A stretch of 64,000 nucleotides of DNA. Origin: Cyanobacteria bacterium P01_A01_bin.123. GTDB lineage: Bacteria > Cyanobacteriota > Cyanobacteriia > Phormidesmidales > Phormidesmidaceae. The stretch covers positions 32,001 to 96,000 of the forward strand of contig JBCBZT010000004.1 in assembly GCA_039815185.1 (NCBI GenBank), read 5' to 3'. Positions 1 through 64,000 of the stretch are shown one piece after another (position 1 is the stretch's first letter; each line of letters starts with the position of its first letter). Under the pieces are notes generated by a model. It saw nothing but the letters and a program-made list of their open reading frames with translations, was not told the DNA's origin and did no database searches. The position numbers and the translations under genes are program-made.

Positions 1-2
1 TG

Positions 3-746
3 CGATTTGAAAACGTTTCTTTCACCTATCCCGGCAGCACCAAAGCGTCCCTAAGCCATGTTTCTTTCCACCTCAAACCTGGGAAAAAGCTAGCCATCGT
101 CGGTGAAAACGGCTCTGGCAAAACCACCCTGATTAAATTGCTGACCCGATTGTATCAACCCACCCACGGACGCATCCTCCTCGACGGACGCGATCTGAAC
201 ATTTGGGATACGGACGTGCTGCGCCAACGCATTGGCGTCATTTTTCAAGACTTTACCCGCTACCAGTTCAAGGTGGGTGAAAACATTGGTGTCGGCGATG
301 TGGGGGCTTTTGATGCCCGCGATCGCTGGCAAAGTGCTGCCCAAAAAGGCACCGCCATGCCTTTGGTTGAATCCCTCCCAGACGGATTTGAAACCCAACT
401 CGGACGCTGGTTTCGAGACGGCCAAGAACTCTCCGGCGGTCAATGGCAAAAAATCGCCCTCTCACGCGCCTTCATGCGCACGGATGCCGACATTCTGGTA
501 CTCGATGAACCCACCGCCGCGATGGATGCCGAAGCCGAAGTCAAACTGTTTGACCACTTTCGCACCGTCACCCAACACCAAATGGCCATCCTCATTTCCC
601 ACCGCTTTTCCACCGTCCGCATGGCCGACCAAATCATCGTCCTCTCCGGTGGCACGTTAATTGAACAAGGAACTCACGACGAACTGCTCAACCAAAATGG
701 CCGCTATGCCAGATTGTTTAAACTGCAAGCCGCTGGCTATCAATAG
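3..746 (+). CDS. ABC transporter ATP-binding/permease protein, C-terminal NBD (5' end outside the window)
   Basis: The frame is open from position 3 (RFENVSFTYPG...). Walker A GENGSGKT, signature LSGGQWQ and Walker B ILVLDE are present. Confidence 0.9.
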   Translation, partial: RFENVSFTYPGSTKASLSHVSFHLKPGKKLAIVGENGSGKTTLIKLLTRLYQPTHGRILLDGRDLNIWDTDVLRQRIGVIFQDFTRYQFKVGENIGVGDVGAFDARDRWQSAAQKGTAMPLVESLPDGFETQLGRWFRDGQELSGGQWQKIALSRAFMRTDADILVLDEPTAAMDAEAEVKLFDHFRTVTQHQMAILISHRFSTVRMADQIIVLSGGTLIEQGTHDELLNQNGRYARLFKLQAAGYQ

Positions 747-813
747 GCAGAAAATTTAGGGAATCTATCGACAAAGGTTTGAAGCGTACCCCATAGTCCC
801 ACCTTTTTTAAGG

Positions 814-918
814 TATGGCGGTAGCCGCAAAGCTTTGTGCGCTACCGCGAGCCAGATTGCTCGTTGACTCAGCATCCTGGCGATACTCGGTGCATTAAGC
901 AATCTGTCCAGCACTATA
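814..918 (+). repeat. 105-bp dispersed structured repeat (MITE-like), full copy A
   Basis: Aligns end to end with 34647-34751 and 55602-55706, all exactly 105 bp. Termini are TATGGC...ACTATA, with two internal hairpins. Confidence 0.85.
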
Positions 919-935
919 TTAACGGTACGCAAAAT

Positions 936-1403
936 ATGAAAGTGACAATACTTACACTCGGAATGTTGATGTTCGCGACATCAGCCCCAGCTACGACGTG
1001 TCCAATCGCTCAAAGTGTGTACCGTGATGTTGAGGGCCAAGGATTTGAGCTAGTCTTTAGTGAATCAACCAACACCGTATCAAAAGCCACTGCCACCATT
1101 ACTCATCCAGATCAGGCTCAACTGCATCGTTTCGATGTGACTCAAGCCAGTGGTTATGGCTCCATTTTCCTCAGCAGCATCGACGCTGCGGGAGAGCCTT
1201 TAGGTAACGGTGATAGTTTAGAAATCTACTTTTTTGACGAAGATTTTGGGGATGCTACGCCAACTTTCTTAGGAGACGAAACAGAATCTCCTGAGTATAC
1301 GTTTATCGCAGGTCTAGGCAGCCATGACTATTACAGCCGCAGAGGTTCGGTCACGCCGCCTTTGCTAGGAGATATCATGTGGATTCATGATCGCTGCCAA
1401 TAG
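936..1403 (+). CDS. Hypothetical secreted protein
   Basis: The ATG at 936 gives a signal-peptide-like N-terminus (MKVTILTLGMLMFATSAPA). The longer ORF from 837 runs through the repeat and is probably not the real start. Confidence 0.7.
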   Translation: MKVTILTLGMLMFATSAPATTCPIAQSVYRDVEGQGFELVFSESTNTVSKATATITHPDQAQLHRFDVTQASGYGSIFLSSIDAAGEPLGNGDSLEIYFFDEDFGDATPTFLGDETESPEYTFIAGLGSHDYYSRRGSVTPPLLGDIMWIHDRCQ

Positions 1404-1412
1404 GGATCTTAG

Positions 1413-1468
1413 TGTCGCAGTCACCTCAAAGCTTTATATCCAACTACGAGCCAGATGGCTTGTAGACT
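1413..1468 (+). repeat. Degenerate left half of the 105-bp repeat
   Basis: tgtcgcagtcacctcaaagcttt...actacgagccagatggcttgtagact resembles tatagcagtcgcc...gactgcgagccagattgcttgtggact of copy E. It ends in a 13-bp tandem duplication (tggcttgtagact x2, 1456-1481). Confidence 0.55.
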
Positions 1469-1507
1469 TGGCTTGTAGACTAAGGATCTATTTAAAAGAA
1501 TCAACCG

Positions 1508-2065
1508 ATGAGTTTAATATCATCAGTCTTTATTGCCACTAGTTTAGACGGCTTCATTGCCAGAGCAGGCGGAGAACTGGACTGGTTAGATGCTGCAAAT
1601 GCCACTGTCCCAGAAGGTGAAGATTGTGGCTATCGCGCCTTTATGGCATCTATTGACGCCTTGATTATGGGCAGAAAAACCTACGAGAAGGTATTGTCAT
1701 TTGGCGAATGGCCATACGGTAATAAACCTGTCATTGTTTTAAGCCGCAACAAACTCGCAATTCCTGACGCATTAACCCCAACTGTTTCGCATTCCTCAGA
1801 ATCCCCAAGGGCGTTATCCAATCGCTTGTCAAAGGAAGGGGCTAAACGGCTGTATATTGATGGCGGCATCACCATACAGCGATTCTTATCCGAAGGACTG
1901 ATTAACGACATCACGATTACAGTCATTCCTATTCTCTTAGGCAGCGGAATTTCTTTGTTTGGTAGTTTTAAAGGAGAGATTCCACTGAGGCATATTGCAA
2001 CTAAAACCTATGAATTTGGTTTTGTGCAGCTGACCTATGAGCTAATAGAAAAGACGCTGGCGTAA
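1508..2065 (+). CDS. RibD C-terminal / dihydrofolate reductase-like protein
   Basis: Motifs FIATSLDGFIA, MGRKTY, YIDGG and IPILLGSGI. Confidence 0.88.
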   Translation: MSLISSVFIATSLDGFIARAGGELDWLDAANATVPEGEDCGYRAFMASIDALIMGRKTYEKVLSFGEWPYGNKPVIVLSRNKLAIPDALTPTVSHSSESPRALSNRLSKEGAKRLYIDGGITIQRFLSEGLINDITITVIPILLGSGISLFGSFKGEIPLRHIATKTYEFGFVQLTYELIEKTLA

Positions 2066-2085
2066 TCAATGATCACGAAAAGATA

Positions 2086-2718
2086 ATGCGGATATTAATC
2101 ACAGGGTTTGAACCCAATGATGATCGCCTCAATGCGTCAGAACTGGTTGTAAGATCTTTGCGAGATCATCCGCCTCAATCGCTTAAGTCGTTCATGCACT
2201 GCATTGACTTCAAAATTATGCCCGGAAATACCAATATCCTAGGACGGGTTGTTGACGAAATGCTCAAAGCTGTTGTACCCGATATTTGTATCGGCATCGG
2301 TCAAGCACGGGGCTATAACCGGATAGCGCTTGAACGGATGGCAAAAAACTTACGGCACTTTGTCACATTGGACAGAGCCGGGAATGCTCCTAAAGGTGAA
2401 CCCGTTGTTCCAGGAGCCGCTGTCGCTTATTGGAGTTCTTTGCCAGAACAGAATGACTTAGTTTCATGCCTAAAGAGCCACAACATTCCCGCTAGAATTT
2501 CAAACGATTGTGGCACTCATCTATGTAACCAAATCTTTTATCACTTTCTACACTGGAAGCACCGTCACCAGTCGGATATGAAGGTCGGTTTTGTTCATAT
2601 CCCGATTCTTCCAGAGCAAGTTATTAAGGATTGGCCAGAGTCGCCTTTCATGCCCATGGAAATGACGTGTCAAGCTCTATCACTAATTATCAATCGGCAA
2701 ATGCAGTTGAAACCCTAA
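2086..2718 (+). CDS. pcp: Pyroglutamyl-peptidase I (C15) family
   Basis: ILITGFEP, LER (catalytic Glu), GTHLCN (Cys) and GFVHIP (His). Confidence 0.88.
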   Translation: MRILITGFEPNDDRLNASELVVRSLRDHPPQSLKSFMHCIDFKIMPGNTNILGRVVDEMLKAVVPDICIGIGQARGYNRIALERMAKNLRHFVTLDRAGNAPKGEPVVPGAAVAYWSSLPEQNDLVSCLKSHNIPARISNDCGTHLCNQIFYHFLHWKHRHQSDMKVGFVHIPILPEQVIKDWPESPFMPMEMTCQALSLIINRQMQLKP

Positions 2719-2895
2719 CCCACTTGGGTAACGCCGCACCGTCCCTGCATCGCCTGGGTCAACATCAGCGGTAAAGACGTTTTGCCCCCCCTGCATACCT
2801 GAAGGCGAGTGGGAATAGCCCTTGACCTTTTCTTCAAGCGTATGGGGGGCGTTGTCGGTGGCGATGCATTCGATTACGCCATCGGGCAAGGCTAT
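2716..2895 (-). pseudogene. Frameshifted fragment of dihydroorotase (PyrC type)
   Basis: DGVIECIATDNAPHTLEEK..SPSGM, then after a frameshift in a G7 run, KTSLPLMLTQAMQGRC..TQV. This resembles the TDHAPH...SGMPGVETSLPLML region of cyanobacterial dihydroorotase. The catalytic-region His is changed to Asn. Confidence 0.75.
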
Positions 2896-3101
2896 GATCA
2901 AAGAACGGGCAGTCTATCAATCTGTCGAGTAGAATAGCGTTCAGTATAGAGATGTCCTAGTCTTGCATCTGATGTGTGATGGCTAGAGACGCTGAGTGTC
3001 CCCAACTGGCTAAATTAGGGATCGATTGTCTATGATCGGTTAGCCAGTACATCTCCCTAAATATCTATTGGACTACATTTATCGGATTTAGGTTATTACT
3101 C

Positions 3102-3707
3102 GTGCCTGACAACTTCGACCCCTCTTCCCGCTCCGACGCTGATTCACCTAAGCCACCTAGCCCGAACAAACCGCCAAAATCTGGGCCTAATCCATGGGTA
3201 GAGGCTGTTCAGACTTTGGGATTAAGTCTGGTTTTAGCCTTTGGGATTCGTAGTTGTGTGGCCGAGGCTCGCTACATTCCATCAGGCTCGATGCTGCCCA
3301 CGTTGCAGATCAATGATCGCTTGGTGATTGAAAAAATTAGCTATCACTTCAACCCCCCTGTCCGAGGGGACATCGTTGTCTTTTGGCCCCCGGCTAATGC
3401 CCTCCCTGAAGATGAGCGCAAAGACGCCTTTATCAAACGGGTGATTGGCTTGCCAGGCGAAGAAGTTGAGGTCACCGATGGCCAAGTCATTGTCGATGGT
3501 ACTGCTCTAGAAGAGGGCTATATTCAAGCCCCGCCAGATTACACCTGGGGGCCAGAAACAGTGCCTAGTGGAGAATACCTCGTACTGGGCGACAACCGTA
3601 ACAGCAGCTATGACAGCCATGCTTGGGGGTTTGTCCCCAAGGAAAATATTATTGGTCGGGCTGTCGTTAGGTTTTGGCCGCCCAATCGGCTGGGGGGCTT
3701 AGACTAA
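3102..3707 (+). CDS. lepB: Signal peptidase I
   Basis: IPSGSMLPTL (Ser), FIKRVIGLPG (Lys) and GDNRNSSYDS. Confidence 0.95.
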   Translation: MPDNFDPSSRSDADSPKPPSPNKPPKSGPNPWVEAVQTLGLSLVLAFGIRSCVAEARYIPSGSMLPTLQINDRLVIEKISYHFNPPVRGDIVVFWPPANALPEDERKDAFIKRVIGLPGEEVEVTDGQVIVDGTALEEGYIQAPPDYTWGPETVPSGEYLVLGDNRNSSYDSHAWGFVPKENIIGRAVVRFWPPNRLGGLD

Positions 3708-3931
3708 TCAGGCGTATTCTGGAGCTCTGGTTTTTCTTCAGATAAGATAGCGCCCTCAACGGGACACACCTGGAGGCAAATGCCGCAGTCAATGCAGGTG
3801 GCAAAGTCAATCCAATACCAGTCAGTTCCTTTGGGATTCTTCCCGGGGCCTTCGTGGATACAGGCCACAGGACAGGCATCGACACAATCGGCGACGCCTT
3901 CACAAACATTGGTCACAATTGTATGGGGCAC
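3704..3931 (-). CDS. Dicluster [3Fe-4S]/[4Fe-4S] ferredoxin
   Basis: CEGVADCVDACP and CIDCGICLQVCP motifs. Confidence 0.9.
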   Translation of the reverse strand: MPHTIVTNVCEGVADCVDACPVACIHEGPGKNPKGTDWYWIDFATCIDCGICLQVCPVEGAILSEEKPELQNTPD

Positions 3932-3942
3932 AGTTTTTTTCT

Positions 3943-4884
3943 CTAGAGTAAGACTTCGGTGCCAGGGATATCCCCAAATATCTTTTTAGAATAGTCTAAA
4001 AGTTGTTGATTCTGAAAGATTTTTCTGTAGTCAGGGTGATCTACGAACTGTTTCCAGCGATCGTTGACTGCCATCTTACGACCGACACCATCCATATTCT
4101 GGCCATCAAAAGAACTACCCCCCCCTAAATGCGCAACTCGATCCATGCCAGCATCTGTAAATTCGTTGCCGATCTGATCTGCAAGCGCTTTACGGTACTC
4201 TAGATCGGTAAACCAATGGTTGTAATTGAGGCAGATCTTGTTGTGCTTTAAATAGTTAGTTTCGTTCAAAAACTCTCTTGCATACTGAATCCAAAGTTCA
4301 ACCGCTGTGGACTTACCTGATTTAACGTCTATCATTCCACTTTTCAGACGGCTGGCAAATAAGTTGAATGGATCACGCATGATAATAATGTCGAAGCGCT
4401 GATTGCTCTTACCCAGGTAGACATCATGCATCCGTTCAAACAGCGGATCTGTAATACTTGTCAGAGCATGATCTTCATAGCCAAGCATTAAGCAATCTAA
4501 CTCAACAAAATTCCCTCGTGCCAGAGGCATATAGTGTTTTATTGCCCAGTTGGTATGTTCGGGATAAAAGTCGAGTATGCGATGGTACTTATGACGATAA
4601 GGATTACACCGAACTTCTAAATTATTTAACTGCTCAACGCTACCGTTTTCTTGAGCTTTAATCCATTCGGCGATCGCATGATTTCCTGACCGTCTTAAAC
4701 CCAAAATTCTCAACTCTTTTTGGTTGATAACGGAAGACCAAGAACTCTGTTTTGCAATGACTCTATAAGTATCCTCTGCTGAATATTCAAGTAACCTTTT
4801 GGCTTTGCGAAATATTCGCTTTGGCTTGTTTGTAGCTTTATTAGCCAGTAACTTTATATTCATAGAATCAACCCAAAATTTCAA
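3943..4884 (-). CDS. Sulfotransferase-like protein
   Basis: GLRRSGNH resembles the 5'-PSB loop and IMRDPFNLFAS the 3'-PB motif. The gene is AT-rich and the start may be the ATG at 4863. Confidence 0.6.
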   Translation of the reverse strand: MKFWVDSMNIKLLANKATNKPKRIFRKAKRLLEYSAEDTYRVIAKQSSWSSVINQKELRILGLRRSGNHAIAEWIKAQENGSVEQLNNLEVRCNPYRHKYHRILDFYPEHTNWAIKHYMPLARGNFVELDCLMLGYEDHALTSITDPLFERMHDVYLGKSNQRFDIIIMRDPFNLFASRLKSGMIDVKSGKSTAVELWIQYAREFLNETNYLKHNKICLNYNHWFTDLEYRKALADQIGNEFTDAGMDRVAHLGGGSSFDGQNMDGVGRKMAVNDRWKQFVDHPDYRKIFQNQQLLDYSKKIFGDIPGTEVLL

Positions 4885-4983
4885 CCTTGACCATAACCAG
4901 ATCTATAGTTTTCCCGGTAGAAGGGCGTAGGGCGCTGCATCTCTGATCAAGTTTTCAACTCGACTGTAGCTTATTTCATCAAA

Positions 4984-6219
4984 TCAAGTCAGCACTTCAA
5001 TCTCAGGCAACCCTCCAGCAGGTATCCAGGCGACACGCTGAATTTGCCGTTGTTGCGCGATCGCTCGAATCTGATCTGGATTAGTCTGTTTGCTGAGATC
5101 TACCTCAACCCGTACCAGGTTTTCTGACGCTCGAATGGTTTGGGCATAGGCAAAGGCGGCCGCCACCGCCTCGGGTGTGGTCGGCACCACTAACCAGTCC
5201 GTTGGCGGAATTTGATGGGGCAGTTGTCCTGTGGGGATTAAGACTTGGTGGAGGGCTTCAATATTGAGCATAAAGCCAATGCCAGCGAAGCCTTGTCCCT
5301 GCGGATCGAACACGCTGAGCAAATTATTGTACCGGCCCCCTTGGCCGATGACTTGGCAACCCTGGGGTGTTTCGCTCACCACTTCAAACACAATACCCGT
5401 GTAGTAATCGAAGGGCTTAATCAGGCTCAAATCTAAAATCAGTGAGGGAATGGGAACCTGGCCCTGACTTTGGGTTACCGATTGGAGTAACTCCACCAAG
5501 GCCTTAAGCGCTTCGACGGTTTGACGTTCTGACGGCGTTAACGCAAGTTGAGAGACGCGCTGGAGGACATCAGCGGGTTTGCCGCGCAAATCCATCAGGA
5601 TTAATGCCCGTGTTCTCAGCTCGTCAGTTAATGGCAGCGTTTCTAAACTAACGCGATCAAGGGAGGCGATCGCTTGCCGCACTGCTTCTCTAAGCTTGTC
5701 TGGAAAAGGAGAAAGCAGCGATCGCGTCAGGCCTGCATCCCCCAATACCCCGTGCCATTGCCCCAGCTTGAGACTGTTGATACAATTCGCCAGCAGCAAC
5801 AGCACCTCAGCATCGGCATTCATGCCATCAGCACCTAGCAGTTCTACCCCCGCTTGGTAGTATTCTTGCTGGCCGCCATGGCTACCTTTATCGGCTCGCT
5901 GAAATACATTGGCGCTGTAGCATAACCGTTGAGGGTAAGTGACATCAGCTAGGCGCGTCGCTGCTGCTCGGGCAATGGATGCCGTCAACTCAGGGCGCAA
6001 CCCCAAGCGTTCTGAACCACTGCTTTGGAGCTCAATCACTTCAGACTGCTCAATCGCTCCCCCCGCCATCAACGTTTCGAGGTTTTCAACCGTAGACGTG
6101 ATGATCCGGTGATATCCCCAGCGCTGGAAAATTTGCTCCACTCGCTCCTCGATCCAATATTTTTGGGCAACATCTAGGGGCAGTAGATCCCGCGCACCCG
6201 AAGGGGATTGATAAACCAT
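4984..6219 (-). CDS. hisZ: ATP phosphoribosyltransferase regulatory subunit
   Basis: GARDLLP, LRPELTASIAR, QAGVELLG, YYTGIVFE and GGRY, a HisRS-like fold without the full synthetase motifs. Confidence 0.93.
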   Translation of the reverse strand: MVYQSPSGARDLLPLDVAQKYWIEERVEQIFQRWGYHRIITSTVENLETLMAGGAIEQSEVIELQSSGSERLGLRPELTASIARAAATRLADVTYPQRLCYSANVFQRADKGSHGGQQEYYQAGVELLGADGMNADAEVLLLLANCINSLKLGQWHGVLGDAGLTRSLLSPFPDKLREAVRQAIASLDRVSLETLPLTDELRTRALILMDLRGKPADVLQRVSQLALTPSERQTVEALKALVELLQSVTQSQGQVPIPSLILDLSLIKPFDYYTGIVFEVVSETPQGCQVIGQGGRYNNLLSVFDPQGQGFAGIGFMLNIEALHQVLIPTGQLPHQIPPTDWLVVPTTPEAVAAAFAYAQTIRASENLVRVEVDLSKQTNPDQIRAIAQQRQIQRVAWIPAGGLPEIEVLT

Positions 6220-7160
6220 TATTTTTTTCCGCCGAACAAACCAAAAAGACCACCTTTTGATTTTCCAGCTTTTTTGTCCCCTGTGCGCTTCGAACTGTTG
6301 CTAGCCGGTGCCGATTTACCTAAAGCCGCCAGCTTTAACTTGGCCTCTTGGGCCACAGGGCCACCTTCAGCACTGAGGTCAAGCACTTTACTGAGATGAA
6401 TTTTTGCTAACTTAGGCTGGCCAGATTTGATGTAGACGTTGGCCAGTTGGTTGTGTAGAGCAGCACTTTTAGGGTGACTTTGCAGGGCTTCTCGAAGTTC
6501 AAGAATTGCGCGGGTATAGTCCTTCCTATCTTCAAATTCTTTGGCTCGATTGAGATAGCTGCCAATGATATTCGATCGATGCTGCCGGGGGTGGGTCGGA
6601 GCTGTTGACGCGGATGACTGGTCTGATGTTGTTGCTTCGGTTGTCGATGTTGCCGTTTCTGGGGCAGGTGCAGCGGCAGGGGTTGCCAAGCCACCCTTGC
6701 GAATCAGATAGGCTAAGTTGAGTTCGCTAATTTGTCCGGTGATGTCGGGGAGTTGATCAAGGCTGTCATACTGTTGACCCGCGAGGTCATTCAGCTTATT
6801 CCTATAGGTCTGATCAACGTTGTTGGTTCCCACCAGTTCTTTAGCAGCCTTCGAGGTCCAGGTAATCGAACCACTTTGCTCAGTCATTTGCTGCCCTTTT
6901 AATCGCAAGACAACACTGTATTCAGAGGCTGACTTGTCTTGACTGAGCTGCTCGTAAGCTGGATTGACCAACTTAGACAAAATATCACTAGCCTGCTTGC
7001 GTTCTACTTCCCCGGCACTGGCGAAGCTGTCAGGATGGAGTTTCCGGGCAATCTTTAAGTAGCGTTTCCGGATTTGTTTAGAATCTGCATCAATGGAAAT
7101 GCCCAGTACCGCATGGTGGTCAGTGAAATCTTGGTTAAACAGGCCTTGTTCAATCTTCAT
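6219..7160 (-). CDS. DnaJ-domain protein with C-terminal TPR
   Basis: J-domain HPD motif (RKLHPD) and TPR-like helices near the C-terminus. Confidence 0.88.
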   Translation of the reverse strand: MKIEQGLFNQDFTDHHAVLGISIDADSKQIRKRYLKIARKLHPDSFASAGEVERKQASDILSKLVNPAYEQLSQDKSASEYSVVLRLKGQQMTEQSGSITWTSKAAKELVGTNNVDQTYRNKLNDLAGQQYDSLDQLPDITGQISELNLAYLIRKGGLATPAAAPAPETATSTTEATTSDQSSASTAPTHPRQHRSNIIGSYLNRAKEFEDRKDYTRAILELREALQSHPKSAALHNQLANVYIKSGQPKLAKIHLSKVLDLSAEGGPVAQEAKLKLAALGKSAPASNSSKRTGDKKAGKSKGGLFGLFGGKK

Positions 7161-7411
7161 AGGAAATGGCAGCGTAAGTCCCCGGACTGGTTTTAAGTTT
7201 CCCGCAGGGGGGATGGGCTTATCTCAGTGTATCCACTGATATGAAAATTGCACGCTTGGGGATCCCCGAACCGCAAGACTTTACGAAAAAAACAAATTTA
7301 TAGGGGTTGGGGGTGCTGAAAACACTGCCCCTGCAATGCAATGAGTTGCTCATTAGATTCAGATTAGTCGATTGTGGCGTTCAAAACTGCTAAGGCTGAA
7401 ACCTTACGCCA

Positions 7412-8257
7412 CTAAGACGGGGCAAATCGAGTTAGGGGCTTAACCTGCCTCAGTTCTTCGCTAATCGCTTGATGGAGATGGCCGTTGCTGGCCAATATTC
7501 GCCCGGAATAGATGTCAAAGGGGCTTTGATCGTAAGCGGTAACCTGTCCCCCCGCTTCTTCAACCAATACGGCCCCTGCAGTCAAATCCCAGGGAGAAAG
7601 CCCCCGTTCCCAGTAGCCATCGAGTCGCCCGCAGGCAATGTAGGCTAAATCAATCGAGGCTGCCCCACCCCGCCTAACCCCCTGGGTAAGGTGGGTAAAG
7701 TGGCAAAATTCGGCATAGTTATTATCAAGGCGTTCTCGGCGATCGTAGGCAAACCCAGTGACCAGTAAGCTTTGAGCAAGAGTTGGGGTCTTGGAAACCT
7801 GAATGGGGCGGCGATTGCAGGTCGCTCCCAAGCCCTTGGCCGCGCGAAATAGCTCTCGGTGAAAGGGGTCATAAATTGCACCGACAACCGGAACTTGGTT
7901 AATCAACAAACCGATAGACGCGGCTGAAAAGGGATATTGATGGGCGTAGTTTGTGGTGCCGTCTAGGGGATCAATGGCCCACAGATAGGGAGAGGCTTGG
8001 GTGCCGATTTGCCCAGACTCCTCTGCCAGAATGGGGTGATTGGGGAGATGACGTCTGAGCACGGCAAGAATTTCGGCTTCTGCCGCCTTATCGGCTTCAG
8101 TAACGAGATCGCCGGGCCGGCCTTTTTCTTCGATTTGGCTGAGCTTGCCCCAGTATTGCTGCAAGATTGCCCCAGCGGCTAGGGCTGCTTCAGTGGCGAT
8201 CTCTAAAAAGCGCTGGAGGTCTTCAGCATTAGGCGAAATCGGATCGGGGGAAGTCAT
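7412..8257 (-). CDS. suhB: Inositol monophosphatase family
   Basis: DLVTEAD, WAIDPLDGTTNY and WDLTAG motifs. Confidence 0.92.
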   Translation of the reverse strand: MTSPDPISPNAEDLQRFLEIATEAALAAGAILQQYWGKLSQIEEKGRPGDLVTEADKAAEAEILAVLRRHLPNHPILAEESGQIGTQASPYLWAIDPLDGTTNYAHQYPFSAASIGLLINQVPVVGAIYDPFHRELFRAAKGLGATCNRRPIQVSKTPTLAQSLLVTGFAYDRRERLDNNYAEFCHFTHLTQGVRRGGAASIDLAYIACGRLDGYWERGLSPWDLTAGAVLVEEAGGQVTAYDQSPFDIYSGRILASNGHLHQAISEELRQVKPLTRFAPS

Positions 8258-8277
8258 GGGAGAGATTGAGAAGGGGG

Positions 8278-8865
8278 CTATTGCTGGCGAAATTCAGCGG
8301 GGGTAGACCGCATGGGTTGAGCTGGGTTCCAGATGCCAAGCCCTGCAAGGCGGGCATGGTCCTGAGCACGGCTAAGCTGTGCTTGGTAGGTCAAATTACG
8401 ATCATCGATGGCATCAAGCTGGGCGATCGCATGGCCGTTGAACACTAATTGCTCATTAGCTAACTGGCCATCACACCAGACATAGGCCCAAACCCGACCA
8501 TAGGCGTCGGGCGTCGCTTGGGATGGGAGTTCGATGCTGAGGGTGCGATCGCGGCAGCTATCGTTCACCCAAGTCCACAGCGCTGCCTTGGCCACTTCTC
8601 CCCACGGCGCTTGTTTCAAATCGGGGGCATCGATTCCCGCTAGCCGAATCTTGTACACTTTGTCTTCGGCGTCTACCGGTAGCGGGTCAAGCACTGAAAG
8701 CGACTGACCGCTATAAACCTGATCGACTTTTGTGAGGAATCCTGATGGTGTTGCTTGGGGTTGGCAACCCCACAAGCCAATGGTGCAAATGATTAGAACG
8801 CTGCATAATACCCCCCGCCAATTGAGCCAATAGGGCAAGACACGCGATCGCCTCATGGCTGTCAT
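8278..8865 (-). CDS. Thermonuclease (SNase) family lipoprotein
   Basis: IRLAGIDAP, DAYGRVWAY and ARLAGLGIW motifs, plus lipobox-like LWGC. The start was moved from 8991 to avoid overlapping the ferredoxin. Confidence 0.82.
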   Translation of the reverse strand: MTAMRRSRVLPYWLNWRGVLCSVLIICTIGLWGCQPQATPSGFLTKVDQVYSGQSLSVLDPLPVDAEDKVYKIRLAGIDAPDLKQAPWGEVAKAALWTWVNDSCRDRTLSIELPSQATPDAYGRVWAYVWCDGQLANEQLVFNGHAIAQLDAIDDRNLTYQAQLSRAQDHARLAGLGIWNPAQPMRSTPAEFRQQ

Positions 8866-8872
8866 CAAAGCA

Positions 8873-9241
8873 TTAGTCTTCGTCCAGCGGTAGCCCAAAG
8901 CGCACCTTACCCTTGCCAAAGTAGCGGCCAAACTGGAGTTCATAGACCTCATCTTCATCTTGGGTTTCGACTTCCAGATCAGAGCGGGCATAGCTTACGC
9001 ACAGGAGCGCATAGCCCTGTGCCCGCAAATCAGGCGATAACCCCATCGCTTCGGGTTGATCAACCTGACCGGAGAGAACACGCACTGCACAGGTGGTACA
9101 AGCGCCGTTGCGACAGGCGAACGGGAGATCCGCTCCCTGGTTTTCAGCCGTCTGTAGCACATAGCGATCGGCCGGTACCTGAACGGTGTAATCTCGATTG
9201 TTTTGCCGATGATGAATGTGAATGGTATAGGCGTCAGCCAT
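8873..9241 (-). CDS. fed2: [2Fe-2S] ferredoxin with C-terminal extension (Fed2/FdC2 type)
   Basis: CRNGACTTC...LLCVSY plus the QDEDEVYELQFGRYF extension characteristic of Fed2/FdC2. Confidence 0.88.
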   Translation of the reverse strand: MADAYTIHIHHRQNNRDYTVQVPADRYVLQTAENQGADLPFACRNGACTTCAVRVLSGQVDQPEAMGLSPDLRAQGYALLCVSYARSDLEVETQDEDEVYELQFGRYFGKGKVRFGLPLDED

Positions 9242-9434
9242 AGATTGCCGTTGTGCTCTCCAATGCAGAATAAGTAGCTTAAAGGGAAGATTAACCTCCC
9301 TGCTTATGCTCTCACGAAACAGAGGCCGGATGCATCGCCGCTAAAAATTGCCCCGAATCATTGGGCCTAGTGTGGTACGATAGCAAATCGTTGAGCAACG
9401 CAGCTCGACTTGGATTTAATCCAGAATTAAACTT

Positions 9435-9521
9435 GGAGAGGTGGCCGAGTGGTTTAAGGCGCAGCACTGGAAATGCTGTTTAGGGGCAACTTTAACGAGG
9501 GTTCGAATCCCTCCCTCTCCG
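9435..9521 (+). tRNA. trnS-GGA: tRNA-Ser(GGA)
   Basis: GGAGAGG/CCTCTCC acceptor stem, CAGCA-CTGGAAA-TGCTG anticodon arm, long variable arm and GGTTCGAATCC T-loop. CCA is not encoded. Confidence 0.96.
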
Positions 9522-9667
9522 TTGAGATTTAAGCTTTTGTCCCAGTTTTACATCATGCCTCCGGAATCAGGCTTTTGAGACGCGAAATGAAAAGTGTGAT
9601 CGGAGACAAATATTGACCCGATGCCGGCCCTTTATTCTGGGCACTATAGCTCTGATTCAAAAGCATC

Positions 9668-10603
9668 GTGGATATGACCCAAACAGAGACGCCCATTAAG
9701 CTAATTTATATTGCCGGGTGGGGCCGCAGCGGCAGCACCCTCATGGCTCGCATCTTGGGTGAAGTCGAAGGATTCTTCCATGGCGGTGAGCTCCGCACGA
9801 TTTGGGTTGATGGGTTTAAGCCCAAAGGGCAGTGTGGCTGCGGTGTTCCGGTTAAAGACTGCGAGGTTTGGCAAGCGGTTTTAGACAAGGGCTTTTCTGA
9901 TTTAGCGCCGTTAGACTATAAAGCCTTAAATACCCTACGGCTGCAAACTGAGCCGCGTACCCACGAAATTTTGCTGAGTCAGTTCGGCTTATTGGGCAAA
10001 CAAAAGCTCGCTGCCCGCATGGAAAAACATCTTGATGTTCTGCGTCGGCTCTACAGTGCCGTTCAAACCACGACGGGATGCAGCGTCATTGTGGATGACT
10101 CGTTGCATCCGGGCCATGGGCTGGCCTTATCACTAATGCCTCAAATTCAGCTCTATGTGGTTCACCTGGTGCGTGACCCGAGGGCAACGGCCTATTCCTG
10201 GTGGAAACGGCAAAAAAATGGTCTGGGCACTTATACCCTTAAAGAAAATGCTCTGGGTTGGGATTTGCGTAACGCTGTTGTCGATTTACTGGGGCGTTCT
10301 CAGCGCGATCGCTACATTAGGGTTTTGTACGAAGATTTTGTTAAAGATCCGCTACGGGTTACTCAATCCATTATCAACTTGGTTGGGGAAACCGATAAAA
10401 AACTGCCTTTTGTCAATTCCCATGAGGTCAGTCTAAGCGTCAGCCACAGCGTGTTTGGCAATCCCAACCGCACAGACACGGGGACGATTTTGATTAAAGG
10501 GGATGATCGCTGGAAATCTGATATGGATGATCGTAGCAAGCGCAATGTCACCCTGTTTACCTGGCCGTTGCTGGTGCGATATGGCTATGGTTTTCGACCA
10601 TGA
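9668..10603 (+). CDS. Sulfotransferase family protein
   Basis: GWGRSGST (5'-PSB), LVRDPRATAYS (3'-PB), YEDFVKDP and a CGCG..C motif. Confidence 0.88.
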   Translation: MDMTQTETPIKLIYIAGWGRSGSTLMARILGEVEGFFHGGELRTIWVDGFKPKGQCGCGVPVKDCEVWQAVLDKGFSDLAPLDYKALNTLRLQTEPRTHEILLSQFGLLGKQKLAARMEKHLDVLRRLYSAVQTTTGCSVIVDDSLHPGHGLALSLMPQIQLYVVHLVRDPRATAYSWWKRQKNGLGTYTLKENALGWDLRNAVVDLLGRSQRDRYIRVLYEDFVKDPLRVTQSIINLVGETDKKLPFVNSHEVSLSVSHSVFGNPNRTDTGTILIKGDDRWKSDMDDRSKRNVTLFTWPLLVRYGYGFRP

Positions 10604-11049
10604 GCCTTCCTGGTATTGAACCGCAACCCGTTGAAGTCGCGATCGCGATTTTGTACCAAGATAATCACTGTTTGATGCAGCTCCGGGATGATATCCCGAC
10701 CATCATCTATCCCGGTCACTGGGCTTTCTTTGGGGGGCATCTAGAAGCTGGAGAATCCCCTGACGAGGGAGTGCGACGAGAACTGATGGAAGAAATTGGC
10801 TATGAAGCCCCGTCTCTAACGCTTTTTGATCGCCAAACCACCGGCCACATTACCCGAAATATCTACAGTGGGCCGCTGACCGTGCCTGTCGAGGCACTTA
10901 TTTTGACTGAGGGTATGGATAAAAAACTTTGCACCCGCGATGAAATTGTGCAGGGAGCAGCCTACTCTCCCAAAATCAAGCAAACGCGACCTATTGGCCC
11001 GCCCCATCAAAAGATTTTGCTGGATTTTTTGGCGAAGAATTTGATTTAG
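10600..11049 (+). CDS. NUDIX hydrolase
   Basis: Nudix box GGHLEAGESPDEGVRRELMEEIG. Confidence 0.92.
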   Translation: MSLPGIEPQPVEVAIAILYQDNHCLMQLRDDIPTIIYPGHWAFFGGHLEAGESPDEGVRRELMEEIGYEAPSLTLFDRQTTGHITRNIYSGPLTVPVEALILTEGMDKKLCTRDEIVQGAAYSPKIKQTRPIGPPHQKILLDFLAKNLI

Positions 11050-11050
11050 C

Positions 11051-11082
11051 CTATAGCGAGCCACCCGCAGCGATCGCTATAG
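11051..11082. terminator. Hairpin between convergent genes
   Basis: ctatagcga / tcgctatag inverted repeat between the NUDIX gene and the DUF2808-like gene. There is no clear U-tract. Confidence 0.3.
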
Positions 11083-11721
11083 CTGACGCAAAAAGGGATC
11101 GTTGTCAGGTTCATAGATGCGAATTTGACCATAGCCGAGAAATTGAGATTGAGGCTGGGCGGCAGCTGGAGTAGCCGTAATTCCAAAAAGATAGGTGCCG
11201 CCCCAACGGGGATTACGCCTGGGATAGAGGTTCAAAATAATCTCTTGACCGGGTGATACAGGTTGGGCAAAGGCAAAGGTAATGGCCTCGGTTTCAGGGT
11301 CTTGATTTATCGAAGCTAGCGGCAGTTCTACCGTCGTCCCATCACTGAGCTTGCCGTAGGCCTGGCTGGCATCCAGTTGGTACCGCAGCTGGGCTGAACG
11401 GGGATTACGCTGGGCCACGGTGAGACTGCCAAGGGCTTCTCCTGCATCGGCGGGTAAAGCAATGTTGAAGGTATAAACAGCGTTACGTGCAGAAGCGCGA
11501 TCGCGACTAGTGGTCGCACTGAGTAATCTGGGAAGTTGAGCAAAGGCGTTAGAACCGTCTAGCAACTCCACTGCAACTGCGGGCAGCGGTGAAACGGTTG
11601 AAGGTAACGCACTGATCAAGGCGCCCAATCCGAGGAGTAGGGCACAGCTAGGGGGCAGTAACCTAGCTAACCCGAAAGCAGGGTAGTGAGGAGAATCAAA
11701 CTGGGAACGTGGATTGGCCAT
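11077..11721 (-). CDS. DUF2808-like exported protein
   Basis: Signal-like N-terminus and PVSPGQ..RNPRWGGTYLFGITA..QFLGYG motifs typical of cyanobacterial DUF2808 proteins. Confidence 0.75.
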   Translation of the reverse strand: MANPRSQFDSPHYPAFGLARLLPPSCALLLGLGALISALPSTVSPLPAVAVELLDGSNAFAQLPRLLSATTSRDRASARNAVYTFNIALPADAGEALGSLTVAQRNPRSAQLRYQLDASQAYGKLSDGTTVELPLASINQDPETEAITFAFAQPVSPGQEIILNLYPRRNPRWGGTYLFGITATPAAAQPQSQFLGYGQIRIYEPDNDPFLRQL

Positions 11722-11969
11722 GGAGAATATACCTGAAATGTCTAGGTTTAAGGGATGAGAGGCTGTCTGATCACCCTAAGACTGATGGGGAATTGGCCTA
11801 AGCAAAAGCCCCCGATTGCTAAGTAGATACTGGGTAGCCAAGCAGTTGAAGTTTTCTATCACAACTCTAAGATTGCTATCGATTCCTAAGCGTTGCGGCT
11901 ACTTCTTCAATGTTAAACCGTTAAATTGGCTACGCTGAGAGCATAAATGGTTTGAACGGAATAATACCT

Positions 11970-12506
11970 ATGTTTGCTACAAGTAACGTTAGCTTCAATC
12001 GCCCCAGATGGCAGACGCTGGTTATGGCTGCGGTGGGGTTTTGGATGAGCGCCAGCCTTTGTGTTGACTTGCTTGTCATGCCCAGTCTCTACACTGCTGG
12101 CATGATGACTCAGGCGGATTTTGCCACGGCGGGTTACGAAATGTTTTGGCTGTTTAACCGGGTTGAACTTGTTTGCGCAGCGCTGGCGTTGACTGGTTTG
12201 TTTGCCCTACGCCAACGTCGGGATGCCTTTTCGATCATTGTCAGTGGTGGCCGTAGCCGTTGGGCCGTGATGTTGGCGGGGCTACTGCTAGCGATCGCGC
12301 TGTGTTACACCTACTTTTTGTCTCCTGAGATGAGCGCTTTGGGCTTGCAGCTCAATGCTGAGATTGGGACAACGGTTGAAGTACCCGCCGAAATGACCGT
12401 GATGCACGGGGTTTATTGGGGACTGGAAGTGCTCAAGCTGCTGGCGAGTGGAGCACTACTGAGTCTTTGCTATCGCGATATGCTAGCCCCAACTGCTGAA
12501 GTATAA
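11970..12506 (+). CDS. DUF4149-like membrane protein
   Basis: Four hydrophobic helices with FNRVEL and MHGVYWGLEVLKL motifs. The ATG at 11970 is preferred over the TTG at 11952. Confidence 0.7.
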   Translation: MFATSNVSFNRPRWQTLVMAAVGFWMSASLCVDLLVMPSLYTAGMMTQADFATAGYEMFWLFNRVELVCAALALTGLFALRQRRDAFSIIVSGGRSRWAVMLAGLLLAIALCYTYFLSPEMSALGLQLNAEIGTTVEVPAEMTVMHGVYWGLEVLKLLASGALLSLCYRDMLAPTAEV

Positions 12507-12532
12507 AGGATACGGCATAAGGGGTAAGGGGT

Positions 12533-12997
12533 TTGATTTTTGTCAAACGTGACCTAGGTTCGGAGAGAGACACGCTATCCCATCTCCAGCAGCAAGATGG
12601 CCGCTGGAGATGGGTGTGGCGTCGGATTCGCCAGGGCGCGATCGCGCTGTTCATTGCGTTACTGATGCTGATGCTGTTTCCCAGCGCCGTGAACGCTGAT
12701 GTTGATGAAACGGGCGCTGACCCTGCTGACAACGCCGAAGTTTCCCCAGCGCAGCTGTTTGAGATGAACTGTGCCGGATGTCACGCCAACGGCGGCAATA
12801 TTATTCGGCGAGGGAAGACGCTAAAGCAGCGATCGTTGCAGCGCAATCGCATGGATTCCGTTGACGCGATCAAAACCATTGTTACCCAAGGCAAAAATAA
12901 TATGTCTGCCTACGGCGATCGCTTGAGTCCTGTTGAGATTGAAGCGGTTGCTGTTTATGTTTGGCAACAAGCTCAAGCCGATTGGCCCCGCAAGTAA
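12533..12997 (+). CDS. Cytochrome c6-like protein (c6B/c6C type)
   Basis: CAGCH haem motif, GGNIIRRGKTL and GKNNMSAY with axial Met, plus a signal peptide. The start is uncertain. Confidence 0.85.
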   Translation: MIFVKRDLGSERDTLSHLQQQDGRWRWVWRRIRQGAIALFIALLMLMLFPSAVNADVDETGADPADNAEVSPAQLFEMNCAGCHANGGNIIRRGKTLKQRSLQRNRMDSVDAIKTIVTQGKNNMSAYGDRLSPVEIEAVAVYVWQQAQADWPRK

Positions 12998-13022
12998 CCC
13001 GCCTAGCGATCTCTGTGTGGCC

Positions 13023-15851
13023 TTATCCAACGTGTTTGCCATGGGTTTCTGACTCTCGGAGACTATCTGCCAGCTCGATAATACTGTCGTAGTCATAGTG
13101 GCTAACTTTGAGGGTGAGGCCATGAATCAGCCCGGGATGCTGATGGGGAATCTGTTCAATTGTTTGGCGCAATAGGGTTGCATCAGCCTGAATAGCCGCT
13201 TCGTAAAGCTGTTGAATCCAGCTGGCAGGCATCACTGCTAAAGCATCTGCAGTGAGTGAGACTTGCTGATCGGTGGAGTCATACTCCTGAGCAGAGGTTG
13301 TGGGTGCGTATTGATAGCGGACGCTTAGACAATTCGCCAGCTTGTCGAAGATGACATGCTCTTGGAAAGGTTTGCGGACAAAATCATCACATCCTGCAGC
13401 CAAGACAGTTTCCCGCTTTTCTTCAAAGGCGCTAGCCGTGAGCGCGACGATGGCGGGCGGTTGGGATTGGGCTTTAATCCGACGGGTGGCTTCGTAACCA
13501 TCCATGACGGGCATTCGCATATCCATCAAGATCAGGTGGGGGCGCCAGATTTTTTGTTGAGCGATCGCCTCTTCGCCGTTCACCGCCTCATTCACCTCAA
13601 ATCCGACTTGTTGCAGTAGGGTGGAAATCACTAAGCGATTATCGGGCTGATCATCCACGATCAGAATGCGGAAGCGAGTTTGTCCGGGTGCCAACCCAAT
13701 GACTTTGCGATGGTGAGACGACTTAACAATATCTGTCGGCTCCGCCAATGTGACCTGAATCTGAAACGTGAAGCAGGTTCCTTGTTCTAGCACACTCTCC
13801 ACTTGGATATCACCCCCTAAAAACCGCACAAACTGGCGGCTAATGGCAAGTCCTAGCCCTGTCCCACCTTTGCTGTGATCAATAGAGCGTGATTGAACAA
13901 ACGCATCAAAAATCGTGTTGAGTTCGCTGGGAGGTATGCCAGCGCCAGTATCTTTGATCTGAAAGCAGAGCATTAAGGGATGATTTGGGCTCCAGTCCTG
14001 AGACGTTTGTTCATCCCGTACACTAACCTGGAGCATCACACTGCCAGCCTGGGTAAATTTGATCCCATTGCCCAACAGATTGATCAACACTTGCCGCAGT
14101 TTGCCTTCATCGGTGTAGACATACTGAGGAACCTCTGGAGCACGGTCAAATACTAACGCTAGCCCCTTGGCCTGGGAACGTAGTCGCAGCATTTCTTCTA
14201 AAGTCGCTAATAGCTGATACAGGTCAATGGACTGCACATTTAGTGTGATCCGGCCCGCTTCGATTTTCGACATCTCTAACACATCGTTAATCAGTGCCAA
14301 CAGATGTTCACCGCTGCGGTTAAGAATTTTCAGATTGTTGCGATGATCAGGATGAAGCCGATCATCCCGTAGCAAAATTTGGGCAAATCCGATAATGGCA
14401 TTTAGTGGCGTCCGCAGTTCATGGCTCATATTTGCCAAAAACTCGCTCTTGGCGCGATTAGCCGCGTCCGCAGCTTCTTTGGCGGCTTGGAGGTCTGCCG
14501 TCCGCTGCTGTACCCGATTTTCTAGGTCTTCATTGCTTCTCGCCAGTGCTTGAAATGAGCTGTGGAGCTGTTCGCCCATGTCGTTGAAAGATCGGGTTAG
14601 GATCCTCAACTCGCGAACGCCCCGGGTTTCCACCTGAAGCTTTTTAGCGGGATTCATCTGTTTTTCCCGTGTGCTTTGAGCCAAGGCTTGGCTGACTTCG
14701 CTGAGTTGCAACACTGGCTGGGTGATTCGACGAGCGGTGAATACCCCGATAATAATGGCAACCCCCAACGCGCCCAAACACAGCAAAATGGTGGTACGGG
14801 TACTGGCAGCGATTTGTTCCATGAAATCAGCCTCGGGCACAACTACCACAATCAGCCAGTCAATTCCTCGTTGGTCGGCAAATTTTGACACCTGTACGAA
14901 CTGATTCTGTCCCCCGGCTCGAAAATTGAGCTGGGTATGATCTTGTAACCGGCTCATATCAAGTGTGTCAGCCAAAAAATTTGCGGTCTGTTGTGTCAGT
15001 GGGTTCTCGCTTTCCACTGCTGGTGTCCGTTCCAGGGTGTTATTCCCCATGACCTGATAGGGCTTTTCTCCAGTAGAATTAGCAACCAGCAGTCCAGCAC
15101 TGTCGATGACAAAAGCTTGGCCAGTTTTGCCAATTTCCAAGCTCTCCAGAAATTGACTGATGTCATCCAGAGAAAAATCTACTGCGGTTACCCCGATTAG
15201 GTCATCAGTATTGTTGTAGACCGGTAATACGGCGCTGATAATCAGCTGAGTCACACCAACACTGGCGTAAATGTCGCTCCAGACAGCGCCTTCAAATTCT
15301 ACGGCAGTCTGAAACCAGGGGCGGGTGCGGGCGTCATAGACTTGGGCAGTTGTTTGAATCAGTTGACGACGGTTTCCGGCCTCATCCAGATCATAGTAAT
15401 GACCCAAAAATTCGCTGGAAGAGTCGTTAATGACCACTTGCAGGGCATCGTCACGGGTCTGAGTTATGCCAATAAATGAGCCGTTATCAGCAGCACCAAA
15501 GTAAAGCCAGGTGACATCTTCTAGATATTGCATCTGCTGCCACAGATATTGTTCACTGGCTAGATCTTGGGTCTTTAATTCACCTCGCCGTACTGCATCA
15601 GCATTCACTTGGTTGATCAAGTGGGGAATCTGAGTGTGGTCAGCTAGCCGCTCTTGAATCCGATTGGAGATTTCTCGACGCAGTTGGGAGGCGACTTCGT
15701 TGACGGCTTGCTGACCATTCCGCAGTGAGATATAACCCGTTAGCCCTACCGCCACAACAATTTGCAGCACAAAGGGAATGACCAGTACAGATCGGAGGGA
15801 GATCCTGTCGGATAACGGTTCAGACTTGGATAGAAAACGTTTAATCGCCAT
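13023..15851 (-). CDS. Hybrid sensor histidine kinase (Cache-HAMP-HisKA-HATPase-REC)
   Basis: Two TM helices, YDARTRPWF Cache motif, [11 protein letters not shown]-box, GTGLGL, and REC with LMDMRMP and VRKP. Confidence 0.93.
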
Positions 15852-15955
15852 AGCCGTCGGGGATGGTATCCCGCGATTCTTGCGATTATCATAATCGGTC
15901 GCGCTACGCTCAGATCTAAATCGTTAGAATTGAAGCCACTACTTACTGCGCTCCT

Positions 15956-18388
15956 ATGCCCGATGCCGTTTCTCGTTGGCAACTCCCTGCTGATGTTGTG
16001 CTCTCTGCCAATTGGATTGCCTCAGTACAGCGGTATACAGGGCTAGACAGACCGCCAAAATTTTTAGCCCATCTGCTTTGGCAGCGAGGCATTCACGGGT
16101 TAGATGCCTTGCCCGGATTTCTCAACCCCAACCACTATCAGCCTGCCAGTCCTTTTGCTCTGGGCCAAGACATGCGGGGGGCGGTGGAACGGTTAGTGCA
16201 GGCGCGGCAAGATTCAGAAAAGGTGGCGATTTGGGGCGATTTTGATGCCGATGGGGTGACGGCAACAGCAGTGTTGTGGGACGGTTTGGGAGAATTTTTC
16301 CCCCAGGGCGATCGCCTGTGTTATTTCATTCCCAATCGGTTAACCGAGTCCCACGGCCTGTCCCCAGCGGGCATTGACCAGTTAGCAGCCTGGGGAGCAA
16401 CACTAATCGTCACCTGCGATACGGGCAGCACCAACTTATCAGAAATCGACTATGCCAGTCGCTTGGGCCTCGACATCATCGTGACTGATCACCATACCCT
16501 AGCTGCTGAGCGTCCGCCTGTGGTGGCAATCATTAACCCGCGATCGCTACCCGAGGATCATCCCCTAGCGACCCTTTCTGGGGTTGCCGTGGCCTACAAG
16601 CTGGTGGAGGCGCTGTACGAAACCCTGCCCAAAGTGCCCCAGCGCCCCCTCGAATCCCTGCTGGATTTGGTGGCCGTTGGCCTCATTGCCGATCTGGTCG
16701 AGCTCAAAGGGGATTGCCGCTATCTGGCTCAGATCGGCATTGAACAACTGCAAACGCATACCCAATCTTCTCCGGAAGCAGCGGCGCGCCCCGGCATTGC
16801 CTACCTGCTGGAGCTGTGCAAACGTAGCGGCGATCGCCCCACAGACATTTCCTTTGGCATTGGCCCCCGCATCAACGCCGTTAGCCGCATCCATGGGGAC
16901 GCTAGCTTTTGTGTAGAACTGCTCACCAGCCGCGATGCGGCTCGCTGTCAGCGCCTCGCCTACGACACCGAACTGGCCAATGCCCGTCGCAAAGCCCTGC
17001 AAAAAGATTTACTGGCTCAAGTTGAGCAGCAACTCGAACGGGTAGATTTATCCACCACTCAAGTGTTAGTGCTTGCTGACCCCCAATGGCCTGTGGGTGT
17101 ACTGGGTTTGGTCGCTGGACAAGTGGCCCAGCGCTACAAACGCCCGACAATTTTGCTGACGGAAGATCTAGAAGCAGATCAAGAAACTGGGGTGGAAAAT
17201 GGTGCGGATTCTGCCAGATTGGCCAGGGGTTCGGCGCGATCGCACAATCGCATCGACCTCTATACCTTGGTGCAACACCAAGCCCATTTGCTCAGTAGCT
17301 TCGGTGGCCATCCCTTTGCGGCTGGGTTGAGTTTACCCGTGGACAATCTACCCCTGTTTCGTGAGGCGATCAACCGCCAACTGCGAGAACAGCAGGGGGC
17401 CGCAGCATTAGAAAACGCTGCCACGATCTACGCCGATATTACGGTCACCGTGGCTGATTTAGGCAAAGCCCTATTCCGCGAACTCAAGTTTTTAGAACCT
17501 TGCGGCATGGGTAATCCGGTACCCCGGCTATTGCTGCGCAACATTTGGTTCAAAAATGCCTGGAATGAAAATATCCGCGATCGCGCCGGGGGCAAACTAC
17601 GCTACATCAAAACCGAATTTGAGCTACACGATAATTCCACTCCGACAGGTTTCCCCGGTCTGTGGTGGGAGCATTACCGCGAAGAATTGCCCAACAGTTT
17701 GTGCGATGCCATTGTGGAACTCGACTTCAACACCTATAAAAAGCGCTACGAAGTGCGACTGCTAGAAATCCGTCCTAGCCAGTTCATGGACGTCTCTCAA
17801 GCACCCGTAGACTGGCTGGTCGATCAGCGTCAAGGGCTTGAATTGCCAGAGTCCACCACAGAAGATGCCGTCGCCGTACCCTCCCAGTCCTCAACGGAAT
17901 TGTCTCCTGAACCAACTGATGGCCTCACCTTGAACCATTGCCCTGAAAACTGGCAAGACTTACAACGCTGGTTATCCCTAGCCAATCAGCAACAGCGCCC
18001 CCTCACATTGGCCTATGGATCTCCGTCAGAGAACCCCCCAGCCGACATTTTTGGCATGCTGATGGGGCTAGCCAAATACCTGCACCGCACGGGCACGACG
18101 GCGACTCGTCCCCAATTGCAGGCTAAGCTCTCCATCAGCGATCGTAGTTTGGCGCTTGGTCTTGGCGCCCTAGAAAACCTTGGCTTTACCCTACATCGTA
18201 GTGAAGCTGGATTGGAGGTGTTAGACGTGCCTAAAGCGATCGTGTCTCCCTACCCGCCAACAGTCTACGACTTTTTCAACGCGGTTGCCGAAGAGCAATT
18301 CCGCCAGCGCTATTTCCATCAGGTGCCGCTAAAAACGTTGCAAGCGATCGCCCAGCAAATGCAGATGGCTATTCAAATAGATAGGTGA
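15956..18388 (+). CDS. recJ: ssDNA exonuclease RecJ (DHH family), paralogue 1 with C-terminal extension
   Basis: GDFDADG, TCDTG, TDHH, GPRINA, RGSARS, GGHPFAAG and LEPCGMGNP. Confidence 0.9.
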   Translation: MPDAVSRWQLPADVVLSANWIASVQRYTGLDRPPKFLAHLLWQRGIHGLDALPGFLNPNHYQPASPFALGQDMRGAVERLVQARQDSEKVAIWGDFDADGVTATAVLWDGLGEFFPQGDRLCYFIPNRLTESHGLSPAGIDQLAAWGATLIVTCDTGSTNLSEIDYASRLGLDIIVTDHHTLAAERPPVVAIINPRSLPEDHPLATLSGVAVAYKLVEALYETLPKVPQRPLESLLDLVAVGLIADLVELKGDCRYLAQIGIEQLQTHTQSSPEAAARPGIAYLLELCKRSGDRPTDISFGIGPRINAVSRIHGDASFCVELLTSRDAARCQRLAYDTELANARRKALQKDLLAQVEQQLERVDLSTTQVLVLADPQWPVGVLGLVAGQVAQRYKRPTILLTEDLEADQETGVENGADSARLARGSARSHNRIDLYTLVQHQAHLLSSFGGHPFAAGLSLPVDNLPLFREAINRQLREQQGAAALENAATIYADITVTVADLGKALFRELKFLEPCGMGNPVPRLLLRNIWFKNAWNENIRDRAGGKLRYIKTEFELHDNSTPTGFPGLWWEHYREELPNSLCDAIVELDFNTYKKRYEVRLLEIRPSQFMDVSQAPVDWLVDQRQGLELPESTTEDAVAVPSQSSTELSPEPTDGLTLNHCPENWQDLQRWLSLANQQQRPLTLAYGSPSENPPADIFGMLMGLAKYLHRTGTTATRPQLQAKLSISDRSLALGLGALENLGFTLHRSEAGLEVLDVPKAIVSPYPPTVYDFFNAVAEEQFRQRYFHQVPLKTLQAIAQQMQMAIQIDR

Positions 18389-18407
18389 GAAGCGCTACAG
18401 GGTATGC

Positions 18408-20168
18408 TCACTGCGATATATTTTGACTAATCAGCGCTGTTGCAGTGATCGAGTCTAGGGGATAGGAGAATATGAATCCTTGCCCATATTGACAAGTCAA
18501 TGAATTTAGAATATTGACGTGTTCCTCTTTTTCTAGTCCTTCTGCCACAACTTCTAAATCTAAATTGTGTGCTAGATCAATGATGGTTGAGGTAATATCA
18601 AAGTTAGTTGGATTCACTTCAATATCCTTGATAAAACAGCTATCTATCTTTAAGGTATTGATCGGCAATAACTGCAAATATGACAAAGATGAATAGCCAG
18701 TTCCAAAGTCATCAATCGATAGGTGAATACCGCGTTCTTGGAGTTGAACTAATAGCTTTGTTATTTCCTTAATATTCTCCATCAATACGCTTTCTGTAAT
18801 TTCCAGTGTCAAGGCATTTCCATCTAGTCTCGCAGACCTAAGGCTATTGTCAATACACTGCAATAAGGTTGGGCTTTGTAGTTGCAGGCTGGAAAGATTA
18901 ATGCTGATTCTGTTAGGACTTGCTACACCAAACTGAGCTTGCCAGCGGGCAAATTGATGACAGGCTTCTGAAATCACCCATTCGCCTAGTGGTACGATTA
19001 ATCCGCTTTCTTCTGCTAATGGAATAAAACTGAGGGGAGGAACCTGCTCCCATTTGGGATGTCGCCATCTGATCAGCGCTTCAAAACTCACAATTTTCTG
19101 AGTGTCCAACCTAAAAATTGGCTGATAATATAGTGATAAATGCTGGGCTTCGATGGCTTTTTGTAACTCTGCTTCAAGATTGAGGCGCTGAATCGCTGCT
19201 TCTTGCATCTGGATGTCGAAGATAACAAAATCGTTTCTCTTCTGGTGTTTAGCAATTTGCATCGCGGTATCAGCAGCCTGGAAAAAATCATCCGGTTCAA
19301 GATAAGGAAGCGTACTCAATGCAATACCGACGGCAGTTGTAGAGGAGACAGTAATCTCATCTAGTTGAAATGGAGGTTCGAGTAACTGTAGTGACTGCTC
19401 CACGTGCTCCTGAATGTCGTTGAGGTTGTTGAGAGAACGCCATAAAATCGCAAATATATTTTCCCCAATCCGAGCTGGAGTGAGGGATGAATTTGTGGCT
19501 TGTTTTAAACGTTCCGCAGCTTCAACAATTAAACGATTACTTAAGGCATGTCCAAAGCCAGATTTGATGATCGAGTATCGTTTGATATCCAGCAGTATTA
19601 GCGCAAATTCGTTACCGTGAGTTTGTTTTGTTGCAATGCTCTGGGCAACCTGCTGCGCCAGCCCATTTTGGTTAAGCAGACCTGTGAGTTGGTCATAAAA
19701 AACTAGATTATGAAGTCTATCGAGTGCCTCCTGAAGCTGTTGCTGCTGGTGTCGCAAGTGAGCAACAAATGTCAATGTTTTGTTAATCGTGATTTCTAGA
19801 TCTTCCATATCAATCGGCTTCGTCAGGAAGTCAAATGCCCCCCGGTTCATAGCTGTCCGAATATTCTCCATATCTCCGTAGGCTGAGATGACCACAGCTT
19901 TCAAAGGCGTCTCAAGCTCGGCTAAGTTTGTCAGCAGGGTTAAGCCATCCATCTCTGGCATCCTGATATCGGTCAGCACCATATCAATCTGATCTTCGGC
20001 GTCATTTAAGACCTGGAGAGCTTCCACACCATTCTGCACAAACTGAAAATTCAGCTCTCCAGCTTGAATGCTCTTTCTAAATCGCTGTCGCAAGAGGCGC
20101 TCTATCTCTATCTCATCATCGACAACTAAGACTAGACTTCCTCGTTCTTCCCTATAACTCATAGTCAT
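18408..20168 (-). CDS. Response regulator REC-GGDEF(degenerate)-EAL, probable c-di-GMP phosphodiesterase
   Basis: REC with LTDIRMP and TKP. The GGDEF motif is replaced by GENIF, while FEALIRW and DDFGTGYSS are intact. Confidence 0.9.
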   Translation of the reverse strand: MTMSYREERGSLVLVVDDEIEIERLLRQRFRKSIQAGELNFQFVQNGVEALQVLNDAEDQIDMVLTDIRMPEMDGLTLLTNLAELETPLKAVVISAYGDMENIRTAMNRGAFDFLTKPIDMEDLEITINKTLTFVAHLRHQQQQLQEALDRLHNLVFYDQLTGLLNQNGLAQQVAQSIATKQTHGNEFALILLDIKRYSIIKSGFGHALSNRLIVEAAERLKQATNSSLTPARIGENIFAILWRSLNNLNDIQEHVEQSLQLLEPPFQLDEITVSSTTAVGIALSTLPYLEPDDFFQAADTAMQIAKHQKRNDFVIFDIQMQEAAIQRLNLEAELQKAIEAQHLSLYYQPIFRLDTQKIVSFEALIRWRHPKWEQVPPLSFIPLAEESGLIVPLGEWVISEACHQFARWQAQFGVASPNRISINLSSLQLQSPTLLQCIDNSLRSARLDGNALTLEITESVLMENIKEITKLLVQLQERGIHLSIDDFGTGYSSLSYLQLLPINTLKIDSCFIKDIEVNPTNFDITSTIIDLAHNLDLEVVAEGLEKEEHVNILNSLTCQYGQGFIFSYPLDSITATALISQNISQ

Positions 20169-20434
20169 ATGTTGTCTGGAATGGAAAACTCACGCAGCCC
20201 CTCCGCCTAATCATAAATATCTTAATAGCGTGAAGAAATATTTCTTCTCAATAGAAAAGCATTTTCTCTGCCCACAAAGTTTCATTAAAATAATTTAAGG
20301 AATTTAACTTGCTTAATATCAAGAGGCGTTAACCTCTGATGGCATTTGGTTCAAATGTCATGGGTGAGCTGGGAAACTGTTTGCGGTTTTTAGCTTGTTA
20401 GTATAACTCTAGACATTAGATAATGTAGATATTG

Positions 20435-22093
20435 TTACATAGCCAAATGAGGATTGTGCTCACGGTTTGGCAAGGTCAAAATAATCTCAGTAAATTCACC
20501 CAGCTTGCTGTCTAGGGTTAACTTCCCTTGATGCTGCTTAACGATGATGTCATGGGTAAGCGAAAGGCCAAGGCCAGTGCCTTCTCCGAGGGGTTTGGTG
20601 GTAAAGAACGGGTCTAAGACCTTGGACTGAATTGTAGAGTCGATGCCGTAGCCATTATCCCGAATGCGAATTTCGACCTGTTTGCCGAGACTGCGAGTAG
20701 AAATTGAAAGCGTAGGCTTGTAATCTGTTGCCGCCTGCAGGGAAACCAGCTGAAGCTGACGTCGCTTGAAGCGCATGGCGTCACAAGCATTATCGATTAG
20801 GTTGATGAAAGCACGGATTAGGCTGCTTGGAATGACTTCGACGGGACCCAAATCGGTCGCATAGTTAGTGCGAATGGCAAGGTTGAAGGGGCTGTCCGGC
20901 ACTTGTTTGCTATGGTAGGCCAGTTTCACTGCTCGATCGAGCAAGTCATGAAGATTGGTGGGTTGAGCGAGGGCTTGTTCATCATCGGCATGGGGATGTT
21001 GCATCATGCTTTCGATAATCTGGGCAGCCCGTTTGCTATTGTGGCGAATGGTTGTAGCGTTTTCTTGTAAATCGGCAATTAAGGATTGGATCAAGACTGA
21101 CGTTTTTGGATTTAGGTATTGGAGTGCGGGTTGTAGGGTATCCAGCAGGTCTTGACTGAGTTCAACGGAGCCTTCGGCATAGTTTTTGATGAAGTTAAGG
21201 GGGTTTCGCAACTCGTGGGTAATCCCAGAGATCAGGCGACCCAAAGCTACCATTTTTTCAGCTTGAATGAGTTCAGCCTGGGCTCGATTGCGTTCGGTAA
21301 CATCAATTATGACGCATAAAGAATGGGCAATTTGACCGGATTCATCTCGGTCAGCCGTGGCGGAAAGCAATATGTCAATGATTTCTCCGGTTTTGCTCAC
21401 CATTTGATAGGGGATATCCTCGCATACCCCCGTACGGAAAAAGGCTGGTAGTGCAACCTCAATCGCATAACGCCGAGAGGCTTCGGTTAAAAATTCGATA
21501 GACTCCCTACCTAGGACTTCGTTTCGTTCATACCCTAATTTGGCTAGCCAGTAGTTGCTGACGCTAACCAGCTTGCCAGTGGCGTCAATCGAGTGCAGCA
21601 TAACAGGCGTACCCTCATAAAGTGAGCGGTATCGCTGTTCGTTTTGGCGCAGTTGGTTCTCTATTTGCTGACGCAATTCAAGTTCTTGTTGCAAGTGTCG
21701 ATTCAAATGGTGCAATCGCAAATGAACTTTCACCCTGGCCAAAACCTCTTGTTTTTGAAAGGGTTTGGCGATGTAATCAACCGCCCCGAAGGCGAATCCC
21801 TCCACTTTGCTAATAGCATCCGTAGTTGCCGTTGTAAAAATGACTGGGATAGACTGAGTGTCAGGATTTTCTTTTAGCCGACGACAGGTTTCAAAGCCGT
21901 CAATTCCAGGCATTTTCACGTCTAACAAAATCAGTTCGGGCTGATTTCGCCCAGCTAGTGCCAGTGCACTTTCACCATCCATTGCCACTCGAAAACTAAG
22001 CCCAGCATCACTTAGTACTTCTGAAAGTACCGATAGGTCAATGGGGTTATCGTCCACAATCAGGATAAATTCAGACCCCGTATTTTTTGACAT
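20435..22093 (-). CDS. REC-PAS-histidine kinase
   Basis: N-terminal REC (LLDVKMP), PAS/PAC, THELRNPLNF H-box and PFFTTK..GTGLGL. Confidence 0.92.
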   Translation of the reverse strand: MSKNTGSEFILIVDDNPIDLSVLSEVLSDAGLSFRVAMDGESALALAGRNQPELILLDVKMPGIDGFETCRRLKENPDTQSIPVIFTTATTDAISKVEGFAFGAVDYIAKPFQKQEVLARVKVHLRLHHLNRHLQQELELRQQIENQLRQNEQRYRSLYEGTPVMLHSIDATGKLVSVSNYWLAKLGYERNEVLGRESIEFLTEASRRYAIEVALPAFFRTGVCEDIPYQMVSKTGEIIDILLSATADRDESGQIAHSLCVIIDVTERNRAQAELIQAEKMVALGRLISGITHELRNPLNFIKNYAEGSVELSQDLLDTLQPALQYLNPKTSVLIQSLIADLQENATTIRHNSKRAAQIIESMMQHPHADDEQALAQPTNLHDLLDRAVKLAYHSKQVPDSPFNLAIRTNYATDLGPVEVIPSSLIRAFINLIDNACDAMRFKRRQLQLVSLQAATDYKPTLSISTRSLGKQVEIRIRDNGYGIDSTIQSKVLDPFFTTKPLGEGTGLGLSLTHDIIVKQHQGKLTLDSKLGEFTEIILTLPNREHNPHLAM

Positions 22094-22237
22094 GTGTAGT
22101 GATAGATTTCACGTTATGTTTAGGCGCTGCTGGTTTCTGGTGTGAACATTTCATTTGACCATAATTTTTACACTATGAGGAGTTTAATCAAACCCTATTC
22201 AATAACCAGTGCTCAGACCGAGCCCAATTGACTCAAG

Positions 22238-24982
22238 CTAACCAAGGGCTTGTTCGATAAAGATTTGCAATTGTTTGAGCTGAAACCTAGTTGCTAATTG
22301 TGTTACCTGTCCAGCAAAGGCATTAAGGGATGCATCTGATGCCGGGAGTTGTCCCACCATTTCTAAAGCGCCTTGAATATCACCATCCTGAACTAGGGTG
22401 AGCAACTGTTGCAGGACTTCACGTTTGGGCATAATTACCTCACCGGATTGAACAGCGTCAGACATGTGAGCTGGTTCCTCATAAACCCACTCCACCTGCA
22501 AATGGTCTGCAATGAGCTGAAAGAGCGCCCTGGCATCTATAGGTTTAGCTAGAAAATCATTCCCCCCCTGATCTAACGTCATTTGTTGATCCGCTTGAGA
22601 TACCGAAGCAGAAGAGACAATAACTTTAGTTTGGTTGAGATCCTCAGACATACGAACCTGCCTCAAAAACTCAAACCCATCCATCACGGGCATGGCTAGG
22701 TCGGTAATCACGAGATCAGGCTGGTTAGAACAGAGCTTCTCTAACCCATCTTGACCATGCTCTGCTTCGATAATTTTGAATTCAAGGGGCTCTAATAAAC
22801 TTTTCAAAACCGACCGATTCTCCCAACGGTCGTCAATGATTAGGATGGTCTGGTGAACACCTTGATAGCCAACAATGCGATCGTCGCCCTCAATCTCTGC
22901 TTGTTGTTTGATCCAATTCTCAGCTAGGGATAGCTTGAGGGTGAAGAAAAATTCGCTCCCTTCTCCAAGTTGACTCTTCACCTGAATGTTGCCCCCCATC
23001 AGTTTCACAATGCGTTGGCTAATGGCCAAACCGAGTCCGGTTCCTTCTGCCCGTTTCTGGCGATTGCCTACCTGCTCAAAGGCTTCAAACAGCTTAGTCA
23101 GATTTTCCTCAGCAATCCCCACTCCGGTATCCCTGACCTGAAACAGCAAGGAAGCCTCGGTATCGGATTGTGCTAGCACCTCGATTCCCAGAGTCACCGA
23201 ACCGTGATCAGTAAATTTGATCGCATTCCCCAGCAAATTAATCAAAACTTGTCGCAGGCGCCTTTCGTCAATTTCAACGCCTTCAGGTAAGCGGGAGCTA
23301 GGCTGATAGATAAGCTCAATTCCCTTTTGCTCGGCCTTGATTGTACAAATCTCAGCCACACTTTGTAGAAGTGAAGGCAAGTGCCGGGGGGTTAGCACGA
23401 GTTCTAGTTTGCGGGCTTCAATTTTGGAAAGATCTAAAATATCATTAATTAGCATTAGTAAGTGATCACCGCATTGGTGAATAATATTCACCCCATTACG
23501 CGCTCTATCTGTCAGATTTTTCGTGTTCTCCAAAATTTGGGTATAGCTCAGAATACCATTGAGGGGAGTACGAAGCTCATGACTCATGTTAGCCAGAAAA
23601 TCGCTCTTAGCTTGATTCGCACTATCAGCTAATTCTTTAGCTTGTTTAAGTTCTATAGTGCGCTCAGCAACTTTCTGTTCTAGTTGCCTCAACAAGCTAT
23701 GGTTTTGACCAAAGGTTTGTGACACAGTTTCAAACCAGGGACGCCAACTATAGGGAACGTTAGGAATAGGTAGAGTTTCTCCTTGATTTTCCCTTTCAAT
23801 GTGTTGTATCAGTTGCTCCGCAGGATAAATGAATTCCTTGTGAACCATAAAGGTTGTAGTTCCTAAAATCAAAGCGATTCCAGGCAATAGTAAGATAAAG
23901 CCAATACTGGAGTCCTGTAGAGAGTCCAAAGTTATTGCATGCTTAGGAACAAACAATACGATCTTCCAGGGAACGTTATCTAACTCTTGATAAATAAATA
24001 GATAAGCGCCGATTTCATGAATAGTATTAGGAGATTGCTGAAACAACTCTTCTGGATTTATGCCTTCAGGAAATGCTACTGATGCTAATTTAACGTCTTC
24101 ATCGGAGGATTTTACTAACGTGGGATGTGCCAACAAATTTCCGAATGAATCAACTACCAATATGGTCATTTTGCTTTCCCCCTCGTCAGCGACATCTTCA
24201 TCATGAGCGATAAAAGTTGTCAAGACATCAAGCGTTAGATCGAGGGAAACCGTTCCAAAGAACTCATCCCCCTCATAAATGGGAGTGGCCAGGGTCACCA
24301 TCAATCCTAAGCCGTTTTCATCAATATAGGGATTTGTCCAAAAGCGTTCACGAGTTGGATTGTTCTCTGGTAATCCCAGGACATAAAAATCTTGGCGGAT
24401 TGTTGTTGGGCGAATTCTAACTTCTTCAGATGTGAACCAAGGGGCATTATTTAAGAAATTATGCTTGGACGTATAATAGACCCAAGCAACATTTGGCAGA
24501 TTGTTAAATAGGGCTTGAAACTTAGAGTTAAGACTCCAAGCCATCTCTAAATCCCTATAAAAGTTAGTGGAACGATTGTTGATTGACCCAAGTCCTGTGA
24601 TATTACCAACTTGGTGATTTTTTTCTGAGGGGATAAGTTCGTCGAGATGAAAGACCCCATTCGATTCTTTGAAATGGTTAAACAATAAAGAAGAGTTAGG
24701 ACGATCAGGATAATTTTCTAAAAAGGCTTGACCTTGAATTTGTAATGCATCAATGTGATTTGTTGCGGACTTAATCCAATAGTCTAAGTTGATCGTCCGC
24801 TCTTGAAAATTTGCTTCGAGGTGAGCAATATTATGCTTGTATAAAGCATCAAATTTCAGGGACAGTAGCCCAGAGGAAACAATTGCAACAAAAGAAAAGG
24901 TTGCAAGGACGATCTGATTATATCTTTTAAAGAAAATCATGCCTTTATCTAACTCTATTTCTCGAATCAAACTAATCAGCAT
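22238..24982 (-). CDS. Hybrid sensor histidine kinase (dCache-HisKA-HATPase-REC)
   Basis: Two TM helices, WTNPYID Cache motif, [11 protein letters not shown] and REC with ITDLAMP. The start may be 24940. Confidence 0.92.
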
Positions 24983-25784
24983 TTGCAGCTCTAGAAAATT
25001 GCTGTAAGCAGGCTATACCTAAGCTATATATTAATATTTCCTTCCCCATAAACTAAACAGTACTCCGAACAGAAATCTATCCCTTCTATCGCTTGTAAGG
25101 TAAGGCCTACCTTGCTCGAAGATTTAAGTCAATGTCGGCTCAAAAGCTAACTTTGGTTAAATAGGAAATTGCTGGAATGGTTGGCCTGTAGGCCTTGTAG
25201 CTTCGTTGCTAAAACTGTCCGGACTTTTGCTAAAGATGGCTTTGCAGGATTATCTATGATGACTCTGTAGGATTATCTATGTCGTGATATGAATTTGTGG
25301 GACAGTATTATTTAATTTGCCCGCTGTTACGGTTTCAATTAATGTATCAATCGGATTCGCCAAAATATTCATAAACATCGGATTCATTTGCCCTAGAGAG
25401 CAAAGTACTGGGGACAAAGAATATAGGACCTCAGGACTTTAATGAAGGGCATACTTTGGTACGACCCCATTAGAGACTGGCTAATAAGACCACCCCAGCT
25501 CTAGTGCAGCCACGCCCCCGGGGCTATTGGCAAAATGGGATATTGCAACCGTCCGATCTCAGGGCATGAACTCTTGACAATGCAGGGGCTTCATTGCGTC
25601 GCCCTCTAAAGGACCAGTGCTCAATAGGTAAGATTGCGTGTCTCTTAGATGTAAGCATCGGCCCGGAGTTCATTATTGAGATTCCGAAGCATTTATCTGT
25701 CTGAGGTATAGCTGTTTTTTCATCTCCGGTCACAATCAGCTCAACCGACGACTCGTCTGGGTTGAGGCGCTTTGGATTTAAAGC

Positions 25785-25825
25785 TTAAGGAAATTCCAAG
25801 TTCCTTTAAGGAAATCCCAAGTTCC
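25785..25825. repeat. 20-bp direct repeat with 21-bp period upstream of cruE
   Basis: ttaaggaaattccaagttcc (25785-25804) and ttaaggaaatcccaagttcc (25806-25825), 19/20 identical. Confidence 0.8.
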
Positions 25826-25887
25826 CTATGCTTGCTGGCGAAAGCGAATATATTAGGCACCTAATGATATTACTCGCGTTGGGAGTT

Positions 25888-27822
25888 ATGCTGCCCATTC
25901 TGTCATCCTTGCCGTCAGCCGATCTGTCTCGGCGATCAGTTTTGAAATTGCTGGGTTTAGGGGCTGCTGGAGGACTCGTCGGCTATTCACGCTGGAAAAA
26001 GCCGGAACCTCATGTATTTCAACCCGACCGCCTGGATTTACCTTACCGAGTGTCGAGTCCCCGTACAGCGGTAGTCGTGGGGGGTGGTCTAGCTGGGCTC
26101 GCAGCTGCCCACGAACTGAGTCAACGAGGCGTGGCGGTAACGCTGTTGGAAAAAGCCCCTCAACTTGGGGGAAAGATTGCCAGTTGGACGATTCAGGTGG
26201 GCGATCGCTCACTTCAGATGGAACACGGCTTTCACGGCTTTTTCCCGCAGTATTACAACCTGTTTAGCCTTGTAGATGAGCTGCAAATCCGCCAGAAGTT
26301 CAAGTCTCTAGAATTTTATTCTGTCGTCTATCGGGGCGATCAATATCGGCCAGAGGTATTTCGGCCTAACCATTCGGCCTTTCCTTGGAATATTGTCGAT
26401 TTGGCGGTATCTTCCCCAAATCGCTTCAGCTGGGGCATTAACCTTTTGAAGCTGAAGCATTTGAAGGTTTTTCGTGAGATCAGCGGCTTTCAAATTCCTG
26501 AAAGCTACGAACGTCTGGATCATCTCTCTGTGGCGGAGTGGGTGAAGCAGGACTTTCCCCAGGGGCTTTATGATCTGTACTTTTTGCCCTTCGCGAAATC
26601 CAGCCTGAATGCACCGGATTTGATGAGTGCGGCAGAGCTCATGCAATTTTTTCACTTCTACTTTTTTGGCAACCCGGAAGGGCTGGCCTTTAACGGCACC
26701 CGACAGGATATGGGTCGAAGCTTAGTTGATCCCATTGCTGATCAGATCCGTGCCAATGGTGGCACCATCCATACGGAAGCCAATGTGCAGTCTGTCGCTT
26801 GGGCCGATGGACAAGTTGCTGAGTTGACCTATAGCTTGGGCAATAGCCAAGAAGCACCGTTCTGGGTGGAACACAATCCATTACTCAGTACCGATACGGT
26901 GACCTATTTTGGGGCAGGCGATCGCCTTTATTCCCTATCGCAGGACGACACCACGGCGCTTTCCCTCACTTGCACTCACCAGGGTTGCACTGTGCAGGCA
27001 GGTGCTGAGGGTTTTAACTGTCCCTGCCATGGGGCCGCCTACAACAATCAGGGCAAGGTATTGAGCGGCCCAGCGCGGCGAGATTTGGCGCGCTATCGAG
27101 TCATGGAACGTCAAGGCGATCGCGTGTTGCTGGCATCGCTCAACCCTGCCCCCGCGTCTGTGGAAACGCTGACAGCAGACTACTATGTGTTTGCCACAGA
27201 TGTGCCGGGGGTACAACATTTGCTGTCCCGCTCAACTGGGGCAGTGCAACCCGGTGTCGCCCGCCAGATCAGCGGTTTGAAAACAGCTGACCCCTTTGCA
27301 GTGGGCCGATTTTGGTTTGATCGAGATTTTGATTGGGATCAAAGTGACTTTACCTCGTTGTCGGGCTATCATTTGACGGATAGTATTACGCTATATCACC
27401 GTATCCAAGCCGACTATCAGCAGTGGGCGGCAGAGACTGGCGGTAGCGTGGTGGAACTCCATGCCTATTGCTACAAAGAGCGAGAGTTTCCGACCCAGGC
27501 AGCTTTGTTGGAAACCTTTGAGTCGGAGCTGTATGACATTGTGCCAGCCTTGCGGGAAGCCACGATGCTGCACCGCGAATTGGTTAACCAAAAAAACTTT
27601 TCAGGCTATCCCCCTAACAGCAACCGCGATCGCCCGGTAACTCAATCTCTAGCTCCGAATTTAGTATTTGCTGGAGACTGGGTAAAAATGCCCTTTCCTT
27701 GTGGCCTGATGGAGCGGGCGGTTAGCAGTGGTTTCTTAGCTGCCAACTCAATTTTGCATCGCGAAGGCTGCCAACAGCGAGTCCTTTATACGGTGATGCC
27801 AGCAGGGGTACTCACCGTTTAG
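25888..27822 (+). CDS. cruE: Carotenoid chi-ring synthase (CrtU/CruE-type desaturase/methyltransferase) with inserted Rieske domain
   Basis: FAD motif GGGLAG, EHGFHGFFPQYYN, Rieske CTHQGC..CPCHG, LMERAVSSG and a twin-Arg N-terminus SRRSVLK. The ATG at 25888 follows GGGAG. Confidence 0.8.
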   Translation: MLPILSSLPSADLSRRSVLKLLGLGAAGGLVGYSRWKKPEPHVFQPDRLDLPYRVSSPRTAVVVGGGLAGLAAAHELSQRGVAVTLLEKAPQLGGKIASWTIQVGDRSLQMEHGFHGFFPQYYNLFSLVDELQIRQKFKSLEFYSVVYRGDQYRPEVFRPNHSAFPWNIVDLAVSSPNRFSWGINLLKLKHLKVFREISGFQIPESYERLDHLSVAEWVKQDFPQGLYDLYFLPFAKSSLNAPDLMSAAELMQFFHFYFFGNPEGLAFNGTRQDMGRSLVDPIADQIRANGGTIHTEANVQSVAWADGQVAELTYSLGNSQEAPFWVEHNPLLSTDTVTYFGAGDRLYSLSQDDTTALSLTCTHQGCTVQAGAEGFNCPCHGAAYNNQGKVLSGPARRDLARYRVMERQGDRVLLASLNPAPASVETLTADYYVFATDVPGVQHLLSRSTGAVQPGVARQISGLKTADPFAVGRFWFDRDFDWDQSDFTSLSGYHLTDSITLYHRIQADYQQWAAETGGSVVELHAYCYKEREFPTQAALLETFESELYDIVPALREATMLHRELVNQKNFSGYPPNSNRDRPVTQSLAPNLVFAGDWVKMPFPCGLMERAVSSGFLAANSILHREGCQQRVLYTVMPAGVLTV

Positions 27823-27859
27823 ACATCAAAAGTTTAGACATCAAAGTTAGTGCTCAGCT

Positions 27860-28960
27860 ATGATTGCTCCTTCCCGTACAGCGCCTCAGCCTGCTTCTCA
27901 ACAATCCTCATCCGCTGCTGCTGCATCGCGGCATGTCCGACAGGTGGGCATTAATCCTAACCATTGGTATGCGGTGGCTCAAAGTGCAGAGCTAGGGGCT
28001 CAACCCCTGGAAGTGGCGATATGGCATCAATCTATTGTGTTGTATCGCGATCGCCGAGGTCAGGTGCAGGCGCTAGAAAATCGCTGCCCCCATCGCAATG
28101 TGCGGCTGAGTCATGGGCAAGTCGTGGGCGATCGCTTGGCATGTGCTTATCACGGCTGGCAGATGGATAGAACCGGCCATTGTGTCCATGTGCCTTATTT
28201 AGGCGATCGCCAGAAGTTGCCGACTTGCCGCCTCAGGACTTATCTGGTGCGAGAGCAGGACGGGTTCATCTGGTTGTTTCCAGGTGCGGCTGACCAAACC
28301 CCTACAATCGAGCCGATGGGGCTTCCAGAGTGGAATCATCTCAACTACATTGCATCCTATGCGGTCATTGATGTACAGGCTCACTATTCTTATGTGATTG
28401 AAAATTTGATGGATATGTATCACGGCCATCTGCACCAGACCTACCAAGCCTGGGCCGATCCGGTGTTGCAGTCAATGACCCATGGCCGCGATCGCGTGGA
28501 TGCCCATTATCAAGCCCAAAGTTACTATCGCATTGACAAAATTTGGTCTGTGGGGCAGCTCTTTATTCCCGCGTTGCGGCAGCTTCATCCTGAGCCGCTG
28601 GATGTGAGCTATATCTATCCTCATTGGACATCACGGTTGGGTGATGATTTCAAGCTTTACTGTTTGTTTTGCCCCATCAACGAGCACCAAACCAAAGCCT
28701 ACTTGGTGCATTTCACCTCGCTCAATGCTTTTCATGATTTACACAAACTGCCCATTCCCTTCCGTCGCTGGGTTAAGCAGCGTTTATTCAACACTGCGCG
28801 TGGGCTATTGACGCGATTGATTGAGCAAGACACGCTGATGATGGAAGATGAGCAGCGGTTTTATGATCAAGGGAGCGATCGCCGTAATATTGAACTGAAT
28901 CCGGCTCTGGCCCAAGTGCAGCGATTAATTATGGCTCAAGCCGCCTTCCAGGAGCCCTAG
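27860..28960 (+). CDS. cruH: Rieske non-haem iron oxygenase, probable CruH (synechoxanthin pathway)
   Basis: CPHR..CAYHG Rieske motif and ENLMDMYHGHLH iron-binding motif. It lies directly downstream of cruE. Confidence 0.7.
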   Translation: MIAPSRTAPQPASQQSSSAAAASRHVRQVGINPNHWYAVAQSAELGAQPLEVAIWHQSIVLYRDRRGQVQALENRCPHRNVRLSHGQVVGDRLACAYHGWQMDRTGHCVHVPYLGDRQKLPTCRLRTYLVREQDGFIWLFPGAADQTPTIEPMGLPEWNHLNYIASYAVIDVQAHYSYVIENLMDMYHGHLHQTYQAWADPVLQSMTHGRDRVDAHYQAQSYYRIDKIWSVGQLFIPALRQLHPEPLDVSYIYPHWTSRLGDDFKLYCLFCPINEHQTKAYLVHFTSLNAFHDLHKLPIPFRRWVKQRLFNTARGLLTRLIEQDTLMMEDEQRFYDQGSDRRNIELNPALAQVQRLIMAQAAFQEP

Positions 28961-29631
28961 AGGCATGAATCCCAATGGTCTATTTCTGATGAAATAGGGG
29001 TTAAACCTGCATGCCAAAGGTAACGTTGAGAACCGCCTTTTTTCATGTATTTTTGGAATACTTCACCAAGCTCCCTCTGGAGTGCCTTAGCATCTGGAAA
29101 GTCTAAGAATAAGTCAGGGCAATAGAAGTCAAGCACGGCAGGTTCAACTTCCTCTAAGCGCATCACTTTATCTGGATAAACTGCCATCAGTGCATTGGGT
29201 TTTCCTTTGTCATCTCGATATATTTTTACCCCCCAATCTTCTGCCGTATCTTCCATGACTTGGGCGATACTCGTTGTTAAAAGCTGCTCATAATAGTGCT
29301 TGATATTGTGAAGGTAACCTTCAAGGGTTTCAGCTCGGGTAACCCGGAAAGGGACAAAATAACTCGGGGATGTCGTGCTATATATTTTACTGGCTCTTCC
29401 CGCTCGGGGTTCTTCGCGGACAATCTTGAGGATGCCTAGATTTAAGAGTTGATTGACCTGATATAGTAGGGCACTAGTGCTCATGTCAAGCTCATTTGCT
29501 GCAACCGCAACCGTTTGAGCCTTGCCCAAAAAAGGGGTAATCAGTTTTCGAGTTTGAGTGTTGACTAAAACATCGGCAGCAACCGGATCGGTAATGATTT
29601 GGGGTTGGCTTGTTGAAATTTGCTCTTCCAT
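28957..29631 (-). CDS. ArsR-like winged-helix transcriptional regulator
   Basis: TVAVAANELDMSTSALLYQVNQLLNLGILKIV..R.GR..KIY winged HTH. Confidence 0.75.
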   Translation of the reverse strand: MEEQISTSQPQIITDPVAADVLVNTQTRKLITPFLGKAQTVAVAANELDMSTSALLYQVNQLLNLGILKIVREEPRAGRASKIYSTTSPSYFVPFRVTRAETLEGYLHNIKHYYEQLLTTSIAQVMEDTAEDWGVKIYRDDKGKPNALMAVYPDKVMRLEEVEPAVLDFYCPDLFLDFPDAKALQRELGEVFQKYMKKGGSQRYLWHAGLTPISSEIDHWDSCL

Positions 29632-29698
29632 TTTGAGTAGCTTGTGCCGAAACTAAGGTGACATGCGAAAGGTGATTTTGCCTTAAAGGAGCGTTTCA

Positions 29699-30110
29699 AT
29701 GACAATACTTGTCCTAAGTTCGTTCTTACCATTTTTGCTGAGTCTATTAGTAAGGGTAGGCGCACACTGGCGACCTTATCTGCTAGCTTTTCCTTTAGGC
29801 ATGTTGTTGGTTCACCTATTTGCCATGGGCTTACGCTGGCAGTTTGTTCCAGTCTACACGCTGACTTTAGGGATACTTGTAATATTTCCGCTTTCAAAAT
29901 CCTCTTATTAGCTGTCACCCATCGAACCCACGCTGCACAATGGTTGCAAGTCAAGGGCACGGGTCATGCAGCCTTTACTGCCTTCATCTTCTGGACGCCT
30001 GTACGAATTGGGCCGTTGGCAATGATATTGGGTGATGGGAATCCTCATCTTGTTACCCAAGCTATCAATGCGTTAACGGTGTCTTTCTTGAGAGAAAACT
30101 TACTGTCAGC
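29699..30110 (+). pseudogene. Internally deleted alpha/beta hydrolase (PAF-acetylhydrolase/dienelactone hydrolase-like)
   Basis: An N-terminal TM segment with GLRWQFVPVY is joined out of frame near 29900 to a C-terminal segment LQVKGTGHAAFT...INALTVSFLRENL (catalytic His region). No GxSxG core lies between them. Confidence 0.55.
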
Positions 30111-30227
30111 GTTAGGTTTCAAGATGCATTGGTGGCGCATCGTGAATTCTGCGCAGCAATCAATTTTGAGTGAGACCCAGTGGGGGGCTTTCTTTGCCCC
30201 GCCTCAAGTTTTCAAATCGGCTGGGGT

Positions 30228-31445
30228 TTATGAGTCACCTGATGGTGCCTCGACGCAATTCTCAGCGTCATATTGCACGGGTACTTCAAAGAGCAATGCG
30301 CTGAAATTTTCAATAGCGGGAAAATCCTCGGCCTGGGTCGTCTCGACCACCTGTGAAACAGCCAAGCGGTCAAGCCCTAAGTAACCCGTGCTTTTGAGTA
30401 AGGTTGGTTCTTCGGCCAATTCTCCGCCAACATTGAGCATCACGCCAACTTTGGCATTGCTAGGCGAGGGTGACAAACAACTGCTCAAGGGATATTCGAT
30501 CGGTAGTGCAATCGGCTCTGAGGGCTGGAGTTCTGGGTCCTCGGAAACGGTCTGGACGGCGGCGACCCATGCGGCCAGGTTGCTTTGGGCTTCTTCTTCA
30601 GTCGTGCCGTTTGGATTGTAGGTGTAGTTCTCTTGCAGTTCTGCAATCTCACGGTTAAATAAATCGCTGGCGTTGGTGCTGGGTTCAGGGGATCCAGGCA
30701 GCGATCGCGGGTCGACCCCAGCTGTCTCATTCGCAGTCTCAGCGCCAGATTCGGCAGTGGGTTCGGTGCTGTCACCCGCATCAGTCTGGCCGCTGGCCGC
30801 ACCTGGAAATTCTTGTACAAATTCTAGTTCGTCTGGATTGGGTAGGCTAGCTAGCCTCTCATCACCCGGTTGAATTTCGCTAATGCCAGTGCCAGCCTGG
30901 GCTCCATTGCCTTCGCTGCCACTGGCCCCGCCTCCACTGACTTGAGGAGCGCCTGATGGGCTTTGTTGTGCCCCGTTACCCGGGTTGGCTTGCCCGCTAT
31001 TTTGGGCACCAGCTCCCCCAATGTAGGTTGATGCGCCTGACTGATTGAACCCTGAACCCCCGAAGAACCCCCTGGGCACCGGAACCCGCCCTGGCTGAGA
31101 TGATTGTCCTGAGGAACCACTACCACCATCAGTAGGCGACGACCCTATCGGAAATTGAAAAGCACTGTTGGCACTACCATCTGGAACCAGTGAAAAGGGC
31201 CGATCTGAAAAGTTGGGCAGGCGGCTTTGTTCTTCTGGAGATAGGTTGACTAATGGGACGGTTCTTTCGCGATCAAGCTCTTCTGGATTGGCTAGAGAGG
31301 CCAAAGATAGTTTAGATAACTGGGGTGAGGCCACAAACAAAACGGCGTGGATGCCCAACGACGCGATCGCGGCAATGCTAGTCGGCTGGCTCACCAGTTT
31401 CAAAATGCCTTTGGATTTAAATGCCTTGGTCGCCTTCATAGCCAT
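30228..31445 (-). CDS. TonB-like membrane-anchored protein
   Basis: N-terminal TM with SLGIH motif, a long Gly/Ser/Pro-rich linker and a C-terminal TonB_C-like segment (YP...LLKSTGYLGLDRLA). Confidence 0.6.
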   Translation of the reverse strand: MAMKATKAFKSKGILKLVSQPTSIAAIASLGIHAVLFVASPQLSKLSLASLANPEELDRERTVPLVNLSPEEQSRLPNFSDRPFSLVPDGSANSAFQFPIGSSPTDGGSGSSGQSSQPGRVPVPRGFFGGSGFNQSGASTYIGGAGAQNSGQANPGNGAQQSPSGAPQVSGGGASGSEGNGAQAGTGISEIQPGDERLASLPNPDELEFVQEFPGAASGQTDAGDSTEPTAESGAETANETAGVDPRSLPGSPEPSTNASDLFNREIAELQENYTYNPNGTTEEEAQSNLAAWVAAVQTVSEDPELQPSEPIALPIEYPLSSCLSPSPSNAKVGVMLNVGGELAEEPTLLKSTGYLGLDRLAVSQVVETTQAEDFPAIENFSALLFEVPVQYDAENCVEAPSGDS

Positions 31446-31638
31446 TCACAAAGAAAAACAAAAAGAAGTATTTACAACGGTGAACCGAGGAAACCCGTGT
31501 CTAAGGACTAGACTCAGCCCCAAAATGTTGCCCAACTGGGCAAATTCTTGTCTCAGTTTAGCGAACTACACCCCATCTGAATTTGAAACCTTGAGCTTTT
31601 ACCTTGGTGAAAACGATGGATCGCAATGGGGCTAACGT

Positions 31639-32403
31639 TTATTGGGAAATGCCATCTGCAACGGGCTGACGCTGCACAATCAGCAAAGAAAAGTAAGACA
31701 GTTCTAAATCGGGTCGTTGGCTTAAATCAGCGTAGATCACCTGATCCTCCCTAGTGGCGTGTTCAACCACATAGCTATATGACAGCAAATCTAGTCGTTG
31801 CAACACTGACCAAACATCTGCATAGACGGAACTTACCTTGATTAAAACCAATACATCGGCCCAGGTGAGCACCGTTTCCAAATCGGTGACGGCATAAAGC
31901 GCCGGCACGATGGCCAGTCGCTGCCCCTGAATCGTTAAGGGAATACCCAATACGGCTGCTGCCGCCAGGGGTGAGCACACGCCAGGGATTGCCTCTACTC
32001 GAGCTTGGGGGTAGCGATGTTGTAGTGCCTGGGCCAGGTAGGTAAAGGTGGCATAAAAGCTGATGTCCCCTTCGCAGGCAAATACCACGTCTTGCCCGGT
32101 CGCCAGATAGGGCCAAACGGTGGCGGCAGCAGCATGCCATGCCTCGGCTAGGGTAGCGGTGTCACGCACATAGGGAAACGTGAGCGGCAGTTGAGTTTGT
32201 GCCGGAGACAGCCATTTGGCGATCGCCCGTTGAGCCACTCCCAATCGCCCTTTAATCCCAGCTGGAAATGCCACCACGGGTGCTGATTGTAGGTATCGCA
32301 GGGCTTTAACGGTAATCAACTCTGGGTCGCCAGGGCCAATGCCAATGCCAATCAAGGTTCCCCTAGCAACATTAGTCGCAGCATCAGTTAAAGCGTCAGG
32401 CAC
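31639..32403 (-). CDS. cobI: Precorrin-2 C20-methyltransferase
   Basis: GIGPGDPELITVKA, EGDISFYATF, IPGVCS and LSYFSL. Confidence 0.92.
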   Translation of the reverse strand: MPDALTDAATNVARGTLIGIGIGPGDPELITVKALRYLQSAPVVAFPAGIKGRLGVAQRAIAKWLSPAQTQLPLTFPYVRDTATLAEAWHAAAATVWPYLATGQDVVFACEGDISFYATFTYLAQALQHRYPQARVEAIPGVCSPLAAAAVLGIPLTIQGQRLAIVPALYAVTDLETVLTWADVLVLIKVSSVYADVWSVLQRLDLLSYSYVVEHATREDQVIYADLSQRPDLELSYFSLLIVQRQPVADGISQ

Positions 32404-32481
32404 GATGAGTTTTGTGCTGGGCGGAGCCAGAATCTCTAATAATGGAACAGTTGCTCTCTCTATTTAATCAGGCTCAGCGCT

Positions 32482-33180
32482 ATGCCCTTGCCCACGGTCA
32501 TTTTGCCAGGATACCTGGCCGGGTCTTCCCCCTATGGTGGCATGGAAGCCCACTTAAAAACTTTGGGGTATCCAGCGGTGACGGTACCCCTGACGCGCTG
32601 GACTTGGTTACCCACCTTGGGTGGACGCTCAATTACCCCAATTATTAAGTGCTTGGCCCAGACCATTGAACAAACCATGGCAAGCTATCAAGTCGATCGG
32701 GTTAATCTGGTGGGGCACTCAGCCGGGGGCTGGATTGGGCGGATCTATTTGGGCAATCGCGCCTATGACATTCACCCCCGCGATCGCGATGCCTCTGCAT
32801 GGAGTGGTCATCGCCATGTCGCCCGTCTGATCACGCTGGGAACCCCCCACACCAGCCAAGAACGCTGGACCCGCCGCAATCTCGATTTCGTCAACCAAAC
32901 CTATCCCGGTGCCTTTGAGTCAGATGTGACCTACTTCTGCGTAGCGGGTAAATCCGTCTACGGCAAACGCGACCTCAAAGGATGGTTCCCTTACAATAGC
33001 TATCTACTCACCAGCGGCCAAGGTAACTGCTGGGGAGACGGCATTACCCCGATTATTGCAGCCCATCTGGAAGGTGCGACCAACGTGACGCTACCGGATG
33101 TATACCATTCGCCCCAGCCAGGGGTGAGTTGGTACGGCACGCCCAAGGTGATCGAACAGTGGGCTGGCTTTTTGGGTTAG
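32482..33180 (+). CDS. Esterase/lipase (alpha/beta hydrolase)
   Basis: GHSAGG nucleophile elbow, TLGTPH, GDGITP and VYHS. Confidence 0.87.
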   Translation: MPLPTVILPGYLAGSSPYGGMEAHLKTLGYPAVTVPLTRWTWLPTLGGRSITPIIKCLAQTIEQTMASYQVDRVNLVGHSAGGWIGRIYLGNRAYDIHPRDRDASAWSGHRHVARLITLGTPHTSQERWTRRNLDFVNQTYPGAFESDVTYFCVAGKSVYGKRDLKGWFPYNSYLLTSGQGNCWGDGITPIIAAHLEGATNVTLPDVYHSPQPGVSWYGTPKVIEQWAGFLG

Positions 33181-33211
33181 CGCTTCGCCCAAGCCAGAAC
33201 CGATCGGTTTA

Positions 33212-33255
33212 TATCGCGCTGGCCAGCTTGCTTAATGCACCGAGTATCGCTGGTA
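33212..33255 (-). repeat. Right half of the 105-bp repeat (copy B)
   Basis: The reverse complement reads ataccagcgatactcggtgcattaagcaagctggccagcgcgata. Confidence 0.85.
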
Positions 33256-34557
33256 TTACTGCTTGGCCGAGGATCTGCGCCGCCTACCCCCACCCGTTTT
33301 CACCTGGGGCTGGGAGCGCCCTTGGCCGTGGCGTCGCGGTTGTGACCGTCCCTGACTGGGCCGTGTTCGTCCCTTGCCGTTGCGTCCATTTTGAATCGGT
33401 TCTGGTTGGATGCTAAGGTCCGGCTCGTAACCCTCTAGAACAATCTTGGGAATCTCGCGTTTCAACAGTCGTTCGATATCCCGCAACAGCTTATGCTCAT
33501 CCACACACACGAGGGAAACGGCTTGTCCCTCGTTGCCAGCGCGACCCGTGCGGCCAATCCGATGCACATAGTCTTCTGGCACATTGGGCAATTCGTAATT
33601 CACCACGTGGGGAAGCTGGGCAATATCTAAACCCCGGGCTGCAATATCGGTGGCAACCAACACCCGCACGCCGCCGCTCTTAAAGGCTGCCAAGGCTCGG
33701 GTGCGAGCCCCCTGACTCTTGTTGCCATGGATAGCAGCGGAACTCAGACCGTCCTTTTCTAGCTGCTGAGCTAAACGGTTAGCCCCGTGCTTGGTGCGCG
33801 TAAAGACCAACACCTGACGCCAGTTTTGGGAACCGATCATGTGGCTGAGCAATTCTCGCTTACGGCTTCTATCCACGGGGTGAACGACCTGATCGATCCC
33901 CTCTGCGGTGGCATTTTGGCGGGCGACCTCAATCAGCTCAGGACTGTTAAGCAACCGATCCGCTAACCGTTTAATGTCATCGGAGAATGTGGCAGAGAAA
34001 AGTAAATTTTGGCGATCGCCTCTTTCAGGCAGTAACGCCAGCACCTTACGGATGTCATGGATGAAGCCCATATCCAGCATGCGATCAGCTTCGTCCAGTA
34101 CCAGGATTTCGATTTGCGACAAATCCACCGTCTTCTGCCCTGCGTGATCGAGCAGCCGACCGGGTGTGGCCACCAGGATATCAACCCCCCGTTGCAGCTT
34201 TTGGATCTGTGGATTGATTTTGACACCGCCGAAAACCACTGCCGATTTCAGCGACAAGTGACGACCGTAGGTTTCCACACTGTCACCAACCTGGGCTGCC
34301 AACTCCCGAGTTGGAGTCAGTACTAGGGCTCGAATGGGTCGCCGCCCCTTCTTAATCGGTTTTACGCTCAGCCGCTGCAACATTGGCAGTGTGAAACCGG
34401 CCGTCTTGCCGGTGCCAGTTTGGGCACCCGCCATCACATCTTTACCTTCCAGAATCACAGGAATCGCTTGATGCTGGATCGGGGTGGGCTCACTGTAACC
34501 CTGCTCGTCGATGGCGCGCAGGAGTTCGGCCGAGAGGCCGAGGGTATCGAATGACAT
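33256..34557 (-). CDS. rhlE: DEAD-box RNA helicase, RhlE/CrhC type
   Basis: Q motif, [29 protein letters not shown] and a basic C-terminal tail. Confidence 0.93.
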
Positions 34558-34646
34558 TAGGGGTATTACTCCGGATTTGCCTTCTCGGTAGCAGCATTTG
34601 CAGACTGGAACCGATCTGGGCTGGATAAGTGAATTCTTTAGAGAGT

Positions 34647-34751
34647 TATAGCCGTAGCCACAAAGCTTGGTGCGCTACGGCGGGCCAGATTGCCTGTGTG
34701 TTGAGCATCCCAGCGATACTAGGTGCATTTAACAATCTTGCCAGCGCTATA
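34647..34751 (+). repeat. 105-bp dispersed structured repeat, full copy C
   Basis: TATAGC...GCTATA termini and hairpin gccgtagc/gctacggc. Confidence 0.88.
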
Positions 34752-34980
34752 TCTTATTAACTATTGCTTTATGCCAAACTCAAAACTCCATCCTATGTCA
34801 AAACCCTACTGCAAGAGAAATGACCTGTTGGTTTAAAGGCAATTCTCCCCGTTACAGTATTGGGAGCAGCTTCATTTCAATCCACCTGCTGGCTTTGGTT
34901 TCATCCCAACCCATGAATAAATCTGTGGGTGATAAGGGCAGATTTGCGGGGTGAGTGGCTGTTTTGAGCCTTGGGGTGAC

Positions 34981-35565
34981 TTATGAGGCAGCTCGATCAC
35001 CCGATCTGATTTTTTCGATGATGTCATCTGTATCGACAATAACCGCAAACTCATCGTGCAAGCTTGCTAAGGCAGTTGCATGGATTTCTTCTGATGTGTA
35101 GTGTTTACCGTCATAACTCGTTCGTTCAAAAGTGGCCGTTCCATCTGAGACTAAAAACACCCTAAACCCAAGATTGGCCGCCATCCGGATTGAGGTAGAA
35201 ACACAATGGTCGGTTGTTAAACCCACAACGACGAGTGAATCAATAGTGTTGTCTCGTAGATGCGATTCTAGGGATGTGCCAATGAAAGCACTATTAACCG
35301 TCTTTTGGAAAATGGGTTCATGGCTCAACGGTTTCACTTCAGATTTAAACTCGCAGCCAGGTTGATCCGCTCGCAACGGAGATTGTGGCGAAACTGATAA
35401 ATGCTGGATATGGATAACAGGGCGACCAGTTCCCCGCCAAATCTGTAAAAGCCGAGCCATATTGTTTTCTGCCTGGAGATTATTACGTTCTCCCCAAACG
35501 AAATCGTCGAATCCCTGTTGAACATCAATGAGCATTAACGCGGTATTTGAAGGAATATTTGCCAT
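34981..35565 (-). CDS. Isochorismatase-family cysteine hydrolase
   Basis: IDVQQGF, KTVNSAF and GLTTDHCVSTS (Asp-Lys-Cys triad). Confidence 0.9.
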   Translation of the reverse strand: MANIPSNTALMLIDVQQGFDDFVWGERNNLQAENNMARLLQIWRGTGRPVIHIQHLSVSPQSPLRADQPGCEFKSEVKPLSHEPIFQKTVNSAFIGTSLESHLRDNTIDSLVVVGLTTDHCVSTSIRMAANLGFRVFLVSDGTATFERTSYDGKHYTSEEIHATALASLHDEFAVIVDTDDIIEKIRSGDRAAS

Positions 35566-35772
35566 GATTTTCAATCCAACCCATAGGAACATGTAATCGT
35601 GTGAATTAGCTGGATCAACAACCTACGTAAAACCTGTAAGCTAGCATGGGAAAACCAGGCGACCCGTGGGCTGAAAATCGTCTATCGTTTCCATTGAATA
35701 TTATTTTTGCTGATCCTGCTTTATGATTAGCAACCCCAACTGTTTAAACCCACCTCGGAGTTTTGAGGTCAA

Positions 35773-36459
35773 ATGAAAACAGCTCCTCGTTCACTCGAAC
35801 AAACATTCATTGACAACATCCATCAAATTCTATTGTCGGGGCTAACCCTGGAAAGCCAAAATCATTTTGATCCAGTGGTTGTCCATCGGCTGCCGTCCCC
35901 TTGGCAGTTAGTGGGTGCAGGTAATTACGCCGCTGTCTTCTGCCATCCAGACTATGCTGATTACGTGGTCAAGGTCTACGCACCAAGACGTCCTGGTTGG
36001 TTAGATGAGGTTGCGGTTTATCAGCGGTTGGGGCAACATCCCGGATTTTCGACTTGTTTCCATGCCGAGCCCAATTTTTTAGTTCTCAAACGTTTAGAAG
36101 GCGTTACCCTTTATGACTGCTTAGCACAGGGCAAAAAGATTCCTAAGCAGGTGATTCAAGACGTTGATTGTGCATTAGCTGACGCTCGCGATCGCGGCCT
36201 AAACCCCCACGATATCCACGGTCGCAATGTCATGATGTACCACGGTAGAGGGCTAGTCGTCGATGTTTCGGACTTTCTCAAACCCGAAACTTGTACCGCC
36301 TGGAACGATCTTAGAAAAGCCTACTACTGGTTTTATCGACCCTTCCTAGCCCCTTTGAGTTTGCGAGTGCCTTACAGAGTACTGAACTGGGTTCGTAAGG
36401 GTTATCGCTGGTTTCGACGCATGCGGCGACGATGGTCAACAGGGCGAGCAATGCTATGA
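35773..36459 (+). CDS. Small Ser/Thr protein kinase-like protein
   Basis: VGAGNYAAVF Gly loop, VVKVY, PHDIHGRNV catalytic loop and VVDV. Confidence 0.82.
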   Translation: MKTAPRSLEQTFIDNIHQILLSGLTLESQNHFDPVVVHRLPSPWQLVGAGNYAAVFCHPDYADYVVKVYAPRRPGWLDEVAVYQRLGQHPGFSTCFHAEPNFLVLKRLEGVTLYDCLAQGKKIPKQVIQDVDCALADARDRGLNPHDIHGRNVMMYHGRGLVVDVSDFLKPETCTAWNDLRKAYYWFYRPFLAPLSLRVPYRVLNWVRKGYRWFRRMRRRWSTGRAML

Positions 36460-36526
36460 ACAGCCTGGTCAACGATCTCAGATCAAAGATCTAAAGTGGG
36501 GAGAGTTCTATCGAAGAAGGCCCACT

Positions 36527-36892
36527 ATGCGTCTTGCCTCCCTGCTGATGATCGTGCTTGTTAATATTGTTGTCTTTATCGGTGGCGTTGTTGTTGGGGT
36601 TACAGGCCTAATTGCTATTGAAGACTACCTCGGTGCCAAGGTTAGTGTCGCAGGTATCTTAATGTTAGAAACCAATGACGATCCGACTGCAAGCGCATTG
36701 CCCCCTAAGGGTTACTACGTTGAATCTAGCGGCGCTCAGCGACTATACATTGACACTGCGGAAGTAGACAGCGCTGCGTACCTCGATCGAACCATTCGGG
36801 CCTACGGCAAACTGGATACCATCTGCGGCCCAGATGGGTTGCCTTGTTATCCGGTGGTGACACAGGCCACCCTTGACGAAATCCCTCGTTAG
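36527..36892 (+). CDS. Hypothetical membrane-anchored protein
   Basis: Clean ORF with an RBS-like GAAGG, an N-terminal hydrophobic helix and a C-terminal Cys pair. Confidence 0.6.
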   Translation: MRLASLLMIVLVNIVVFIGGVVVGVTGLIAIEDYLGAKVSVAGILMLETNDDPTASALPPKGYYVESSGAQRLYIDTAEVDSAAYLDRTIRAYGKLDTICGPDGLPCYPVVTQATLDEIPR

Positions 36893-36951
36893 GAGTGATG
36901 CGGTGTCGGGACGTATCCACAAGCGATCGCTGTGTTTTGTGCCTCTAAGGG

Positions 36952-37395
36952 CTATGTCGATATCAACAGTTTTTTATTCTGGGGAGGAAAGATTTCAATA
37001 TTTTGGCTATTTTGAGTTGCGTCTGTAATCATCTGCCGACCTTGATGAATCGCTGCATAGATAGCCTCTTCATAACTGGTTCGCTCAAATGTCAATGTCC
37101 TTGACGGCCTGGGCTGGGTAATCAACCAACTAACCAGGCCTTGACGATGCAGAACGTTGATACCACGGACAATGCCAATGCAGCCTGGAACACCACACCC
37201 ACAAGTGATGATGTAGAACTGGCCATCCTGATGCATAGATTGAACTAATGCTGCCAAATCTACAGCGTAATAACTAAAGTCAGTGAACGCTTGACCATCC
37301 ACGAAAATTTCAAACGTCAGATTTGGAGGTTGAGTATCTTCCGCGCGACGCTCTCCCAACTTACAGAAGACTTTGAACTGATTGACTAAATCCAT
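36952..37395 (-). CDS. Hypothetical protein with CGCGxxGC motif
   Basis: ITCGCGVPGC. The start is set at ATG 37395 because the upstream part of the ORF is a palindromic repeat. Confidence 0.65.
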   Translation of the reverse strand: MDLVNQFKVFCKLGERRAEDTQPPNLTFEIFVDGQAFTDFSYYAVDLAALVQSMHQDGQFYIITCGCGVPGCIGIVRGINVLHRQGLVSWLITQPRPSRTLTFERTSYEEAIYAAIHQGRQMITDATQNSQNIEIFPPQNKKLLIST

Positions 37396-37417
37396 GTCTT
37401 CAAAAAGAGACTGATCA

Positions 37418-37504
37418 GATCCCCCTTTCCCCTTAAAAAAGGGGACAAGTCCAGTCTCAATCGGGATAGGCCCCTTTGCAAGGGGGCGGCGACAGCGGGG
37501 GATC
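37418..37504. repeat. REP-like palindromic element
   Basis: Outer inverted repeat gatccccc/gggggatc encloses two hairpins, ccccttaaaaaagggg and cccctttgcaagggg. This motif type is common in cyanobacterial intergenic DNA. Confidence 0.65.
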
Positions 37505-37526
37505 CTCAACAATAACAATCAGTACT

Positions 37527-38375
37527 CTAGAATTGGACGCTGCCAACAGTGTCGTACCAAACTGTACTGGCTGAGGTCAAGATTGCAGGCCACTGCGCGT
37601 CTGCCAAAGCAATATTGCCAGGGATATCAGCCGACCATTCTTCCTGTACGGCTAGGCTGTAGTTGAGATAGAGTTTGCCATCTTCAATCGTCCAAGCTTC
37701 AGGGACGGTTGACGCCAAATTGCCTTCACTCAACGCCTTAGCGCAATAGCCACCATACTGAGGGGCATAGGCTTCAGGATTGCTAGCAAACAGCTGCTTG
37801 TTTTCATTGCTAGAAAACTGCCAGGTCGCACCATTCCATTCGTATGTGTACGCGCTGCTGCCTTCAACCGGAGCACCTTCGGTAAAGTAAGCAACGGGAT
37901 CGTAGCCCCGAATCGCTAGACTATCGCCAGTTGCAGGGTCAGCATAAACCGCTGGAATCTCAGTCCCGACAATAGCAGCAGCACACGGGTCTGCGGCAGC
38001 AGCACACGGGTCAGCAGCGGCACATGGGTCAGCAGCGGCACACGGGTCAGCAGCACATGGGTTAGCAGCGGCGCAAGGGTCAACGGCAGCAGCACAAGGG
38101 TCAACGGCAGCGGCGCAAGGATCTACAGCAGCAGCACAGGGATCTACAGCAGCAGCACAGGGATCTACAGCGGCAGCACAAGGGTCAACGGCGGCTGCAC
38201 AGGGATCAGCAGCAGCACAGGGGTCAACGGCTGCACAGGGATCAGCAGCAGCACAAGGATCAACCGCAGCAGCACAGGGATCAGCACTGACAGGTTGCAT
38301 GTGAGTGAAGGTACCCACAGCAGTCAAACCTACAATAGAGGCAACAACAAGTGCGGAAAAATATTTGACTTTCAT
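37527..38375 (-). CDS. Secreted YHS-domain protein with N-terminal Cys-rich repeats
   Basis: Signal peptide, 16 (D/N)PCAA(A/V) units, then AIRGYDPVAYF..FSS..N...F..NPEAYAPQYGGYCA (YHS domain family). Confidence 0.88.
   Translation of the reverse strand: MKVKYFSALVVASIVGLTAVGTFTHMQPVSADPCAAAVDPCAAADPCAAVDPCAAADPCAAAVDPCAAAVDPCAAAVDPCAAAVDPCAAAVDPCAAAVDPCAAANPCAADPCAAADPCAAADPCAAAADPCAAAIVGTEIPAVYADPATGDSLAIRGYDPVAYFTEGAPVEGSSAYTYEWNGATWQFSSNENKQLFASNPEAYAPQYGGYCAKALSEGNLASTVPEAWTIEDGKLYLNYSLAVQEEWSADIPGNIALADAQWPAILTSASTVWYDTVGSVQF
37974..38282 (-). repeat. Coding tandem repeat, 16 units of 15-21 bp (DPCAAA[V])
   Basis: 309 nt, 103 aa, counted unit by unit. Units differ at synonymous positions. 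Confidence 0.95.
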
Positions 38376-38547
38376 AGGATAGTTAGTTGCAAAGCTAAGA
38401 GGATTAGGAAGTTTCGAAACTTGAAAATCGAGTCGTGTTTTCTCAAAACACAGCTGAAGCTATAGTGACATCTCTCCATTCACCAACATGAGTAATGGAT
38501 AAGAAGGCATTTAGAAACCCATTAATTCAGTAGATCGCTGGGGCAAA

Positions 38548-41500
38548 TTACTGGCCATAAAGCTGGTGAAATAATCCAGGACTTTCGGTATCACCCACTA
38601 CCAGATCACGAAGCAAATCATAATGCCAAGACTTTAAAACCTGTGCACTCTGGATAGCAATGATGTGTAGTTTGCTAACCTGATCAACTTGGCTAGCCGC
38701 TTCTAAGGCAGATTGAGCCATCCAGTCTGCAAGGGGATGTTCCCACTGCTGCAAAAACTGATCAATCAGATCGCGATCGCCCCCATTGCCGCCCACCTGA
38801 CCATAAAGCTGTTTTCCACCCACAGGTTTAATCGATTTGAGCGCACTATCCTTGAGCGATCGCCACTGATCTGCCAACAATGGTGGCAACATCCCCAAGG
38901 TGTATTTCTTTGCAGGACTCAGAGACAACCCACCGACTTCTGGGCCACTGTGGGTCAGCGAAAAGTCATACAGGCTTTCAAAAAAGGGCTGAATCACTTC
39001 CCGCTCTACGACAAAGCCGAGATGTAAGCCCGCCTCAGAAAAATCTGCCAAATCCACGTTGCCCCCGCCCAAGCGCAGCAGCTCAGCCTGTTTGTAGGCG
39101 CGGTAGCAGTCTTTTTGACTGGCAGACTGGAGGCAATACCAAACGCGATCGCCCAATGCCTGCCGTACCGCACGCTTAATTGCCTTGGGGTCAATCTGCG
39201 CTGCGCTTTCACTGAGTTGGGACTGGAGGGTCGCGATGTGAGCTTCTTGATCTTGAATCGCAGAGGTTTGTTGTTGCAGGTCGCTCTGCAATGATTGGTA
39301 AGCTTGCTGCTGTTCAGTGGAGAGTTGATTATTTTTTTGCTTTAGTAGGGCCACTTGCTGAGTTAGGGTTTCAATCTGGCTGTCTTTTTCACTCAGCAGT
39401 TCATCTTTTTCCAGCAATAGCTGAGTCTTTTGGTGCAGTTCCAGCGCGCTCAGGCCGGCTCGCAGCAGGTTGAAGTAAAACGGGTCAGCTAAATCTACCG
39501 ATCGAGAGTCACCATTGGGCGTATGCAATGTGCCTTGACGCGTGGCAAGCTGCACCGTAATGCGATCGCCACCAGTATTTTGAATCGTCAACTCGCGGCC
39601 CTGCTGGGTTTGATAGGTGGCACACCCATATCGCCGCTTGCTGTAGTAGAACTCTGCGCGGGTTAGGAGTTGCCCGGTCGTTGGGGGGGGAGTGGGGGAG
39701 TGGGGGCTCGCCCTGAGCGAAGTCGAAGGGAGTGGGGGAGGAGTGGAGTTGGCAAGGAGCGGTTGGGGCGAGGTAGGTGTTTCAGAATCACTGCTGTTAA
39801 CTTTAGGAATATCGGGTTCGGCAACGGGTTCGGCAACTTTGAGTAAAGGCCGAGGGGGCTTCTGCTGGGTGGGTTCTTTAACGCCGATTAGCTCTAGCTC
39901 GACGTTTCTTTCCCCTTTCCATTCGTTCAACTTGAGCTTGTAGGCAATGTCTACCTGGTTCGGCAGAGGATAGTAGTCGCCCCAACGCCAAGCGATCGCT
40001 TTCATCGTTGCTGCCAAACTGCCGCCGCCGTGGGCAGCTTGACCGAGGGTGAGTTTGAGATGCGATCGCGTTTTGCCCACCGTTTGCTGCTCTAAAATCC
40101 GCACATTGGGGGTCCAAAACACCGGGTCAGGATTATCAATGCCGCAGGGGTGGAGTCGGTCGATTTGAGTGTACAAATCAAGGGTAAGCTGGGCTAGATT
40201 GGCCTGCACATCGACAGTAATTAGGGGTTTGAGATGCTCTAGTTCAAGCTGTTTGCGGGCAAAATTGCTCAACCGTGACTTCACCTGGCGCAGATTCTTC
40301 GCGGGGAACGAGAAGCCGCCTGCTGCCCGGTGACCGCCAAATTTGTTCATCAGATCATGACAGCTTTGCAGGGCATCGAAGACGTTGAACTCAGGGATGC
40401 TCCGGGCGGAACCGCGAATTTCTTTTTGGTCTTTGTCTTCGTAGGTGCCAATGAAGACGGGGACGCCATAGCGTTCTACCAGCCGAGACGCCACAATGCC
40501 AATCACCCCATGATGCCAATCGGGTTGCACCAGCACCAGCACTCGGGTTTCTACTAAATCGAGGCGGCCTGCGGCTTGTTCGGCCTCACACCAGGCGATC
40601 GCAGCTTCTTCAATCTGGCTGCACATGGCCTGACGCATTTGATTGGCTTCTTCGCACTGCATGGCCCGCTGCAAAGCCACACCCACATCGTCGGTGGTGA
40701 GCATATCAATCACAATCTGCGGATCGGCGATTCGCCCCACCGCGTTGATTCGGGGCCCCAAGCGAAAACCAATGGCCTCGGGTTTGAGTTCCCCCTGTTG
40801 GTTGCTTAACCCCGCCACCTGAATCAAGGCTTGTATACCGGGAAGGCGCGATCGCGGCAATAGCCCCAACCCCCGTCTCACCCAGCGCCGATTCACCCCA
40901 GTCAGCGGTGCCAAATCAGCAATCGTCCCCAGGGTAAATAGCTCCAGCAGTGGCGCGGTCAAATCCTGAGTGCGACGCAACGCCTGAGCCAAACAGATCG
41001 CCAAAATATAGGCTACTCCGACCCCAGCGACTCCCCGATAAGGCGATTCTGGTCGAATTAACTTAGGATTCAAAATGGCATTCGCTGGAGGAATCCGGGG
41101 CGGAACGTCGTGGTGATCGGTCACGATTACGGCCAAGCCTAATTCCCGAGCCCGAGCAATCGGATCAAACGCTGCAATGCCGTTGTCCACCGTGAGAATC
41201 AGACCCACCCCATCCCGGTGAAAATCTTCCACAATCCGGGTGTTGATACCGTAGCCTTCTTGCATGCGACTGGGGATGGCATAGTCTACCCGTGCCCCCA
41301 AAAAACGCAGTGCCCGCAGCAGCAGGGCCGTACTGGTCATGCCGTCGGCATCATAATCTCCACAAATGGCAATCTTTTGTTGGGTGGCAATGGTATTGAC
41401 CAGCAGTTCCAACGCCATCGGCAAATCGGGGAAGTCTTCTAGGGGCGAGGGCAGTTGCAGTTGCTCAGGCTCCATAAATTCCACCGCTGCGGGCGTTTGA

Positions 41501-41790
41501 TCAATGCCGCGATTGACCAACACCTGGGCTAGCAGTGGCGACAATCCCGTCGTCGCCACTAAATCTTGCACCGCTTCTGGTGCCTCTGGATAAATCTGCC
41601 ACCGCTGACGCGGTAGGTTACCCTGTGAGGACTGTTTGGGAGTGTTCGTCTGATGATCCGTGCTTGAACGTGTGGGCGACTTTGATGTTGCCTTTGTCGC
41701 AGCAGTTTCCGATGCCGCGTCGTCCCCATAGGGCAGAGAATCTGGCACAGCGTTTAAATCAAAATTTTCAGGCGTAACAGAATCAGGCAC
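38548..41790 (-). CDS. recJ: ssDNA exonuclease RecJ, paralogue 2, with about 430-aa C-terminal extension
   Basis: GDYDADG, EGYG, TVDNG, TDHH, GTIAD, GPRINA and GGHRAAGG, followed by a Pro-rich linker, a coiled coil and a helical domain. Confidence 0.92.
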   Translation of the reverse strand: MPDSVTPENFDLNAVPDSLPYGDDAASETAATKATSKSPTRSSTDHQTNTPKQSSQGNLPRQRWQIYPEAPEAVQDLVATTGLSPLLAQVLVNRGIDQTPAAVEFMEPEQLQLPSPLEDFPDLPMALELLVNTIATQQKIAICGDYDADGMTSTALLLRALRFLGARVDYAIPSRMQEGYGINTRIVEDFHRDGVGLILTVDNGIAAFDPIARARELGLAVIVTDHHDVPPRIPPANAILNPKLIRPESPYRGVAGVGVAYILAICLAQALRRTQDLTAPLLELFTLGTIADLAPLTGVNRRWVRRGLGLLPRSRLPGIQALIQVAGLSNQQGELKPEAIGFRLGPRINAVGRIADPQIVIDMLTTDDVGVALQRAMQCEEANQMRQAMCSQIEEAAIAWCEAEQAAGRLDLVETRVLVLVQPDWHHGVIGIVASRLVERYGVPVFIGTYEDKDQKEIRGSARSIPEFNVFDALQSCHDLMNKFGGHRAAGGFSFPAKNLRQVKSRLSNFARKQLELEHLKPLITVDVQANLAQLTLDLYTQIDRLHPCGIDNPDPVFWTPNVRILEQQTVGKTRSHLKLTLGQAAHGGGSLAATMKAIAWRWGDYYPLPNQVDIAYKLKLNEWKGERNVELELIGVKEPTQQKPPRPLLKVAEPVAEPDIPKVNSSDSETPTSPQPLLANSTPPPLPSTSLRASPHSPTPPPTTGQLLTRAEFYYSKRRYGCATYQTQQGRELTIQNTGGDRITVQLATRQGTLHTPNGDSRSVDLADPFYFNLLRAGLSALELHQKTQLLLEKDELLSEKDSQIETLTQQVALLKQKNNQLSTEQQQAYQSLQSDLQQQTSAIQDQEAHIATLQSQLSESAAQIDPKAIKRAVRQALGDRVWYCLQSASQKDCYRAYKQAELLRLGGGNVDLADFSEAGLHLGFVVEREVIQPFFESLYDFSLTHSGPEVGGLSLSPAKKYTLGMLPPLLADQWRSLKDSALKSIKPVGGKQLYGQVGGNGGDRDLIDQFLQQWEHPLADWMAQSALEAASQVDQVSKLHIIAIQSAQVLKSWHYDLLRDLVVGDTESPGLFHQLYGQ
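39710..39730. repeat. 21-bp small dispersed repeat inside the recJ linker
   Basis: gccctgagcgaagtcgaaggg lies among G(4-8)AGT units and resembles the small dispersed repeats of filamentous cyanobacteria. Confidence 0.55.
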
Positions 41791-42018
41791 GATGGGGCAA
41801 CAAACAGCGCATTAAATTAGAGCGTCTGTACTAGCATTAGAGACTGCTTTAAATGGTAACCACGGTCGCGCGCTATGGTAGCGGGTCTCGGAAACTTTAA
41901 AGAATTTGGAACAGGGTCACAGGACAAAATGCTATCCCCCAGATCTACCACCACACGATGCTGACTCTAGCCACGTATGTGGATTAACTGCCCAGCACCA
42001 GCCAAGTTAAGGTCAGCA

Positions 42019-43530
42019 TCATCCCATCGATAAAGCTTCCAATAATGCCCGTAACTTCAACTGAATCTCTGCCACCTCCTTGTCTGGATCAGAGCCCGCG
42101 ACAATTCCGGCTCCGGCATATAGGTTAGCGACCTGGCCTTCCAGCAGGGCTGAGCGAATGCCGACGATGAATTCACAGTTACCCTGGTGGTCAATCCAGC
42201 CTAGGGGTGCAGCATAGAGCGATCGCTCAAAGGGTTCTTGGCTGCGGATAAAGTCCCAAACGCGATCGCGGGGCACGCCAGCCACTGCTGGAGTTGGATG
42301 TAGCTTTGCTAGTACTTGCAAAGCGTTTGTCTGGGAGGAGATTTGCGCCCGAATGGGGGTGTGCAAATGTTGAATGTTGGCCAGTTGCAACAACCCTGGC
42401 GTGGTGCAATATTTAGGGCTTAGACCCAAATTAATCAACGCCTCGGCAATGAACTCAACCACCAACCGATGCTCATGACGCTCCTTAGCGCTTTGGAGCA
42501 GCTGCTGAGCTAGGGCAGCGTCTGCTTGGGCGAATGTCCCCCGGGGGGCAGATCCGGCGAGGGCGTCACTGAGCAATTGTCCGCTACTGATACTCAACAG
42601 TCGTTCTGGACTGGCCCCAATGAAGGTTTGTCCTTGGCCATTGCTAACCGAGAATAGGTAGCAGTCTGGATGGTTGCATCGCAAGTTTTGTAAAGAGGCC
42701 ATCAATTCAAACGGAGCAGCAGCTTCCACGGTCAATCGGTGAGCCAGCACGACTTTATGGATTACCCCTGCTTCAATCGCGTTTAATGCCTTGACAACTC
42801 GAGTTCTAAAGGCTGCCAGCTTCTTCTTAGAAGGCTGGGATAGCGAGGGAAATAGACCCTTTAGATGCGCTCCCCCTTTGCCCTTGGCAGGGCGATGGTT
42901 AAAGACTGTTCCCGGTAAGTCATCGCTGGCTCGCTGTAACTGGGTCAAATAGCGCCGTACCACATCCATCCAGTCAGTTAAGTCATCCTGGGGAGCAATC
43001 GGTAAATTGAATACCCCCCAACAGTCTTGGCCTTGGCGGGTGAGCTGAAATTGGGGCAGCATTACGTAAGCATCTGAAAAGGGAGCTTGGGTGGTAATGC
43101 TCTGTTCAAAGAAAGTAAAGCTGCAAAAAAATTGAGGTCCCGTGAATGTCCAATTAGAGCAGTTCGAAAAGTCTTCGATTAAGGTGCTTGAACGCCATTG
43201 TTCAATCCAATGACTGGCCTGTAAAAAGCGATCGCTGTTGGTATTCCCATTACGGCCACTGCTACCCCCTAGGCATTCTAGGTTGGAATTTGCCGCACCC
43301 ACGGCAACCATGGCCTGTTGCTGAGCAGAGTTTTCGTAATAAAAGTGCCGTTGGTTAGGGGCAGTCAGGTGATTGAGAGCCATCAGCGGATCAATCGTGT
43401 CAACGGCAATGGCAAAACTGGCAAGTTTGGTCTGATGGTCTCGGCAGGCTTGTTGGTAGCAGTGCTTTAGAAACTGAAATATCTTGGTGTTGTTTTGAAC
43501 GCGTTCTAATCGATGGGGGACTACTGGCAT
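42019..43530 (-). CDS. menF: Isochorismate synthase
   Basis: KVVLA, FIGASPERL, ALAGSAPRG, KERHEH, LHPTPAVAG, IRSAL, AGAGIV and E..LK. Confidence 0.93.
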   Translation of the reverse strand: MPVVPHRLERVQNNTKIFQFLKHCYQQACRDHQTKLASFAIAVDTIDPLMALNHLTAPNQRHFYYENSAQQQAMVAVGAANSNLECLGGSSGRNGNTNSDRFLQASHWIEQWRSSTLIEDFSNCSNWTFTGPQFFCSFTFFEQSITTQAPFSDAYVMLPQFQLTRQGQDCWGVFNLPIAPQDDLTDWMDVVRRYLTQLQRASDDLPGTVFNHRPAKGKGGAHLKGLFPSLSQPSKKKLAAFRTRVVKALNAIEAGVIHKVVLAHRLTVEAAAPFELMASLQNLRCNHPDCYLFSVSNGQGQTFIGASPERLLSISSGQLLSDALAGSAPRGTFAQADAALAQQLLQSAKERHEHRLVVEFIAEALINLGLSPKYCTTPGLLQLANIQHLHTPIRAQISSQTNALQVLAKLHPTPAVAGVPRDRVWDFIRSQEPFERSLYAAPLGWIDHQGNCEFIVGIRSALLEGQVANLYAGAGIVAGSDPDKEVAEIQLKLRALLEALSMG

Positions 43531-43939
43531 GGAATTGGAACAATGAAACGTGTTTTAACCCTTGGCCACATCCAGATTCATAGCTCTCCTTAGAGGAGGC
43601 GCAACCCTGCGCCCCTGCTCAAGGGGTCAAATCGGATGTGGTTTAATCCACTGCTGACAGTCTGGCGCAACTCCCAGGTCGCACACTCCAAGATAGAAAA
43701 GCCTTCTTCCCCTTGATCGGTGCCGCTGCTTAGCCGAACCAGCCGCTTTATATAGCGTCCATCGCTTTGGCCCGATCTAGGCAAATCGATAGGTGAACCC
43801 ATTTTATAGCTTTGCCCCCACTGCTAAGAGTCTATTGGTAGAGTAAATCTGAACAGTGCTTTTGGGCAAAGATGCTTGCGAGACCTATCAAACAGGCTTT
43901 ACCAGTTTCGTCGCTGATGGGTTGACGAATCCGTAGATA

Positions 43940-46900
43940 ATGGCGGTTGTGGGAGGCAGGATATTCGTGCAGGGCGCTAGGTGGCGATCGCGATTAATAA
44001 CGGTAGTGATGGCGTTAATTGTGCTGCCATTGCTAATAGTCGCCGCACACGCAGCTCCCCCCTTCGATTGGGCAAAAAATCCTCTACTGCAGACGGTTTC
44101 AAGCCCTGAAGCGCCCCAGACTAAACAGCAAAACTCAGATAGGACTGTTTTATTTGAGGTAGAAGGGGTGCTAGAACCGGGCGATTCGGTGCTTGAGATC
44201 AACGGTAGCCTGCACGATGTTTACCCTTTTGAAGGTGAAGCCGGACAAACCATCACCATTCAGATGACCAGTGATGAATTTGACACCTATCTGGTTTTGA
44301 TCGATGCCGCCGGGCAAACGATTGGCGAAAATGACGATTCGAGCTTTTCAGACACGAACTCAACCCTAACGGTATCGCTACCTGAAACCGGCACCTATGG
44401 CATCGTTGCCAATGCTTTTGATGACACCGGACGCGGAAACTATCGCTTAACGGTCTCAGTAGCCAGTGCCTCAGAAAGTCAGCTATCAGAGGCCAACCGC
44501 CTGCTTCAGGAGGGCATTGAGCAGTTTGAAATCAGCCAGTTTCAGGGGGCGATCGCGGCTTGGCAGCAAGCGCTAGACATTTACCAGGCCCTGGAAAATC
44601 GCCAAATGGAAGCGGAAACCCTGTTCTATTTGGCCGGGGCTTATGTCTCCTTGGGTCAGTCCCAGCAAGCGGCTGATGTGCTTCAACCCGCATTAGCCAT
44701 CACCCGCGACATCAACGATCGCCAAGCGGAAGCCCTAATCCTGGGTCTTTTGAGTGTGGTCTACAACACCCTGGGCGAATCTCGGCAGATTATCGAGTTA
44801 AGCCAGCAAGCGTTGGAGATTGCGCGGGTAACGAATGATCGTCCGGGAGAATTAACTGCCCTGATTAATCTAGGGAGCGCCTATCAGGCTTTGGGCCAAT
44901 ATCAGCGAACCATTGAAGTTTATCAACAAGCGCTAGAGATTGCCCGCGACAGTGGCGATCCACAAAGTGAGGCCAATACCCTAGATAGATTAGGACTGGC
45001 CTACGACTACCTGGGTCAATCTCAGCGGGCGATTGAGTTGCATCAGCAAGCCCTCGCCATCGCCCGTAACGCTAATGATCGAGAAAGCGAAGGCATCGCC
45101 TTGTACTACCTGGGCAGTGCTTACAATTCCCTGGGGCAATATCAGCAAGCCATTGAGGTTTATCAGCAAGCGTTGACGATTATTCGCGAGGGCGGTGATC
45201 GCCAACGGGAAGCCCAGGTTTTACGCAGTTTGGGGCGGGTTTACCATGCCCTGGGGCAATATCAGCAGGCCATTGAGATCTATCAGCAAGCCCTCATTAT
45301 TGATCGAGACATCGGCGATCGCCGCAACGAAACCGTCTCCCTAGATCTCTTAGGCGATGCCCACAATGGCCTGGGCCAATTGCAGCCAGCCATTGAGTTT
45401 TATCAACAATCTCTTGCCATCGACCGCGATATCGCCTTTCCCCTAGGTGAAGTCCTTTCCCTCAACAATATGGGCATGGCTTTCCTCGATGCTGAGCAAT
45501 TTGGGGAAGCCGAGATTGCCCTGGCACAGTCTATTGAAACCCTTGAGTCGATGCGGGCTGACTTGCCCGATGCCCAACTGATCTCCATTGCGGATCTACA
45601 GGGCTACGCCTATACCAACCTGGAAAGAGCACTGACCGCTCAAAACAAAGTTGTAGACGCATTAGAAGTCACAGAACGCGCGCGGGCACGAGCCTTCGCA
45701 CTACGACTCGCGAGTCGCCTTGCAAATTCTGGAGAACAACCTGCGCCCCAAGCACGGGCGGCCATAGGCGCACCTGAAACCGTCAATCCCCCCTCGATTG
45801 CTGAAATCCAGCAAATTGCCTGTGACCAAAATGCAACCCTGGTCACTTACTCCTTAATTCTCGATCAGGCCCTCTACATTTGGGTAGTACAACCGACGGG
45901 TGAGATTGAGTTTCGCTCAGTTGAGTTTGGCGGGTCTGGCAGTCTTCCCAACCCGATTGCCACCATTGATGGCCCCGTCTATCGCGGTGCCCCGGCCGCC
46001 TCCGAACTTAACACCCTGGTTACCGATTCGCGCGCGGGGATTGGCGTGGTCGGTGGCATCCCCGCTGAACGCCTGAAGGAACTCCATCAAGTTTTGATCG
46101 ATCCGATCGCGGATTTACTCCCGAGTGATCCAGAAGCCCGCGTTGTTTTTGTGCCCCAAGGTAGCCTGTTCCTGGTTCCGTTTACGGCTCTACAAGCCGC
46201 CGACAACAGCTACTTGATTGAAACCCATACGGTATTAACCGCGCCCTCAATTCAGGTGTTGGGGTTAACCGCCAGCGCCCAGCGTGGAACTCGAAATTTT
46301 CTAAACGATCAAGGTGCCCTAGTGGTGGGGAATCCGGTCATGCCTGATGTTTCGATTCCCAGTGGGGAGGGACTACAAGACATTCAGCTAGCACCCTTGC
46401 CTGGTGCTGAAACCGAAGCGATCGCGATTGGCGATTTCTTGGACGTTTCACCCCTACTTGGGGCTCAAGCCACGGAAGCCCAGATCAAACAACAGTTGCC
46501 AACCGCATCCCTGATTCATCTGGCAACCCACGGCTTGCTTGAATATGGTGACCCCCAGTCCTCCGGGGTCCTGGACGTCCCCGGTGCAGTGGCCCTGACC
46601 TCCGGCAATGGCGAAGATGGATTGCTCACCGCTGCTGAGATTCTGGAGGTCGGATTGCAGGCGGAATTAGCCGTCTTAAGCGCTTGTGATACCGGGCGGG
46701 GGCGAATTACCGGGGATGGTGTGATCGGCCTTTCACGTTCTCTGATCACCGCTGGCGTGCCCAGTGTAATTGTGTCGCTATGGGCCGTCCCCGATGCCCC
46801 GACAGCGGCACTCATGACGGAATTTTATCGTCAGCTTCAGCAGGGGCAAACCAAAGCCCAAGCATTGCGACAGGCGATGTTAGCGACCCTAGCGGATTCC

Positions 46901-46951
46901 CCGGAACCTGTTAACTGGGCCGCTTTTACCTTGATGGGTGCGGTGGAGTAG
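43940..46951 (+). CDS. PPC-TPR-CHAT (caspase-like) protein, copy 1
   Basis: Signal-like N-terminus, PPC domain (FDTYLVL..GENDD), 40-aa TPRs, and CHAT HLATHG and LSACDTG. The GTG at 43967 after GGAGG is a likely start. Confidence 0.92.
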   Translation: MAVVGGRIFVQGARWRSRLITVVMALIVLPLLIVAAHAAPPFDWAKNPLLQTVSSPEAPQTKQQNSDRTVLFEVEGVLEPGDSVLEINGSLHDVYPFEGEAGQTITIQMTSDEFDTYLVLIDAAGQTIGENDDSSFSDTNSTLTVSLPETGTYGIVANAFDDTGRGNYRLTVSVASASESQLSEANRLLQEGIEQFEISQFQGAIAAWQQALDIYQALENRQMEAETLFYLAGAYVSLGQSQQAADVLQPALAITRDINDRQAEALILGLLSVVYNTLGESRQIIELSQQALEIARVTNDRPGELTALINLGSAYQALGQYQRTIEVYQQALEIARDSGDPQSEANTLDRLGLAYDYLGQSQRAIELHQQALAIARNANDRESEGIALYYLGSAYNSLGQYQQAIEVYQQALTIIREGGDRQREAQVLRSLGRVYHALGQYQQAIEIYQQALIIDRDIGDRRNETVSLDLLGDAHNGLGQLQPAIEFYQQSLAIDRDIAFPLGEVLSLNNMGMAFLDAEQFGEAEIALAQSIETLESMRADLPDAQLISIADLQGYAYTNLERALTAQNKVVDALEVTERARARAFALRLASRLANSGEQPAPQARAAIGAPETVNPPSIAEIQQIACDQNATLVTYSLILDQALYIWVVQPTGEIEFRSVEFGGSGSLPNPIATIDGPVYRGAPAASELNTLVTDSRAGIGVVGGIPAERLKELHQVLIDPIADLLPSDPEARVVFVPQGSLFLVPFTALQAADNSYLIETHTVLTAPSIQVLGLTASAQRGTRNFLNDQGALVVGNPVMPDVSIPSGEGLQDIQLAPLPGAETEAIAIGDFLDVSPLLGAQATEAQIKQQLPTASLIHLATHGLLEYGDPQSSGVLDVPGAVALTSGNGEDGLLTAAEILEVGLQAELAVLSACDTGRGRITGDGVIGLSRSLITAGVPSVIVSLWAVPDAPTAALMTEFYRQLQQGQTKAQALRQAMLATLADSPEPVNWAAFTLMGAVE

Positions 46952-46953
46952 TT

Positions 46954-47003
46954 AGCATTCCAGCGATACTCAGTGCATTTAGCAATTTGGCCAAAGTAAT
47001 ATA
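46954..47003 (+). repeat. Right half of the 105-bp repeat (copy D)
   Basis: agcattccagcgatactcagtgcatttagcaatttggcca, between CHAT copies 1 and 2. Confidence 0.8.
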
Positions 47004-47031
47004 CGCAGCTGCGAGTTTTGGAGGTAGGGCA

Positions 47032-49881
47032 ATGATGAAGCGCTCTAGATGGCGATCGCGTTTGTTAGCCATAACCCTAGCGGTGGCAACCTGGCTATGG
47101 GTCACGGTGCCAGCCCAATCGACGCTTCCCTATTATCAGGAACATAATTTTCCATCGCAGGCGGCTTTTAGCCATGAGGCCCGCCAAACTAAGCAGCAAG
47201 ATTCAGATGGCACAGTCTTGCTTGAGGTTGAGGGCACCTTAGAAGCGGGCGATCAAAGGCTTGAAGATGGCAGTCTCTATGACATCTACCCGTTTGAAGG
47301 GGAAGCCGGGCAATCCATTACCATTCGGATGATGAGTGATGAGTTTGACACGTTTATCGGGGTGGTCAACACGGCAGGGGAATTGATTTATGAATCAGCC
47401 GCGAACTCCAACTTATCGGTATTCTTACCTGAAACGGCAACTTATCAGATCATTGCCACCATTTTTGATGACAGCGGGCAGGGGCAATACCGACTAACCG
47501 TATCAGCGGCTAGCGCCTCTGAAACGCAGCTAGCCGAAGCCAACCACCTACGTCAGCTAGGCATTCAGCAATATTTGACTAGCCAGTTTCAATCCGCACT
47601 GCAATCTTGGCAGCAAGCGATCGCGATTTATCGTTCTAGCGACATTCGCGAAGCATTTCCAGAGGCAAGCCGCCAAGGTGAAGCCGCCGCCTTGGGCAAC
47701 TTAGGACTCGTTTATCATGCCTCCGGTCAATATCAACAGGCCATTGACTTTTACCAGCAATCTTTAGCAATCGCTCGCGAAATCCGCGATCGCCAGGGTG
47801 AAGCCAATGCGCTGGGCAACTTGGGCAGTACCTACAGTAGCCTAGGCCAATATCAACGAGCGACTGACCTACACCAGCAATCCTTAGCGATTAAACGCGA
47901 AATTGACGATCGTCGGGGCGAAGCTACCTCTCTGGGCAATTTGGGCAATATTTACCGTTCCCTAGGGCAGTATGAACAGGCAATTGCCGCTTATCAACAA
48001 GCTTTAGACATTGCTGACGAAATTAGGGATATTGACATTCAAGCTGCTGCTCTAAGCAATTTAGGTCTTGTTTATCTTGCATTAGGTGAATATCAGCAAG
48101 CGCTTGACCTACATCAACAAGCTTTAGCGATTGCCCGTAACACAGGTAATCGTCAGAGCGAAGCTTATTCTTTGGGCCATTTAGGAATTGCTTATTACGC
48201 TTTGGGTCAGGATCAGCGCGCCATTGATTTCTATCAACAACAGTTAACGATTGTTCGCGACATTGGCGATCGCCAAGGGGAAGCTAGTGTCCTCAGCTAT
48301 CTTGGCGGTGTTTACAATACTCTGGGACAATCTCAGCAGGCTATTGAGTTTCATCAGCAATCTTTGGACATTATTCGCGACATCGGCGATCGCCAAGGGG
48401 AAGCCATGGCGCTTAATAGCTTGGGGATATCGTTAATCAGCACCAATCAACCGGCTGAAGCTGAAATTGTCCTCGCGCAATCCATTGAGATCTTTGAATC
48501 CCTGCGAACTGACCTACCGGATGCCCAACTCATTGCACTCGCGGATACCCAGGCAGGCGCCTATACGCTGCTAGAACTGGCATTAACCATCCAAGACAAA
48601 ACAGCCGAAGCCCTAGAAACCACAGAACGTGCCCGCGCCCGCGCCTTCGTGCTGCAACTCGCAAGCCGCCTCTCCAACCGAGAAGAGTCAACTCCCTTAG
48701 CTGAACCTGAGGCCACCCCACCTCCCAAGATTGCCGACATTCAGCAAATCGCCCGCGACCAAAACGCCACCCTCGTCACCTATTCCCTGATTTATGATCG
48801 GGCGCTCTATATCTGGGTCGTGCAACCGTCCGGCGAGATTGAGTTTCGCTCGGTGGAATTGGGTGGGTCTGGCAGTCTTCCTAACCCAATTGCCGCCATT
48901 GATGGCCCAGTTTATCGGGGCAATTCAGACCCGTCAGAACTGGACACCCTGGTTTCAGAAACACGGGCCGGCATTGGTGTGGTTGCAAGCATCCCCTCTG
49001 AACGGCTCAAAGACCTGCATCAAGTGCTGATTGAACCGATTGCCGATTTACTGCCCAGCGATCCTGACGCCAACGTCGTTTTCATCCCCCAAGGCAGTCT
49101 CTTTTTAGTGCCTTTCCCTGCCCTGCAAGATGCCGACGACACCTACTTGATTGAAAAACATACGGTATTGACTGCGCCATCCATTCAGGTCTTTGGGTTA
49201 GCAGCTAGGGAGGAAGCCCAAGGGCGGCGTTCTGAGTTTTCTGATGCGCTCGTTGTGGGTAATCCAGTCATGCCCCAAGCTTGGGCTTTGGGTGATAACG
49301 GGCTAGAAGAACTCCAGCTTGCCCCCCTGCCCGGTGCCGAAGCGGAAGCCTTGGCAATCGGCGACTTCCTCAATGTTTCACCCCTGATTGGTGCTCAAGC
49401 CACCGAGGCCCAGATCAAACAACAATTCCCGAGTGCTCAACTCATTCACCTGGCGACCCATGGCTTACTCGAATACGGCGATCCCCAGTCCTCGGGCGTT
49501 CTGGATGTCCCCGGTGCCCTAGCCCTCACCCCTGGCGATGGCGAAGACGGCTTGCTAACTGCCGCCGAGATTCTAGAAATAGACTTGCAGGCTGAGCTAG
49601 CGGTTCTGAGTGCTTGCGACACAGGACGGGGGCGGATTACGGGAGATGGCGTGGTCGGGCTTTCACGATCGCTGATTACGGCTGGCGTGCCCAGCGTAAT
49701 TGTGTCGCTGTGGGCCGTACCCGATGCACCGACAGCTGCGTTGATGACAGAGTTTTATCGCCAGCTCCAGCAGGGGCAGAGCAAGGCTCAGGCGCTACGG
49801 CAGGCGATGTTAGCAACATTGAACGACTCCCCGGAACCGGTCAATTGGGCAGCGTTTACATTAATGGGAGCAATCGAATAG
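47032..49881 (+). CDS. PPC-TPR-CHAT protein, copy 2
   Basis: Same architecture as copy 1. The ATG at 47032 follows GGAGG, and the His/Cys dyad is intact. Confidence 0.92.
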   Translation: MMKRSRWRSRLLAITLAVATWLWVTVPAQSTLPYYQEHNFPSQAAFSHEARQTKQQDSDGTVLLEVEGTLEAGDQRLEDGSLYDIYPFEGEAGQSITIRMMSDEFDTFIGVVNTAGELIYESAANSNLSVFLPETATYQIIATIFDDSGQGQYRLTVSAASASETQLAEANHLRQLGIQQYLTSQFQSALQSWQQAIAIYRSSDIREAFPEASRQGEAAALGNLGLVYHASGQYQQAIDFYQQSLAIAREIRDRQGEANALGNLGSTYSSLGQYQRATDLHQQSLAIKREIDDRRGEATSLGNLGNIYRSLGQYEQAIAAYQQALDIADEIRDIDIQAAALSNLGLVYLALGEYQQALDLHQQALAIARNTGNRQSEAYSLGHLGIAYYALGQDQRAIDFYQQQLTIVRDIGDRQGEASVLSYLGGVYNTLGQSQQAIEFHQQSLDIIRDIGDRQGEAMALNSLGISLISTNQPAEAEIVLAQSIEIFESLRTDLPDAQLIALADTQAGAYTLLELALTIQDKTAEALETTERARARAFVLQLASRLSNREESTPLAEPEATPPPKIADIQQIARDQNATLVTYSLIYDRALYIWVVQPSGEIEFRSVELGGSGSLPNPIAAIDGPVYRGNSDPSELDTLVSETRAGIGVVASIPSERLKDLHQVLIEPIADLLPSDPDANVVFIPQGSLFLVPFPALQDADDTYLIEKHTVLTAPSIQVFGLAAREEAQGRRSEFSDALVVGNPVMPQAWALGDNGLEELQLAPLPGAEAEALAIGDFLNVSPLIGAQATEAQIKQQFPSAQLIHLATHGLLEYGDPQSSGVLDVPGALALTPGDGEDGLLTAAEILEIDLQAELAVLSACDTGRGRITGDGVVGLSRSLITAGVPSVIVSLWAVPDAPTAALMTEFYRQLQQGQSKAQALRQAMLATLNDSPEPVNWAAFTLMGAIE

Positions 49882-49916
49882 TGAGGTTACCCGGTCGATT
49901 TTTTTGAGGTGGGGCA

Positions 49917-52805
49917 ATGATGAAGCGCTCTAGATGGCGATCGCGTTTAATAGCCGTAACCCTAGCGATCGCGACATGGCTGTTAGTGACGGTGCCCGCA
50001 CAATCCACTCTCCCTTTCAATTGGGAAGACAATGTCTGGCTGCAGACAGTTGCGAATCGTCAAAATGTCCAGCAAAACAATGTCCTGCGAACAAAGCAAC
50101 AAGATTCAGGGCAGACAGTCTTGCTGAGGGTTGAAGGGGTTTTAGAAACAGGTGATCTAGCTTTCGAGGATGGCAGCCTCTACGACGTTCATCCCTTTGA
50201 AGGCGAATCAGGGCAAGCCATCACGATTCACATGATGAGTGACGAATTTGACACTTATTTAATCCTGGTCAATGCAGAAGGAGAAGCCATTGGCAGAAAT
50301 GACGATTCAACATCCTTAGAAACCAACTCAACCCTGACAATATTGCTGCCTGAAACAGGGACTTATCGCATCATTGCTAACGCGTTTGATGCCACTGGAC
50401 AAGGAAACTATCAAATAACGGTTTCAATCGCGAGTGATTTTGAGGTTCAGCAATTAGAAGCTGATCGTTTGTTCCTCCAAGGCGGTCAGCAATATCAAGT
50501 CAGCCAGTTTCAAGCTGCTTTGCAGTCTTGGCAGCAAGCCTTAGAGATTTATCAATCCATCGGCATGTCTGAAACAGCAGTTTACGCCTTAAGCGGTATA
50601 GGCAATGCCTATTTTTCCCTAGGTCAATATCAGCAAGCCAGCAGTTTTTACCATCAATCTTTAGAGATGGCTGATGATCTCGGCGATCGCCAAGCCCAAG
50701 CCACTGCTCTTGGCAACTTAGGTCTGATTTACGAAGCTTTAGGTCAATATCAGCAAGCGATTGAATCGCATCAGCAATCCTTAGCTGTCGATCGCGCCAT
50801 TAACAATCGTCGAGGAGAAGCCGTTTCCCTAGGCAACTTGGGTAATGTCTATTATTTTCTAGGTCAATATCAACGAGCCATTGAGTTTCATCAGCAATCG
50901 TTGGCTATCAATCGCAACATCAGCAATCGTCAAGGAGAAGCCGTTTCCCTAGGGAATTTAGGGCTTGCCCATGGCGCATTAGACCAGTATCAGCAGGCAA
51001 TTGACTTGCATCAGCAATCGTTGGCTATCAATCGCGATATTGGTAATCGTCAGGGAGAAAACACGACCCTCGATAATTTAGGGAGTGTCTATTATTCATT
51101 GGGTCAATATCAGCAAGCACTTGACTTGTATCAGCAAGCTTTGGACATCGCTCTCGAAATTGGCGATCGCCAAGGCGAAGGCAACCTCCTTGTCAATCTG
51201 GGTGAAATTCACAATGCCCTGGGTCAATATCAGCAAGCGCTTGACTTGTATCAGCAAGCCTTGGGTATTGCTCGCGAAATTAGCGATCGTCAAGTGGAAG
51301 CCATTGCTCTTAATAACCTCGGTTCGTTGTTCATCAGCACCAATCAATGGGCTGAAGCTGAAATCGCACTAACACAATCTATCGAAGCCTACGAATTACT
51401 GCGAACTGATTTAAGCGATACTCAACTCATCTCTATCGCCGATACCCAAGCCGCTACCTATGCCCACCTAGAAAAGGCATTAACCGCCCAAGGCAAAACA
51501 GCCGAGGCACTAGAAACCACAGAACGCGCCCGCGCTCGCGCCTTCGTGCTGCAACTTGCGAGCCGCCTCTCCAACCCGGAAGAACCAGTTGCCCCAGATG
51601 GCTCTAATCTAGATGGCTCTAACGGTGTAAATTCTGCTTCTATTGCTGAGATTCAGCAAATCGCCCGCAACCAAAACGCCACACTCGTCACCTACTCCCT
51701 GATTTTCGATGAAGCTTTGTATATCTGGGTCGTGCAACCCTCCGGCGAGGTTGAGTTTCGCTCGGTGGAATTGGGTGAGTCTGATAGTCTCCCCAACCCT
51801 ATTGCCACGATTGATGGCCCCGTTTATCGCGGTGATTCAGATGCTTCAGAACTAGACACCTTAGTTGCCGAGACGCGGGCAGGCATTGGGGTTGTGGCTA
51901 ACAGCATTCCTTCTGAACGACTCAAAGACTTGCACCAGATTTTGATTGATCCAATCGCAGATTTACTCCCGACTGATCCCAATGCAAATGTCGTTTTCGT
52001 GCCCCAAGGGAGTCTCTTCTTAGTGCCGTTTGCGGCCTTGCAAGATACTGACGGCACCTACCTGATCGAAAAACACACGGTATTAACTGCCCCGTCAATT
52101 CAGGTGTTAGGGCTAGTGTCTAGGGACGCCCCTGGCCAGAGCAGTGCAGCGTTGTTACAACAAGATAACGCCTTAGTGGTGGGGAATCCGCTCATGCCAG
52201 AGGTTGTCGTTCTGGGTGATGAGGGACTACAACCCATTCGACTTGCTCCCTTACCTGGAGCCGAAGCTGAAGCTTTAGACATTGGCAATTTCCTCAACAT
52301 TTCGCCCTTGATTGGCGATCAAGCCACCGAAGCCCAGATTAAGCAACAGCTTCCCACGGCTTCCCTAATTCACCTGGCAACTCACGGCTTGCTCGAATAT
52401 GGTGACCCCCAATCTTCCGGCGTTCTAGATTTACCGGGTGCCCTGGCCCTCACCCCTGGCGATGGCGAAGACGGATTGCTGACTGCCGCCGAGATTCTAG
52501 AAATGGACTTGCAGGCCGAGCTAGCGGTTCTAAGTGCTTGCGATACAGGGCGTGGACGAATTACGGGAGACGGTGTGGTAGGGCTGTCGCGCTCCTTAAT
52601 TACAGCTGGCGTCCCCAGCGTAATTGTGTCGCTGTGGGCGGTTCCCGATGCGCCCACAGCTGCGTTGATGACGGAATTTTATCGTCAGCTCCAGCAGGGG
52701 CGGAGCAAGGCTCAGGCGCTACGGCAGGCGATGTTAGCAACGTTGAACGATTCACCGGAACCAGTCAATTGGGCAGCGTTTACATTAATGGGAGCAATCG
52801 AGTAG
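49917..52805 (+). CDS. PPC-TPR-CHAT protein, copy 3
   Basis: Same architecture, with HLATHG and LSACDTG. Confidence 0.92.
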   Translation: MMKRSRWRSRLIAVTLAIATWLLVTVPAQSTLPFNWEDNVWLQTVANRQNVQQNNVLRTKQQDSGQTVLLRVEGVLETGDLAFEDGSLYDVHPFEGESGQAITIHMMSDEFDTYLILVNAEGEAIGRNDDSTSLETNSTLTILLPETGTYRIIANAFDATGQGNYQITVSIASDFEVQQLEADRLFLQGGQQYQVSQFQAALQSWQQALEIYQSIGMSETAVYALSGIGNAYFSLGQYQQASSFYHQSLEMADDLGDRQAQATALGNLGLIYEALGQYQQAIESHQQSLAVDRAINNRRGEAVSLGNLGNVYYFLGQYQRAIEFHQQSLAINRNISNRQGEAVSLGNLGLAHGALDQYQQAIDLHQQSLAINRDIGNRQGENTTLDNLGSVYYSLGQYQQALDLYQQALDIALEIGDRQGEGNLLVNLGEIHNALGQYQQALDLYQQALGIAREISDRQVEAIALNNLGSLFISTNQWAEAEIALTQSIEAYELLRTDLSDTQLISIADTQAATYAHLEKALTAQGKTAEALETTERARARAFVLQLASRLSNPEEPVAPDGSNLDGSNGVNSASIAEIQQIARNQNATLVTYSLIFDEALYIWVVQPSGEVEFRSVELGESDSLPNPIATIDGPVYRGDSDASELDTLVAETRAGIGVVANSIPSERLKDLHQILIDPIADLLPTDPNANVVFVPQGSLFLVPFAALQDTDGTYLIEKHTVLTAPSIQVLGLVSRDAPGQSSAALLQQDNALVVGNPLMPEVVVLGDEGLQPIRLAPLPGAEAEALDIGNFLNISPLIGDQATEAQIKQQLPTASLIHLATHGLLEYGDPQSSGVLDLPGALALTPGDGEDGLLTAAEILEMDLQAELAVLSACDTGRGRITGDGVVGLSRSLITAGVPSVIVSLWAVPDAPTAALMTEFYRQLQQGRSKAQALRQAMLATLNDSPEPVNWAAFTLMGAIE

Positions 52806-52831
52806 TCGGTCGATTTTTTTGAGACGGGGCA

Positions 52832-55468
52832 ATGATAAAGCGCTTTAGATGGCGATCGCGATTAATGGCCTTAACCTTAGCAGTGGCAATCTGGCTGTGG
52901 GTCACGGTGTCAGCTCAATCAACTTACCCTGCTTATCCAGAAGGCAATGGTCTACCACAGGTAGCTTTTAGCCATGAGACCCGTCAAACTAAGCAGCAAG
53001 ACTCGGATGGCACGGTCTTACTTGAAGTCGAAGGCACCTTAGAAACGGGCGATTTAACGCTTGAGAATGGCAGTCTCTACGATATTCATCCCTTTGAAGG
53101 TGAAGCCGGGCAGGTCATCACGATTCAGATGATCAGTGATGAGTTTGACACGTTTATCGGGTTGGTAAACCCCGCGAGACAACCCATTGGTGAAAACAAC
53201 GACACAACGGCCTCAGAGACGAACTCAACCCTGACGATAACGCTGCCTGAAGCCGGAATGTATTTGATTATTGCCATTGCCTTTAATGACGCCGGGCAAG
53301 GGAACTATCGGTTAATCGTTTCAACCGCTAACCCCGCTGAAATTCAGCGATTAGAAGCTAACCATCTGCTCGATCAAGGCAATCAATACTATCGAACCAG
53401 CCAGTTTCAAGCCGCGCTGGAATCTTGGCAGCAAGCGTTAGACCGTTATCAATCGATTGGCGAAACCTATGGCACGAGCAAAGCTCTACGCACCAGCGAA
53501 GCGATCACGCTAGACCACTTGGGTCTTGCTTACTATGCTCTGGGTCAATATCAGCAGGCGATTGAGTTCCATCAGCAAGCCTTAGCAATTGTTCGCGAAA
53601 TCGAGCTTCCTCAACTGGAAGCAAACACGCTGGACAACTTGGGACGGACTTACTATGCTCTGGAACAGTATCAGCAGTCGCTTGAATCCTATCAGCAAGT
53701 GTTGGAGATTGCTCGCGAAGTCGGCGATCGTGAGGATGAGGCCGACGCTCTGAGCAACTTAGGACTCGCCTATCATGCCCTAGGCCAATATGAACGTGCT
53801 ATTGACGTTTATCAGCAATCGCTGGCAATCGCTGGCAACATCGGCGATCGCCAAGGGGAAGCGAATGCCCTCAACAATCTTGGCGGTGTTTATGATGCTT
53901 TGGGTCAATCTCAGCGCGCGATCGCGTCTTATCAGCAGTCTCTAGACATTACCCGCGACATCAGCGATCGCAGCGGTGAAGCCAAGTCTCTGAGTAACTT
54001 AGGTCTATCGTTGATCAACACCGATCAACTCGCTGAAGCTGAAAGCGTCCTCGCGCAATCCGTTGAAATCTTTGAATCCCTGCGAACTGACTTACCTGAT
54101 GCCCAACTTATTGCACTCGCAGATACCCAAGCCGCTACCTACACACTGCTAGAACAAGTGTTGATAGCTCAAGGTAAAACCGCTGAAGCCCTGGAAACCA
54201 CAGAACGTGCTCGCGCCCGCGCCTTCGTACTGCAACTTGCGAGGCGTCTCTCAAACCGGGAAGAGCCCACTACCATAGCCGAACCCGAAGCCATAGCGCT
54301 GCCCACGATTGCCGAAATTCAGCAAACTGCCCGTGACCAAAACGCCACACTGGTGACCTATTCTCTGATTTTTGATCAAGCCTTGTATATATGGGTCGTG
54401 CAACCTTCCGGAGAGATTGAGTTTCGCTCAGTTGGGTTTGACGGGTCTGGCAGTCTCTCGAACCCGATCGCCGCCATTGATGGCCCAGTCTATCGGGGCA
54501 ACTCAAACCCCTCAGAACTCAACACCCTAATCGCAAACTCACGCAGAGGCATTGGCGTTGTCGAAGGAATTTCCACTGAACAACTCAAGGCACTGCACCA
54601 AGTGCTGATTGATCCAATTGCCGATTTGTTGCCCACCGATCCAGAAACCAATGTTGTTTTCATCCCTCAAGGCAGTTTATTCCTGATTCCCTTTGCAGCA
54701 CTGCAAAATGCGGCGGGAACTTACTTGATTGAAGCGCACACGGTGTTGACTGCGCCGTCGATTCAGGTATTGGATTTAACGAGTCAGGAAGCCCAAGGGG
54801 GGAGAAGAGAAGGGTTTTTATTGCACGATAGGGCATTGGTGGTAGGAAATCCAGTGATGCCTGAGGTGTGGCTACCGAGTGAAGATGGCTTACAAGCGTT
54901 ACAGCTTGTGCCCCTTCCTGGTGCAGAAGTCGAAGCGTTGGCGGTTGGCGATTTTTTAGACGTTGCACCATTGATTGGCGATCAAGCCACCGAAGCGCAG
55001 GTCAAACAGCAGCTTGCCAATGCTTCGCTGATTCACTTCGCGACCCATGGCTTGCTGGAATATGGCGACCCTCAAGCTTCCGGAGTGCTGGATATACCAG
55101 GCGCTCTAGCCCTGACTCCCGGCAATGGCGAAGATGGCTTACTGACGGCAGCTGAGATTCTAGAGATGGACTTGCAGGCCGAGCTAGCAGTTCTCAGCGC
55201 CTGCGATACAGGACGGGGGCGGATTACGGGAGATGGTGTGGTCGGACTGTCGCGCTCCTTAATTACAGCTGGTGTGCCCAGCGTGGTCGTATCGCTATGG
55301 GCGGTTCCCGATGCACCGACAGCGGCGTTGATGACGGAATTTTATCGTCAACTCCAACAGGGGCAAACCAAGTCTCAAGCTTTACGGCAGGCCATGTTAG
55401 TGACCCTAAAGAATTCTCCAGAACCCATCAACTGGGCAGCGTTTACGCTGATTGGCGCATCAGATTAG
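52832..55468 (+). CDS. PPC-TPR-CHAT protein, copy 4 (fewer TPRs)
   Basis: Same architecture in 878 aa, with HFATHG and LSACDTG. Confidence 0.92.
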   Translation: MIKRFRWRSRLMALTLAVAIWLWVTVSAQSTYPAYPEGNGLPQVAFSHETRQTKQQDSDGTVLLEVEGTLETGDLTLENGSLYDIHPFEGEAGQVITIQMISDEFDTFIGLVNPARQPIGENNDTTASETNSTLTITLPEAGMYLIIAIAFNDAGQGNYRLIVSTANPAEIQRLEANHLLDQGNQYYRTSQFQAALESWQQALDRYQSIGETYGTSKALRTSEAITLDHLGLAYYALGQYQQAIEFHQQALAIVREIELPQLEANTLDNLGRTYYALEQYQQSLESYQQVLEIAREVGDREDEADALSNLGLAYHALGQYERAIDVYQQSLAIAGNIGDRQGEANALNNLGGVYDALGQSQRAIASYQQSLDITRDISDRSGEAKSLSNLGLSLINTDQLAEAESVLAQSVEIFESLRTDLPDAQLIALADTQAATYTLLEQVLIAQGKTAEALETTERARARAFVLQLARRLSNREEPTTIAEPEAIALPTIAEIQQTARDQNATLVTYSLIFDQALYIWVVQPSGEIEFRSVGFDGSGSLSNPIAAIDGPVYRGNSNPSELNTLIANSRRGIGVVEGISTEQLKALHQVLIDPIADLLPTDPETNVVFIPQGSLFLIPFAALQNAAGTYLIEAHTVLTAPSIQVLDLTSQEAQGGRREGFLLHDRALVVGNPVMPEVWLPSEDGLQALQLVPLPGAEVEALAVGDFLDVAPLIGDQATEAQVKQQLANASLIHFATHGLLEYGDPQASGVLDIPGALALTPGNGEDGLLTAAEILEMDLQAELAVLSACDTGRGRITGDGVVGLSRSLITAGVPSVVVSLWAVPDAPTAALMTEFYRQLQQGQTKSQALRQAMLVTLKNSPEPINWAAFTLIGASD

Positions 55469-55529
55469 TCATGATGATGAGATCTTAGTAGCGATCGGTG
55501 ACTGAAGTTGCAACATCGACCGCGATCGC

Positions 55530-55562
55530 AAGAAATGCTCCCATCTCTAAAGATGGGAGCAT
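55530..55562 (-). terminator. Probable intrinsic terminator for psbA, possibly bidirectional
   Basis: Perfect 12-bp stem atgctcccatct/agatgggagcat with a 4-nt loop, followed by TTCTT on the minus strand. Confidence 0.65.
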
Positions 55563-55601
55563 GACAATCATCACAACTACAAAACAACAGCGCTGGGGCA
55601 A

Positions 55602-55706
55602 TATAGCAGTCGCCAGTCTGGTTAGGACACGACTGCGAGCCAGATTGCTTGTGGACTCAGCACCCCAGCGATACTCGGTGCATTAGGCAATCTGGCCAGC
55701 GCTATA
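55602..55706 (+). repeat. 105-bp dispersed structured repeat, full copy E
   Basis: TATAGC...GCTATA termini with hairpins gcagtcg/cgactgc and gccagattgc/gcaatctggc. It ends 1 bp from the psbA stop codon. Confidence 0.88.
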
Positions 55707-55707
55707 T

Positions 55708-56805
55708 TTAGCCGATAGACGGTGATCCAGGGGTTGCCACTGGCACAACATCATTAGCTGCCAAATCGAGCGGAAAGTTATGCGCATTGCGCTCGTGCAT
55801 CACTTCCATGCCTAGATTGGCTCGGTTAATCACATCTGCCCAAGTGCCAATTACACGACCCTGTGTATCCAAAATGGACTGATTGAAATTAAATCCATTC
55901 AGGTTGAATGCCATGGTGCTGATGCCCAATGCTGTAAACCAGATACCGAACACGGGCCAAGCGGCAAGGAAAAAGTGGAGTGACCGACTATTGGCCTTGA
56001 CACCCAAAACGATCTCATTGGTTCGCCCTACCAGACGACCAAAGTAGCCATGGGCCGCCATGATGTTGTAGGTTTCCTCTTCTTGACCAAACTTGTAGCC
56101 GTAGTTCTGAGACTCAGTCTCGGTGGTTTCCCGAACTAAGGTAGAGGTCACTAGGGAGCCGTGCATCGCACTAAAAAATGCACCGCCAAATACCCCCGCT
56201 ACACCCAACATGTGGAAGGGGTGCATCAAGATGTTGTGCTCAGCTTGGAACACGAACATGAAGTTGAAGGTACCCGAGATACCCAAGGGCATGCCATCAG
56301 AGAAGGAACCCTGACCCAAGGGGTAAACCAAGAACACAGCGGTAGCTGCGGAAACGGGTGCAGAGTAAGCCACACAAATCCAAGGACGCATGCCCAATCG
56401 GTAGGACAGCTCCCACTGACGACCCAGATAAGAAAAAATGCCGATGAGGAAGTGGAAGACAATGAACTGGTAAGGCCCACCGTTGTACAACCACTCATCG
56501 AGGGAAGCTGCTTCCCAGATGGGGTAGAAGTGCAGGCCAATGGCGTTGGAGGAAGGTACCACTGCACCGGAGATGATGTTGTTGCCGTACATCAAGGAAC
56601 CGGCAACGGGCTCACGGATACCGTCGATGTCAACGGGAGGAGCGGCGATGAAGGCGATGACGAAGCAGGTGGTGGCAGTCAGCAGCGTGGGGATCATCAA
56701 TACGCCAAACCAACCTACATAGAGGCGGTTTTCGGTGGAGGTGATCCAGTTACAAAACCGCTGCCACAGATTGACGCGATCGCGTCTCTGCAGAGTTGTG
56801 GTCAT
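55708..56805 (-). CDS. psbA: Photosystem II D1 protein, atypical variant with remodelled QB loop (365 aa)
   Basis: Unambiguous D1 sequence. Y161, D170, E189, H190, H198, H215, H252, H272, H332, E333, H337, D342 and A344 (standard numbering) are present. IFQYASFN is replaced by [13 protein letters not shown]. Confidence 0.97.
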
Positions 56806-56840
56806 GGTTAAGGATAAAGAAAAACGACATGATAAAGCAG

Positions 56841-56927
56841 TTAACTAACTAGATAGTTAAACTAACTTGTTAGTTAATTTAAAGTAGGAATTTAAATCTG
56901 TCAATGACTTTTTAACTAGTTAGTTAA
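56841..56927. promoter_or_regulatory. Three palindromic operator-like boxes (consensus AACTAACnnGTTAGTT)
   Basis: ttaactaactagatagttaa (56841-56860), aactaacttgttagtt (56860-56875) and taactagttagttaa (56913-56927), between psbA and the divergent TetR gene. Confidence 0.8.
56876..56904 (-). promoter_or_regulatory. Sigma70-type promoter of psbA
   Basis: On the minus strand: TTGACA (56904-56899), a 17-bp spacer, then TAAATT (56881-56876). Confidence 0.75.
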
Positions 56928-56994
56928 TTTCTTGCGAGAAGCTACCCTGGCTGAACCCAGATGGAGCATCGTATTCTAGGTATAGACACCTTGT

Positions 56995-57669
56995 ATGGAG
57001 CCCGTAGTGAAGTCATCAGCCAAAGGCAAACGATCCGCGACAACTCGAACAGTCCGCAATCCAGAATCTACCAAGGCGCAAATTCTAGATGCTGCTGAGG
57101 AAGAGTTTGCCCGCTATGGGTTGGCAGGAGCCCGAACCGAGCCAATCGCCGCCAATACAGGCGTGACTAAAGCCATGATTCACTACTACTTCGGTACTAA
57201 AGAAGAGCTGTATCAGGCTGTTTTGAAGCGCCACGCAGCGTCTTTTCTAAATGCGGTTGAGCAGCTCGATCTAAATGATTTATCACCTGAAGAAGCCCTA
57301 AAGAAGATTCTGAGGCTTGCTGTCGTGCACGAAAGTACGCAGCCCTATCAAGGTAAAGTTCTGCTCCACGAAGCGATGACCAATGAGGGTAAATATTTCA
57401 AGCTCACGGGATGGGAAGTTCCACTCGGTACATTGGCAGAAGTTTTAGCAAGAGGCGTCAAGGAGGGCTGTTTTCGCACCCTCGATCCTTGGTTAACGAT
57501 GGTTCACATTATGGGGGTGATAACCTTTTACTTCAACGCAGCCAATAACCTTAAGCAACTTGCGCCCTTGAACGACTGTCAAAGTCCAGAAGCAATTGAG
57601 CAATTTGAAGAGTCTGCGATCGCGTTTATCCTAGCAGGTATACTCAAGCAGCCTTTAGTGGACGATTAG
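56995..57669 (+). CDS. TetR/AcrR family transcriptional regulator
   Basis: N-terminal HTH ILDAAEEEFARYGLAGARTEPIAANTGVTKAMIHYYFGTKEELY and a C-terminal ligand-binding domain with GVKEGCFR. Confidence 0.94.
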   Translation: MEPVVKSSAKGKRSATTRTVRNPESTKAQILDAAEEEFARYGLAGARTEPIAANTGVTKAMIHYYFGTKEELYQAVLKRHAASFLNAVEQLDLNDLSPEEALKKILRLAVVHESTQPYQGKVLLHEAMTNEGKYFKLTGWEVPLGTLAEVLARGVKEGCFRTLDPWLTMVHIMGVITFYFNAANNLKQLAPLNDCQSPEAIEQFEESAIAFILAGILKQPLVDD

Positions 57670-57721
57670 GCTCACAAGGGTTCATCGTGGTCTGGCTGTT
57701 CGGCATCGCCTTCAACACTAA

Positions 57722-57976
57722 CTAGTCCGCTTCTGGATCAATACCGAGTTCACGCAGTCTAGCAGCCAAGACTTCAGCTCGTTGCCGTTCCTGTGCAGCC
57801 TGCTGTTGGGCTGTGGGCTGGACGAAACCTGCGGCCTCAAGAGCATCGGTGAGCGCGGCGGCAAGGGCAGGTTGCTGGATATTTTCCACAGGGTTATCGG
57901 GTAAAACATAATCTGCGGGGAGTGCCTCCCAAGTGATGGTCGGGCTTTGTTGGGTGGGGCGGACTTGCAAAACCAT
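57722..57976 (-). pseudogene. Internally deleted Uma2 (DUF820) endonuclease-family gene
   Basis: A Uma2-type N-terminus (ITWEALPADYVLPDNPVENIQQPALAAALTDAL) is fused in frame to the typical tail QERQRAEVLAARLRELGIDPE. The nuclease core is absent. Confidence 0.75.
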
Positions 57977-58052
57977 GAAATGACCTCCCAGACGCAGGGC
58001 CTATCAGCACTATCCCTTTCATCATAAGTGCAATCAGAGATAGGATAAGCGT

Positions 58053-59462
58053 TCAAATTGCAGTGGATGCAGCTGCCACGGGTTGCCGTTCTAAAAGCTG
58101 AAGCATGACGCCACCCCGTGGTGCTAGGGTAACGCCGCGCCGTTGAGCCACAACCGATTGCTGTTTGGCCAATTTGAGCTGACAACGGGACAAAATGGTC
58201 GCGATCGCCAGCTTTAATTCATACTGGGCCAGGGCGGCACCGACACAGCGCCGGGTGCCATTGCCAAAGGGCATGAACTCGTAAGGTGAAAAGGTGTGAT
58301 CGATAAACCGTTCGGGTCTAAACTTTGCGGGTTCAGAATATACCGAGCTGTAACGGTGCAGCATATAAATGCAACCCATCAGCAACATCCCAGGTTCCAG
58401 CGCGTAACCCAGCAGGTTAATGGGCTGTTCGACTCGGCGGGGAAAGGTCACAAAGCCGACAGGATTGATACGTAGGGTCTCGTTACAAAAGGCGCTGAGG
58501 TAAGGCAGTTTGACGATTGCCATGGGAGTTGGGTTTGCGCCCAAAGTCGCTCGCTCATCCATCAGTTGGGTGTATACATCAGGTCGTGCATGTGCCCAAT
58601 AAAGCGCCCAGGCTAATGCCGTGGCAGTGGTTTCGTGACCTGCAAACAGCAGGGTGATCAGTTCATCGCGCAGTTCTTCGTCAGTCATCCCAACCCCAGT
58701 CTCATCTCGGGCTGAAATCAGTAAAGAGAGAATATCAGTACGGTGGCCCTTTAGTGTGGAGGACGGATCCTCGTCTGTGAGTTCTGCCCGTCGAGTGCGA
58801 ATTTCGTCATAAAGGAGTCGATCAATTTCGGCTTGCAGTGGCTTAATGTATCCCCCTGGGCTCCAAGGGCCCAAATCGGCTTGTAGCATGGGGAAAAAGA
58901 TCAGCAGTGCAGTTACGGGTGAACTCACTAGGCCCAATCGTTTTGCCATGAGTGTTTCGAGCTGCTTGTAGCGATCGCCCGCGTATAGCCCAAACACGAC
59001 CTGCAAAATCACCCGCATCGAAATCGTTTGCATGGCATCGCGGGCACAAAAAGGCTGGTTCAGCGGCCACTGGTCGATCACCTCATGGGTCAGTTGGCAA
59101 ATCAGCTCACCATAGGATTTCAGCCGCTCTCCGTGGAACGGTGGCATGACGATTTGGCGACGTTTGCGATGGCGATCGCCGTCGATCAACATCATCGAAT
59201 TACGACCCACTACGGATTCGAGCAAAGCATTCGCCTCTCCGGGCGCACTCAGTTCTCGGGTGTCGTGGGAGAGCACAAACTGTATCGCTTCTGGATGACC
59301 CACCAGATAGAGGGGTTGCTTGAGTGCCCCAGAAATGTCACCGCCAAAGAGGTCTCCATAGCGATCTCGGTTTTGGTTGAGGTAGCCAATCGGGTCAAGC
59401 GCCCATCGCAGTTTTTGGGCAATCTTGGGTGAATGAACGAGGGGTGGGGGTTGCATAGGCAT
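58053..59462 (-). CDS. Cytochrome P450 (CYP110-like)
   Basis: AGHETTA I-helix, ETLR, FRPERF and FGNGTRRCVG haem motif. Confidence 0.94.
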   Translation of the reverse strand: MPMQPPPLVHSPKIAQKLRWALDPIGYLNQNRDRYGDLFGGDISGALKQPLYLVGHPEAIQFVLSHDTRELSAPGEANALLESVVGRNSMMLIDGDRHRKRRQIVMPPFHGERLKSYGELICQLTHEVIDQWPLNQPFCARDAMQTISMRVILQVVFGLYAGDRYKQLETLMAKRLGLVSSPVTALLIFFPMLQADLGPWSPGGYIKPLQAEIDRLLYDEIRTRRAELTDEDPSSTLKGHRTDILSLLISARDETGVGMTDEELRDELITLLFAGHETTATALAWALYWAHARPDVYTQLMDERATLGANPTPMAIVKLPYLSAFCNETLRINPVGFVTFPRRVEQPINLLGYALEPGMLLMGCIYMLHRYSSVYSEPAKFRPERFIDHTFSPYEFMPFGNGTRRCVGAALAQYELKLAIATILSRCQLKLAKQQSVVAQRRGVTLAPRGGVMLQLLERQPVAAASTAI

Positions 59463-59474
59463 ATTTCTAGAAAC

Positions 59475-60479
59475 CTATTGATTTACCAACACCTCAACGC
59501 CATCAACAACGCGCTGAACCACGCCAGTGAAAAATTCGAGGTCGAGCGTATCAAGCGTGTCCGTGGGTTGATGGTAATGGGGATTTCGAAAGTTGGCTGT
59601 ATCGGTCACCATGACAGCGCCAATGCCGTTTTGCCAAAACGGGACATGATCGCTCCGCGCCAGGTCTGGCAGCAAATCTGGACTTAGGGGCACGGGTAGG
59701 ATAACAGCTGCGGGTTCTTGGGGGCGATCAACGGATTGAAAGGCAGCCAACAGTTCGGGATGATCGGCATCGCCAATGAAGCCAATAAACGTACCGCGAT
59801 CGCTCGGTGGCGTAATCGGCAACCCTTCAGGATAGGTTTGGCAGCCCGGTTGGTTGCAGGTGTAGCCCACCATGTCTAAAATCACGGCCCCTATCAGGGA
59901 GTCGAGGTTTGCAGATTGATTAGCATGGGCGAAACTGCCCAATAGCCCTGCTTCTTCTAAATCGAAGAAAACCAGCCGCAGCGATCGCGTGGGGGGCTGT
60001 TCTGCATAAATTCTGGCAATTTCTAATAGGGTAGCGACGGCGGTGGCGTTGTCGTCAGCGCCGGGGGAATCTTTCACGGTGTCATAGTGGGCACCGACAA
60101 GCAGGGTTTCTGCGTCCTCTGGCGTATTCGGTTGCTCGGCAATCAGATTGATACCCGCCGCAAAGGGTTCCAGTCGGGTTTGCCAGCCTAAATTTTCCAA
60201 GGTATCGACCAGGTAGGTCCGAGCCCGATCGCGATCGGCGGCTTCAAATCGGGGATAGTCTAGCGCCGTGAGATCTGCCACCAAGCGATCGCGTTCCACC
60301 GTTGGCAGACTTTTGGGAAATTGCCCCGGAGAGGCGATCGCGGCAGTCCCAGTGGGGTGGAGTGCAGAGCGTACTGGTGCAGGGATATCATCGGGTTCGA
60401 GGGCCAGGGTGATTAGGATCAAGGCAGCGATCGCAGATGCTATGATCAGCCCCAATCGTTTTCTGAGTATGCGATTCAT
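59475..60479 (-). CDS. M28 family peptidase, membrane-anchored
   Basis: GAHYD, GADDNA, DLEEAGLLGS, DMVG, RSDH and YHQPTD. Confidence 0.92.
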   Translation of the reverse strand: MNRILRKRLGLIIASAIAALILITLALEPDDIPAPVRSALHPTGTAAIASPGQFPKSLPTVERDRLVADLTALDYPRFEAADRDRARTYLVDTLENLGWQTRLEPFAAGINLIAEQPNTPEDAETLLVGAHYDTVKDSPGADDNATAVATLLEIARIYAEQPPTRSLRLVFFDLEEAGLLGSFAHANQSANLDSLIGAVILDMVGYTCNQPGCQTYPEGLPITPPSDRGTFIGFIGDADHPELLAAFQSVDRPQEPAAVILPVPLSPDLLPDLARSDHVPFWQNGIGAVMVTDTANFRNPHYHQPTDTLDTLDLEFFTGVVQRVVDGVEVLVNQ

Positions 60480-60487
60480 AGTGCTTT

Positions 60488-62071
60488 TTACCCTTCATGA
60501 GCAGCTTCTGGTAAGACCCCCTGCAGCAGCGGGGCCAATTCGTCTTTGAGTTGTCCGGCTCGGATAAATTCGGCATAGGTATCTGATTCAATCGCCAGCA
60601 ATTCTTCCCGCAGTTGCTCGGCGGCAAATTCCCGAATTTCGGGGTGGCGACCCTCTAGTTTAGAAATATTGGTTTGGACTTCTTCTAATTGGCCTTCGAC
60701 TAAAGCGATTTGGTATTCACAAAATTCGAGGTCGATTTCCTGATTTTGCTTCAGTGCGCTTAATCGATCGAGGACTCGATTCAAGGCCACTCGGCGGGCT
60801 ACCAGTTGGCTGTACTCTACACGTAGGGGTTGATCAGTCAGCAGGTCAAGGCTTTCTAACAAGGGTTTAGTGGTGAGCCCCTGCACCAGTAGCGTAAATA
60901 GCATTACCCCGAAGACTACGGCAATGACTTCTTCCCGTTGGGGTAGAACTGCTGGCACACTCAGCGCTAGGGCCACGGATACTGACCCCCGCAATCCACC
61001 CCACCATAGTAACGTTTGCCCATTGAGAGAAATATCTGACTGGGTGAACAAATTACTCAGACTGCTCAAGCCGTAGATGCTAATGGCGCGAGTGAGCAGC
61101 AAAATGCCAATGGCGATCGCAATGGAATCTAAATAGTTGGCTAGATTACTAAACACCACCTGATCGCCAATCAACAAAAACACAATCGAATTGACAAAGA
61201 AGGCCAAAAATTCCCAAAATTCAGACACCACTAGGCGGGTGCGGGGATTCATGCCAATTCGGGAGCCGAAATTGCCCAAAATCAACCCAGTTGTTACCAC
61301 AGCGATTACCCCGGAACCGCCTAATTGCTCGGCGACTAGGTAGGTACCATAGGCTGACACTAGGGTGAGTGATTGCTCCACCAACGGTAAATCAAACCGC
61401 TGGGTCAAAAACGAAATGCCAAAGCCAATCAGCCCACCAATGCTGACGCCAATGCCAACGAACACTAAAAACTGAGCTATCGTCACCGATACGTCAAACT
61501 GATCCACGCCCACCGCGATGCCCAGGAGCAGATTAAAGGCGACCACCGCCACGCCGTCGTTAAATAGACTTTCCCCTTCCATCAGGGTCGTTAGCCGTTT
61601 ATCAACCCCCAACTCGCGAAACAAGGCCACCACCGACACCGGATCAGTCGCCGACAGGCTAGCCCCTACCAGTAACGCTGTCGATAGGGAGGTCACGCCA
61701 AACACACCTAGCCCAAGGACTAAGCCGCCGATACAAATAATTACACCGATAATGGCATAGAGCAAAATGGGCACTGCGTCCCGCTTGAGATTGCTCCACT
61801 TAATATTCCAGGCGGCTTCAAACAGCAGCGGCGGTAAAAAGATAAACAGAATTAATTCAGGCGACAGGTTGATCAACCGCACATCTAGCACAGCTAATCC
61901 CAACCCCACGAGTAGCAGCAGCAGCGTGTAGGGAATATTGCGTAGCCAGCTTACGGCACGGGATAGGGTGGCGACCCCCAAAGACACCGACAGCACCAGC
62001 AAAAACTGCCGTAAATTGTCTTCGATGACGGGATTTTCTAGGGCGGCTTCGACAGCTAACAGCAGGGACAT
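60488..62071 (-). CDS. CPA1/NhaP-type Na+/H+ antiporter
   Basis: FLPPLLFEAA, SATDPVSV, GESLFNDG, GGLRG and a cytoplasmic C-terminal tail. Confidence 0.93.
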   Translation of the reverse strand: MSLLLAVEAALENPVIEDNLRQFLLVLSVSLGVATLSRAVSWLRNIPYTLLLLLVGLGLAVLDVRLINLSPELILFIFLPPLLFEAAWNIKWSNLKRDAVPILLYAIIGVIICIGGLVLGLGVFGVTSLSTALLVGASLSATDPVSVVALFRELGVDKRLTTLMEGESLFNDGVAVVAFNLLLGIAVGVDQFDVSVTIAQFLVFVGIGVSIGGLIGFGISFLTQRFDLPLVEQSLTLVSAYGTYLVAEQLGGSGVIAVVTTGLILGNFGSRIGMNPRTRLVVSEFWEFLAFFVNSIVFLLIGDQVVFSNLANYLDSIAIAIGILLLTRAISIYGLSSLSNLFTQSDISLNGQTLLWWGGLRGSVSVALALSVPAVLPQREEVIAVVFGVMLFTLLVQGLTTKPLLESLDLLTDQPLRVEYSQLVARRVALNRVLDRLSALKQNQEIDLEFCEYQIALVEGQLEEVQTNISKLEGRHPEIREFAAEQLREELLAIESDTYAEFIRAGQLKDELAPLLQGVLPEAAHEG

Positions 62072-62147
62072 AGGGGCGTGAGTATTCAGCTAGAGTTGAC
62101 TTGAGAAGGCGTGAGTCAGGGGGAATTTAAACTAAACAGTGCGGCCA

Positions 62148-63920
62148 TTAACCCGCCTTGCGAATAGTGTCTGCTTGGGAAAGGAGAGACTCAGCAAAGG
62201 CGATCGCTTCTCGATGGGACTGTCCGCCTGCCAGTTGAGCCAGCTCTTGCCGTCGTTCTTCGGGAGTCAGCGGGACTACCCGAACCACCGTGCGGACATC
62301 TTGGGGACTTTCAGGATTTCCAGGGCTGGCCGATTGTTTGGATCTCCGCCCTTTGGCGGGTTTCTCTTCACCGACCACCTGTTTACCCACGTGAAAATGG
62401 GTATCCGCCATGGCAGCTACGATGGGTTGGTGAGTCACACAAAGGACTTGATGCTGCCGTCCCAGGTGGTGCAGCTTTTCAGCGATCGCTTGGGCGACTC
62501 GTCCAGATACGCCGACATCAATTTCATCAAACACCAGTGTGCTAACCGCATCAATTTGCGAAAAACAGGCTTTCAGTGCTAGCAAAAACCGACTCATTTC
62601 CCCCCCGGAAGCGGTTTCCGCTAAGGGTTGCAGCGGCTCCCCTGGGTTAGGGCTAAACAAAAACCGAATTTGGTCAGCCCCCGTTGCACTGGGGGTACTG
62701 GGCTGAATATCCACTTTGAACTGAACCCGTTCCATGGCCAGGGGCTTGAGTTCTTCGACGAGACGAGTTTCTAAACTTTTGGCGGTTCGCTGGCGCTGTT
62801 TTGTTAAGGTTTGGCAAGCGGCTTCTAGGGCTTGCCAGGTGGCTTGAGCTGCGGCTTCTAACGCTTCAATGGATTGCCCATCCCCGTTGAGCACCTCTAG
62901 AGAGGCTTGGATTTCTTCATAGTAGGTCAGTAAGTCGGGCAAGTCTCTACCATACTTACGACACAGCTGTTTGAGTTGGCCCATGCGCTGATCAATGTCC
63001 TGCAACCGCTGGGGATCGGTTTCGACCCCTTCGCCGTAAGCATTGACCAATCGCCCCGCTTCTTCGACTTGAGCAATAGCGTCCCCCACCAGATCCAAAA
63101 TCGACTCCACTTCTGGGTCGTAGCGCAGCATGTCGCTCAGTACCCCCTGGGCTTTACCCAGCAAATCGGCGCAGGCTTCAGCTCCCCCATCATTTTCATA
63201 GAGCACCTGATAAACCTGGTAGCTTTGCTGCTGCAGCTCCACCGCATGACTCAACCGCTGATGCTCTTGCTGCAGTAGGGTCAGCTCGTTGGGGTCTTCT
63301 AGATGGGCAGCACTGAGTTCTTGGCACTGGTATTCGAACAGATCAAGCTGCTGTAGGCGCTGCTGTTCAGCTTGACGACGGCGATCGCGGGCTTTTTGGG
63401 CATCTATTGCGGCACTGTAGGCGATCGCTACCGTTTGCCGCTGTTTATGCAAGGCTTTGCCGCCAAAACCATCGAGCCAGTCGAGTTGCAGGCTGGGGGT
63501 GCCCAACTGCATGGTTTGCCCCTGAGCAGTGATTTCCACTAGCAATCGTCGCAGGTCCTCAATTTGCGGTTTGTTTACTACCACCCCATTTAACCGAGAG
63601 CGGCTACGCACTGATCCCTTGCTGGTAGTGAGCTCCCGAGTGCAGACCAAATGATCAGCAAGGGGAATATCCAGCTTCTGTTCGCTCAGCCAAGCCTGGA
63701 GAGCCCCATTGGTGACAAAGGTCGCCTCCAGCAATGCTTTTTGTTCACCACTGCGAATCAATCGCTGGCTGGCTTTGCCCCCGAGGACTGCATCAATGGC
63801 ATCTAAAATAATTGACTTACCTGCCCCAGTTTCACCCGTCAATACGTTAAGCCCGGTTTTGAGCTGAAGATCGAGCTGATCAATCAAGGCAAAGTTTTCA
63901 ATCCGCAAAGAGATCAGCAT
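62148..63920 (-). CDS. recN: DNA repair protein RecN
   Basis: GETGAGKS, ASGGEMSR, VFDEID and VTHQP. Confidence 0.96.
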   Translation of the reverse strand: MLISLRIENFALIDQLDLQLKTGLNVLTGETGAGKSIILDAIDAVLGGKASQRLIRSGEQKALLEATFVTNGALQAWLSEQKLDIPLADHLVCTRELTTSKGSVRSRSRLNGVVVNKPQIEDLRRLLVEITAQGQTMQLGTPSLQLDWLDGFGGKALHKQRQTVAIAYSAAIDAQKARDRRRQAEQQRLQQLDLFEYQCQELSAAHLEDPNELTLLQQEHQRLSHAVELQQQSYQVYQVLYENDGGAEACADLLGKAQGVLSDMLRYDPEVESILDLVGDAIAQVEEAGRLVNAYGEGVETDPQRLQDIDQRMGQLKQLCRKYGRDLPDLLTYYEEIQASLEVLNGDGQSIEALEAAAQATWQALEAACQTLTKQRQRTAKSLETRLVEELKPLAMERVQFKVDIQPSTPSATGADQIRFLFSPNPGEPLQPLAETASGGEMSRFLLALKACFSQIDAVSTLVFDEIDVGVSGRVAQAIAEKLHHLGRQHQVLCVTHQPIVAAMADTHFHVGKQVVGEEKPAKGRRSKQSASPGNPESPQDVRTVVRVVPLTPEERRQELAQLAGGQSHREAIAFAESLLSQADTIRKAG

Positions 63921-64000
63921 GGCGTCAGCAGTACCCTGGTCACTCGCTGTGTTTGAGTTACTAGCTGCGTCTTAGTCACTAGCAACACTTCAGTCACCGT

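Follow-up and report, generated by a model that had tools for sequence, protein, structure and literature searches.

In the window, the whole 64,000-nucleotide stretch of cyanobacterial DNA analysed here, we found a gene pair for which comparative sequence analysis gives good support to a reading as an alternative D1 that is gated by a ligand and has an altered QB niche. The pair consists of a variant psbA, whose product we call D1v, and a TetR-family regulator, and the two genes lie head to head, 189 bp apart (Table 1). Few protein segments of oxygenic photosynthesis are as conserved as the D1 QB loop, at which major classes of herbicides and several natural algicides act; in D1v it is this loop that has been rebuilt.

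Table 1. Features of the variant psbA-tetR module and their positions in the window
Feature	Positions	Strand	Description
Variant psbA (D1v)	55708..56805	-	365 aa, full-length D1, donor-side and iron ligands intact
Rebuilt QB loop	55993..56031	-	codons 259-271; loop-pattern match spans 55990-56037
Codon 209 (Ala)	56179..56181	-	S209A, family-specific change outside the loop
Spacer psbA-tetR	56806-56994		189 bp
Box 3	56843..56858		operator-like palindrome, 1 mismatch, downstream of predicted start
Box 2, putative main TetR operator	56860..56875		perfect 7-2-7 palindrome AACTAACnnGTTAGTT (AACTAAC-nn-GTTAGTT)
psbA-directed promoter	56904-56876	-	-35 TTGACA 56904-56899, 17-nt gap, -10 TAAATT 56881-56876
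Box 1	56912..56927		palindrome TTAACTA-nn-TAGTTAA, just upstream of -35
TetR-family regulator	56995..57669	+	224 aa, N-terminal HTH and TetR_C_29 ligand domain

The D1v frame is open throughout its 365 codons, without an internal stop, and its product scores 750.3 bits against the TIGR01151 psbA profile (cut-off 596) and 304.9 bits against PF00124, and is 88% identical to the product of the standard psbA of its own genome (contig C124). When the two are aligned, standard residues 259-266 (IFQYASFN) are replaced in D1v by 13 residues, a net gain of five, and both S264 and F265 are lost through the exchange. The canonical loop IFQYASFNNSR, which all 15 standard copies compared from related genomes have, is absent from D1v. 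A frameshift or artefact as the origin of the new loop was ruled out, the DNA alignment being that of a clean in-frame replacement. The preliminary description had claimed an intact psbA with an altered QB loop, and the open frame, the profile score and the 13-for-8 loop exchange bear this out.

Elsewhere D1v has the residues of a working D1. It keeps Y161, D170, E189, H190, H198, H215, Y246, H252 and F255, as well as H277, H337, E338, H342, D347 and A349, which are standard H272, H332, E333, H337, D342 and A344, D1v numbering past the loop being the standard numbering plus five. In a 16-sequence alignment the Mn4CaO5 ligands (D170, E189, H332, E333, D342 and A344), YZ (Y161) and H190 are all present in D1v and invariant, as are the non-haem iron ligands H215 and H272 (H277 in D1v) and the P680 ligand H198. 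The main D1v family also retains H215, H252, F255, Y246 and the L271-equivalent, and D1v has a conserved CtpA processing site, with a C-terminal extension beyond the A344-equivalent. Relative to 15 standard D1 sequences, D1v is set apart only by the loop, by S209A and by position 281, at which it has A and the local standard copies have G; outside the loop S209A is the sole consistent separator, residue 209 being A in 39 of 43 D1v sequences versus S in all 15 standard ones. As judged from these alignments, the differences of D1v are confined to the QB niche. An AF2 model of D1v from a 33-sequence alignment had a mean pLDDT of 39 and a pTM of 0.28, too low for placing individual loop residues in space, with the sequence alignment of the loop ambiguous. 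The sequencing runs that contain the window DNA are all metagenomes, with no RNA run of the organism among them, and in four unrelated metatranscriptomes searched at 80% likeness reads fell on the conserved parts of psbA only, with almost none over the loop, a coverage that is uninformative on expression.

The D1v loop is by no means peculiar to the window. We found its motif in the genomes of 45 cyanobacterial species, while a reversed control pattern gave no match in 173 genomes; the loop pattern misses diverged D1v subtypes (e.g., L058). Full-length open frames with the invariant loop comprise 43 distinct sequences from at least five families, and in all 43 residues G260, R261, N263, E264, G268 and A271 are invariant, with L267 in 42. 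The carriers belong to benthic, crust or mat genera, as named in their genome records, and several are available from culture collections, namely Leptolyngbya PCC 7375 and PCC 6406, Nodosilinea LEGE and FACHB strains, Gloeocapsopsis crepidinum LEGE 06123 and Anabaena CCY 9613.

In trees D1v branches among standard (G4-type) D1, and if the loop columns are removed the D1v sequences no longer form one clade (three changes). At third codon positions D1v is up to 85% identical to a standard psbA from its own genome (85% in genome G157, 67% in the window genome), versus 63% at most to other D1v genes in the same comparison, which points to gene conversion of the flanks with persistence of the loop. 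Among six carrier genomes, the flanks have been homogenized with standard psbA in two and the loop is kept in all six; standard psbA copies are also kept in all six. The loss of the clade without the loop columns, taken together with converted flanks around a retained loop, argues for selection on the loop itself. By the recurrence of its motif and the invariant loop residues, D1v is a conserved family under selection.

The regulator belongs to the TetR family by both sequence (PF00440, E 6e-13; PF17938, E 5e-8) and predicted structure, its AF2 model having 10 helices and a pLDDT of 90.4, and a Foldseek search with this model returned RutR at TM 0.75-0.84. A PDB sequence search and Foldseek gave as its closest solved relatives an uncharacterised Novosphingobium protein (2qtq) and RutR with uracil, which are uninformative on the ligand. 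An orthologous divergent TetR gene is found at 27 of the 45 D1v loci; of the remainder, 11 have a STAND NTPase-WD40 protein, five are cut by contig ends and two are explained or ambiguous. One locus, L012, was left out of the linkage count because its TetR gene is located downstream in the same orientation as psbA and falls into another TetR subclade. In some natural strains tetR is interrupted (L027), in G016 and G141 by an in-frame TAG. Within the order to which the window belongs, TetR accompanies D1v in 25 of 26 genomes and the 26th locus is cut at a contig end. Two further genomes with a more diverged D1v subtype also have the TetR gene, together with two perfect boxes. The nearest paralogues of the regulator (41-51% identity) adjoin FAD monooxygenases, Rieske/VanA-type oxygenases, an MFS transporter and an arylamine N-acetyltransferase, a link to aromatic detoxification that is drawn from eight paralogue loci and two D1v loci. 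These aromatic-enzyme neighbours had not been foreseen in the preliminary description.

The spacer has a single promoter-like site, TTGACA-17-TAAATT, which matches the consensus at 10 of 12 positions and is directed toward psbA. Box 2 abuts its -10 element and covers the predicted transcription start, and the position of Box 1 holds a perfect AACTAACnnGTTAGTT in other lineages. The promoter of tetR itself has no visible overlap with any box. At one mismatch or fewer AACTAACnnGTTAGTT occurs in 29 of 29 TetR-linked spacers, in 21 of them exactly, and in 27 of the 29 a box starts no more than 2 nt after the -10 element of a TTGAC(A/G)-N16-18-TAnnnT psbA promoter, a conservation of both sequence and placement that holds down to 44% TetR identity. 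This comparative footprint marks the palindrome as a putative TetR operator at the psbA promoter. The head-to-head TetR gene and the promoter overlapped by palindromes, of which the spacer holds three, are thus as the preliminary description had claimed, and the association of an inserted D1 with a divergent TetR gene and the boxes, which it had proposed to look for in other cyanobacteria, does recur at the frequencies given above.

Does the regulator control anything else? In the 8.09-Mb genome of the window the box occurs once exactly and twice at one mismatch or fewer, both times in the psbA-tetR spacer, relative to an expectation by chance that we estimate ourselves at ~0.03 exact sites and ~1.3 at one mismatch or fewer; by this reckoning its occurrence in the spacer is more than chance. 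We found no further box at one mismatch or fewer outside the spacer in this genome, and sites with exactly two mismatches elsewhere number 10 (12 in total at two or fewer) versus ~26 by chance. The TetR regulon therefore looks local, as far as can be judged from the distribution of such sites.

At 11 of the 45 D1v loci the place of TetR is taken by an orthologous protein with an NB-ARC/NACHT NTPase core and a WD40 repeat sensor domain, a replacement that the preliminary description had not anticipated. Among cultured carriers, Anabaena sp. CCY 9613 and Leptolyngbya sp. FACHB-8 are of the STAND type, and Leptolyngbya sp. PCC 7375 and PCC 6406, Nodosilinea and Gloeocapsopsis crepidinum LEGE 06123 of the TetR type. 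The gene for this STAND partner sits upstream of a D1v promoter with a weak -35 element, and three to five direct repeats, about 10-13 nt apart, abut the promoter. By this layout the promoter of the STAND loci differs from that of the TetR type and is activator-type. A search for a helix-turn-helix in the conserved 85-aa N-terminal domain of the partner gave sub-threshold Sigma70_r4 matches only (E 0.04-0.09, in two of three proteins), and the domain had no match in the PDB.

The surroundings of the pair vary widely. In the window a cytochrome P450 gene adjoins tetR, but it has no counterpart at any of the 45 D1v loci, and neither it nor the 84-aa ORF, the M28 peptidase or the CHAT proteins are conserved beside the module at these loci, the exceptions being a partial match to the 84-aa ORF in L020 and a weak CHAT match in L033. 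In L029 and L031 the genes immediately after D1v encode an N-acetyltransferase and an AraC regulator, and two other D1v loci have a LanC-like gene and an ABC exporter with a C39 peptidase in their vicinity. The neighbouring ORFs with 250 aa or more number 133, and a scan of 98 of them, those left aside being mostly from near-duplicate loci, found no NRPS or PKS and no recurrent theme. Across these neighbourhoods, the two genes of the module stand by themselves in diverse contexts.

How might such a module work? The following account of how D1v is repressed and released by a ligand, enters PSII and alters its sensitivity to inhibitors, and of what the signal is, is inferred. A TetR dimer on palindromes that flank and overlap a near-consensus sigma-70 promoter would keep D1v silent, and the promoter would fire once a small molecule was bound by the regulator. 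As the PSII repair cycle continually renews D1, D1v would then take the place of standard D1 in PSII, and because D1v appears to be a normal water-oxidising D1 but for the rebuilt S264/F265 loop (+5 aa) and S209A, PSII exchanged in this way would have altered QB-site binding. That D1v should be off by default would be explained if QB sites of this kind made electron transfer less efficient. The classic change in herbicide resistance is the loss of S264, and it has a cost (PMC4408414, partial text); in PsbA3-PSII the S264V exchange makes QA- reoxidation slower by a factor of at least 10, with weak herbicide inhibition, more singlet oxygen and inefficient QB- formation (bioRxiv 10.1101/2025.05.14.654172, partial text).

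What, then, would be the trigger, and what the purpose? We rank first the reading in which the regulator would sense a QB-site toxin and D1v would be insensitive to the inhibitor. The trigger might be a QB-site aromatic compound, such as an allelochemical of competing mat organisms or a xenobiotic, to which D1v would be less sensitive; cyanobacterial allelochemicals that inhibit PSII include cyanobacterin, fischerellins and hapalindoles (PMC2525484, partial text). A ligand-gated two-gene alternative-D1 module with a QB-site aromatic compound as its most likely trigger and a less sensitive D1v is a proposal that we hold tentatively. More tentative still is its fullest form, an inducible PSII target-replacement defence in which TetR or STAND-WD40 proteins detect QB-site toxins from competitors or xenobiotics and swap in a toxin-insensitive D1 via the repair cycle. 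TetR and STAND-WD40 regulators also serve endogenous signals, which weighs against a toxin as the trigger. In addition, as point mutations suffice for resistance, the insertion of five residues, with its conserved R, N and E, exceeds what resistance would need and hints at an additional or different role.

Such a role is at the centre of the alternative that survives best, although we consider it somewhat unlikely, namely that D1v is a physiological acclimation isoform with a regulator that responds to one of the cell's own metabolites (for example acyl-CoA, a quinone or quinol, or a product of lipid or pigment breakdown). D1v would then retune QB binding, protonation or the redox gap for a recurring state of the mat, for instance an over-reduced plastoquinone pool, anoxia or sulfide, rewetting or extreme light, in parallel to D1:2, D1' and far-red D1. 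The psbA isoforms known so far are acclimation isoforms (cf. PMC2776144), the carrier genera are benthic, crust or mat dwellers, and the conserved polar residues R261, N263 and E264 near the place of QB protonation suggest tuning rather than mere ligand exclusion. Moreover, the recruitment of two unrelated regulator types would be expected if tight conditional expression matters. However, the known isoforms are under global light, redox or oxygen regulators and are not known to have a dedicated one-gene regulator beside them, and they vary at scattered residues with the S264/F265 loop unchanged. In the literature searched, the papers that mention TetR together with psbA and the D1 protein all concern engineered systems or unrelated topics, and the nearest TetR paralogues lie beside enzymes for aromatic compounds.

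A second alternative, which we think improbable, is that D1v is a brake on the acceptor side, a D1 with such poor plastoquinone binding that PSII becomes deliberately inefficient at reducing the PQ pool, so that a metabolic signal would switch on a protective, parked PSII with a purpose like that of sentinel (rogue) D1, but on the acceptor side. D1v has S264 and F265 displaced, which hydrogen-bond the distal carbonyl of QB through the side chain and the backbone, respectively, S264V alone suffices to make QB- formation inefficient in PsbA3-PSII (10.1101/2025.05.14.654172, partial text), and strict default repression suits a form that lowers photosynthetic yield. Yet a parked centre would have no need of the donor-side ligands and the CtpA site, all of which are conserved in D1v and which sentinel D1 loses (PMC4408414, partial text), and the retention of H215, H252, F255, Y246 and the L271-equivalent in the main family argues for a working quinone site.

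It is equally doubtful that the module confers self-immunity, the carriers themselves making a QB-site inhibitor, sensed by TetR as their own product, and switching to the insensitive D1 during production. A duplicated resistant target under a product-sensing TetR is common in antibiotic producers, and the P450 beside tetR in the window, like the LanC-like gene and the exporter near two other loci, could be read in this way. Against this, the neighbourhood is not conserved, the P450 is without counterpart, the scanned ORFs revealed no NRPS, PKS or recurring biosynthetic theme, and the module stands free in varied contexts. Finally, the notion that there is no coupling at all, D1v being a decaying or mis-assembled psbA copy and TetR a mere self-regulating neighbour, is extremely improbable: assemblies do frequently break at psbA copies, several loci stop within the gene and contig L049 has D1v without a regulator, but the comparative data already contradict it, with an invariant loop in 43 distinct full-length frames from at least five families, an operator-like box abutting the psbA -10 element in 27 of 29 spacers and, in the genome of L049, the TetR gene, the boxes and a psbA 5' end at the start of another contig.

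If the target-replacement defence is true, it would be the first natural inducible resistance at the core of a reaction centre, and the 13-residue loop would be a ready-made QB site that is herbicide-tolerant yet water-oxidising. If the regulator senses QB-site compounds, the module would add a layer of chemical warfare in microbial mats and provide a biosensor for PSII inhibitors. More generally, a natural and widespread loop-rebuilt D1 that keeps water oxidation would mean that mutant studies greatly underestimate how much change the QB site can accommodate, and would open a new way into QB binding, protonation and inhibitor selectivity. The presence of such a gene under a putative chemical-sensing switch of its own in many mat-forming cyanobacteria suggests that PSII can be re-fitted on demand. 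The literature that we searched, including the partial texts of PMC4408414 and PMC12096807, contained no D1v-type variant and no TetR-psbA pair; Sheridan et al. 2020 (D1INT), which lay outside the scope of the search, may bear on novelty.

With the known cyanobacterial psbA families (D1:1/D1:2, microaerobic D1', far-red D1, sentinel/rogue D1 and ChlF) D1v has in common that it is an extra paralogue beside standard copies, that it is presumably swapped in via D1 turnover and that it undergoes concerted evolution with the standard copies. It differs from them in that the described isoforms were found without the combination of an S264/F265 loop exchange and a full set of Mn ligands, both of which D1v has, and without a dedicated adjacent TetR or STAND regulator, of which D1v has one. 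D1v is not microaerobic D1' (group 3), which is marked by G80A, F158L and T286A, as its G80, F158 and T291 (equivalent to T286) are in the standard state. Sentinel/rogue D1 (group 2) and ChlF (group 1) have lost Mn ligands (E333, D342 and others), and group 2 has a one-residue insertion at G253 (PMC4408414, partial text); with its Mn ligands intact and no insertion at G253, D1v is neither of these.

Like the herbicide-resistant psbA point mutants (S264G/A/T/V, F255Y, V219I and others), D1v is without a residue that anchors triazines, ureas and QB, and by analogy with the S264 mutants it would be expected to have weaker inhibitor binding and slower QA-to-QB transfer (PMC4408414 and 10.1101/2025.05.14.654172, partial texts). 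Those mutants, however, have a point change in a working gene, whereas D1v is a natural, ancient and conserved 13-for-8 exchange in a separate, regulated copy. The module resembles TetR-TetA pairs in its head-to-head layout, the palindromes over the target promoter, the apparently local regulon and the TetR fold, but such pairs control a pump or a detoxifying enzyme and the D1v module would control a replacement drug target, the reaction-centre core of PSII; in contrast to those pairs, its tetR promoter has no visible overlap with a box. Where STAND partners replace TetR, they are like the STAND transcription regulators MalT and those of the AfsR/SARP type in having an NTPase core and a repeat sensor domain, DNA binding by the partner being putative. 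In inducible target replacement, as in mecA with MecI/MecR1 or the resistant target copies of producers, a costly insensitive copy stays silent until the drug is sensed. The logic that we propose for D1v would be analogous, although the organism, the target and the regulator are all different.

Outside residues 259-266 the product of the variant psbA in the window is an ordinary D1, as judged by alignment with the psbA copies of its own genome: it scores 750 bits against the psbA equivalog model TIGR01151 (cut-off 596) and 305 bits against PF00124, it keeps Y161, D170, E189, H190, H198, H215, Y246, H252 and F255 and the equivalents of H272, H332, E333, H337, D342 and A344, and it has a C-terminal extension after the last of these. 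At 259-266, 13 residues take the place of the IFQYASFN seen in all other aligned copies, and a frameshift origin for this loop is ruled out by the DNA alignment, in which the replacement is clean and in frame. The preliminary description of an intact psbA with an altered QB loop, head to head with a TetR gene across a 189-bp spacer that holds a promoter with palindromic boxes, stands in each of these parts. The spacer contains a single promoter-like site, and the AF2 model of the window TetR (built on 53 relatives) is confident, with a pLDDT of 90.4, and its fold is similar to those of RutR and of an uncharacterised TetR from Novosphingobium (TM 0.75-0.84).

Features of the variant psbA module and its neighbours in the window
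Feature	Position	Strand	Remarks
Secreted-looking protein, 962 aa	49917-52805	plus	clusters with the 878-aa neighbour
Secreted-looking protein, 878 aa	52832-55468	plus	TPR repeats, C-terminal CHAT protease domain (Pfam)
Variant psbA	55708-56805	minus	365-aa ORF; D1
Weaker palindrome copy	56843-56858		spacer
Perfect 7-2-7 palindrome	56860-56875		directly 3' of -10
psbA-directed promoter TTGACA-17-TAAATT	56904-56876	minus	promoter-like site in spacer
Weaker palindrome copy	56912-56927		spacer
TetR-family regulator	56995-57669	plus	224 aa; PF00440, TetR_C_29
84-aa ORF	57722-57976	minus	no Pfam match
Cytochrome P450	58053-59462	minus	convergent with tetR; PF00067, E 1e-72
M28 peptidase	59475-60479	minus	

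The window sits in contig C35 of an 8.09-Mb assembly of 133 contigs (G000), whose standard psbA, on C124, is 89% identical to the window D1 in a genome search and 88% in the alignment. Elsewhere in this genome, on C95 (~120.8-136.1 kb), there are a 79%-identical psbA copy, a 56%-identical ChlF-like D1 that is extended at its N terminus and, between the two, a match of 33% identity; the psbA/ChlF-like group looks like a far-red-light type cluster. Downstream of the variant psbA, the 962- and 878-aa proteins are tandem paralogues that are not conserved at related loci, and neither the 84-aa ORF, the P450 nor the M28 peptidase is conserved with the module at those loci. The first 36 residues of the 84-aa ORF recur in locus L020, inside a Uma2-family ORF.

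A region-restricted protein search found 365-aa D1 proteins with the same loop in Leptolyngbyaceae, Chroococcidiopsidaceae, Chroococcales and Anabaena records. When the loop motif R-L-[VI]-G-R-x-N-E-x-x-L-G-x-x-A-N was back-translated to a degenerate 48-nt pattern, 45 stretches matched in 45 species genomes from a 185,579-species collection, 43 of them cyanobacteria by record title and two (L025, L046) "uncultured bacterium". The pattern occurred in 26 of the 173 genomes of the window's order, in which a reversed control pattern had no match. G260, R261, N263, E264, G268 and A271 are invariant across the 43 distinct family sequences, 42 of which also have L267. From 15 standard D1s of six related genomes these variants differ consistently at the loop, at S209A (39/43 versus 0/15) and at position 281 (A, versus G in the standard copies of this lineage). 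The family must exceed 45 species, because the pattern misses a diverged 364-aa subtype present in two genomes (L058, G021:C40; L094, G022:C641), which has a +4 insertion, alters the niche equivalents of F211, M214, Y254, F255, G256 and L271, and likewise faces a divergent TetR across two perfect boxes. Among the 45, the copy in a MAG labelled Microcoleus (L018, 7746-8243) comprises only the C-terminal part of the gene (residues 192-357), although it lies well inside a contig of 90 kb, at neither end of it; it is either truncated or an assembly artefact.

How tightly is this D1 bound to its regulator? By tblastn, ORF clustering and a TetR tree, an orthologous TetR is divergent from the variant psbA at 27 of the 45 loci and an orthologous ~1200-aa protein takes the same position at 11; five are uninformative upstream (L022, L028, L029 and L034 end at contig edges and L018 is a fragment without D1 residues 1-191), and L012 and L049 each form a separate class. 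The L012 contig stops 593 bp 5' of the variant gene, and a TetR there was rejected as partner since it lies downstream on the same strand and belongs to a different subclade. In L049 an amidase precedes psbA, and TetR, boxes and a psbA 5' end occur at the start of another contig of that genome (G010), so an assembly break or chimera is most likely. TetR lies 190-470 bp from the variant gene in 25 of the 27 loci and 1.4-1.7 kb away in L035 and L041, where the operator-promoter unit is still immediately 5' of psbA. In the window's order the TetR accompanies the variant in 25 of the 26 genomes with the pattern, and in the remaining one a contig end cuts the locus. There, every complete TetR match of at least 54% identity (three fragmentary matches fall outside this tally) either has a variant psbA as its neighbor or stands at the edge of a contig and faces the 5' end of a psbA. 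The surrounding genes vary by locus, save for synteny in close relatives, and thus the conserved unit is the psbA/regulator pair. One genome (G075) has two complete modules (C12, ~70.9-72.8 kb; C21, ~276.6-278.5 kb), with TetRs 55% and 57% identical to that of the window. Some carriers appear to combine an undamaged variant psbA with an interrupted tetR: in L027 the TetR is split over two frames (97 + 207 aa), and in G016:C144 and G141:C64 tetR has an in-frame TAG. Either natural derepression or errors in the sequencing of MAGs may account for this.

Each of the 29 TetR-linked spacers examined carries the putative operator AACTAACnnGTTAGTT, 21 of them exactly and the others to within one mismatch. 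The check proposed in the preliminary description, on whether divergent TetR and boxes are conserved with the loop insertion, is borne out. In 27/29 spacers a TTGAC(A/G)-N16-18-TAnnnT promoter points toward psbA with a box starting no more than 2 nt after the -10, a second box stands just 5' of the -35 in most lineages, and the layout is kept down to 44% TetR identity (L055). At up to one mismatch the window's genome has no box outside the spacer. A repressor on the box would occlude the transcription start of this near-consensus promoter, and from this geometry we infer repression.

At the other 11 loci (L013, L014, L015, L025, L026, L040, L043, L044, L047, L051 and L053) the partner consists of a conserved ~85-aa N-terminal domain, a variable linker, an NB-ARC/NACHT NTPase core and ~12 WD40 repeats, with 53-85% identity across the first 560 residues; the N-terminal domain has sub-threshold similarity to Sigma70_r4 (E 0.04-0.09 in two of three proteins). 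Read by eye, the STAND-linked spacers do not contain the TetR palindrome. Ten of the 11 have same-strand TAACT repeats, three to five in the densest cluster, which in the spacers read for this (L013, L014, L015, L043 and L053) abuts a weak -35 with a good -10 downstream, giving the look of an activator-dependent promoter. STAND-linked and TetR-linked variants interleave in one well-supported subclade of the D1 tree, indicating that the regulator was exchanged in evolution while dedicated control was kept. The window's genome has ~10 paralogues of this partner elsewhere (40-50% identity).

A D1 tree of 67 rows places the 43 variants in a single clade among standard-type D1 (SH-aLRT 99); with the loop columns removed the variant label needs three changes. 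Gene conversion is known to homogenise psbA families. Codon-level comparison in six genomes helps explain these changes: the G157 variant has 85% of third positions in common with its own standard psbA and the window-genome variant 67%, versus at most 63% with other variants, and both cluster with the standard copy of their own genome (SH-aLRT 98 and 96); the variants of G007, G053 and G104 group together (SH-aLRT 99). Conversion thus homogenises the flanks in some cases and the loop is kept in all, the mark of selection on the loop itself.

What is such a D1 for? On the most cautious view the module supplies a D1 that is expressed conditionally and is designed to differ in the QB/inhibitor niche only. 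Among the possible roles we tentatively place a response to inhibitors first. Counted in its favor is the loss of S264 in the variant loop: S264 loss gives classical resistance at the cost of slower QA-to-QB transfer (PMC4408414), and in PsbA3-PSII S264V is reported to leave herbicide inhibition weak, to slow QA- reoxidation at least 10-fold and to raise singlet oxygen (10.1101/2025.05.14.654172), costs that would explain default repression. Nothing of the donor side is lost, as a working replacement needs, and PSII-inhibiting allelochemicals of cyanobacteria are documented (PMC2525484). An arylamine N-acetyltransferase (PF00797) and an AraC-type regulator directly follow the variant psbA in L029 and L031, which we count likewise. 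So, too, do we count the company of the nearest TetR paralogues (41-51% identity to the window TetR), which adjoin FAD monooxygenases (L057, L060), Rieske/VanA-type oxygenases (L059, L061, L062, with an MFS transporter, and L063) or an arylamine N-acetyltransferase (PF00797; L056), one locus having a related operator; this suggests a TetR clade tuned to aromatic compounds. Against an inhibitor response, resistance would not need so elaborate an insertion, in which R, N and E are conserved. The same anatomy would suit an acclimation role, which we consider somewhat less likely, and an acceptor-side brake, which seems improbable. Self-immunity of toxin producers is equally improbable, as the neighboring ORFs scanned show no conserved biosynthetic setting around the module.

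Neither this D1 class nor a psbA linked to a TetR or STAND gene is described in the literature searched (Sheridan et al. 2020 is outside its coverage), and term searches of Cardona et al. 2015 (PMC4408414) and of the 2025 AlphaFold D1 survey (PMC12096807) found neither. The question raised by the module is open to direct test. We conclude that the variant belongs among the psbA isoform families, with an unusual regulatory logic.

Follow-up and report, generated by a model that had tools for sequence, protein, structure and literature searches.

The D1 subunit of photosystem II (PSII) occurs in several described forms. The closest to the protein considered here are the Group 4 D1s (Cardona et al., 2015, PMC4408414), which include the high-light forms with E130, a photoprotective form of D1 according to section 9 of the same paper. 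Group 2 (rogue) and Group 1 (super-rogue, ChlF) D1s are spare paralogues with an altered acceptor side, which lose Mn ligands and have other loop sequences; the same section gives alanine or glycine at position 264 of Group 2 proteins and reports that S264A/G slow QA-to-QB transfer. D1INT and D1FR are specialised paralogues of the water-splitting type that keep the loop length and S264 (Sheridan et al., 2020, by way of extracts of PMC12096807). Herbicide-resistant mutants carry recent single substitutions in their only or main psbA (S264G/A/T, N266T, F274V and changes at L275; extracts of PMC8398153, PMC11275581 and PMC6843678), and their resistance has been measured. S264, N266, F274 and L275 are resistance positions in weeds according to PMC11275581 (see also PMC6843678), and F211, F274 and L275 belong to the QB niche according to PMC8398153. 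In standard PSII, F265 contributes strongly to binding of the QB head, and the hydrogen bond at 265 is made by the backbone only (PMC4030317, in extract). The QB loop ranks among the most constrained segments of D1 and is expected to resist alteration (PMC12096807, in extract). A central role in binding and protonating the quinone is ascribed to S264.

Here we describe a family of D1 proteins in which this loop has been replaced. The window is a stretch of 64,000 nucleotides from contig JBCBZT010000004.1 of Cyanobacteria bacterium P01_A01_bin.123, and it contains the following gene and loop.

55708..56805, minus strand: psbA encoding a variant D1 of 365 aa (open reading frame, TIGR01151 profile and ligand alignment)
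55993..56031, minus strand: 13 codons that stand in for the QB loop, residues 259-266 of standard D1 (translation, alignment to D1 chains, read contigs and conservation in the family)

The original prediction, made from the sequence alone, was that residues 259-266 of a 365-aa D1 are replaced by 13 others, and this was borne out by translation and by alignment to D1 chains. The variant scored 750 bits against TIGR01151 in a profile search (cut-off 596). Bases 56031-55993 encode 13 residues, flanked in standard numbering by L258 and N267; solved D1 chains carry only 8 residues here and leave a 5-residue gap against the variant. The standard D1 of the same genome reads IFQYASFN at 259-266. Besides the variant, the assembly has a standard D1 on contig C124, partial psbA copies at contig ends and, on contig C95, adjoining D1FR-like, ChlF-like and psbD genes. 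The loop is present in read data as well: two independently assembled Logan contigs cross it with 0 differences (X1 record 4, 55899-56107; X2 record 10, 55676-56107), both coming from one study that may be the source of the window. The decisive point against an assembly artefact or a strain-private lesion is that the same loop family, under purifying selection, is found in 42 other species-level genomes. Just 3' of psbA, at 55602-55706, lies a repeat of about 105 nt that looks like a REP- or MITE-type element; it has many copies in the assembly (75-93% identity), and there is a spike in read depth beside psbA because it is multicopy. Elsewhere (genome G000, contig C115, 469-1209), a standard-type psbA is interrupted after residue 247. 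The sequence that follows is unrelated, has no second copy in the assembly and reaches the contig end, through either an insertion or a misassembly.

The family was collected with a DNA pattern for D1s that are lengthened by 1-11 codons somewhere from L258 to R269, and to which same-length or shortened loops are invisible. In a species-level genome collection this pattern gave 44 loci. The loop motif [VI]GR[TL]NExxLGxxA is present in 42, and the other two (L013 and L043) are false matches. Metagenomes gave 14 loci, some of them duplicates of genome matches: 10 encode the loop, 3 are not psbA, and the last is a psbA fragment of the same match length. Viral contigs gave 0 loci, and no lengthened QB loop (1-11 extra codons) other than this +5 family was found in genomes or metagenomes. 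A protein search with residues 246-288 returned 9 loop-bearing clusters among its top 17 matches, the other 8 being duplicated or chimeric standard D1s. At the level of 50% clusters, a search yielded fragments and no further information. With a loop-specific pattern, 12 of 401 sampled cyanobacterial genomes were positive, the window genome included; presence is patchy inside genera, and the carriers listed among the 401 have genomes of 5.7-9.4 Mb. Carrier record titles include Leptolyngbya, Nodosilinea, Adonisia, Anabaena, Trichormus, Pelatocladus, Chroococcidiopsis, Gloeocapsopsis, Coleofasciculus and Microcoleus, and there are cultured carriers: Leptolyngbya PCC 7375 and PCC 6406, and Gloeocapsa PCC 7428.

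Across 43 variants there are 22 distinct loop sequences, in which 7 of the 13 residues are invariant (G260, R261, N263, E264, L267, G268 and A271, variant numbering). In the 39 sequences longer than 300 aa, the loop has a pS of 0.71 and a pN of 0.16, a ratio that is approximate because synonymous sites are near saturation throughout the psbA variants. To judge from these sequences, the replacement of the QB loop is old and under purifying selection. Two members stand apart as records. Locus L008 (6754-7278) lacks the first 191 codons and has no regulator, and is a decayed copy. The short metagenome contig L146 (1-1359) holds the variant gene alone, begins 58 nt before the start codon, close to the predicted transcription start, and looks transcript-like.

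All 15 carrier genomes that were searched, and the window genome, have at least one standard-loop D1 plus one variant copy, the variants being 85-88% identical to the standard copies. The standard QB loop with S264 and F265 is invariant in 17 of 17 standard copies and replaced in 43 of 43 variants. Codon use in the variant is less optimised (TTT encodes 12 of its 29 Phe residues, compared with 2 of 28 in the standard copy). A quick tree built without the loop, in which several rows labelled 'FR' are D1INT or D1', interleaves variants and Group 4 rows, and the branch that they share has an SH-aLRT of 92. Variants as one clade (36 sequences) are compatible with the data (p-AU 0.47, from a set that left out atypical and short rows). 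The simplest reading is one origin with occasional gene conversion. We also considered general homogenisation of the backbone by gene conversion and rejected it: the AU test is compatible with one clade, and identity within a genome is clearly above identity to other genomes in only 1 of 16 genomes. That genome is the one with L032 and L133, whose variant and standard copies have 96-99% DNA identity from residue 12 to residue 258 and then diverge, through either recent gene conversion or assembly collapse. A further locus, L037 (6242-7339), is a loop-variant psbA with a standard-type N-terminus, an ordinary psbA upstream region and no regulator; either the assembly is chimeric here or recombination has brought the variant under a constitutive promoter.

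Outside the loop, the residues for water oxidation are kept. D170, E189, Y161 and H190, on the Mn-cluster and YZ side, are invariant where covered (40/40), as are the C-terminal ligands and processing site H332, E333, H337, D342 and A344 (42/42). H215 (41/41) and H252, H272, E244 and F255 (43/43 each) are likewise invariant, and so are H198 and Y246 wherever covered. Thus, the retention of the Mn4CaO5 ligands, YZ/H190, the Fe ligands H215 and H272, E244/Y246 and H252 that had been read from the window copy holds across the family, and the idea of a water-splitting-type D1 with a redesigned acceptor side is supported, the ligands being invariant and the QB loop replaced. Three substitutions near the loop fared differently. 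L210F, V249M and Phe at 281 are present in the window copy, but they are lineage-level changes not shared by most of the family (F210 in 5/41, M249 in 4/43, F281 in 1/43).

Marker residues also agree with the earlier statement that the protein is not a rogue, a super-rogue or a microaerobic D1'. G80 (39/39), F158 (40/40) and T286 (41/43) prevail, and the window copy has G, F and T in place of the D1' markers A80, L158 and A286, all three of which are seen in the true D1' copies L091 and L092. The Group 2 markers (loss of Mn ligands, a G253 insertion, E244 usually changed) do not appear, and Group 1, whose marks are the loss of Mn ligands and of H252, W256 and a place in the far-red cluster, is excluded by H252 and G256 (43/43 each) and by the retained Mn ligands. 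D1INT proteins have an aromatic change in the same loop, W260. W126 and W260, which we take to be the D1INT markers, occur together in four paralogues here (L082, L090, L107 and L122), whereas the variants have Y126 (40/40) and G260 (43/43). No far-red genes were found among the neighbours of the variant psbA loci, so these loci are not part of a FaRLiP gene cluster, where D1FR genes lie, and a link to far-red acclimation was rejected since the neighbour genes are unrelated to it. Separately, two Leptolyngbya genomes (L088 and L089) have a D1 with only part of the D1' signature: A80 is there, whereas positions 158 and 286 keep F and T.

The variants thus resemble Group 4 D1s in their full ligand set and in G80, F158 and T286, and differ from them in a QB loop of 13 rather than 8 residues and in variable F211, V249, F274 and L275. 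By its sequence features, the family is a D1 of the water-splitting type that lacks the canonical loop of Group 4 and the markers of the other named groups. Of the positions outside the loop that never vary among 31 standard D1s, 60 lie within 209-281, and 9 of these differ between family members; elsewhere the figure is 7 of 205 (Fisher p 0.003, which is overstated since kin sequences are not independent). Variable positions of the QB region include F211I/A, V249I/M, F274L and L275M. E130 is found in 36 of 40 variants, and the window copy has Q130.

What replaces S264 and F265 was considered on a structural model. The AlphaFold model (79 sequences, mean pLDDT 70.8) matches PSII D1 chains with a TM score of 0.69 and extends the de helix to residue 267, with a pLDDT of about 50-58 in the loop. 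The helical hydrophobic moment of the loop segment is 1.53 at 100 degrees and 1.45 at 60, so that an extended de helix is suggestive only. If helix E sets the register, we infer that G-[VTA]-x-A would take the place of A263-S264-F265-N266. The S264 position is then V, T or A (26, 14 and 3 of 43), and the F265 position is hypervariable. Such a register would allow the backbone hydrogen bond at 265, and any residue would fit there because the bond uses the backbone and not the side chain. The original prediction that S264 and F265 are lost is therefore correct for the side chains, while the backbone bond could remain in this inferred register. By eye, the loop has a faint resemblance to D2 or to the purple-bacterial L subunit as a possible origin.

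The second part of our analysis concerns the region upstream of psbA, which holds a divergent regulator and a set of operator-like sites.

56995..57669, plus strand: divergent TetR-family regulator of 224 aa, with TetR_N and TetR_C_29 domains (open reading frame and domain search)
56876..56904, minus strand: sigma70-type psbA promoter TTGACA-17-TAAATT (promoter scan and position conserved in TetR-linked homologues)
56860..56875, unstranded: perfect operator-like palindrome directly after the -10 box (pattern scan)
56843..56858, unstranded: operator-like palindrome within the predicted 5' leader, differing from AACTAACnnGTTAGTT at 1 position (pattern scan)
56910..56925, unstranded: weak third operator-like site with 3 mismatches, 21 nt before the -35 box (read from the sequence)

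The match to the sigma70 consensus is at chance level when taken alone. The two palindromes after the -10 box are the only perfect and the only 1-mismatch AACTAACnnGTTAGTT sites in the 8.09-Mb assembly; the window has 2 matches where 0.09 were expected. The third site lies outside the scan, whose limit was 2 mismatches, and homologues have a perfect operator-like site at its place. This divergent tetR-psbA pair, with palindromes overlapping the promoter, has the architecture of a TetR-repressed pair, and the perfect palindrome, which abuts the -10 box and covers the predicted start site, has the layout of a putative repressor site. No second strong operator for this TetR was found in the 8.09-Mb assembly, and no detoxification gene there shares the operator.

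A divergent regulator is present in 36 of the 42 other loci, as a TetR in 25 (L042 included) and as an HTH-NB-ARC-WD40 protein in 11. Among the remaining six, L012, L019 and L024 are cut off by the contig edge. In L002 the upstream region is short and a TetR lies downstream, L008 is truncated at its 5' end, and the upstream region of L037 is of the ordinary psbA type. TTGACA and at least one AACTAACnnGTTAGTT site (at most 2 mismatches) occur in 21 of 21 scanned TetR-type promoters and in 0 of 10 of the other type, a contrast that is partly circular because the consensus was drawn from the same TetR-type promoters. As a further, independent check, related palindromes lie beside 9 of 22 other homologues of the TetR. 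In the 11 non-TetR promoters, a weak -35 box is immediately preceded by TAAC repeats in helical phase, spaced by 13 and then 10-11 nt in 9 of the 11. Their regulator, about 1,200 aa long, combines NB-ARC/NACHT with WD40 domains. Its N-terminus resembles HTH_VMAP-M9 (PF26355) in the Atlas feature search only, the HTH having no match in PDB or in the local Pfam set. The partners of 29 homologues of this regulator are heterogeneous and, judged by eye, share no signal. Thus, dedicated TetR or HTH-NB-ARC-WD40 control is a further difference from Group 4 D1s.

Apart from these regulators, no neighbours are conserved beyond close relatives across the variant psbA loci. Self-resistance beside a biosynthetic cluster was considered and rejected, as no conserved biosynthetic neighbours appeared among 102 proteins scanned, which were the nearest neighbours only, one per cluster. 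Other genes near the pair are recorded here as observations. Downstream of tetR in the window are a shortened Uma2-type gene (57722-57976, minus strand; 84 aa, where L010 has 254 aa) and a cytochrome P450 gene (58053-59462, minus strand) that is not conserved beside other family members. In five Nodosilinea-type loci (L018, L022, L028, L030 and L038) the tetR-psbA pair lies directly 3' of rbcL-rbcX-rbcS, with psbO near in four. The window also has three tandem related TPR proteins (46987-55468, plus strand; 964, 962 and 878 aa), whose C-termini we take to be CHAT-like.

The relatives of the TetR give an indication of what it may sense. A search of 401 genomes of the phylum, non-photosynthetic classes included, found 22 homologues outside the window genome. 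Nineteen face a Rieske oxygenase (11, one truncated and one with an intervening gene), an FAD oxidoreductase (4 monooxygenases and 1 other FAD enzyme), an MGT-type glycosyltransferase (2) or a DevB exporter (1), and the others face a radical SAM gene with an exporter downstream, a DUF445 gene and a variant D1. These partners were annotated by HMM for 8 representatives and by visible similarity for the rest. One recurrent arrangement is an uncharacterised pair of a divergent TetR and a Rieske oxygenase with a VanA-like C-terminus (L046-L060), accompanied in several cases by a related palindrome. When 46 TetRs were placed in a tree, the 24 that are D1-linked formed a clade (SH-aLRT 99). The TetRs of L044 and L002 lie in other branches, which suggests that the variant D1 may have been coupled more than once to regulators of this group. 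Its kin appear to handle small organic molecules. Since modifying and exporting genes are common partners of TetR regulators at large, the neighbourhood speaks for control by a ligand, but not for a PSII inhibitor or an external compound as that ligand, and the argument for a small molecule loses specificity for the same reason.

Based on these results, we propose a model for the role of the variant, to which we give somewhat better than even chances. The variant would be an accessory D1, normally repressed and induced by a small molecule, that serves as an inhibitor-tolerant replacement in PSII. A spare D1 beside its own regulator suggests a swap-in subunit that might keep photosynthesis going under natural inhibitors, and, of the three functions named in the original prediction (inhibitor resistance, altered quinone specificity or redox, slowed QB exchange), the regulatory context, which that prediction did not include, would favour inhibitor tolerance. 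In the model, TetR binds the palindromes and would repress both psbA and itself until a small lipophilic or aromatic molecule releases it. In other lineages, the HTH-NB-ARC-WD40 protein would act on the direct repeats at the promoter. The induced variant would then enter PSII through normal D1 turnover and leave water oxidation unchanged.

The next part of our model concerns the rebuilt pocket, in which the de helix would probably run on and lead into G-[VTA]-x-A where standard D1 has A263-S264-F265-N266. We propose that this pocket could still reduce plastoquinone by way of H215, H252 and the backbone NH, and that QB-site inhibitors of the S264 class would bind it poorly. The cost would be slower QA-to-QB transfer, which could explain why the gene is repressed and why E130 is prevalent. 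The loss of F265 may cripple quinone binding, and this counts against the model. So do Q130 in the window copy, the low pLDDT at the loop, the lack of conserved neighbours other than the regulators, the fact that no detoxification gene in this genome shares the operator, the heterogeneous partners of the HTH-NB-ARC-WD40 homologues, the truncated L008 and the regulator-less L037. The inducer would be a natural compound, because synonymous saturation places the origin of the family long before synthetic herbicides. Natural QB-site ligands include alkylquinolones, stigmatellin and aurachins (PMC7217009, in extract). Alkylquinolones are only an example of a natural candidate, because HHQ hits cytochrome b6f first and PSII less (PMC7217009).

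The herbicide-resistant mutants share the pocket and some of the positions with the variants. They differ in that theirs are single changes in a main gene, whereas the variants represent a loop swap in an old, spare and regulated paralogue, with resistance suggested by the altered positions. In its logic only, and with no sequence relationship, the proposed arrangement would be analogous to mecA/PBP2a under MecI, an inducible target-replacement resistance in which a spare insensitive paralogue is repressed until a ligand appears.

The strongest alternative, which we regard as possible though unlikely, is that TetR senses an endogenous lipophilic signal (a fatty acid, an oxidised lipid or a quinone breakdown product) and that the variant retunes QB affinity or redox for stress. 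The same evidence on regulation and selection applies to it, it agrees with E130 in 36 of 40 variants, and the TetR has generic neighbours in PDB and NCBIfam, among them the endogenous-metabolite regulators RutR and PsrA, all far below cut-off. However, a general stress role would be expected to be more widespread than the patchy 12 of 401 genomes, and the sister TetRs stand opposite enzymes for modification and export. Stress isoforms described so far differ at one or a few residues and have the usual loop (PMC4408414, in extract).

It is less probable, and in our view rather doubtful, that the acceptor side is rewired on a chemical cue, so that the rebuilt site takes electrons to an acceptor other than plastoquinone (another quinone, or possibly the sensed compound) or opens a new exit from QA. 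Alternative quinones have been raised for atypical D1s (PMC4408414, in extract), the distal hydrogen-bonding loop is wholly replaced, residues lining the pocket vary, and the invariant R261 and E264 (variant numbering) add charges near the stromal surface. Yet H252, F255, H215, L218, V219, L271, E244 and Y246 are invariant as in plastoquinone-using D1, and no gene for quinone biosynthesis or for an acceptor is conserved nearby.

We think it improbable that the variant is a placeholder D1 whose blocked QB site shuts PSII off under some condition, a role of the kind proposed for rogue D1. Codon use is consistent with conditional expression, and a de helix extended to residue 267, in a low-confidence model, could occlude the pocket. 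However, H252 is kept, and a blocked acceptor during water oxidation favours damaging charge recombination. The Mn ligands and A344 are invariant too, whereas Group 1 and Group 2 D1s change them (PMC4408414, in extract). Finally, a neutral relic or assembly artefact, to which one truncated copy and the patchy distribution might point, is hardly credible against 42 genomes, 22 distinct loops with 7 invariant residues, saturated synonymous change and a conserved promoter architecture.

The variants of PCC 7375, Heron Island J and PCC 7428 are present in the supplementary FASTA of Cardona et al. (2015), and the accessible text of that paper (PMC4408414) yielded no discussion of the three. The accessible part of PMC12096807 makes no mention of such a loop, the loop sequence was not found in a full-text literature search, and topic searches listed no paper on the variant. 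The reviews of Sheridan et al. (2020) and Oliver et al. (2023) may mention it. We conclude that the family is a real and apparently undescribed D1 isoform with its own regulation. As a natural family with a replaced loop, it offers a direct test of whether S264 and F265 are needed for plastoquinone reduction, and the cultured carriers make this question testable now. If an inhibitor-tolerant, chemically induced D1 is the right reading, chemical control would join light, low oxygen and far-red light as cues for D1 exchange, the TetR would be a ready biosensor, and chemical antagonism at PSII would be a selective force in mats, crusts and reefs.
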